This document shows, piece by piece, positions 1 to 64,000 of a DNA stretch of 64,000 bases. Numbering within the stretch: position 1 is the stretch's first letter; each line of letters opens with the position of its first letter. Both the position numbers and the translations under genes were made by a program. Below the pieces are notes generated by a model that did not search any database, was not told the DNA's origin, and worked only from the letters and a program-made list of their open reading frames with translations. Origin of the DNA: Glycera tridactyla (Eukaryota); assembly GCA_965644265.1 (NCBI GenBank), contig OZ286460.1, forward strand, positions 89,094,001 through 89,158,000, written 5' to 3'.

Positions 1-13315: not shown

Positions 13316-14114
13316 TACTTAATTTTAGAGGGACCGAGTATCCACATGGATCCACTGGCTGTCTTCGAGGAGCTGTGGCTGGAATTGGACAGGAGTCAAG
13401 ATTCCTTCAATCGTGGCTGCACCGCCAGGTCTACCTTCTTCATGGGTCTGAGATCTAAAGTGCCCGAGACTGAGACCTGGTATTTCACTGATCATGACCT
13501 CCCCAACATTGCTGCAGTTGTTCACGGTTTTGCTGATGTGGTCATTGTGCTGCATGGGAGTGGTGTTATCTTTTTCACTCGTGATTTGTCTTCATATCCG
13601 GTGATGTCAGTGTATCTGCAGAGATCCAAATTCACAACTCCACATTGTCCACTACTCACTGGGCCCAGAATTCTCTGGTGTGGGCCTTATTTCCTTTTCT
13701 CTTGAGTAATATAAAGGGCAGAATGTGTGATGGAGTGATGGGGTTCGAAATGTAGAGGGCACACTCAGATGCTATGATTTTCAGAAAAAAAAATATACCG
13801 AGGGAGTTGTTGTCATTTAGAAAACTGTGCCATCTGAGCACCCAGCATGACAAGTATAAAGAGCAAGTGCGTCCATGGATCCAATTTCTACTTTCATCTT
13901 GTAAATTCCAGCTCTGTACCTGTTAACAAGAATACATGAACAGTTTGGCAAACAATGTCATGATAAAAACCGAGTATGATAGTGATACTGCACACACCCT
14001 TTATTTGCTGAGGCTTTTTGAAATCTGATGTAAAGCTACATTAGGTCTTCCACAAACATGACAATTCTGGGGACCAACCAACCTTCACAAGTAGCTAAGA
14101 CATCTGCAATAAGG

Positions 14115-14230
14115 TTGGTTGGTTGATCGGTTCTGGTCTGATGTCATATCAGTGCCATATGTGCTATATTGTGACGCCCATGCAATGGCCGTGGGTAGGA
14201 TCCTTCAAGACTCCTTCTTCTGGGTGTCTA
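14115..14230 (-). mobile_element. Second SINE-like family with (CCAA)n/(CAAA)n tail
   Basis: Shares GCTATATTGTGACGCCCA...GGATC.TCAAGACTCCT.CTTCTGGGT with 6420-6530; a tail fragment lies at 11140-11185. Confidence 0.5.
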
Positions 14231-14946
14231 ACAGAAGGTGGAATGATATGATTCACATTTACTCAAGGTGTCATTTCGTAGCTCTGTTGTCTGGATGCTT
14301 AACACCACTCTGCATATCAGCTGAGGTCTCCAATGATAATCTATGTGCTACTGTGACAACTGTTTTGAGGTAGTCCAACCAGACATATGCCTATCTCTCA
14401 GGCATTGCCGAACCAGATATTGTGCTTGTTAGCTGACCAAGCAGCCAGCTGGCATCTGCAACGATCACCAACACAAGTACTTCAACTATTAGGTGACACT
14501 CTGATGTGTCATCATTCCTCCAATTAGACTGTGACTCTATTCTTTATCAATCAGTAAATCATTGTTGTCAACTTGATGAATCTTCCCAATTTTGAATATG
14601 AAAACAGAAAACACACTAGAACACTTAATTTCCAATCTCTTTTATCTGGCTTACTGAAACGGTCGTTGAATCTAATTCTGATTGTTTGTTCTGGTGGATC
14701 TTTTGTCCCTAGGTAATAAAGACTTCATCAGGCAGTTTGTAAGGCTATCAGATTAGGTTCAAGAGACCAGTTTCAGAAGAGAGTGGAAATTGAATATGTG
14801 AATGCTTGAGATACATCCTCGCATGTTTGTATTCTGCTGTTCTCAATGAATTCAAGATCTGGAGTAGTTCAATAATATATCTTATTTTGATACTGTAGAT
14901 TTTCATTTTAACCCTTGGGTGAAATGTTTCATACAATCAAACTTAC

Positions 14947-17900
14947 CTTTATGCCGATTCACTGCCCTTTTGAAAAATCTTGGCTCTATGAAACCATCCT
15001 CGTTTCCGGAGCTCAATATCACATTATTGCTTGATAGGAAAAATTGAATACCCGCTGCAAAAGAATGTCATGGCAGATTAGTCTCAGGATCATATCTGAA
15101 CAAAATCTATGGCATCATTTATTCAGACTGAATTAATGAGATATCTTGGTGTCCATGGTGTGTTTGTTATAAATGGCTCATTACAATGAAACATGATGCA
15201 TTCTGATAATAAATCAGTCCGTGGCATAATAGTGAGAAACCATGCCTGTGAAATATTCAAGTTATATCCCACAAGGTGAGAGTCACGGCGGGAGTTCACA
15301 AGGTCGAAAGTATGTTTGAATGTACACATACCCTGTGTTTGAGTGTGTGTGTGGGGAAGGGGGGGGGGGGAGTGGAAGATTGGTGAGGGGGACCAACCTT
15401 CAACAACCAAAATCATTAAAGATGCAAATGTTTGAAAATCCACTATAATCTACTCATTTTATCGGGAATGACTCATTGGTGAAGTGAATTGCTGGTATTG
15501 AGCAATTGACACATTTCATTGACCTGTTGCTATGCATCACATCACTAACATGAATTTAATGAAAAAGTGTGTGTGTATGTTACAATGTGTGTCAGGGCTC
15601 TACGCTAATGGTTGCCTTACTGGCAATGTAGAGCCCTGTGTGTGCATGCGTGCGTGCGTGCGTGCATGCGTTCTTGCATCTGAGTAGTCAATGACCCTCA
15701 AGTCCTTGAATACTGATCGGTCTGAATTCAGGAATCTTGTGAATAGGATTGGAAGAAAAACAACATGTACAATAGAGGACAAGGGAAATATTTTAGAAGA
15801 ATGAGAGAGCTAACCATCAAGAGCTGCCTTGAGATCGATGTATACAAGAACATCACAGCTTCCACGCATACCTGAGGAAGACAGAAGATCAGCAAGTTCT
15901 CATCACAGTTCTGACTGTGAATATGCATATATACAGTGAAAACTGCAATGACAGACCCCCAGTGAGAGACCACCTTGAACTAAAGACCACTTTTACCGGA
16001 CAACTTTTGTATTTAACATAGTCAAATATACCTCTGATGAGAGACAAATTTTTGGTGACATTTAGGGTGGTCTCTTGTTGCAGGTTTCACTGTATACAGT
16101 GAAACCTGCGACGAGAGACCGCCCTAAATGTCACCAAAAAGCGGTCTCTCAAAAGAGGTGGTCTCTCGTGGGAGGTGTATTTGACTCTGTCAAATAGAAA
16201 AGCTGCCCTGGAAAAGCGGTCTCCCGTTGGAGGTGGTCTCTCGTCGGGGGGTCTCTCTTCGCAGGTTTCACTGTATATATCTATGGATAAATAACAAATG
16301 AATGAATTGCATCAAAAGAAAAGTGTCCCATCATTGGCATGATTGTCCATATGAGTTTGGCCCATATCCATGGATAACATCTTGTGCTGTGGTATCAAAT
16401 GTGTGACCCTGAAAATAGCTCCCAAGATTTCAACCTACAACCTAGGGTCACAAACATTGAAGAGGAAAGATCCCACCATCACCACACTACCCAATATCAG
16501 TATGGTTCATATCCATCACAGCTAGTTCGAGTTTTTTTCTGAAAATCTAAAATTACACCTGTGACCTTGACCTTCGACAATGGGTCATATGCATTGAAGG
16601 GAAACGTTCTATCATTGGTTGATCATCACGTATCAGTTTGGTGTATGATGGACAAAACATTTTTTTAAAAACTGTTTGATCATCATGAGTAATTGCTATC
16701 GCAAGCTTGCTTGTCAAGGAGTCCACATTATAGGATACAGATAAGGTACCAGTGCTCTTCATCAACAGTCCAAAACATGCAGGTGTTACAAATCATGAAA
16801 CATCTCTGACTATACCGATGTAGGTTACCAACTGTTGATGAGTCATTGTAATGATTCTGATTCTGAACATACATGAAAAAGATATAGATTTCTTGGAGTA
16901 TTGCCATGCATGAAATGCCAAAATATTGGTTAGAAGAGATTACCGATACACATATTCGTAATCACTCCCTCAAAGGGCTATCGAAATTCATGACATTATA
17001 TCTTAAGTCCTTACCACTTATAACTCCTGATTCCCCAGGCTCACCACCTGCCATATGGATGTGGTTTCGCTTCATCCGACCCAATCCCTGAAAGATTTCA
17101 AGGTGAATATTACTATGAATGAGAGTGATGTTTTCTCTCGCTATGTCAACTGAGAAGTAATGAATTAATTTAGCTCCTATGAAGAAGTATCCAAAATTAT
17201 GCACATGATCAGGATGGAGCATCAAAGTTTGTTTTGATCATTCTCAGCACAAGGTCATCTCAAGAAATGCTCTAAATGCAATGCGAGGATGTGCAAACAC
17301 ATAGCATGCTTGCTGCATATAAAGTTGGCAAAATTGATTTACAACAAATAATGAATAAATGTGACTGCAGTAGTGTAGGTGCAATAATCAGTTGGAACCA
17401 CCCAGACAAAAGTAGGGGTGAAAAAATCTGGAATTTGGGAGTAGCTGCAGAACTAGACTAGGAGTAGGGGGTACTGACAAAATCAGAATTTGTGAGTGGA
17501 GGCATTGATGTTAGACCCCCTGCAATTGGAATTCTGGGGTTTTAAGAATTTTGAGGTCATTGAAGACAGTAGTAAAGAGCTGTTAATATCTAGTTTGGGC
17601 AGTAAAGCAAAAATTATTTATTGAGGTGTTGGGGAGCCGGTCTTGAAGCGAAATGAAAAAGCGGGGATGGGGGGGGGTGTCTGAAAAATCGAAAGTGGGG
17701 GCGATATTAGGGGAAAATCAGAAAGCCGGGGTGTGTGATGATGGGAAAATAGGAAAAGCGGGGGAGGGGCGGCAATCAGAACTTTCGTGTTGAAAACCAA
17801 CCTACAACACCAAATCCGGCGACTATAAGTCAATATATTGCCGTCTGTTCGTCAAAAGACTGCGTGAACTTTTTTCAATAGGCACACGAATAATGCGAAA

Positions 17901-20900
17901 AAAGGGCCGGTTTCTCTTGTAAATGACGATTTAGTGACAGAAAAATGTCAATCATCGAGAAATACGATGAATATCCACGAACGGAACCGAAATAATTTCG
18001 TATGTTGGTGGTCACGTCTGATGTGTATCACGGGCGCTGTCGGATTCGGGACAAATTATTCGGATCTGGCCCGCCATCTACTGGCCAACCCCGGAGTTGT
18101 AGACCCCAAACACGAGATGGCGGGTCAAATTATTCGAGAAACACGTGTCCAACACGCAGCCCGCCATCTTGAATGCAATTTCGATTCTAGCGTGAATTCG
18201 GGGATTCTTGGGATAAAATACTGACAGATTCTGGTTTATTCTTGGGAATTGCGATTGACCGTCAGAATAATGTCAATTATCAAGAAATTCAACGTATTTG
18301 TCATCTCTTAGCCTCGTTTTCGGGAAGCGGGGGGTTGGGGAAAATTATTTCAGCAAAATGGAAATAAATTTAGCAATTCAGAAAGCATCATATTGGAATC
18401 AAAAAGCATTTCATTGAATCACTTCACAAACATGGAAATTTAATGGCACTCTTATGCCAAATTGATTTCTCTGGATGGAATTAGAAAAAAAAAAATCATC
18501 CACAATGAACCTGCAACACCAGCTTTCTGCCATCAAGATTGAAAATTACCTCAGCAAACCATCTTAGCAAATCAATTCTTTCTCTAACATTTGACTTGAC
18601 TGATTAGCTATAGCTAAAGCGCTATAATCTGTGGAGGGAACCTTGTCATGTCCACAGAGTGTAATCAAGAAAGTATGCAGAAAGCAAAAGACAGCAAAAG
18701 GAATTTCCTATCCTCTATTCAAATTGGTAATAATCTCCATGATCAAGACAACAGGTTACAGCTGTATATCAGCCTATAATGCTGGATAGTCACGTTATAA
18801 TGTTGTCTTTATTCACGTATGTCTTCTGTCAAAATGGAGTAATGTCTATTGGCTAAGGCTGGATGGTGAGAAATGGGCTGAATGTCACACAATACCTGGG
18901 ATTTGATGCTGTCCCAGCATTTGAAGTAGGTTCCATGCACTACTACAGGGAAGTCATCAACAGATGTGATGGGCACGAGGTCAAGTCCTTCTACCTGAAA
19001 ATAAATTTTGGAAATATATATCAGGACTTGGGTAACCCTCAATCAACTTTCCTAGCAAAAAATGATCTGAGGAAGTCTGAAATTGCAAGGAACTGTTCAT
19101 TTAGGAAATTACACTTTCATTTAACACAACAGAACCAGATTTCAAACTCATATTTGTATTTCCCAACAATGAGAGTATCATCAGATTCGGCCACTTGGGG
19201 AAAATACATGTAATTTATCCAGTGCACAACAGGTTGTTATTGGTTACTTCTTCATTTGACAAATTGAAGGTCATGAGAAATACTTCCTTTCAGTACAACC
19301 ACATTACCATTTAAAAGCCTCTCATCTTTTAGCAATGAAAATACTGATTACAGAACAATCCATCTCAAGTATCAGCTGATACCATTGTAAACAAAGGCTC
19401 GTAAGTATTCCACAGATGAAGAACATCATTTTTTTTTTGGGGGGGGGGGGGCAGGTAGCTTCAAACAAAGCATTGAGGAAGTGGCACTCGAGATTTTCTT
19501 ATTAGAGTGAAACCTGTGACGAGACCACCCTTAAAGTGTCAGCGACCCCTACGGGACCACTTTGCACGAATGGCAAGGGTAATACATACACTATACAATA
19601 AACTTGATGATTTCTAGACGAGAGTTCGCATTTATCCGAAGAAATGACCTAAACAGTGGATGTTTTGACGAATTCTCCTTACGGATTCGCAGCCAGCGAT
19701 GAGTAAGAAACCGGAAGTGACGTAGTAGTAGGATCTCATGAAGCTTTCACGCGACGCGAAATACATTGAGAAAGCCTGCCAAGGCTAGACATTGTGTACG
19801 AAAAAAAAATCTGATGAAGCCAATTTCGAAGATAGATTCGTCAAACTCGCCATGCTTATACAGAACTTCCTCGCGAATGCGATGATATACATGGATTTTC
19901 GATTGGATTCGTATTTTTCTCACAACACAAGGGTGAATGGAGATTTATCGGCCGAAAACCGGCGAAACTCTGATCCATGCAGATTGACAACTACTCTCGC
20001 ACATTTGTGCAGTGAAATACACAACTTATATGTCAAATCCCCCTATACGAATAATCGTGATGGTGAAATAGTCATCATTCAAGCATTCCCTGTATCATTC
20101 GTCTTGTTTGAGCAGCTGAGCGATGTTTAATCAAAATATAATCAACTGCGAACGAAGTATTCAGCAGTCGCGAGCCGCCATGTTTGCTTCGCAGCCTCGT
20201 TTCCAGATTGAGCCGAGACTGGCCGAATTGGCTTCGGCAATGTTCGGCTCACTTTTTCACGTGTGTGCGTGCGCTTTCGGCTGCTTAGCCCCGCCCCTTT
20301 TCAACTTCGGCTCTTCTCGGCCGTCTTCTTCCTCGCGAGCATGATATGCAGTTTTCTCACGGCCATCGATGTGAATTCACTCTCCATTTGTGAAGAAAAT
20401 AAACGTCTGCGCAAGCATCCGACTCGTCAGACACTTTGTTGTAGGTGTTCTGCCTCTTTCTGTCGATTTTTCGTGACTTGAATCGTAATAGTGAAGGTAT
20501 AGCGATTTTTCTAGTACAACGCTGTCGGACTTGTATGGCAAGATGTGTTTCAATGGAGCCCTTTCTTCACGTAATTTTTGTCTTACGACTCTCCTGTTGG
20601 AACAGATAATGATTCTTTCGCAAATCAAAGATGGTGGGTGTATGCATTACGATGTTTTCATCACATGTACCACGTTTCTGATGCAAATACCAAATATTCG
20701 AGGCACAGCGAATTCTTTCCTATACGATGTCCTGATCATTGCTGGCTTCTCTCAGGTTATTCGCCGGTAGGCGGCTTCCCCATGTGTTCCTAGTGAAACG
20801 TCACAACATGGCGGCAGCCTCGAATGTAAATAAACAATCAAGGCGCCCGATTTTTCGAATTTCGTTTTAGAATTAAAATACCATGTGGCGATATTTGGCA

Positions 20901-23900
20901 GGGACGGCTGGATAGATAGGCGTCAGATAACCTATTGCATAGAATTAATTGAGAAAACCAGACATTCATTTAGGCGTCGGTTCCACTTTAATGTCATCAA
21001 AAATTGGTCTCTCAAGAGATGGTCTTTTGTCAGAGGTATATTTGACATAGTCACATAAAATAGTTGCCCGAGAAAGCGGTCTCCCATCAGCGGTGGTCTG
21101 TCATCAAGTGGACACCCGTCACAGGCTTCACTGTACCAATGGATGAAATGTTGCACATACTTCAATTGTGTGACCTTGATTGGCTCTAATACGAAGGCGG
21201 CCATTCTCGGGATGTGGTTCCATGTGGAATCGCTTCTTCTCATTGTTGTCCACAACACGCTTCACATCTTCAGCGGAAAATTGACCTTTAACTTGCGACA
21301 GAACTTCATCAACATACAGAAATCCTCCTGGAGAAAGAAATTGCACGCACATTCATCTGGGATAATTCAAAGGGATTGTATGATCAGGACCCTCAAATGC
21401 AATTTGACTTCACCCTCATCTTTTACTGGAAAGCACTGTAAATGGCCGAAATGTCAAGCCGGTTCTTGTGTCATGCCAAAAGCTAGATATTTTGGCCCTG
21501 GAATGGGACTTCTTTCAGGCTATATTCTTCATGTCAAATTTGAGCTAGGGTTCTGAATATGAGTAGAAGCCACTCACTCTGGGCCACCACAAATAGTTAG
21601 AAGAATTTGAAAATCCTGAAACCTGCCTAAAGGTATTCTCATAGTTTTTGTGGACCATGCAAACCCAAATAACTGCCAACTAATGACTACTATGAAACAA
21701 GATGAGCAAAATGACACTCATCAAATCACCGGCATGTCTATCTATGCACAATTTGGTGCAATTTTCATGGTGTAAACAGCAAATTGATCAAAATTGCAAG
21801 AGAATGGAAATCTGCTGATCCATGGAACAATCACGATTATCAAATAAAATCAATACAATCCCCGTGGTGAGACTGCCATGGGATATAATCATGAGGCCGA
21901 AGGCTGGCTGAGATTCCTTGGCAGTACCACTGAGTGGTATTTGGGATATAACTGAATGAAGACCATGGTGAATCATGTCATGAAATGGAATGAGCACGAT
22001 GGGAGAAAATGATCTGGCAATTCTTACCCTCCTGGAGTTTCAAGCCAGATTTCTCGGCCCCATGACGTAGAAGCCATGACATGGATTTGGAGAGGCGAAC
22101 ATCTGGATCATCCTACAAAACATCAATGAATGATCAATTATGTTCAGCTGCAACAACTCATCTGGGGTGTTTTGACAAACACCAATGAATTGTATGTGAT
22201 GACTTACAGCAGGTAGGAGGAGGTCCAAAATACAGGGGGTCTCTGTAGAGAGGTCGCATAAATGCTACTGCAGTTATCATTCTGGAGTGGCCTATATGGA
22301 AAGGCAGCCTCCAAGCTGAAACTCAAGCCTAAATGTGATCTTTCATTCTGAAATAATGTTCTAGGGAAGAAATATACATCAGGTGTGGCAAATGCTCAAC
22401 CAATGTGATCAATTATGAACTGTCACCTTCAAACCAGCTCATAAACATTTATTTGCACTCTATTCAGTGGAAGCTGGTACCAAAGACCACCTCTTTTGAG
22501 AGACCACTTTCCAGGAGTCCGCTTTAATAGTCGAATATAGCTCTGACAAGAAACCACCTGTTTTGTGAGACCACTTTTTGTGTCATTCAGGGCAGTCACT
22601 CATCACCAGATTTTGATGTAGTATGATGAATCAAAGTTTCTAGCACACTTATATTAGTCAAGGCCCTGGTAACCCAGAATTTGTAACCCTGGTACCCAGC
22701 ATGCACAGTGCCACTACTGCTATAGGCAACCCAGCAGCTACAGTGAAACCTGTGACGAGAGACCACCTCCGTCGGGAGACCGCTTTTCCAGGGAACCTTT
22801 TCTTATTGACATAGTCAACTACACCTCTGACGAGAGACCACCTCTGAAGAAAGACCACTTTTGGGTGACATTTAGGGTGGTCTCTCATCGCAGGTTTCAC
22901 TGTACCATGGTACCTAAATGACAGAATATTCCACAACAGATTCAATAAGAGTGTCCTGGGAAGGAATAAATTTACTATTCTCTCGGACTACATTCATAGA
23001 TCATAGGTAAATTGGCAAAATGAATGCATAGCAGTGACTTGTATATACAGTCGAACCTGCTCTAAAGACCACCTCTCTGTAAAGACCACCTCCATATAAA
23101 GACCACCTGAGCTGCGACCGTGGTAGTATTTTTAACAGTAAATGACCTCTCTATAAAGACCACCTGCCTATAAAGACCACTTTTTGATGTGACCGAAGGC
23201 GGTCTTTATAGACAGGTTCGACTGTATATAATCTCTGGATGTACTACTCAGGTTCCCTGTGACATAATGTATCTCTCTCACAAAGTTATCAAAGTCTGAT
23301 GTTCACTATAGTGGAACCCCTGACAAGTAACCCTGTGATAAGCATGGACCCACTGACAACGAGCTAGGATCATCCGAATCTTCAGAACTATATTTCCTTT
23401 GCAGATATACCTGTCACCAGCAAGTACTCATCTTGAGGAACCAAATCTTGCCGGTGTCTGGCGGTGTTTGCTCATCGCAGGTTCCACAGTATTGATTTTC
23501 TCTTTACTGAGTTTTTCATAATTCACACACTGACAGACGAGTTTCCAATGTTTGTCATCAAAAATTTCTCACAGGGAAACATGCAATGAGGGACCATCCT
23601 AAATGTCACCAGATAGCGGTCTCTCAAAAGTGGTGGTCTCTTGTTGGAAGTATATCTATGTCAAACAGAAAAGCTGCCCTGGATAAGTCTCCCATCAGAG
23701 ATGGGGGTGGCAGGTTTCTTCGCAGGTTTCACTGTAGGCAGATGGAATTGCATTCAAATAGTGACACGGATCTCATGAAATCAAGATTCAGTTTGACTAT
23801 CTGCTGCCATGATTCCAGACTATGTAAAATAAATCAAGCTGCTCCATGGAGTCATATGTCCCACCTACGAGCAGGCAGGACAAAACTACCTGGTTGGGAT

Positions 23901-24147
23901 CTTAATCAATGTTGATGATGAGAATGATGACAACAACAGTATATATGTCTTGCCTCTATTAGAGGCAGAAATCTTCACCTCCACCCACCTCCCCTATCCA
24001 ACCCCCACTCCCCCCCCCCCCCCACACACACACAATCCCATACACTCACAGACACACACCTTCACTCCTGAGCCCACCCCACACTTCCCTACACCCACCC
24101 CTACACACACACTTGCATGTATGCACAGATGAACATACACACAGCAT

Positions 24148-24223
<76 letters not shown>

Positions 24224-24286
24224 AGAACAATGTCTCACCGACTGTCTGGACCTTCTCCCTCTTTGTCCCCTACCAGAAGCCATCAT
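14947..24286 (-). CDS. TRPT1: tRNA 2'-phosphotransferase 1 (Tpt1/KptA family), spliced; C-terminal exon unresolved
   Basis: Exons (minus): 24239-24286, 22028-22112, 21161-21327, 18896-18994, 17015-17087, 15815-15871, 14947-15054. All introns are GT-AG and all phases are compatible. Translation: MMASGRGQRGRRSRQS-DDPDVRLSKSMSWLLRHGAEKSGLKLQEG-GFLYVDEVL...RIRANQGHTIE-VEGLDL...VVHGTYFKCWDSIKSQ-GLGRMKRNHIHMA...VISG-MRGSCDVLVYIDLKAALDA-GIQFFLSSNNVILSSGNEDGFIEPRFF. It carries the family motifs LRHGA, RANQGH, HGT, RNHIH, GMR and NNVIL. The last listed exon ends phase 1 at a GTAAGT donor. Confidence 0.93.
15934..16273. mobile_element. Two adjacent family-A TA-TSD MITEs (15934-16092, 16097-16273), oppositely oriented
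   Basis: TIRs CAGTGAAA(A/C)CTG...CAGGTTTCACTG with TA flanks, separated by TATA. Internal GAGACCACC/GGTGGTCTC repeats. Termini resemble Tc1/mariner-pogo MITEs. Confidence 0.85.
19535..20987. mobile_element. Kolobok-like non-autonomous DNA transposon (TTAA TSD, AG..CT termini) nested in a MITE
   Basis: TTAA at 19531-19534 and 20988-20991. Imperfect TIR AGTGTCAGCGACCCCTA vs AGTGGAACCGACGCCTA (13/17). Removal rejoins the two halves of a family-A MITE (about 19506-19534 plus 20992-21133). Confidence 0.7.
22741..22902. mobile_element. Family-A TA-TSD MITE
   Basis: TA-CAGTGAAACCTG...CAGGTTTCACTG-TA, homologous to 16097-16273. Degenerate copies lie nearby at about 22480-22620 and 23572-23734. Confidence 0.85.
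23048..23224. mobile_element. Family-C TA-TSD MITE
   Basis: TA-CAGTCGAACCTG...CAGGTTCGACTG-TA with internal (TATAAAGACCACC) repeats. Homologous to 44160-44352 and 51112-51271. Confidence 0.85.
24151..24218. repeat. (CA)34 microsatellite
   Basis: Seen directly; begins about 20 nt into the intron after the first coding exon of TRPT1. Confidence 0.95.
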
Positions 24287-26683
24287 GCGTTACCTGTTTT
24301 CTTTTTCCCTGAAACAAGAGAACGTGATTATGCTGTATGTGTCTCTAGATGAATGAAATAGAAATAACTTGGTCCAAAGGGGCAGCATCATATACTAGTC
24401 TATGGGGAAAACCTGGTCACCCTAAATGCTGTGTTCTGCCGTTATTGAATAAGAAAGCTTGGGATTAGAAATTTGCTTATAGCCACAGACCAATTCATCT
24501 GGAAACCATTGGGAGATACCCATCACCTATAAACATTGTCATAGGGAAATGTAGCAAGACTAGCAGTGTCTTTGAGATCCTTAGCATATTGATGTGGGTG
24601 TCTTCATCAGTGTTGTGTATAATGCTAAATTATTTATGGCGTATAGAATCATCATGGGAGAAGCTGTATCCCTAGACACATTTTTCAGGAAGGCCAAATC
24701 CTCCTCCAGGATCCGATCACACAACAGTGGCAACACCCTTCAACACTACCTGCCCTATGGCTACATAAACAACTTCACTTATACTCACCGTGAGTGAAAT
24801 TCCCTCCCTGTTCACATATTCAATGCTCCAAGGTGGTCTTTATAGGAAGATTCGACTGTATTTCTCATAGTAGGTACACCCTATAAGACAGCTCCACATG
24901 CTAACACACCAAGAGCCCCATTGACTTTGTACAGGAGGGGTCCATGATGAGGGACATAAAGCCAGATGGACAATTCTGTGCTGCTGTTATCTGGGAAAAC
25001 AACCCGAATGTCAGAAACTATGTTTCTCTTGTTATCCACTGGATAGAAAAAGGAAAGATCTCTGGATTCTATACAAAACTTGGAAGATTTTGAGATGATG
25101 TTTGTTACAGAAAATGTTGAAGGGTATGTGGGTAGGGGCTGCATCTTATCAGCATGCTGTGTGATTCCTCTGATCTTGATGAAGCGGAACATTTTGGGAT
25201 GGAGACTGCCTGAAGATGGCCGGTTGATGACTTTATGGCCCTGTTCACAGCTGCTGACTCTCTACCAGCCACATCAATTTATGAAATTCATTAGATTGGC
25301 TGTCATTTCAGTTGTGTGTCTCAATGTGATGCAGAGGGGGATGTTCAACTGGCTTGATGAAGTCCATCCGGTGATCTGAACCACCCGCTGTTGGTGCCAA
25401 TGTCCGTCATAAACAGTGCCCACTTCCCTCCAAATCCCTTTAGTTTGTTGTTTTTTAATGCATATTTTGACAATTTGTATTGGGACCATCATGGAATTGG
25501 ATTTAGTATCTCAATCTATGGAAGCTCATTTTGACGGAGAATGTTTTTTCATTCAAATATATTATTTCAATCTATATAAGTTCATTTTGATGGAGATTGT
25601 TTTTTCATTCAAATATATTGAGACGTTTGAATTAAATGTCTCTGAAAATGTACTCGGCTCAATAGTTTGCATTGCATACCCCAGAGATAGCACACGGAGC
25701 CAGATTTGGTGTGTAACTTATTTTGTCGGAGTGGACCACCTATGCTACCATCTATGCTCCTATGGTATGCATGTGTGTGTTACTTCAGCAAGGGCCATGG
25801 CGGCATGAGCAGGTGATCAGGTGATGACCCATAAATTAATTGTAAGCCTGCAGAGTTCGAGCAAGATGGCGACCGTGTAGCATCGCACGTGGAGCACGGA
25901 GCAGTTGAATCGGATTATGCGTTAATTACAGGACTCATAGGAATTCATACTAGTTCATATCCACGGATTATGGTACAGGGAATCGCGTCAAGTCAGGATT
26001 TGAGTGGACACTGGATCATCAGTTGAGGATTTAAAGGATTAATTGTAGAGCATTGGCTGCACATGTTGGGACTGCAGTGATGGTGTCGCAGCGGAAGGGC
26101 TCCCTCTGGTGAGGGCCAGGAGCACTGTCCGAATCTCGCGAGATCTCAATGTTATGAAGGATGTACATGGATGGTGTGATGTCTCAGTGACTGGCTTATA
26201 AAACTGGACTCTAAAGGTAGAAATTGGCTTATCCCAAAAAGACCGGTGGTGGTGATATAAGTACAGATGGCTTGTTAATCTGCAGTAAGCTTACTTGGAC
26301 ACTCAAGGGTGACGGACACTCAATGGTGATGGTCTGCTGGATAACTCTGCTTTGCTAAATGTTGTTAAATGTTGTGCTTTTGGTGAAGGTGCTTTGGGGC
26401 AACTGCTGTATAAGCTGATCTTGTGGCGACGTGTGTGGACAGTATACACCCTCATCCAGTATACGCGCATTGGGGACAAGTATTGATAGTTATGGACTGG
26501 TTATGGTGATGGGTTTGTGGTGCTAGTCATTTAGCACCTCTAGGGTCCCTTCCAGTTTCGAGGGGGTACAATACACTGTTAATAGGACTGTTAACTCCAG
26601 TTGTTGTTACTAGTCGCTTCATACAGGATAGTGGACGGGGGTACTGGTCTGTTTGTCATCAGTGCCACTGATGAGTGATCAAG

Positions 26684-28100
26684 ATGGCTGATACAGTTCA
26701 CAAATTCAAGTTGCTGCAGTGGGGGGCTGGACTCAGCTCTGGTTACGCAGTGATACGGGCGTTAGAGGAAAAAGGATGCATCATCCAGGCAAAGCTGGTA
26801 GGGTCAGCCTACCAGATTACGAGCAACGACTCGGAGACAGTGGAACGTTTGAGGAATCTGGAGGAGCTGGAAGGAAATCAAGTGAAGTTGGAGGAGATCA
26901 GGCCAGAACTGCGTACATCAATTCTCGTCATCATGGGAGTGCCAACAGATGTGCCAGACGCAGCCATCACAGAACATGTAGAGACAGCCTTCAAGGCCAC
27001 CAGGATCATGGCGTTCAACAAGGAGACCAAAGAGAAGTGTGCCACGAGGAGTGTGAAGGTGTGGGTGAAAGGGGAACCGCCACAGGAAGTCCGCCTAGGT
27101 GCACTGGGAAAGTTCAGAACCAGATTGTTTATTCCGGAACCAACCAGATGCTACAAATGCCAGCGTTTCGGGCACATGGGGCGGGACTGCAGAGGGTACG
27201 AGCGCTGCTCGATCTGCAGTCAGCGACACCGGTCAGAGGAATGCCTGGCGAAGCAGAGGGCCAACATCCCGGTGGAACAGAAATGTGTGAATTGCGAGGG
27301 GGAGCACCCATCAAATTCGGTGAGATGCCAAGTGTACCAGGAAAAGGCGGAGCAAACCAAACACAGGTTCCTATCAACGCACCAAGATGTTCAGCAGGGA
27401 AAAGAGTCCAGCCAAGAAGATCAGCCACCCCCCATGAGTGCCATGCATTACCCAGGACTCGGTCAGCAACAAGCAAAGGCGCCAGCTACCATGGCACCGG
27501 CACAGACACAGGCATGGGGACAGACAGGAGTTATGACGTTGACAGGAGGGAGCACAGCGACAGCGACAGGACAACACCCGGAACCGGTCGTCATGATGAA
27601 AATGAGCACCCTGACAAGCCTTCTAGAGGGGATAGCGGCAATGATTGTGTCGGCGGTGAGAGAACCAGAGAGAGCGCCAGAGACAGTGCAGAGGGTGTTG
27701 GGAAACATTACGGAGAAAATCCTAAACGGAGAGGATCCACAGGAACCAAACAGCCAACATCTGCGTGCAGAGCTGGCCATGACACAGCGAGCGGGCACAC
27801 CGCTGGACAGGAGCATACAAGAGGAAATGGAGTACATGGAGCAAAGGAAACGCGTACAGGAAGAGGACGAGGAAGAAGGGGGCACGATCGAAGACAACAC
27901 CAAGCAGAGGAGAGCGAACACTCCCAAGAAAGGAACATCCAGCGACAACAGCAATACACAGAAGCTGAAGCTGAAGCCCGGCCACATGACAGGGAAACAA
28001 GGACTGGCCAAGAACCTCGGAACACATTTCAAAGACATGGCAGCGGAGAAAGTAGAGAAACAGGAGAAGCAAGAGGGGGAGAGAAGGGAGGACGAGATAT
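26684..28100 (+). CDS. LINE ORF1, Gag-like nucleic-acid-binding protein with three zinc knuckles
   Basis: ATG at 26684. Knuckles are CYKCQRFGHMGRDC, CSICSQRHRSEEC and CVNCEGEHPSNSVRC. The native end is ...REDEI-stop once the insertion is removed (T28100+AA29842-3 = TAA). The tail to 28201 in the ORF track is read-through into the inserted element. Confidence 0.9.
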
Positions 28101-29837
28101 GGCCAATTCTCCGAAATTGGGGCCAGCTACCGAAAAATGTATCTTATGTAAATTCAGCAGCTTTCAACCAGAATTTGGACATGGTGACTGATGTAATGTG
28201 ATGCAAACAATAGTTGGTCCAATTTTGATAAGAATATCTCTAATTTTGGTGAAGTTAGAGGCAATTTAATGGCCAAAATTGGCCATTTTTGACCACACAA
28301 AACGTAACACCAGACCCCACCCTACTTTGGTGATGTGCTATATCAAATTGAGATAATCCCAAGATCTCAAACATACTCAGTCTTGACAATCGATAGCAGG
28401 GCTTCATTTTACAACCTTGGGACATGTCAAATGTTAGAGATAAATAGCTCCCTGATATCTCTGAACTGCGTCACAGTATGTTACTACCATTCCGTCAATT
28501 TTTGAGTGCAAGTTCACCATTCAATCCCACTGATTTCTGCTATGAATCAACTCATGTATCACCATCAGATCATTTGAAAATATTGTTACAATGACCAACC
28601 CAGTGCTCAAAAAAATCAACAAGGTGATAAACAACCTCTAAAAAATGATTTGGCACTTAAAGGTTGACATTTCCGTCAATGGATAACATACCTATGGTCA
28701 GAGTTTTAGCATGTTTACAAGCAACAGGTGCCATCTTGGATTGATCACTCCTTTAAATGTGATCCCCATGCATTCATGACACGACATATTTTTCCGGTTT
28801 AGTTCATAATTTGGTTTATAGTTGATAAAAAAAGTGCATGAATGTCAATTGAAAAATTATAGTAACATGCAAACTTTGCATAACATACATATACACTAGG
28901 TGATACTAAGCCAAGGGATCTCAGGATAAAGTTGACCTTGTTGGACGGTTGCTCAACATTTGGATGATCCATGCTTTTTCATCCACTGATGGTCACAAAT
29001 GATCACTGTGGTATAGGAATATGGATGATGTGAGCATATGTATGTTATTTTGACATAATCTGCACGAGCTACAACCCAATATGTATGTTATCCTTGACTT
29101 TTTTTCTTGAGAGTGGTCATATAAAATCAGATAACTTGGAAAGTCCAAATGTTTTCAAGCCTATTCAATGATATTATGTAAATTTGAATTACTGTGAAGA
29201 TAAATGTAGCTACTAGCTACTTTTGGTGGCAATTACTGAATGAAATTTACATGAGATAACTCGGGTGTAAAAAAATGGCGTCAGCAGTAACATACGTCAC
29301 ATAAAATAACATACATATAAGATGATGTTCATTACTTCCCAACTTTTCCAGAGAATGACAAAACCCTGTTCCCATCATCTCATCAATATGTATTCAATTG
29401 GAATAATGAGTTTGGTACTTATGCTTATTGTAATTGCTTAGAAAAAAAAACTTAAAGACAGCGCCTGAGGATTGAGGACGGACATTGTATTTCTGGCTCA
29501 AATCTTTTTGAATGACTGACCTTGAGAAGGAAATCAGTAGTGTAGAATGACATCTTGGAACAAAGTTTATTGATTTATAATGATAAATGTTAATTCAGAG
29601 CAATTTATGAGTGTTTTTGAGAGATTCTTATAAAAAAGTAACATACGCAACGGTTGACGACCCCCACTCATGAAAACAGTGATAATTATTTTTTGGCTCA
29701 GCAGATCTCCCTGATTTTTTTGGTATAAAGACCCAACAAGTGTTGGAACTGTATGGCAATAATGGTTTATCAAACAGGATTGTTTGAAAAAGTGACCATA
29801 TCTGCCATTTTTTGGCCCCAATTTGGGAGAATTGGCC
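28101..29837. mobile_element. Non-autonomous TIR DNA transposon nested in the LINE (ATAT TSD; superfamily uncertain, Sola-like possible)
   Basis: 25-bp TIR GGCCAATTCTCC(G/C)AAATTGGGGCCA, 24/25 identical. Flanked by ATAT at 28097-28100 and 29838-29841; a TA-TSD reading is also possible. The interior is AT-rich with no long ORF and contrasts sharply with LINE composition. Confidence 0.88.
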
Positions 29838-29841
29838 ATAT

Positions 29842-32800
29842 AACAACACCACAACCACAAGATGCTGGGCTGGGGGGGTTGGTCACTCGCCTGGCGTCCA
29901 GAATCAACATCACCAGGGATGCAGGGAATCAGGCTGTCGAAGCTGCCCCCTGCAGGTCAGTGAGAGAGCAACCCGGGCAGAAGATCAGTGTACTCCAGTG
30001 GAATGTCAGAGGCATGAGGGAGGCGAGGAAGAAAGCATATGTGGCAGCAATGGTATTGCAGGAAGACCCGGAAATTTTGCTCCTACAGGAGACAAATATG
30101 ACACCGGACACTGTATGGAAACTGAGTGGGTACACGGTTTACCACAAACCAGACGTACGCGGTCTGGTGACTGCCATCAAATCCACCATTAAGTCCAACG
30201 AGGTACAGTATATCATCCCGGCGGGACAAGGAGTAGAATGTCAAGCCGTAGACCTGGAGCTGAAAGACGGACCTCTGCGAGTATACAACTTGTATCGGAA
30301 CTGCAACCCGGAAAGACAAGCTGTCCTGACCCCAGGCCCCCTTTTGCACTCAGTCCAGCAGCAGCGATCTCTTATGGGGGGCGATTTCAATGCGCACAGC
30401 ACGCTATGGGGCTCTCCGGCCAACAGAAGATGCAGGACAGGGCAACAACTGACAGATGAGCTGGAAAATTCAGATATAGTAGTCCTTAACTCAGGGGAGG
30501 CTACCCATAAAGATGGCGGACAGCTGGACATAACGATGGTTACAGCCGAACTTGCGCCCCAGGCCACATGGAAAGTCAACACCGCCCTACTTACAGATCA
30601 TTGGGCAATTTCGATTACGCTGGGTGTTAAAAAGGCCCCTTTACCTCCAAGACCAACAAGGCGAAACTTCAGGAAAGCGGATTGGTCGCTCTACAGGACA
30701 GTGCTATCAGATTGGGCCCAATTATTCCAGCACCCGGAGGATCTCGATGAACATGAGCTTGCGGTCGTTAAAGCAGTCACTGAGGCGGCGGACTTGGCCA
30801 TCCCACTGACCAAGGAGGGCAGGCCAGACAGGAAAAACCGCTGGTATGAGACTGACAGAGTGCAGGAGCTTAGAAACCGAGTAAATCAGCACAACAAACT
30901 GGTGAAACGGCAACCGATCGAGGAGAACAAAAGGAGGGCAAGAGAGGCTCAGCAGCACGCAGAACAGGTTTGCCTGGAGGCCAGGATGGACAAATGGTTG
31001 GAGTGGTGTGCGTCCTTCAACCAACACACCAGCCTGTCCTCCATGTGGGCCAAGCTGAAACAGGCAAGTGGAAACCATGTCCAAGACCCAGTCCTACCTA
31101 ATCCGCGTGAGGAAGCAAACCGTCTGATTGAGGAATTCAGTGGACGGTCAGCCTCCGGGGTATTACCAGAAAGGACGAGAGCAGAGATGACAGACCGACA
31201 AGCACAGAGAATCGCTGACACAACAGCTGCCACGGACACACTTGACCCAGAAACAGACAGACCATTCACCAGGGGTGAGATGAAAAGGGCCATAAAGTCT
31301 GCATCTACAGCACCAGGTCTAGATGGGATCACGCACAATATGATTTTTGAGGCCGGGGAGGAGGCGCAGTCGGCTCTACTAGACTTGGTCAACCACTCCT
31401 TCATGAAGCGCAGACTGGTCAAGAAATGGAAACAGGCGGAAATCATTGCCCTCCCAAAACCAGGTCAACCAGGGAAATTCCGCCCCATTTCTCTCCTCTC
31501 ATGCCTGGCAAAGACAATGGAAAGGATGGTGCTGAACAGGCTGAAATGGAGACTAGGGAAGCCACATTCACACGTACTGGGGTTCAAAGCAGGAGCAGGC
31601 ACCTCAGATGCCATAGCAGCGCTGCTGATGCAGGTTACGAATTTCACACGTCCGGTAGACAAGTATGTGGTTTTTCTGGACTTGGAGAAAGCATTCGAGC
31701 TAGCCAACAAGGATGTCATTACAAGTGTATTAGCGTCAGGAGGAGTGAGAGGAAACCTGTTGGCCTGGATCAGAGATTTCCTGGAGGACAGATCAGCCAC
31801 GGTGAAGTTCCAGGGAGTGCAATCAGAGGCTAAACTGTTTGAAAATGGCACTCCACAGGGGTCGGTACTTAGTCCCACCCTTTTCAACCGACTCATGGAG
31901 GTTGTTGTCGCCATGGACTTGCCACAAGGAGTTGTGATTTACAGCTACGCGGACGATCTGGTGATTGTTTCCACCGGGGAGAACGCGTTGGCCAATATGG
32001 AAGAGGCGCTTGTACGGATAAATGGCAAAATCACGGAACTCGGACTCAAAGCTTCACCGGAAAAGACAAAGGCAATGGCGTTTTCCACACCAGACCCGAA
32101 TGCCAGGCTCAGCATCGGAGTTTTGGAGATAGACTGGGTGAGGAGCTACAAATATCTTGGAGTAATCATAGATAAGATGCTCTCATTCAAAGAACACGTG
32201 TCCTACATCACAACTAGAGTGAGGAAGAGGTTGAACCTCATGAGAGACATGACTTCATGGAAGAGTGGAGCCACAGCAGAAGTTCTGAAAGCTTTTTTCA
32301 CGGCCTGCATCAGATCCATCATCGACTACGCAGCTCCCGTACTGATACTAGCGGATCCGAGGACAATCATGACACTGGACAAACTGCAAAACGTGGCCCT
32401 GCGGCATATCCTCGGAGCCCCGAGGTGGACAAAGATAACGACCATGCAGGAAGAGGCTCATCTGATTCCAATAGAGTTCAGGCTATATGAAATGGTATGT
32501 GGTCTGGGGATTAAAAACCTCATGTCCTCGGAGGAGTTGCCCGCGAAAGAGCAGCTGATCAGAGCTGTCACCGAACAAAGAAGGCATCCTGCTTCTTTCT
32601 GGCCAGTGAAGGTGGCCAACACACTCAGGCTTTGCTCGCCTCGACAGGGAATTGAATTCCAGGAGGATCTCCCTGCCATCCAACAGAGGCCACCATGGGA
32701 GGATCCACCTGGAAAGTTTGTCATGGAAACTCCGGAAACGAGCAAAAAACTGGCCGACAAGGGGAAACTAGCGGCAAAAGCATCTAGCCGCATCACCAGG

Positions 32801-33685
32801 CTGGATGTCGGCAAGGAGGCTATTTACTACACAGACGGGTCAGTTTCACCAGTGACGCGGAGAGCAGGAGCAGGGGTGATAGAAATTCAGAAGGGTCCAG
32901 AACTGGAAACAACCACAGAAACTGCGGTAAGACTGACGGATGGGGTATCATCAATGCAGGCTGAGCTAGTTGCCATCACATTGGCCCTCACCATGGCTGC
33001 GGCCAGCCACCTCAGACATGTGGTAGTGCACACTGACTCCTTGGCATCATTACAGGCCCTTCAACAGCACTGGCCAAAGGACAACCGAGATCTGATCACC
33101 ACAGCACAGACCAAAATCCAGGACTTGATTGACGAAGGGGGCTCAGTCACGCTGAACTGGATTCCAAGTCACATAGGCCTTCCAATGAATGATAAGGCGG
33201 ATGCGGCAGCACTCGCAGGCTCCCTGATAAACAGGGCACCGCTCAAGGTCAAGCCCAGCCGTAGCAGCCTAACGAAGGACTTCACCCACAGGGCAAGACA
33301 AATTTGGAGTAGGAGAGTGGATCTGGTAGCAAATCAGTCCCCGTCCATATCCTGGCACAGAGCAGCTACAGGGGGAAAGCAGATACGATTCCCACGAACA
33401 GTCAGAAGACAGAGCGAGGTAGCAATATACAGACTGAGATTAGGTTATAGGTGCAGATGGCAGATACAGAACCCGGTGGTGAGAGAGTGTGAAGAGTGTG
33501 GCCAAGATACTGATCGCCCACTGGTACATTTTCTTGCAGAGTGCGAGGCGTCGAGTAGGATATTTGGAGTTCGAGTTACAAGGGGGGAGGACATCCTCAA
33601 CAGGGCAACGCGGGTTGTGAGGAACGGATGCAGCAATCTAGCAGAGCTGGCCGATAGACTCCGACACAGCAAGCCACCACGGTAG
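29842..33685 (+). CDS. LINE ORF2: AP endonuclease - reverse transcriptase - RNase H - C-terminal CCHC
   Basis: Stop-free. APE motifs QWNVRG, LLQET, GDFNAH, TDH. RT motifs APGLDGI, FRPISLLSC, FLDLEKAF, GTPQGSVLSP, YADD, YKYLG. RNase H motifs YTDGS, AELVAI, TDS, WIPSH..NDKAD. CCHC motif CEECG...HFLAEC. Track positions 29753-29841 derive from the inserted element and its TSD. Confidence 0.95.
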
Positions 33686-34024
33686 AGGATCGCCAGAGGA
33701 CCAGACTCAGTACAGACTTTTAAATCAGTATAGAAATACGGTCAAGGCAAGACGGTATAATTAGACACTGCAATAGGATTACGGATTTCGGAGGGCAAGT
33801 CTATGACAGTGGCCCGTCCCTCCCTCGACATCTACGAGTTGAGCCCAGGGAGAACCACCAACCAACCTACCAACCAACCTTGTAAGCCTGCTTTGCATAA
33901 ATGAAGCATGGTCTGGGAGTTTATTCAGCAATCCTACGATGTCACGCCATTGAAACATGACATAAAAGCAGAGAAGCGCTTGCTTCTTCCTATCACAATG
34001 GCAGACATGAAATTAGGTTCTCAC

Positions 34025-34430
34025 CAACAGGGGTATTCATGAAAAGTCAGTGCACTCTCCAAGTCTGCATGGCACAATCTGTCAAGAAGATTGGCGTGTA
34101 TGCTCATATTGCGTTCGCGAACTGATGGGTCACAGGGAGCAACAATTGTTACGTGAAATTGGTTTGTGTTATAAAGGAATTATGGTATGGTATTTTCACA
34201 TTTATAACACGCTTGGACAATATATTGCTTTCATAATGTATCATGGTAATTTTTTCAGGTGTAACAGAAAGCGCCTGATCCAGTAGCAATAAATCGCTCG
34301 GATCTATATCACTTTCATTAGCCGACGATCCCTTTGCTGCGAGTAGGCAAAATGGCGTCCTCCATGTTTCCATGACAGAAAGGTAAACTGAAACTTAAAT
34401 TGTCGATTCGGTCGCGTTTAGGCTTGATGA
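34025..34430. promoter_or_regulatory. Putative bidirectional promoter region and non-coding first exon(s)
   Basis: Locally CpG-rich, with an AAAATGGCG YY1-like motif at about 34349. A plus-strand donor AAG|GTAAAC at 34382/3 plausibly splices to the acceptor at 36115/6. A minus-strand donor TTG|GTGAGA lies at 34025/4. No TSS data are available. Confidence 0.5.
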
Positions 34431-36194
34431 CTGGATTAACTCATGCCTCACACTGAGAATGTGGATATACTCCAATTGTCCGATTCACCAGTGTTTATAT
34501 ATTTATGGTATGTGCACGTAGGAAGTAGGGAGGTTCGAAATGAGCGAAATTTCAGAATCAACACTGACAAACAGCATCCAGCTGGCAACTGACATAGCGT
34601 CACGCGTGAATGATTTCCCACCAAATGGTGGCCTCTGATCAGTCAGGAAGTTTCTGCTCATTATCTCCTGGAGTTGTCATTGTATCCCTCCCATATCAGA
34701 AATGTGAAGAACTCCAAGTGACCCTCAGAAGTGTTTTGTATAGCATCTAGCATGAATGATTTCCCACCAAATGGTGGCCTCTGATTGGTCAGGAGGTTTC
34801 TGCTCATTGTCTCCTGAAGTATACATTGTATCCCTCTCATATCAGGGAAGTAATGTAGTTTACTAGGCGCAGTTTTTCCCGCTAAATCCTATATACTGAG
34901 AGCTTATAGCCTTGGTTTAGATTCGCGAAAAAAACTTTTTAAATAATGGATTTAGGACCAATTTGATTGCACCATTGGAAAGAGCATGGTAAACTTTGGT
35001 CTACTTGGTAGACCATGAAACTAAACCTTACATGAATGGAGTTGATATTAAAGAGACTGCAAGGTTTGAACTTCCGATACTTAGTCCGCCATCTTTGTTT
35101 ACATAGAAGATTGAATAACCTCGTAAGAGTTTCTATGACATTTAGAATTTGTTGAAGCTTTATTTTGTCATCTAATATGTTAATTTCGTAATTATTGCCA
35201 AACTGACAGTTTCAAAATACGCATGAATCAGTGACATCATCGGAAGTGGGAGACGGTCGAAATGAGGTCAACTATACTCTACCCCATATCAGACCCTCAA
35301 AAGTGATTAGCATAGCATCATGCTTGAATGATTTCCTGCCAAATAGTGGCATGGGACATTGCTAAGCAATTGTAAAGTACTGACATGACAACACAGTTTC
35401 TCATTCTGGGAAGTCCAGTTGCAAGTATTTGAGGTGGAGCAGAATTATATATCATGGAACATGAGCCAAAATACATGATTCGAGATGTTTGAAGTCAAAA
35501 TATTAGGTCTCCTTGTCACAATTTTTTGACAGAAAATGGCAATTTTCAGAAAATTTTGACTAATACACTGAGATTGACATCTTCAAAACTACCAATTGCT
35601 CATTGTTGAAAACTCACTAAGTTCCTGATATATCTAAAAGCCAAAAAGACCTTGAGAAACCCTCTGCCTGGGGCAAGATGCATACAGGATAACAAGCAAT
35701 TTAAAGCTGTTTTTTTGGATGTTATAACTCATCAGTCAACTAGAAATGTTTTGAACATCTGAGGATAGGTCACACATACCTCACCCACTCATAGCATTTG
35801 AAAAAAAGAGGCGATCCTTCGCATGCGAAGGCATTTCAGAGACAGTGATTTGTTTCTTGATTGTAGGGTAGTATGAGAAAAATACTGTATTACAATGTAC
35901 AAAATATGACAAACTTTTCATGTAAGTAATTCCCACAGACATATTCACTTATTTGCTTGAATTGGGAATATTTAGTCAGAAATGAATCATGCCACTACGA
36001 TACGCATCACCAGTATTTAGCCTCCTAAGGCTGAATACACACTCACCCACTTATCCACCCTCCCCCTCATTCACTTGAAACATTGATTGTATCCTATTAC
36101 CTTTCCATCTTTCAGGCCAAATCGTGGCACTGGTATCCTCTAAACTGCACTGCGGAATGAGAGATAATTTTATAATGTTTGAAAGATGCTTTGA

Positions 36195-39100
36195 ATGGCG
36201 GCTGTCCACCACCACTCTTTCCGAGTCCCAGGTTCGTCATCACGAGTTCGCCCAGCCTGCAATGGGTCCCTGGTAGCACTGCCAACAACACGGAATAATG
36301 TCGGCATTTGGAGCCTGCAGGATCTCACTTCCAAGGTGAGCAAATACTTTCCCAGTATGATAGCAGGAATGTTATGTACTATTCTACTGATCTGCAAATT
36401 TCCATGTTTTTAGTGCAAGCGTAGCCAGTCATAGCGTGCTGAATATTTTGGTCTTTTGATCATGAAGTCAGCCTATGATAAGTGAAGATGGAGCACACAT
36501 ATGCAAATGGTCTGACACATCTGTCACTTTGATGGTCTTGTTTCTCTAGTTTGCATTCATATGAGTCTGCATGGTTCAAAACCCCTTTGATGGTCAAGTT
36601 ACTGCTTAGTCCCAGAATGTAGTACTCTTTCCGGTTTTCTGCATCTTAGTCCCAGATGCTTTGGTCATACTTGACATTTACTGGAATCCAGTGGATGCAC
36701 CAAGTGTTCCTCCGTTTTCAGTGAGACATATTCAAATTCTGGTAAGATAAATCGAACTCAGCTAACCTTTTGATCTACACTTCGTTAGTAAAATAGCAAG
36801 CATCGATGAATTCTTGTGCTATTAGTTCTGATTTTGTCTCTTTTACATTTACTCATAATCAGGCTTTTAGATGGTTTAGGAAATTTATCATTTCCGCCAA
36901 TGTGATTGGAGCTTTTCGAGCTACGCTAATGACCAAATCTGTAGACATGGTATGATTACATATTCAATTTTTTCACAGTGTTTTCAGCAGGAATTCTAAA
37001 TAAACATCACATATCCACTCTGAATGAGATGAAGGGAACATTTTATAGTCAAAAATCAAGAATTTCAGCCACTCAGTCAGAGTTGAGTGAGCTTACCCCT
37101 AAAGCCTCTAGCTCCAAAGACTCAAGTGCACATGAATGTCTAGAAGCATGGTTCTTGGGTTCAGCTTGAATGATCAGATCTGGTTATACAGTACCCATAA
37201 CGCCATTGATTCAAAAAATGTTCTTTTCGAAGCATTCTCTCGATAATGTGGTAGCTAGTGCACGGCTCAATTTAACATTATCTCCACTTGCTAAGTTGTG
37301 AACAAGGCATACTTGAGAAAGAAAAAACCCATGATAGAGGCCACAAACCTACTAAGGCCACCTAATCTCAACAGATTTTTTATGTTCTTTGTATTTCATT
37401 AATTTTCAGCCATTGGAGTTGGTGGGTCACAGGCAGGCTATCTCTGCCGTCAGTTTCAGCAAGCGTGGACTTCCCGTCTTGATATGCACTGCAGCATATG
37501 ATTATGTGATAGTTTGGAATGTGGAGAAAGTGAGAAATGCCTCCGAGGCAGGTCAGTAGATACACAAAACTATTATCGAGTTGCCTTATGAAGCAAATGA
37601 TAAGATTATACTTTCAGCTTGCATGATATGAGGAAAAACTAGTTTCAGTGTATGGATGGAGTATCACCTTGTGAAATGATCAAGTTGAAGTCTCCTCCCA
37701 TAAGATTTCCAGATTTCCCAAGAAAAAATGGCAAACCAGCTGTGCTTCAATTAAAAAGGAGTTGCAGGGCTGATCCTAGGATCCAGGCTTCCTGCATTCA
37801 ATTTGTATGGATCATGGAAGTCAGTAAAGGTAATATTGGAATTATTGCAGAGGATTGTTGATTTATCATTAGATTGAAGGTGGAGCTGAACCAAAGACTG
37901 TTGATTTGTTGATGCCTTGACAAAAGATTATTGACTAGCCGTTCACACAGAGAATCAAACACATGTTTGACTGTCACTCTTCACAAGAATTGGCATTATT
38001 GACATTATCATCATTTTCCCACACTGTGAGGTGAGAGGCTATACAAATTATGGCTGTCTGTCCCTCCAAATGGTAGTCAGATTGGTTGAGAGGTGTTCAG
38101 CGATCCTGTGAAGTTTAAATCATGATGCTATCATAATTCACTGTGAACTCCCAGATGAGGCTCAGAACTGATCAGCATCGAGTCAGGGTTCAGGGTTTAT
38201 TATTTGCAAAATGCTGGCCTATGATTGGTTCACAGGTTTCTGCTCATTATCTCCTTGAGTTTCCAATCTATTGCTCCCATGTCTGGTGAATTTTATCCAA
38301 GTTACTCTCAGTAGTGGTTGGTGTTGAGTGGTTATTGGCATGCTATGCAGCATACATAAACTTTTGTATTGATACAAGCTGTTAAGCTCCGACCAGTCAA
38401 TCAATCAATCACATGTGAATCTCATCGAATAGGTCGTCACTCATATTTTGTACTTGCATGGTATTTAAGCATTTCTACATGAGTTCCAATTGAATGGAAA
38501 ATGTATTTTCGGCTTTCAGGTCACCCAGTTCGAGGGCAGGTGGTGGGAACCTCTCTGGGCCATGTACAGCACTGTGCCTTCAGCTGTGATGATCAGCGTC
38601 TTGCAGTCTGTGTGGATAGGGAAGTGCTCATTCTTGATTCAAAAGTAAGCATTCATTCATATTCGGCATATATATTCATATTCTTCTCCTTGGGGATAGA
38701 ACAAGGGGTTTTCATCATGATGCAATAATTATATATTCCATGATATGCCATTCACCANNNNNNNNNNNNNNNNNNNNNNNNNNNNNNNNNNNNNNNNNNN
38801 NNNNNNNNNNNNNNNNNNNNNNNNNNNNNNNNNNNNNNNNNNNNNNNNNNNNNNNNNNNNNNNNNNNNNNNNNNNNNNNNNNNNNNNNNNNNNNNNNNNN
38901 NNNNNNNNNNNNNNNNNNNNNNNNNNNNNNNNNNNNNNNNNNNNNNNNNNNNNNNNNNNNNNNNNNNNNNNNNNNNNTTTGTATAATGAAGTACTGTATG
39001 TGTGAGTGTGTGTGTGTGGGGGGGGGGGGGGGGGGCAAGCTGGTGAAGCATGTGTGTGTGGATCACCTGAATTCTGATGACATCTGACGTGATCTGGAGT

Positions 39101-39546
39101 ATTTGAGGTGACCTGGAAATGTACGGATATCTTTGACCATGCTTCTGCTATTTATGGCTTTTACATCTAATTGATCTGATTGATCAGTTATCAGGGAAAG
39201 GGTGGGGCTGGGGGTGGATGATTGTTGGGGTGGGTCCTGTGGTGGGTGTGGCGGAGGGGGAGGGGCAGGGGTTTGGTGCAGGGACAGGGTCGGGGGGTGC
39301 TGGTGGGGGGATTGGTTGGTGTGGGTCCAGGGGTGGGGGGGGGGGGGTAAGGGCCAGGGATGGGTGGCAGTAGGGGTGGGGGGGGGGGGAAGATGGGTGG
39401 GGGTGGGCTGCAGATATTGGGGTGGGTGTGTGTGTGAAGGGAAGGGTGGGGTTGAGTGATTGGTGGGGTGGGTCTGGGGGTGGGGGGAGGTTGGGCCTGG
39501 GGTGGGGGAGATGGGTGGGTGAGTGGGGGAAAGGTGGGGTGGTGGG

Positions 39547-39598
<52 letters not shown>

Positions 39599-42500
39599 GC
39601 GGCGTGCATGCGAGCCTTTTGTGCATTTATGCCTTGTCTTGTCTTTAGGAGGAGCGGCTTGACATGACCTTGGAAGGTCACACATCTCGGGTGAACTGCG
39701 CTGAATTCTGTCCCCATTACACAGCCACCCTTGTCTCAGCTTCGGAGGACCGCACATTCAAGGTACAGTCAAACCTGCATCAAGGATGCCCTGTACCAAT
39801 AAAATAATCCGTTATGAAGGGAATAGATTTGTCCATTCCCTATTTTGTTGTTTATTCCTAGAGAATATTCTCACTCGGACCTGCTCAAGGCATGTATGTC
39901 TGTGTCTTCCTTTGGCTTCAAGTTATGGATGGTTGTCCATGTGACTGCATTTGACTTCTCCATGTACCACATGTTGTGAGGGATGCCAATTTTCTAAAAA
40001 AGAGTCTAAAAATTTGATGAAAGATTGAAATTAAAATGTTGCTGCAATAGGGCTTGATATTTCATACTTTTGAGAATATGCAAGGGAGGTATCATTTAAT
40101 AGAAGATATGATGATGTTTCCAAAAAATATGCTTCATCGCATTGACATTGCCTATTGGATAGACCATGAAATGTTTATACCATTTTTTGTAGGTGTGGGA
40201 CCTGAGTGAAGGATGTCTGGTGTATCAGTCAGCCATCATCAGTTCTGCGCCGTTCATCTCATTAACAATGGACTTGCTGCAGCAGAGCTTTGCCCTTGGC
40301 ACCACAGATGGACAGGTGAATATCATCTAGTGAAAACTCGCATTAAGGCATGACTTTAAATGTCACCAAAAAGCAGTCCACTATCCCATATATGATTATA
40401 TGAGTTCTGGGTGTGAATAGATACCAAAACGGGGCAGATGACTTTCAACAGAAGGTTCCATTCTTTGACTTGAATGGCTGATAGCTGGTATGTGGGCAAT
40501 ATAACATGAAGTTACAATAGTAGTACTTCATCACCAAAATTGTGGATTGTGGTGTAATGACGACCAAGAATACCCCTACCAATGCTGATATCTGCTCTAG
40601 CTCCCCTGTGGTAAGCGTATTACTCATCACCTGCTCTGGGTTGATTGAATTTGAAGGAAATAGTCTCAGTTTGCTCTCTGGCTTTGATGCCTCATCCACA
40701 TACCCATACACTAAATGACCCATTTTATTTGTATATTGGTAAGTGTGACACTGTGATGCTGATAGTCTTCTACAGTCTCAGTCTCATGATGTTACTTACA
40801 TTCCTCTGTAAGTCTATTTTAGTGGGGGCATCCCACAGCAGCATTTGAAAATATGGATAATAATATTATGGAAAACTCAAAAAAATATTAGGGTGGTCAT
40901 GTTTTTCATTTTGTTAATGGGAGAAAGATGGTGATAGATACAAGTTGAATTTTAGGTTCGCGTTTATGACCTGACTGATGGGAATGGCTTCCGGTGTCTT
41001 CATCATTTCAATGTACAGAAACTGCTGAATAAACTTAAAGATTTCAAAGAAGGTCGTGCAAGAGAAGAGGCTGCTATGGCAAAAGGTAGGTGGATCTGAT
41101 GAAAATCCATATATTGTTTAGCATGCTACTCTTGCTATTGACACATATTCATAAAAACTGGCATGGTCTGTCTCGATTATGAAATCATAACAAATTTATA
41201 AGTACAATTGATGAATATATGAATATATTCTGAGTCATGTATACTTGCTATTCACGCATATTCATGAAAATTGGCATGGTCTGTCTCGATTATGAAATCA
41301 TAACAAATTTCTAAGTACAATTGATGAATATATGAATATATTCTGAGTCATTTATACTTGCTATTCACACATATTCATAAAACTGGCATGGTCTGTCTCT
41401 ATTATGAAATCATAACAAATTTATAAGTACAATTGATGAATACATGAATATATTCTGAGTCATATATGAATGTTTTCAGCAGATTCCACTTTCCCTGTGT
41501 ACAGAGTACAGTAAAACCTGTCTTGGGAGGCCGCCCCAAACGCTAACAAAAAGCGGTCTCTCAAGACAGGTGGTCCCTCATCGGAGGTATATTTGACTAT
41601 GTCAAATAGAGAAGAGCTGATAGAGAGCAGTCTCCCATTAGAGGGTGGTCTCCCAAAAGAGGGGTCTCCCAAGACAGGTCTCACTGTACTAGTAACTGTA
41701 AGGGTAGCTGAAGAATCCACTTCACCGGACAATCACCTGCTGAAAAAAATATTGAACCCTGGATTTTTTGGTCAAACTGGCCATCAGGTGATTACAATAC
41801 TATTCAAATGACACTATTTCTGTTGCTGATGACCCAGACACAGAGGAACCAGCCATGTGAGATTACTTTTTCATACCTCTATTGTGGCGCAAATCTGTCA
41901 GAAAGGGAGCTCTAGTAGTTTGCAAAATGACCACCAAGATGCTCAGTACTTCCAGAGATCACATGGATTGCTTGATTGAGTTGAGCCTAACATCTCTTCA
42001 ACCCAGCCAGGATTATTCGAGACAGATCACATGGAATCTCATGATCAGTGCCAATTATTGTGAGTCTATAGTGAGCAATACACTCATTTGCAGAACTATC
42101 ACATCAAGCTTATAGTGCTGCATATCGGAAATGAATAAATAAATCCCACCATTTATGAGGCAGTCATCTAAATAACTTCTGGAGATGTCAAAGGAAAAAC
42201 AGTGGAAAATTTTTTTATGATGATTTATTGGAGTGCTAATTTGATTCAGGTCCAGTGACTGTGAGTAGTCGGCCAGCATGGCAGAGGGGTGACATAGTGA
42301 AGTCTCTATCTCTGGATGACCTTGAACAAGTGGATGAGATTGAAATGGATATTGCCATACTGGATGTGATGTATACCTATCCCATGGCTGTCGGCCGAGT
42401 TCGAACCCCAACACCGGCCAAACTCACCTTCTTACAACAGGATGAATCCATCATCAGGTAGGGAGATTATACATACAGATCAACATATAGCTGTTTGTAT

Positions 42501-45500
42501 CTATGAATGAGTGTTTGTCTCAACTCACAAGCTTCCCTGTTGATAGTTTCCAAGGATGAATGTAGTCAAGTGTGCATGGTGATGATACACATTTTACTTC
42601 ATAACATTCATGGTCAGTTGCAGAGAATTGATGATGTCTTTCATTCACCAGTAATGCTGGTTTTCAGAAAGAATGCTGATTTCAGGAAATTTGTCACAAA
42701 TTCAAAATCCAAATATTACTAGAATCAGGCCGTAAGTTACAAATCTTTTGCTTTTTGAGTTATACTTTGGTGATTGCAGGATATCTGGTTAAGTTTCAGG
42801 AAATTCTGTCCTGGTGCAGTGGCATTACTGATTCATGAATATACATTTCTACTATGTCCAGTCAACAAGGAATATGCTGTTATATAGAAAGCTATGGGCA
42901 ACAGTAGGACTTCTGTCAAGTGAAAAAAAGTTGCAAAAATGCGGAACTGGTCATAGATGATGCTGTGACTGATCTGTGTGTCATCCCACTGGTAAATCAC
43001 GGGAAATAATCCTCTATGTTGCTCATCTTTCAGGGTTTCAAGTCAGTCAAAAAAATTGTTGTCTCACATATCACCTTCAGATTTATCCTGGTCACTTTTA
43101 AGAAATGAAGTATACCTTGCAGCTCTCATTTGGAGTATAACAAGTGATCTTGGAAATTAAATTCAGGGCTTGACATGAAGGGTCATCCTGTCTGGGTCAA
43201 ATAGATTTGCCTTAGAGCAAGATCCCCATGCGTGCATGCTGGCATGAGAAGTAGTTGCAGGGGTGTATGAACACTTGAAATAGGTGGGATAACAACATTC
43301 ACTGTATGGACAAGTTTGTCTGGGTGAGCATTTGCCCCTATGAAGCGAGGAAGCTGCATATAACATTAAACAGTGTATGAATTATGTACTTTGTGACTTG
43401 AGGATTCATCTTACCTTTTCAGCTACTGTCTCTTCCATTCAGGACTTGCACTCCTTTCTTCCAGTGCCCATAACCCATTTGTCTCATCCTATCCAGTGAG
43501 GGATGGGCTTCTGATTGTTTCCATTTCATCTAGTTGCACTTGATCATTGTGGAATAAATACAGTATCTGAACTTTCAGTGATCTCTTGGGTAATGTGCCG
43601 ATGTTGGTTGTGGCCACGACTGCTGCAGTTGTACAAGTGAATGCAAGAACTCTGGAACCATGTAGTTATCTGAGTCTTCAAGGTATGTATTCCACTATAT
43701 GCATATTTGTCATTAAATCTTGACACCCTCTTATCGTGCCTCAGTTGCACTTGTCACAGTAAAAGTAGTGATTTGAGATGGCTGCTATGCACACTATAGG
43801 CTTTGCTTGTGTACGCAAAACCTTGCAGGGCACACAACTGATTTTGTAACTGAAAATTTGTCCCAGCAATGTTGCTGCTGCTCCATCATGGGGTTTGATA
43901 TGTTCATTTGAGATTGGTAGAGATTTGTCTGAATTGTCAGCTACTTCCACTTGATAGCATTTCTGGTTCCCCATCATCTTGTGTTTTGGGGTTGTGTTAG
44001 TGATGTCTGCGGGGGAGAGAACATCTTGCCTTCATTGACCAGTATCTTATGGCATACATAATCATCATTCTCTGGGCTGATACCTGCCATCGGGGGGCAA
44101 ACTAATTGCCATACAAAAGACTAATTCGATCAGTTCATGTCTGCAATTCCAAATGTATACAGTCGAACCTCCCCTGAAGACCGCCTCTCTATAAAGTCCA
44201 CCTCCCTAAAGACCACCTCCCTATAAAGACCACCCTGAACTGCAACTGTGGTAGTATTTTCGACAGTAAATGACCTCTCTATAAAGACCATCTCCCTATA
44301 AAGACCCCCTTTTGATGCGACCGAAGGCGGTCTTTATAGAGAGGTTCGACTGTACATCTTCCTCGAAATTGCTGGATCAAATTTTAAAAAATACCGAAGT
44401 TCCAGTAGGACTTTTTCAAGGATGAATGAGCCAATTGAAGAAGTATGTCATCAGACCGCCTGATCACAAAGTTAGTTCCATAACAATCCAAACCAACAAA
44501 TTACAGGTGCCGGTTTGAAGTGGTTAGATGAACTAATCCCAATTGTGTTCTGTCTTGTAATTTTCTCAATTACATATACTGTATACTACTTCCATATATG
44601 TTTGTCCATCCATATATATAATNNNNNNNNNNNNNNNNNNNNNNNNNNNNNNNNNNNNNNNNNNNNNNNNNNNNNNNNNNNNNNNNNNNNNNNNNNNNNN
44701 NNNNNNNNNNNNNNNNNNNNNNNNNNNNNNNNNNNNNNNNNNNNNNNNNNNNNNNNNNNNNNNNNNNNNNNNNNNNNNNNNNNNNNNNNNNNNNNNNNNN
44801 NNNNNNNNNNNNNNNNGGATGAAGTATGAGTATGGGGCAGGCTAGTAACCATCCTTTCTTCGGGAATCCAGTGCTGCGTTGCCCATCCGTGCGACATGTG
44901 TGGACCACCAGAATTCTGATGATGTTACAGTTTGGCCAACCGCTATTGATTCTGATGCATTGAACAAATGTTGAGCAATCACCATAATTTATGCCAGCAT
45001 TGTATGTGCTATAGTGTGATTATTTCATTCTTTTACAGGAGCAGTGCCCTCTATAGATATTCTGGAGGAAGCTGGCAAGACCCTGTCTCTTGCAGGATCA
45101 GCTGTCCTCACACAGAATGTTGACGGGGATGAGGTGAGTGGAAGTGATTTCCTATGTCTTCATTGTGAATGATCGTCATTTTTTGGCACGCATGCGGAGC
45201 AAAATGCGTGTCTATGTAATGGCGCAGATTCCGTCTGTCCGGCCGTCCGGCCGTCCGGCCGTCCGGCCGTGCGGCCGTTTGGCCGTGTGGCGTAAACTTC
45301 CTGGTTAAAGTTTTTGGTTAAAGTTTTTCTTTGAGCTACTACTCTGTAACTAATCAAGCAATATTGCTGAAATTTTGCAATCATAAAGATCATGAGCGGC
45401 AGAATACTGGGTATCCATATTGTTCCAATGACTTTCATGGAAGATGAGTTATTCAGGCTGGAATCCTGAATTTTAAAGCAACTTTCTACCAGCAGAATAG

Positions 45501-48500
45501 GAAAGAGTGGACTATGTGATGTCTATTACCGAGGCTGTTATGTAATGACACTGCCGGTCCTCTGAATGGAGTCTTGTCACATTTCGTCCTCGGTTATATA
45601 ACTGTCTTTGCACCAAGTGGAGTCTCTTCACATATCAGCAGAGCTGTCTGATCTCTTGATTAAACTGTGGTGGGCAGGGCAGGGGGTGGGGGCAGCAGCG
45701 AGTGGCCATGGGATGGGGTGGGGGGGGGGGGGCGGTGGCAGTTGTAGCAGGAGTGATTGCACCTGGGTTGGAGGGGGGGCTAGGACAGTGAGAGGGGCAA
45801 TGGCAGGGGCGGAAGGAGCCTATCAAATGCCTTTGACCTTGACCTTCATTTTCAAGGTCATGACCTTGACTTTGAAATCTTCAAGCTACATCCATCAAAT
45901 TTTGCCAGATATGCACCGATGAATGGGGGACAATCCCATCGGATGTGGTTGACCTCCACTTTCACCTTCAAGGTCATGACCTTGACATTCAAAATAATTT
46001 GTTACTCCAATAACATGAGAACGCTTGGAGCTACATTCACCAGATTTACACCATATATGCACCACTGAAAGCAAAAGAAGCCTATCAAATGTCAGTGACC
46101 TTGACCTTCATCTTTCAGGTCATGTCCTTGTTACTGCAATTACTTGCGAATGCTTGGAGCAAAAGATTATGCTTGCTAGATTCAGCTGCTTGGATGAATT
46201 AGCGGCGCACATGCGTGCCATTTGTGCATTTATGCCTTGTTATGACAGGCATTAGTTGACATTCTTAGGCTTTTTACCTAGCTTTGAAAAATAGTTCCAT
46301 GATTCTCGTTCGTACATTCATATTTCTGTACATCTGTCTGGTCATATTTCTTTCAGTAACTTTTGGTTGGCAGGTCATAACTTTGACCTATGTAAAATTG
46401 TATTTTCCACAATAACTTCAGCTAGCATTGATGAATGTAGAGCAAACTGATGTGGAATAAATAACACAATGGCGGGACATTTTCCTTTCAATGCATGTGA
46501 CCCTAGGTCGGAGGTCAAGGTCGCATCGATAGGTATAAGGCAAACTGATATCAAATAATGACCCAATGCTGGGACATCTAACTCAGGATGCATGTGACTG
46601 TAGGTCTAAGGTCAAAGTCACAGGTGCCACCGGAGCTATTTCCATGATATTCACTTCCACTGTAGCTCTTGTGAGCCAAGACAGATTTGCATCAAACTGA
46701 TTTGGTTCACTGCACTGATAGCACTCCTTCCTCTAGTACCGCCAGTCTTAAATTGAGTAAATTGAGAATCAGCAAACCGAACAACAAAATTAGAATTTCC
46801 TGTATGGTGACTCTTTGTGCTCCTGTGTGTGGGATATCTTGCCCCTCTGTGGCCTTGTTAGAACTTGATATTTCGCATGCATTTGCTGTGAAACTGTTGT
46901 CTATAATGTCACTACTCAGGCCTGTAATAAAGTGATTATACGAAAATGATAAACTTGTAGGTGTGGTGTATTCAGAGTAGTTTGTTTGGGAGTGATGTAT
47001 CCGTCCTGTCACTGAATCCACCGACGGAGTCTGACATGAATGAACTGAAGCTCTCATTGACCACCTCCAACCTGTCAATCAACCAGCCTGCAAGTCCATC
47101 CGCAGAATCCGACACTCCACTCCAGGATGATGCACCAATCACAGTCCTCTCAAGGTAGGCGGGGAATTGATGCCTCAAATGTTGCATCTACAGGGAGTGG
47201 GCCAATTGACACACATATATGATTGACCTCTGGGAAGATGTTTGTAAGAGGGGGGCCTGCAGTCTAACAGAAGAAAAACTGTCATTTTGTTCTGGCCACC
47301 TTCAGGGACTAGATGTATCTGCCACATTCAGTGCATAGGCCTGATAATAGAATACTGGCAGCTACTTTTTCCTCAATGCCATGTAAAATTGCACATCTTT
47401 TGGCTGTGAATAAATCACATCCCAGATCATGGTGGACAACTATTTGTGTTTGAGATCTGTGAGAGTGATGCTCGCAGAGGTCAAAGCATCTGTGTCTTAA
47501 GATCTGTAACACAATCCATGCCTAATCCCATAGTTTGAGATGCGGTATGAAGTCCCACTAGATAAATAAGTTCCCATGAACATTCTCATAATGATACGAT
47601 AGTCTCATACTGATACAATATATTCTGTGAACTGATTTTCAATGTCATTCATTCATGTGCTTGCAGTGCTGCACTCGAGGCTACTTCTCCTCTAAGAGCA
47701 GAGCTTACCTTGAAGCAACCACCGAAAAATAAGACCCCAGCTGGTCGACGCCGCATGCTTGGTGAGCAATCGTTGAATGACCAATTTATTTCAGCTGCAT
47801 CATCCCAATTTAAAGGATGTAATGGGTATGACGATGAGGGTTAGGGTGATGCCAAGGATAGTGATGGCATTCATTACAGATAATAATTTGTTTTGGCAGC
47901 TATGTGTGTACATAAAGATTTATATCATATGTTATGATGTACATTGAATCCTATGCCATTCTGAATATTCTCATATCTGTAACAAAATTCATGCTCCATT
48001 TCTACTTTGAGCATCGACTGAAGTCTTGTAACATACCGGTTCTCTTCCACCCATTCAGGTCCATATATGTTAGAAATCACAGCAGCTTTCATTATCTGAA
48101 TACCGATATCTAGATTGAAGAATTAAGATTTGAAAGCCATGAAAATTCATGCTCCATTTCTACTTTGAGCATCGACTGAAGTCTTGTAACATACCGGTTC
48201 TCTTCCACCCATTCAGGTCCATATATGTTAGAAATCACAGCAGCTTTCATTATCTGAATACCGATATCTAGATTGAAGAATTAAGATTTGAAAGCCACTC
48301 GAGTCATGGTGGGAATCTTGAATTAGATTCCTTTGCAAGTTTGTGATGGTATTTCCGGAAAATAAAACCACGGCCCTGAAAATATTGTCCCATTCCGGTG
48401 GGAGCAATAGATATACAGTAAAACCTGTCTTAAGAGACCGCCCTTAACGCCAACGAAAAGTGGTCTCTCAAGACAGGTGGTCTTTCATTGGAGGTATATT

Positions 48501-51500
48501 TGACTATGTCAGATAGAGGAGAGCCGATAAAAAGCAGTCTCCCATCAGAGGGTTGTCTCCCAAAAGAGGGGTCTCCCAAGACAGGTTTCACTGTACCATG
48601 GTAGTGGTAATTACCATGCAAAGAAGATCAAGATGTTTATTGTTTCATCAGATTAAGGGCATGAATGTCATGTTGACAGAGTGTGAAACATGGGTCTGAT
48701 TAGATATGGGAGCATATACAGAATATGCAGTCGAACCTGCTCTAAAGACCACCTCTCTATAAAGACCACCTGAGCTGCGACCGTGGAAAATCAACCTGCC
48801 CACCTGGAAAATCAACCTGCTTGAGACAGGTGGGCGACTATCTCTCCTCGCCTTGTGATGGATTGCAAAACACTATGTGTGATTTAGATGATTAACTGCA
48901 AACACTGTTGTTGTCACTTTCAGCAGGTGCAAGTGTAGGTCGTCGGGCAAGTGACGGATCAGTGGTGGATCAACCAGTTGTCTTCCGTGATAAAGTCAAG
49001 TCATCTGGGTATACGGTGAGCCCCAGGTGAATACAAATTTTAACAGATACAGTACCAAGAACACTTGCATAGTAATGAAACCCACATTGTCAAAGATAGA
49101 ACATCTGATCATATGCATTAAATCCTGTAGACTGTGCCATTTGGTTGATAAAGATTGATCCTGGTGAAGAAGATGATAATTTCTTTGTACACAAAAATTC
49201 TTCTCACAGTCTTGGTCCCCAGACGCTGAGAGCAAGTGGAAATCCCCACTCATTATTGACATAGAAGATGGTTGAGTCAATTTTCTGCCATTTATTATCA
49301 TTTAGTATGGTGGGAGAAACTTGATAAATTCAATGCATCCATTTGTATATCAGACTCGATGAAATATGTTTCAATGGATCATACTTGACAGAAATTGCTC
49401 TTATTATTGATAAGCATGTAGTCTCCATGTTTGATTTCCATCAAAATTCAACCAGCTGGATGTTTTACAATTCAGTTGAGACTGATTCTATTTTTCTGCA
49501 ATCGTCATCATCATCATCATAGAAATTGCTTTTTGGGATGCTCAAGAATACCAGAGATATCGCCATTCAACTCAGCCGTGCCTGTTGAAGTTTTTGAAGA
49601 TATCACTGAAAAACTCTACATTGAGAAATAATCACAATTTTTGAGAATCTTCAGTTTTACTTGTATCACACGGGTGCTTTTTTATGATGTGTCCCAAACA
49701 TTCTGTGCTGGTCTTTGGATTTGTTTGAACATTTCCTGTTCTGACATTTCAGAGCGACCATGTTTCAGCCAAAGACAAATGCAGCTACCAAAGATATTGT
49801 GAAAAAACCAACTGTACCAGCATCTCCAAGGTTGGTAACATGACCTTCATAAAGAACTATTTCATCATACACTTCATCTTCTCCTGGTATTTCAGGTCAC
49901 TGTGACTTCATCAACATGTCAGTATAGCAGGGATGTGACTATTTGATTGATTTCTGAAAATATTCAAAATCATATGCAGGGAAACCTCAAAGACTGGAAA
50001 CCTCCTGATCTGGGCCAATTATTTTTGGAGGTGCCCTCTATTTGAAATGATCAAACGTACCTCTGTTGAGAGGCCAAGTTATCTGAAAGACTGCTTTCTT
50101 GTCATATCCAGGCTCTTCTCCAGCACATGTTTCACTGTACACAGTAGGAGGACCATTGCATGCTGGGTATTCTCTCGTTTAGATGATGGAAATAAGTGTC
50201 ATCTAAAGTTGGACAAAGTGAAACCAAGTATTCATCATGGTGAAAGTATGCGATAGGATGTGCTGTTTCATTCAGGAAACTTTTTATGGAGATGACACAA
50301 TATCATTGATATTCCCCGGAATGTGATTTCAGTGTTGATCTCCATGCAACTCCTTTTTCATTCCTTCACCAACCTCCCCGAGTGTGGTCTTGATTGAACA
50401 AGTTTCAAATTCAGTTTTCGTTAAAATATTGAAATTGTGAGAAAATCACTCATTTGGTGGGGAAATCAGCTCACCTTTTAAGGTATTAATTTATATTTCA
50501 GTAAACCAGTGATACGTCAGTATCCTATGGATAGTGAGCCCCCAACTATACTGCACGCGAAACTGGATGTGGCTGAACGGCCCACTGCAATCAATTGTGC
50601 GAGGTTTTCAGGTGAGATCTCACTCATAACCATTCTTACATTGATTCATTACGTTATCATCCAAATGATCCATTAATTTTTTTTTTATTTCCTGCATTTT
50701 AAACCTCATAGTTCATTTGTCAGCTGTATCTCGCTGGTGATTTACAACACGGTGGGAAAGCATGGAAACATCTCTCGAAGTTGTGGGGCTGCACACTCTA
50801 GGCGATCAAACTTTTCACTGAATTTTTCTCATTCATTCAATCAAGTTCCACTCTTCTACCATTGAATCTCTACTGAACATCCAATATCAAATTTCAAAGT
50901 TTGATCTTGAGTGGTGTGAAGAAACATCTTGTTAAAATAATTCATTTTGCATTTCTATATTTTGCAGAAGATGGTCAGAACCTGGCTTGTGCTCTAGTCA
51001 ACACATCGGCACAAGTGTTCAAAATGCCACTTTCTGGGAAAGGGCTTGCATTCACAGGTATGTCACATCTAACATGATGATGAATGTGGTTGGTCCGAAG
51101 ATTAGGATATACAGTTGAACCTCTCTATAAAGTCCGCCTACAGTTGCATAAAAAGTGGCCTTTATCAGAAGGTGGTCTTTATAGAGAGGTCATTTACTAT
51201 AGAAAATACTACCATGGTTGCACCTCAGGGTGGTCTTTATAGAGTGGCAGTCTTCAGAGGAGGTTTGACTGTATATTTCTAAGGGAGGTAGATTGCTGTG
51301 CTGTGTAGTTATCTCCTGATAGTCAGAGGTGCCAATCATGAAAATGTTGGTGCAGTGATCACATTTTCAACCCAGATTTTAGTATCCTTTGCATAACATG
51401 TAGTTCGTTCAGTCATGTTATTGTTATAACAAACACCACCATCACACCTTTGGAATATTGGTATCATTGATGTATTTGTCCTTATAAGGATGGAAATGGA

Positions 51501-54500
51501 TATCATAGTTTGGACAGTCATTTTTAGATTGTAGTACACTTTGCATCATTTCAAGGTTATGGTAGGAAAATTTATAGCTGTGGTTCGAATTTCATTCCGG
51601 GTACAAAACTTGCATTTCGACAAATCATCTGGGCCATTGCACGAGAATGTAGAGGAAAAATTGATAGATAAGCAGTTTGTTGGTCATAAGTTCTTTTGGG
51701 GAAAGCATAGCTGATGAAATGGAAAAATGTGCAGAAAAATGTGCAGAATGAGCAAATACACCCCCAGCCTCATGCACACATCCTCGACCACTCCCCCCCC
51801 CCCCAATGGTTTGGACCTCACACCTCAAACATAGTTTCAAGTCTCCTTTGATATTTCAGCATTCATTAGACTGTTGTGTCATATTGATGTCACATCATTG
51901 TAGGATTATACTGTAGTTACATTCCGGCAGGATACATTAGTTCAATTGACTGTCATTTACTGGGGCGGTAAGGAGCAGAGAGCTTTATTTAAGAGAGGGT
52001 TGCCACTAAGATGTGGTTATTTGCAGATGCCCATGGTGAACGTCGTCACCCTACCAACCACGGTTGGATTTTTTCAAATACCTTCTTCGGTGCGTAAATC
52101 AGGTCCCCGATTGTTGTATGTGTTCACAACACCATGATAGACATTTAATATTCTAGAAGATGGCGCCATGACATTAGTGATTCCACCTCACATGGAGCCA
52201 GCAGTCTTTCACAATTCTTATAATGGATATGATTTCTTCACCATATTCATTGGTGCACTCCCACTGCATGACTGCACATCACGTGGTTACTTCATGTTGC
52301 AAGTATGGGTTACTGACTAGGCAGACCATGTTAGCATTAGCCATTGGCCAGTCTGCCATGGGCTAAAACATTTCTCATCTGGCTGACAAAATTGCAAAGA
52401 CTTCAGTCAAACCGGCTATAGCAGATATTGTTTGAGCATGATCGGGATCTTCTTATACAGCTCATGTAGTCATGAGAAATCTGTGGTTTATGTATGATTT
52501 TGGGCCTGAGAGACAGATTTCGCATGTCTGGATCTGGATTCATCATTTTGGGATAAAAGTAAGAGCCACTTTAAATGGATTAGTGCTTATTGATAATAAG
52601 AGGCAGTGTGTTCATGCTTATCACAGGATCATGCTTGTTGAAACAAGAGATATGGTACTACTGTGGATCTGCGAATTTTCAAGTTCATTAGTTCCTATTC
52701 CTCAGCTTCATTCACATGGCATTTTTCAGCCTAAATTTGCAACAACAAAAATAGCCCTACTCTGAGTACCCTCAATGTGTGACTGCCTGACAAACGAACA
52801 ACCAGTCTCTTCATTGCCAGATATTTTTTACTGTAATTGAACTCTATTCTTGCACCCACTGATGGGCAAGTAATGCAATGGAAGCAGTCTAGGAATTGGC
52901 TGTGATCAGCTGAAGGGAGAGTATCAGCTCGACAATACATGTAGTATACATAAATAAATATTTTCTTTTATTTGCCAAGCTTTTGTGTTTGTATCATGCC
53001 CTCATACTTGAGTGACTCTTAATAATCGAGCGCTGTTGATATTAACCTTATGACATGAACATACCTGTAATGCAAATTTCGTCAATGGGGCACAAATTTA
53101 TTTCGGCCTTCATCTCCAAAGTGGGGAGGATGAAAGCCCCACTACAACTGCCAGGGATAGTTCATGATGGTCATGCATTTGCCTGTACATGCAGGGCAGG
53201 CCTTCTAAGGGAATCTCGAACCACATCCTCGAATAAATGCGCTCTGTTTGCCAATAGGTATGATATATATGCACTTTTTGAATGGTGCCATTTTCTTTTC
53301 CCACATCAACAACAAGGCTGAGACACTTTGGTTGGATGATGACTATTCATTATCGTTTTGTAACTTCACTTATTTCACCAGTGTGGTCAGGACCTCTGAT
53401 GAGTCCTGTATTGTATGAGTATAATTTTGCCTCTTGTTCTGTCTTGTATAACCTATTCTGCCCAGTGATTTGGGGTGGTCTCTTAAATGTTTTTATTTTA
53501 CTGCATTCAGTATGTTATTATAGAATGATATCAGACAGCATTGGAGAGTGTTCTGTGTTTATTCGATACGAGATTGACTCATATTTGCAAAGCAGCACCA
53601 TCAATTGATATAAACTCATATGAAAAGGGTGGTATCCAGGGCTCTGCTAAGGTCAGCCCTAGTTGCACATATTGGTAGATTGAGCGAAAGGACAGCAGAT
53701 ATATGAACATTATTTAGTCGTCATGCAGGAAGGCGGGTGAAAGTTCCTCCTCACCTGCCCAAAGAAGAACTGGAGGAAAAGGTAATGTAGATCCCTGCTA
53801 CTTCTACTCTGATACTCCAGCAGGGCTGTAACAGGCATCTAGTGCTGGACGCAAAAATTGCTCGTGGACATGCTATAGATTAATTGCAACGGGGTATTGC
53901 AGATGGAGTATTGGAGCATGTCACATATCTTGTCGAGTTTGGGCCCCTTTTACAGGGAATTAAATGCCACAATAACTCCCAAATCATGGAGAGGGCTGCA
54001 TTTACTGCAAACTGAATGAACCCATTTTGAAAGTTGTGGAGAAATGCCTCATATCTCATCAATCTCTACCTTAACTTTCAGGTCACAATAGTAATGTTAC
54101 GAGTGTAGGTTGGAGTCATGATAGCAAGTGGATTCTCACTTCTTGCGATGATCGCACGGCTAATCTGTGGTCACTCGGAATCCCTGACCCTGTCATGACC
54201 TTTGGAACTGTCAATGACAACTTTGGTGTTGATAAAGAAGGTGGTCTCAAACCAACCAAGGTAAGTCAATACTTTACTCCTAAGATTCTCATGCCAATCT
54301 CAGATGGAACTTTAGGAGAACCTGTGTGATAATTTTTCTTGTGCATTTCCTCAGAAATATGCCATCACTGCATGAGAAAAGCCAATTAAATTTCCGTTCT
54401 GCAGTCCTCAAGTACTAAAACACTTGATCATCAAGTCACTGATTCTTGACATCTATTCTATCCATCTGATATTTCCCTTCTTGGGATTTCCATAGATGTT

Positions 54501-56543
54501 TGATGATTATCGTAATAGATTGCCATCATGTATCAAACTTTTCTCCTATACTTGTGTGCTCATGTACCTTTCCTATGTTCCATAAATGTGTCATCATTGT
54601 CAGCTGCTTGCAGTTGTGCCTCAGTTTATGTCATTGGCTAAACTCTGCATTTGGAAACTTGCAGTAGATTATACAGTCCAGATATCCATTGCATGTGAAG
54701 TATTTGTGATTGGAATGTAGAAAATAATCCTTGTTTTATTTTATTTTTCAGGAGAATCCAGCATTTACCAAACCAGTTCGCTTTGCACAGTTCTACTACA
54801 TGGATAAATTCATATTGTTGACATGTGGCAATACGTTCAACTTGTACAAATTCCACATGGACTCATCCAAGTCTGATATAAGAAGGTGATTACTGTGGGA
54901 GTTGAGGGTGTCAACATCCATATTAGAGGCTCTTCCTATCTTGAAAAAACCACCTTTGAATATTATTAAAAGATGTATTATGGATGAATGATAAATGCAT
55001 TGATATCGCACAAGTATCGCATAGTTGATCACATTCACAGGCTTCTTAGTGAACCTATATTTCCCTATGTGATCCCGTGATACTGGTATGTTCAGGTCGT
55101 ATTATATTGTTAACTCATATGCCAGACAGACAGGTATACCACTACAGCGAATGCTATGATTGTAGGGAAACTTTACCATTTACTTAATAGAGAGCCATTG
55201 ATAGTGGTGAGTACTCAAGTACTGCCAGTATACAGTGAAATCTGTCTATGGAGACTACTGGGGAACTTTGTAGGAAGGTGGACTTGTATCAAGGTGGCCT
55301 ATGAGCAGGTTCAACTGTACATCTAATTGCCACTATCCATCATTCTCAAACTGTATCTTTAACCAGTCGATTGTGGTTTGTCTCGATCTTTTGAATTGAT
55401 CACCATCAAAATAAATGATAATTCTGTAATTAATGTGTCTGAATTGCTCCTGGCATGTGCTTTACCATAATGATCATTTCTTGAGTTGAAGGTTTGAACT
55501 GCTGTGTCAGGTATCAGGGGCAATTCTACAGTTGATGATCACCATCATTGATTACTATCACTTGCTGCATATACACAGTCAAACCTGTCAACAAGGTCAA
55601 CCATTGGTTGCATAGATAAGTGACCCTTGTCGAGATGTCATTCATTGAATAGAATACTTTGATGGTGACATTGTTCCAATGTAGGGTAGATAATGTTCAT
55701 CATGGATAGTCTTGGAACCAAGAACAAGATATTTGCAGTTATTTATTTGCTCCTCATTGCAGGTACTTGACAAACAACCGGTATAAATTAGTGCGCTCCT
55801 TACAGTTGCAGCAAGCTCAACAGATCACTGCATTCTCCGCCATCAATGGATTTTTCTCATGTATCCTTTTTGCATTTTCATGTTCAATGTCTTGTACAGG
55901 ATTTGAAACATTCTTTAATATGAGTGTGTTTGTTGAAAGAATGTTAGCCATCTCAAGAAGTTAGCCATCTCAAACTTGAAGCACAAACTCTCGCAGAGTC
56001 TGACAAGACACCCATTGATTTGTGAGGTCATTGAGTGTGAAAAAGTATTGCTTTTGTTTATAAGTCTCATATTTCTCATTCACTTTTCCTGTGACAGGCA
56101 TTCACTCCATAGAGCAAGCCCACTCTCTAAATGCCTCTAGTTTCACATGAGAAATTGTGCTAGAGTCATATTGATGTAGGTGTGCTAAACTACAAGTACA
56201 TGATGGAGAGAGAGGGGATGATATTGTAAAAATTGTTCACCCAAAGATGGATTGTTTCAAGGTTGTTCATCAAAAGAGGATGTCAGGAATCAAACCCCAG
56301 ATATTCTTTCGATATCTTCAACTTTTAATTGGGACACAAAATGACAGCCAAGTCAGCTGTGCCCTATGTGCTTTTTGTAGTGGTTTTCCTCAACTCTGAT
56401 AGATATTGTATTATGTGCTGGCTCAAATAAGACACTTGAAGTGTTTGATATGAATGTGGGAAGGAGTATACGTACCATGGTTGATGTTCACACAAAGCCA
56501 ACACATGTTATCTGTCAAAATCAGGTTAGTAGAGATGCTGATT

Positions 56544-56632
<89 letters not shown>

Positions 56633-59600
56633 GGTGTTCAAAATTTGGAGGTTATTGAAGACAGTAGTGAAATTGATGGGTAGGGAGGTGCCAAATAATT
56701 CAGAATGCAGGCGTGTTATCCATTTTGTCCACCCTTCATTCAAATGGAATAGCCATTTTGCATTCAATCTTGGATGAAAGAAATCAATGGTCTGAAAGTC
56801 CTCTTATTTTTCAGGGATCACCGTATGTTAGTCATCCACCTAGTGCCTATGATTTGTTTGTAACCTCCGCAGCAGGGGACTGCATCAAACTGTGGGATCT
56901 GCGATCCAATAGGTCAGTGCTCATGTTTTTATTTGAACAAATTGTACTTGTCAACCATAGGCTATTCTTCAGTAATATCTTTTCAAGCAGCATTGGTCAT
57001 TCATCCTTCTGAATTCCCCCCTTGTTATACCATTTCGCAAGTTGGGGCATGTTAGGAATGGCTTTCAATCTTTTAGGTTCATGGGGACCATGAATCTTGA
57101 AATTATGCCAAGCTTTTCATTGCCCTCCAATAGACCTTGGGGGATATAGAAATTGTATGCGTCTGTCAGTTCATATGTCTGTCACACTTTCTTGGCTGTG
57201 CAACTCTACTCATTCCACATGCAATTTTCACCAAACTTTCACAAGATGGTCATCAAGTGCTGCATCGCATATTGTCAGGGTTTTGTGATTGAATACTTTT
57301 TGAAGGAGTTATTGTAACTTTGTTGGATTTGACGTGCAAATTATCACCCGTGGTGGGGATACATTGTCTGTGACAGCTTCTTGTATTAACTTACATTTCA
57401 TGATGAATTGCCAGTATATCCATGGTTTGTGATGAATTGATTTCACAGGTGTGTACATCGCTATGATGGCCATGCAAACCGTGTCTACCCATGCGGAGTG
57501 GCCATCAGTCCTTGCTCTCGCTTCATTGCTACTGGCTCGGAGGATCGATGTGTGAGTTCTTATTTGATCTTGATGATATTATATCTGTCATGTAGCTCTT
57601 TGAAAGAGTTCCACTAAGTTTCAGGACTGTTTTGAAGATTAGACTTCAAATGTAATCTGTCTTGCATATGTTGATAGCAGTAGTGGATATGTTGTACAAC
57701 TTGATGGGGTGCTGTTTCATGAGAGCTTCATGCAGTTATCCAGAAATCCAATCTCAAGAGGGATGATGTGCAGTGAATCCATATTCACGCTATCCTTGGA
57801 ATATGATTTGACATCTACAGCTGCAACTGTGACGGATGATATTTCGATTTTAAAGACGGTTTTAGAGGCATTGGTCTATCTTGCATTAGATAGGAGGTCA
57901 ACATGCAGTTTTGTGTCAGTGCATTTAGCTTGAGGTACAGTGAAACCTGCGACGAGACGGCTCTAAATGTCACCAAAAAGCGGTCTCTCAAAAGAGGTGG
58001 TCTCTCGTCGGAGGTATATCTGACTGTATCAAATAGAAAAGCTGCCCTAGAAAAGCGGTCTCCCGTCAGAGGTGGCCTCTCGTCGGGGGTCTCTCACCAC
58101 AGGTTTCACTGTAACTGAGCTTGTAGCCATACTGGGCAGTTCCTGACAGAAAATAAAAATTTCCAATCTCGGTCAAAGATTTATTTTATCAGTTATGTGG
58201 ACTTTCTGTTTCAGGCCTATATATTTGATATACGATCTGGAACCTATGTACACAAATTAACAGGTCATACCGATACCGTATGTGAGGTCGCGTATCACCC
58301 ACTTTATGCACAGGTAAGGCTGGCTCATTTTGAATCCCTTCCCTTTCAGTAAAATTGATTCCAACAAGATTACATGAATTATCAGGATCGAAATCCATTT
58401 TGATCATCAGTTGACTATCCCTGAATGAATCATCCCACCACCACAAATTTCATCGATTTTGGTGTAATACCGGATAGTTACTTACAGTAAAACCTGCTCG
58501 AGTGAAAACCTGTGCTAGGTGAAATCCTGCCTTAAGCACATACGCCACGGACCGACCAACTGTTTTTTCACTATAATTGTCCTGGATTAGGCAAAATCCT
58601 GTCTAACCTGAACAATGAAACACCATTTTTGGTCCCGCGGTGCCTTCCATCCTGTCATAAGTGAAGAGTGAAGATGAGATCAGCTCAATTGTGAGCAGTT
58701 CTACATTGCTTATTGCAGATAATCGCTACCATTTAGGCCAGTGGCTGGTCACGTTAGAGAGGTGATCGCTTGTCACAGGTCATTTAAGAAGTATTTGGTA
58801 TTTTGGCAAAAAGTGATCGTTCAAGAGAGGTGATTGCTCATGACAGGTTTCACTATATTTCTTATCCATATCAGACAAACAGTAGTGAAATCCTGTGCTA
58901 AGTGAAATCCTGTCTTAAGTGAAAACATTTTTTGGTCCCGTGACTTTTCACTTAAGACAGGTTTTACTGTATTTTGCAAAAGATTTCAACACTTTTTACA
59001 CACTGATATGCCCCATAATTAATCATCCTTTTCTGCATACCACTTCATTATAAACACTACCACCTTGTAAATGATGACTGCACGGGACAGATTATTTAGC
59101 TTTCATTGACCAGGAACACAGCCTGCGTAATCCTCTGGGTCGATACATCCAGTTAAATCCCAAACAAACAAACAGTATTTGTCGGAATTGAAGTTATTTC
59201 CTTATCTTGTCCACCCAAGGTTTCTGGAAATTCCACACCAAATCATTCAATGATTGCTTGTAAAGTAGATTCTTTGAATAGATTTATCGGGTCGGAAACA
59301 TTCATTTGTGTGGGAATGTTCTCAAAACTTAACCAAATTACTCAATGATTGCTTGTGTAGTGGATATTTCCATAATGTTGTACATGAAATAATTTCTGTG
59401 GCTACCATTTCTAGGGGTCTGGGTTCTAATGTACCATATACATGTAATGTAATCAAGAGTCAGTTGACTAACCTTACTCCCAAGTTTCACTATGTGTCGA
59501 ACAGAAATGGTGACAACATCCATGTAATTGGGTCAAATCATCCACGTCCACAGTGACGGAAGTCGTTCCTCCAACTTTTATACACTCAGAACCAAGTGTA

Positions 59601-59919
59601 GAATTATTTTCATTGTCAGATGCAAATTCTCCCCAAAATTTCAGAATTCTGAAAATTCCAAGGTGATTTGTGATTCATAAGTTGAAGCATGGCGTCAAAT
59701 TGTGGGACAGATACTTTTGAGGAATATTTATAGATGTTAATGTAGTTTAAAAAAATTCCACTTATTACAGAAAATTTACCGTCATCATATTGTCTTCACT
59801 GCTTTTTCATAGCTCTAATGGGGATTTGTCTACTTATATGATTGATTGAATTTCCTTTTGTCTTTCAGCTCCTAACAGCTACCGTTGATGGTAAATTGCG
59901 GTTATTCACAGAGAAGTAG
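36195..59919 (+). CDS. WDR27: WD repeat-containing protein 27, 23 coding exons, 911 aa
   Basis: Exons: 36195-36335, 37410-37551, 38520-38644, 39649-39762, 40193-40315, 40956-41085, 42250-42457, 43579-43682, 45039-45133, 46961-47154, 47667-47761, 48924-49026, 49753-49830, 50502-50611, 50968-51057, 54082-54260, 54752-54885, 55763-55860, 56403-56524, 56815-56912, 57449-57551, 58215-58313, 59869-59919. Total 2736 nt, phase-consistent, ends TAG. Peptides match WDR27 as I recall it: GHRQAISAVSF, SASEDRTFKVWD, DQPVVFRDKVKSSGY, TMFQPKTN, AQFYYMDKFILL, AYDLFVTSAAGDCIKLWDLR, GHTDTVCEVAYHP, LLTATVDGKLRLF. Confidence 0.92.
39190..39637 (-). mobile_element. 5' portion of a HINE-like element (G-rich on plus strand) abutting the WDR27 exon-4 acceptor
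   Basis: Reverse-complement match to 6659-6912; contains (CA)n at 39549-39596. Confidence 0.72.
41128..41465. repeat. 112-bp tandem repeat, about 3 copies
   Basis: GGCATGGTCTGTCTC at 41160, 41273 and 41385. Confidence 0.9.
41509..41686 (+). mobile_element. Family-A-related TA-TSD MITE
   Basis: TA-CAGTAAAACCTGTC...GACAGGTCTCACTG-TA; closely similar to 48416-48593. Confidence 0.85.
44160..44352. mobile_element. Family-C TA-TSD MITE
   Basis: TA-CAGTCGAACCTC...GAGGTTCGACTG-TA. Confidence 0.85.
45180..46241 (-). mobile_element. Helentron-associated (HINE/DINE-1-like) non-autonomous element
   Basis: Read on the minus strand: AACAAGGC start; 11-bp subterminal inverted repeats TGGCACGCATG (45184-45194 and 46210-46220); TGACCTTG repeats; G/C-rich tract; (GGCCGGAC)n microsatellite at about 45235-45285; terminal stem-loop CACGCAT..ATGCGTG; T/A-rich flanks with no TSD. 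Confidence 0.72.
47984..48297. repeat. 156-bp tandem duplication (period 158)
   Basis: 47984-48139 and 48142-48297 appear identical. Confidence 0.92.
48416..48593 (+). mobile_element. Family-A-related TA-TSD MITE
   Basis: TA-CAGTAAAACCTGTC...GACAGGTTTCACTG-TA. Confidence 0.85.
51112..51271. mobile_element. Family-C TA-TSD MITE (opposite orientation)
   Basis: TA-CAGTTGAACCTC...GAGGTTTGACTG-TA; interior is the reverse complement of 23048-23224. Confidence 0.8.
55861..56402 (+). other. U12-type (minor spliceosome) GT-AG intron in WDR27
   Basis: 5' splice site GTATCCTTTT (U12 consensus RTATCCTTT). Branch-site TTTTCCTCAAC at 56384-56394, 8 nt before the AG. No polypyrimidine tract. The join T|AT restores the frame ...GFFS-Y-IVLCAGSNK. 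Confidence 0.88.
56546..56627. repeat. Compound (TG)n(AG)n microsatellite
   Basis: Seen directly; starts about 21 nt after the donor at 56524. Confidence 0.95.
57938..58111 (+). mobile_element. Family-A TA-TSD MITE
   Basis: TA-CAGTGAAACCTG...CAGGTTTCACTG-TA; highly similar to 16097-16273. Confidence 0.87.
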
Positions 59920-62900
59920 CATCACACGTTCAAGTACTGTGTAGTGCTTTGGGCCAAACTAGGATATTACTGTGTTCACTAGTGTGCTGTAGCATGTTGT
60001 GGTACAGACTTGAGCTGTCATTTCATGCAATAGCTTTGCTGTGATAATGATCAAGACGGGCTGGATACAAAGAAAGTCATGCAACGAGCCAACTCTAGAT
60101 GCCCAAGAAATGTTCTCACCGGGCCAGTGGTTTGCGCAAGGAATGTTAGGGATGTGATCGTTCTGTGAATCCATGGGTCTCCATGTCCTTGAGGGCATAT
60201 TTATCCAGAGATTGAAAAGGGCAATGCATGCTAAATATTTTGTATCTTGATAAGTGGACTGTAACTAGTGGAGAAAGAGCAATGTGTTTGTGGATGGGTC
60301 GATAGTTTGGCCTGTGGTTAGAGCTTTGGTCCCCTGAGGAACCCTCTGGTTGCGAATATATCAACTCATCTGCCAACATTTGTGAAGACGCTACTCCGTT
60401 TCTAAAACAGGGCGGTGCAATTTAGTGGTTAATTCCTCAATTGGAGGCTTCTACCGTCAGGGGTCGGTCGTGTCTGGAGACAAACTCTGTGCATAGACGT
60501 TGACACTAAATACCAACTATGCAAAAATCAATCCTCAGTAGAGACGAATGCATAGAAAGTGTATAAGACCCACTATGTAATAAGAGACAAATAATATACT
60601 CTGTAATGGAGTTTATACATTGTCTCAGGATGTGTTGAACGTTTGGCCTACAGTTAGGGCTCAGGTCCCCTGAAGAACCCCCTGATTGTGGTTATATCCA
60701 CACATCTGCCATTTTGATGGCCTTAAGTCATCCTACTTCGTAGCCTGCAGTTGTTGAGCAACCCTTTAAGGTGCCTGCTCTGTCAATCTCTTTCAATCGC
60801 TGCTTTTGTCTCTGAAGATGAGGCACCAGAATGTTGGGAACAATATCTATATGGTGATGAGGGCATAGTACGAATATGAAAGCTATCTATAAAGTCACTC
60901 ATATGTTGGTGAGCATGACTGGCTATTATGAGTGTTGTTCTGTGAATAACTGTCCTTGAGGTTTATGTATATCTAGTCACGCCTGTATACATGTATATGC
61001 AGCATTGTTTATCTATATGTGTCATAGAATGAAGGTCCAGCTGAGATGCACTGTCTGTTCTAGCCACTCAAGTGAATTTTATGAGACAGCCTTTTACTTG
61101 TGATTTTGTACACAGTGAGTAATAGATGACAATAATGATGATGATAATAATAATGATAAAAGAAATAGTTGTGATAATAATACTACTAATGATGATGATA
61201 TTGTCACTGTTGCTGTCTCATTTTACACATAACTGTATTTGGCCCATTCAATTAATAGGTTATAGGCAATCTCAATTGGCTTTTGCCAACACCTGCACCA
61301 TTTATGAGTGCACTATTTATACTACAGTATTCTCCCCACGACTTCGTTATGAATCTCAGATTGGTCTGTGTTGATGTCTATACATGTATGATGTTCCCGT
61401 GACTAGTGCTTGTCCCGTTATGATTCCATGTTAATATCGCCACTTCAGAGGTAATGAAATTGGATGGTTCTTTTTTGGGATTGCAGTATGCTTGCGTTCT
61501 CTTCACATGTGGTCTCTGATCTGTGGGTCTCTCAATGCAGACTGTATTATGACCAACTAACTTCTGACATGTCACATATTCTGTTCACATATTGTTCATG
61601 AGTAAAATGTCTTCATTAGGCCTACTGTCTTGACTAGTGAGCCGGACATTTCTACATCACCCTAACTTATATGTTGTCATGCCTGTTTGCAGCCATTATC
61701 ATTGTTTACTGCATGAATTTCCTCATGAAGATATTTCTGCCCATGAAAAGTTTAGCATCCTTCCGTGAATGTCTAACCATTAGTTGCCAGGTCATAGCTT
61801 GTTACATGGCACTTATCATCTATCTGGTGATTGCTACTTTCTGTGTACGTGTGATCAAAATACATTCCTGTTTACTTGCATTTCAACATGGTGCCATCTG
61901 TGTAGCCCTCAGCTGTGATATTATCGGGACACTCATACTCACATTCCCACAATCTTGGCCCTGTACTGCATATTCTTTGTTGCTGGGATAAATGTTTTTA
62001 CACAGTTTTCTTTGTATAATTATATATTTACTGAAAGATGCATGGTGATCATTCAACATTCCATCTGGAAACGGAGTATCCTATAGAAAATACCAGCCAA
62101 ATGTGAGATGGTTTTCTCATCTCAAGTGGCCCAAATTGGCCCCAAAGTTCCCCCCCCCCCCCCGCTTGAAAAACGTACACAGGGGAATATGGCTCAGGTT
62201 GTGTACTGGGTGGGTGCTTTCAAATGTATGTAAGGGTATTCATAGGAAATCAGTAATTCAGAAAATGGTTTTATTATCCCAGTGACATCAGTGAATTTCC
62301 TAAGACACTCATCTATCATTGCTCCTATCTCGAATTCTGGTTCTGCTGATTTTTGTCTTCCATTTATCTACCTGTCATGCAATGATCATTGTTTTTTGCT
62401 CATTTGATTGGCTATTCAATGTCCTAACGATGATCTTTTAAGTTCATTTCTATCCTTTGATGATGTGGTAGCTCTGACAGCTTAGGCAGGTGATACATAT
62501 GAGTTTATTGTATGGAAGCTGAGTAGTCTGTACTCAGTCATAGGTCTCCCATCATTCTACTCGGCTTTTCCTGTATGACCTCCATATTTTGTCTTTTTTT
62601 CAGACTCATGGTAGCTGTGCAGAGTGACTATGAATATCAGTTTTTTTTTTCAGAGTATTTCTTGAGTGGCTCATTACATCCCTGCCAATTTGGTATTTCA
62701 TATTGCTAATCTAGTAATCTCGATTGCATGGATAGGGAATCTGGCAGTATTGTAGTGATACAATGACAGGATATGCTGAAGCCACTGGAACACTTATATG
62801 TCCAAAATGAACTCCTTACATTGGTATATGTGTATCACAAAACCTGATCTGACATTGTTTACCATGCATTGGAAGCAGTGTCACATAATTGCTATCAAGA

Positions 62901-64000
62901 ATCACCAAGCCTTTGTGGTTCATGATGTAACTGGAGTGATTTTCATGTGGATCTTGTCACCTTGGTGCTCTTGATCTGTTGATCTAATGATTTCATCATT
63001 GTTCAATAAGAACAATAACTTGTAAGTGATTTGGGAGAATTCTGCTGAGAAATTTTCTTCAATGGGTATATCACTTATAGTCTCCTTCAGCCACAATTTA
63101 TTTGACCAAATTTTGATTCTGCTGTCATATATATTGATGTTCCTCACTCAGGTTGGGTCACCTTTGTCCATATAACATTTTTTGGAATAAAATTGTTTTC
63201 ACAGCCATCCCACTTCGTTGTCTGTCAGATATTGTCTTTGAGATATTCTCCACCATTGCACTTGGTATAACATTCATAATTCTATGTTGGGATCTGGATT
63301 GTGGTCATTGAGACATCAGAAAATTATAGTGTTGACCTATGGGACAATGCTACTTTGTCTGTTACCTTTGTTGTTGGGTATGGGTTGTATATTCAAACAG
63401 TCTATTGTATTTGTGGGTCATTCGGAATAGCTTGAATGATGCACACCAGTCGATTATCGAGTCGGGCTACATTTTGTAAAAATGTGCTGATTTTGGAGAT
63501 AGGAGAATGCATTGGAGTGAGCATTCTTTTTGGGAACAAGACCCCAATTTTGAAACGGTACTCAGATAGAAGCAATAAAAGAGCAGTATCTACATTGTCT
63601 TATAATCCAAAAACGTCTAGCTGGGAGTTCATCAAAAGTGTTGAAAATGTCCTGTATACCCTACTGAAAACCAGCTCTTGGCTTAGTGCTGGTTTTCCTG
63701 ATGCCCATTGCATGGGTGTCTCAATATAGCCCACCTGTTGCTCGTGGGATATCTAACAAACGACTATGATGTCGTATATGACAGTTTGAATACCAAAATA
63801 TCCACAAATTGGGGTGGAAGTGTCAAATCAGCAGCTTTTGGAAGCATATGAGGGTATTTTCAAGAAATTTGCCCGGTTTCTGGAATTCTTATTGCAGTCA
63901 TGCAGTATCACTGTTCATGTAGGGCAGCGACCCAACAAAGCTGCTGGAGGATGATAATCCATTCCTCATTAAAAAATGTTTTCAAGTTGTATCTAAAGAT

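What the first reader, a model, noticed from the sequence alone, without database searches (positions are those of the whole stretch)
26692..33685. LINE with ORF2 frame overprinted across the whole of ORF1: a ~470-codon dual-coding region revealed by removing a nested transposon
Seen: the -1 frame relative to ORF1 has no stop from 26692 (a TGA at 26689-91 overlaps the ORF1 start) to the insertion at 28100; this is the 490-aa track ORF 26719-28191. Deleting 28101-29841 (TE plus one ATAT) joins ...GGRD-ITTPQPQDAG...KISVLQWNVRG in frame with the APE-RT-RNaseH ORF2. The result is one continuous frame of about 1750 codons (1722 aa from the ATG at 26776). The same deletion restores the ORF1 stop TAA. 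ORF2 has no AUG of its own upstream of the first APE motif. Rough by-eye estimate: about 11% of ORF1 codons end in T and about 28% start AA/AG/GA, so about 14 stops are expected in this frame and none occur. Internal control: the equivalent -1 frame over ORF2 shows ORFs of at most 135 aa in the track. Inference: the element expresses RT either with a long overprinted R/G/T/H-rich N-terminal extension or by -1 frameshifting, retrovirus-style. In-phase G_GGA_AAN heptamers occur at 27397-27403 and 27700-27706 (G_GGA_AAC is a known slippery sequence, e.g. in PEG10), although I see no convincing stimulatory structure. I know LINE ORF1/ORF2 overlaps as short, so a full-length overlap would be an unusual gene-expression architecture.
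Basis: partly seen in the sequence, partly recalled or inferred. Interest (0 to 1): 0.85.

Follow-up and report, generated by a model that had tools for sequence, protein, structure and literature searches.

The report
LINE polymerase frame overprints whole ORF1
In this jumping gene and many distant relatives, the reverse-transcriptase gene's reading frame begins just after the start of the smaller RNA-binding gene and runs stop-free across all of it, so both proteins are likely made from two neighbouring start codons on one RNA, a virus-like trick my searches did not find described for LINEs.

Summary
Real and selected. A natural copy without the nested transposon (L009) has ORF1 472 aa and a 1722-aa ORF2 that starts 92 nt into ORF1 in the -1 frame. 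Ten diverged families in this genome share it: T precedes AA/AG/GA at 4 of 846 ORF1 junctions versus 169 of 1102 same-dinucleotide non-stop junctions; eight outgroup ORF1s show no such avoidance. 15 of 120 listed database proteins carry a 350-630-aa extension matching the -1 frame. In 8 of 9 families the next AUG after ORF1's is in the ORF2 frame (+23, +77 or +92 nt; P about 0.012). All four -1 stops lie upstream of it. Best model (0.68): second-AUG initiation (leaky scanning or reinitiation) giving ORF2p a disordered, freely evolving ~440-aa leader. Weak points: ORF1's AUG context is strong, this family's 822-nt leader holds 20 AUGs, no translation data, clade not placed. The scan noted a similar layout earlier in dinoflagellate LINEs (unchecked notes).

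The parts
25840..25851 (+). 5' target-site duplication of the LINE (12 bp)
   Evidence: Same 12-mer at 33880-33891; the three other copies have different TSDs
25852..26683 (+). 5' leader, about 830 nt, beginning with an AAGATGGC motif (YY1-like; label recalled); 20 upstream AUGs, all opening short uORFs
   Evidence: Homology to L007-L009 starts at 25854-25863; uORF list
26671..26691 (+). 6-codon uORF in the -1 frame that overlaps the ORF1 AUG and ends at TGA 26689-91
26684..28100 (+). ORF1 (472 aa): two RRM-like domains, three CCHC knuckles (about 27149-27328), low-conservation C-half; its stop TAA is split off by the insertion
26776..26778 (+). Candidate ORF2 start: first AUG downstream of the ORF1 AUG (+92 nt), -1 frame, A at -3
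26776..28100 (+). Overprinted N-terminal extension of ORF2 (about 440 aa, R/G/T/S-rich, predicted disordered)
27397..27403 (+). In-phase G_GGA_AAA heptamer, not conserved in other families
27700..27706 (+). In-phase G_GGA_AAC heptamer, not conserved in other families
28101..29837 (.). Nested non-autonomous DNA transposon with terminal inverted repeats starting GGCC, flanked by ATAT (28097-28100, 29838-29841); at least 40 copies at 99-100%
29842..33685 (+). Remainder of ORF2: conserved LxxRLxxR helix (about 29879-29905), APE (about 29993-30610), RT (31454-32170), RNase H (32816-33220), C-terminal CCHC motif
33853..33879 (+). (AACC)n 3' tail
33880..33891 (+). 3' target-site duplication

Best explanation
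This LINE keeps its ORF2 frame open across all of ORF1, and ORF2 is likely translated by initiation at the AUG just downstream of ORF1's start (here +92 nt), not by reinitiation after ORF1 or by a mid-ORF1 frameshift. Shown: the open frame, its selection across ten families, the position of the AUG, and the four stops confined upstream of it. Inferred: most ribosomes start at the strong ORF1 AUG and make the abundant RNA-binding protein. A minority skip it, by leaky scanning or by reinitiating after a tiny uORF beside the ORF1 start, and make a ~1700-aa ORF2p whose first ~400-450 residues are a disordered passenger. Those residues are constrained mainly to contain no stop. This would set a high ORF1p:ORF2p ratio without the stop-restart coupling known from L1 and SART1.
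For: Natural copy with 472-aa ORF1 and 1722-aa ORF2. 14 of 34 clade loci keep a 395-490-codon overlap, always in the -1 frame; 0 of 10 outgroup loci exceed 165 codons. T3 before AA/AG/GA 4/846 vs 169/1102 (Fisher p 9e-39). All 4 stops lie upstream of the candidate AUG (+5, +23, +59, +65 nt); none follow it. Codons 31-50: 0 observed vs 4.4 expected; codons 31-100: 0 vs 13.2. Next AUG is in the -1 frame in 8 of 9 families, P about 0.012 given ORF1's protein sequence. It sits at two different sites (+23 and +77/+92), always with a purine at -3. No ORF2-frame AUG from 60 nt before the ORF1 stop to APE in 5 of 10 families. Among 11 copies of one family, 100 shared overlap variants are 85 non-synonymous and 0 stop in the ORF2 frame, whereas 10 of 305 private variants (five families) make stops. 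Extension pLDDT about 30, APE about 85. 15 of 120 database proteins, about 11 lineages, have the same extension.
Against: No translation data. The ORF1 AUG has a strong context (purine -3 and G+4) in 7 of 9 families, which disfavours leaking. This family's leader has 19-20 AUGs with no depletion (17 expected), which is hard to square with plain cap scanning; the other eight leaders have 2-6. One family (L086/L087/L098) has GTG at +23 and its next AUG is in the +1 frame. The AUG statistic is modest and families are related. Two families have an AUG 4 nt before the ORF1 stop, compatible with stop-restart there.
Confidence: 0.68

Rival explanations
1. A separate RNA (internal transcription start or leader splice landing between or just before the two AUGs) makes the second AUG the first one read; the protein product is the same long ORF2p.
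For: The AUG-rich 822-nt leader needs some bypass. One contig of a run of unrecorded kind shows a GT..AG joint from a leader donor (L009 about 585, window about 26217), though to an acceptor at the 3' end.
Against: Two of the +23 families (L081, L082) have no AG between the two AUGs. A separate RNA could start near APE and would not need 440 stop-free codons. Contigs of both runs cross the leader-ORF1 junction unspliced.
Confidence: 0.12
2. Programmed -1 frameshifting produces an ORF1-ORF2 fusion, either at the reader's heptamers or within the first ~30-40 codons.
For: Two in-phase heptamers in this family and a relaxed G_GAA_AAA at codon 28. ORF2 is always in the -1 frame.
Against: Strict heptamers in only 4 of 10 families, at unrelated positions. 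No stimulatory fold. A mid-ORF1 shift cannot explain stop avoidance in codons 31-200. An early shift would discard nearly all of ORF1 from the fusion, and no early site is shared.
Confidence: 0.08
3. The extension is itself a functional region (for example an RNA-binding or condensate-forming disordered domain, or a cleaved product), and the overlap is kept for it rather than for start-site access.
For: Arg 9-13%, Gly 10-15%; length held at 395-442 aa in nine loci. Fourfold-site divergence in the overlap is slightly lower than in ORF2 alone (298/495 vs 1963/2903, p 0.001).
Against: 85 of 100 shared variants change its amino acids. Net charge ranges from -7 to +18. No Pfam match. Length and composition follow from ORF1. 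This rival can coexist with the best explanation.
Confidence: 0.08
4. The frame is open as a by-product of T-poor codon usage or dinucleotide bias and is not translated; ORF2 starts near the ORF1 stop.
For: ORF1 T3 is low (8.7%), and ORF2's own -1 frame is also somewhat stop-poor (368/2282 vs 667/3075).
Against: That background bias is an odds ratio of 0.69 against 0.026 in the overlap. The +1 frame is normal. Eight outgroup ORF1s match their shuffles.
Confidence: 0.02

Closest known systems
Two-ORF APE-RT-RNase H LINEs with type I ORF1 (I superfamily: I, Nimb, R1, Tad1 and kin)
   Same: ORF1 with two RRMs upstream of three CCHC knuckles (type I in PMC4120745, passages read); ORF2 with APE, RT, RNase H; TSD and short-repeat tail.
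   Different: ORF2 frame begins near the ORF1 start and overlaps all of it. The review passages read describe an intergenic spacer for most elements (PMC3894237, parts 1-2 of 3 read). Exact clade not determined.
SART1 (UAAUG stop-start) and human L1 (reinitiation across a 63-nt spacer)
   Same: Bicistronic RNA needing much ORF1p and little ORF2p (PMC3894237; passages of PMC2881922, PMC5972666).
   Different: There ORF2 starts at or after the ORF1 stop and depends on ORF1 translation. Here 5 of 10 families lack an AUG there and the frame is kept open from the 5' end.
Viral overlapping ORFs reached by leaky scanning: tymovirus p69/replicase, polerovirus P0/P1, Theiler's virus L* (AUG 13 nt downstream, ACG in some strains)
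   Same: Two close AUGs in different frames; in tymoviruses the pair includes the replicase (PMC3542737, passages read). The non-AUG variant parallels the GTG family here.
   Different: This is a cellular retrotransposon. The overprinted stretch is the leader of the polymerase itself, the AUG spacing is wider (23-92 nt), and nothing is shown experimentally.
Retroviral and PEG10-type gag-pol -1 frameshifting; HeT-A frameshift
   Same: Polymerase in the -1 frame relative to a zinc-knuckle gag-like ORF (PMC5009743, passages read).
   Different: No conserved slippery site or stimulator; the overlap covers the whole upstream ORF, not only its end.

Membership tests
APE-type LINE, I superfamily | ORF2 with APE, RT and RNase H | tested here: met
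   Pfam Exo_endo_phos, RVT_1 (2e-36), RNase_H (1e-12)
APE-type LINE, I superfamily | Type I ORF1 (RRM upstream of CCHC knuckles) | tested here: met
   Model pLDDT 84; top fold matches are tandem-RRM proteins (E 1e-4, TM 0.2-0.3); three invariant CCHC motifs
APE-type LINE, I superfamily | Variable TSDs and 3' simple-repeat tail, no LTRs | tested here: met
   12-bp TSD here, different TSDs in 3 of 3 other copies, (AACC)n tail
Nimb, I or another named clade | RT groups with reference members of the clade | not testable with these tools
   No named reference RTs were returned; named hits were uncharacterised crustacean models. The tree has no references.
Programmed -1 frameshift (gag-pol type) | Conserved in-phase slippery heptamer | tested here: not met
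   4 of 10 families, unrelated positions
Programmed -1 frameshift (gag-pol type) | Downstream stimulatory structure | tested here: not met
   z 0.50 and -0.94 for the 80 nt after each heptamer; pseudoknots not modelled
Stop-restart coupling (SART1/L1 type) | ORF2 AUG at or after the ORF1 stop | tested here: not met
   Absent in this family and 5 of 10 families; present at -4 in 2
Leaky-scanning overlapping ORFs | Second ORF starts at the next AUG downstream | tested here: met
   8 of 9 families
Leaky-scanning overlapping ORFs | Weak first AUG and AUG-poor leader | tested here: not met
   Strong context in 7 of 9; 19-20 leader AUGs in this family, 2-6 in the other eight
Leaky-scanning overlapping ORFs | Initiation shown at both AUGs | not testable with these tools
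   No run on record as RNA and no ribosome profiling

The most novel reading that the evidence does not exclude
An old, widespread clade of LINEs has replaced the usual stop-restart route to ORF2 with two competing start codons at the 5' end, paying for it by keeping a ~450-codon second frame open through all of ORF1. This would be a third general way for non-LTR retrotransposons to make reverse transcriptase, and many annotated ORF2s of this clade would lack their first quarter.
Probability: 0.65. Interest if true: 0.85.

Novelty: new variant of a known kind. Interest (0 to 1): 0.76.

Why it matters
How LINEs translate ORF2 is a long-standing open question; the reviews read cite worked cases only for L1 and SART1. 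This clade offers a different, easily tested solution: two AUGs 23-92 nt apart whose contexts can be mutated one at a time. It is also a natural experiment in overlapping-gene evolution outside viruses, with ten families in one genome showing one frame under amino-acid selection and the other mainly under no-stop selection. TE libraries and gene models of this clade may have mis-set ORF2 starts or fused the two ORFs.

Tried and rejected
Compositional artefact: rejected. Insertion artefact: rejected by three empty-site copies. Conserved slippery site or stimulator: not found. No unusual fold around the two AUGs (z -0.07 and -1.51). DNA of relatives from other organisms: the metagenome scan gave 4 loci, the only close one (L112) lacks the 5' half, and L114 is a distant element with an 11-codon overlap; two viral-contig scans gave nothing. 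So outside this genome the overlap is inferred from proteins only. Expression: no RNA holder listed; two runs of unrecorded kind hold the element as contigs, two guessed-RNA runs laid nothing. ORF1 searches returned 1 and 2 proteins. The large profile search unintentionally included APE positions, so its totals (11,616 hits) do not count extensions; I rescored the 126 new proteins instead. Atlas look-up of the extension gave only weak leads (0.87-0.90). The RT tree has weak deep nodes and no references, so monophyly was not tested. Two papers wanted (PMC2705964, PMC2630067) are not held. The ORF2-only private counts are inflated by decayed copies and were not used.
Full report
OBSERVATION. The window holds a full-length LINE at about 25852-33879 with a 12-bp target-site duplication and an (AACC)n tail. 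ORF1 starts at 26684. Its -1 frame has no stop from 26692 to the insertion. Shuffling synonymous codons within ORF1 gives 11.2 +/- 2.6 stops; none of 20,000 shuffles had 1 or fewer. The +1 frame is ordinary (28 vs 27.0). The insertion at 28101-29837 is a non-autonomous DNA transposon flanked by ATAT in 6 of 6 copies checked, with at least 40 copies at 99-100% identity. Three other copies of the LINE, 97-99% identical, have the empty site. L007 and L008 have private frameshifts.

WHAT THE ELEMENT IS. ORF2 has APE, RT and RNase H. The ORF1 N-half folds with mean pLDDT 84, matches tandem-RRM proteins and has three invariant CCHC motifs. This is the type I ORF1 described for the I, Jockey, R1, Tad1, plant L1 and L2 clades (PMC4120745, passages). 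With RNase H, an I-superfamily element is likely; I could not place it in a named clade.

THE OVERLAP IS CLADE-WIDE. Genome searches with ORF1 and APE led to 44 loci: 34 from the close clade (APE about 45-99% identical) and 10 from distant families (APE 25-33%). Fourteen of the 34 keep a 395-490-codon overlap, always in the -1 frame, and several intact ones have ORF2 frames of 1677-1772 codons. Two more have the long ORF2 frame with a broken ORF1. The rest are decayed, 5'-truncated or had no APE hit. The nine outgroup loci with both hits overlap by at most 165 codons. I took one copy from each of ten families (ORF1 identity 49-63% in the N-half and 28-37% in the C-half for the ten pairs compared). 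T stands before AA/AG/GA at 4 of 846 eligible junctions, against 169 of 1102 before non-stop codons with the same first base. Eight outgroup ORF1s give 579/1936 against 684/2063, and ORF2-only regions 368/2282 against 667/3075 (odds ratio 0.026 vs 0.69).

BEYOND THIS GENOME. A search with the APE-RT region found 428 proteins and listed 120. A profile of the -1 frame matches the N-termini of 17 of them; 15 have 350-630 residues before APE (iE 1e-6 to 4e-44) and none of these matches the ORF1 profile significantly. The best of 300 shuffled controls scored E 2.9. The 15 fall into about 11 lineages below 70% identity and are scattered across the RT tree among shorter proteins. A second library added six more among 126 new proteins. 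About 100 of the 120 begin near APE; I cannot tell truncation or decay from a conventional layout. Three named crustacean gene models match ORF1 itself joined to ORF2, possibly as prediction artefacts. Hosts of the extension-bearing proteins are unnamed, and I have no DNA for them.

WHERE RIBOSOMES ENTER THE FRAME. All four -1 stops in the ten families lie in the first 22 codons. Summed over nine families, codons 31-50 have 0 stops against 4.4 expected and codons 31-100 have 0 against 13.2, so entry is near the 5' end. In 8 of 9 families with an intact 5' end, the first AUG after ORF1's is in the ORF2 frame: +23 nt in five, +77 in two, +92 here. Given the ORF1 protein sequences, P(8 or more of 9) is about 0.012, with families not fully independent. 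The stops lie only upstream of that AUG. The exception (L086, L087, L098) has GTG at +23; its frame is still stop-free (0 vs 13.6). The three families with the farther AUG each have a 1-6-codon uORF starting 13-26 nt before the ORF1 AUG; reinitiation past ORF1's start is a possible route, inferred only. Five of ten families have no ORF2-frame AUG from 60 nt before the ORF1 stop to APE; two have one at -4.

FRAMESHIFTING. Both heptamers exist, but strict in-phase heptamers occur in 4 of 10 families at unrelated codons, the downstream 80 nt fold no better than shuffles, and a shift at codon 238 or 339 would not explain stop avoidance upstream.

WHAT THE EXTENSION IS. It is 395-442 aa, 9-13% Arg, 10-15% Gly, 11-14% hydrophobic, has no Pfam match and is predicted unstructured (pLDDT under 50 for residues 1-486, against about 85 for APE). 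Among 11 copies of one family, shared variants in the overlap are 61 synonymous and 39 not in ORF1, but 15 and 85 in the ORF2 frame, with no stop in either. In ORF2 alone they are 93 and 24. Fourfold sites diverge 0.60-0.65 in the overlap against 0.68 in ORF2, near saturation. ORF1 carries the amino-acid constraint; the extension mainly avoids stops. A short LxxRLxxR helix just past the ORF1 stop is shared by the families, in most cases with no AUG directly before it, which also argues for translation from upstream.

AGAINST THE MODEL. The ORF1 AUG context is strong in 7 of 9 families, so leaking would be low; that fits a low ORF2p need but is not the textbook case. This family's 822-nt leader has 20 AUGs without depletion, so how ribosomes reach either start is unexplained. 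No run is on record as RNA. Contigs of two runs of unknown kind cross the leader unspliced, and one shows a weak GT..AG joint that removes both ORFs.

COMPARISON AND NOVELTY. The reviews read describe SART1 stop-start coupling, L1 reinitiation and intergenic spacers (PMC3894237 parts 1-2 of 3; passages of PMC2881922, PMC5972666, PMC5009743). The closest working analogues are viral: tymovirus p69/replicase and Theiler's virus L* (PMC3542737 passages). Eight full-text searches listed nothing whose title or abstract describes a LINE with ORF2 overlapping all of ORF1, and passages of PMC11481361, PMC11203168 and PMC3849965 had none. Repbase Reports and subscription papers are not searched, so prior mention is not excluded. 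No supplements were read. Two unchecked notes of this scan report a whole-ORF1 overlap in dinoflagellate LINEs, in the +1 frame and with ORF2's AUG first; I did not test them.

VERDICT. Observation confirmed and extended to a clade; selection for an open frame about 0.97; second-AUG initiation 0.68; new variant of a known kind; interest 0.76.

Noticed in passing
window 28101-29837; L117-L121: Young non-autonomous DNA transposon with GGCC termini and ATAT on both sides in 6 of 6 copies; at least 40 copies at 99-100%. Superfamily not determined.
   Followed up: partly
L100 1382-8767 and L106 788-5680: In two outgroup LINE families ORF1 and ORF2 are in the same frame, separated by a single stop codon: readthrough or reinitiation candidates.
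   Followed up: no
L100, L102-L105, L107-L109: Outgroup families have very long ORF1 frames (1048-1428 codons); L105 overlaps ORF2 by 165 codons in the -1 frame.
   Followed up: no
L082 vs L084: Fourfold-site divergence is 0.12-0.18 in ORF1 but 0.03 in ORF2, suggesting a 5' segment swap between subfamilies.
   Followed up: no
L009 about 585 to 6168 (window about 26217 to 33540): One contig shows a GT..AG joint that skips both ORFs, and another joins foreign sequence at the same acceptor. Weak: 28 letters on the short side.
   Followed up: no
L079 and L088, ORF1 stop: An ORF2-frame AUG sits 4 nt before the ORF1 stop, resembling stop-restart junctions, although the upstream frame is also open.
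   Followed up: partly
window 25862-25871 and 5' ends of eight other families: Elements begin with GTTCCGG-like sequence and an ANATGGC motif whose AUG lies about 10 nt from the 5' end and opens a short uORF; the YY1 label is recalled.
   Followed up: partly
P0011, P0078, P0080: Named crustacean gene models join ORF1 to ORF2 in one protein; possibly mis-predicted versions of a two-frame layout.
   Followed up: no
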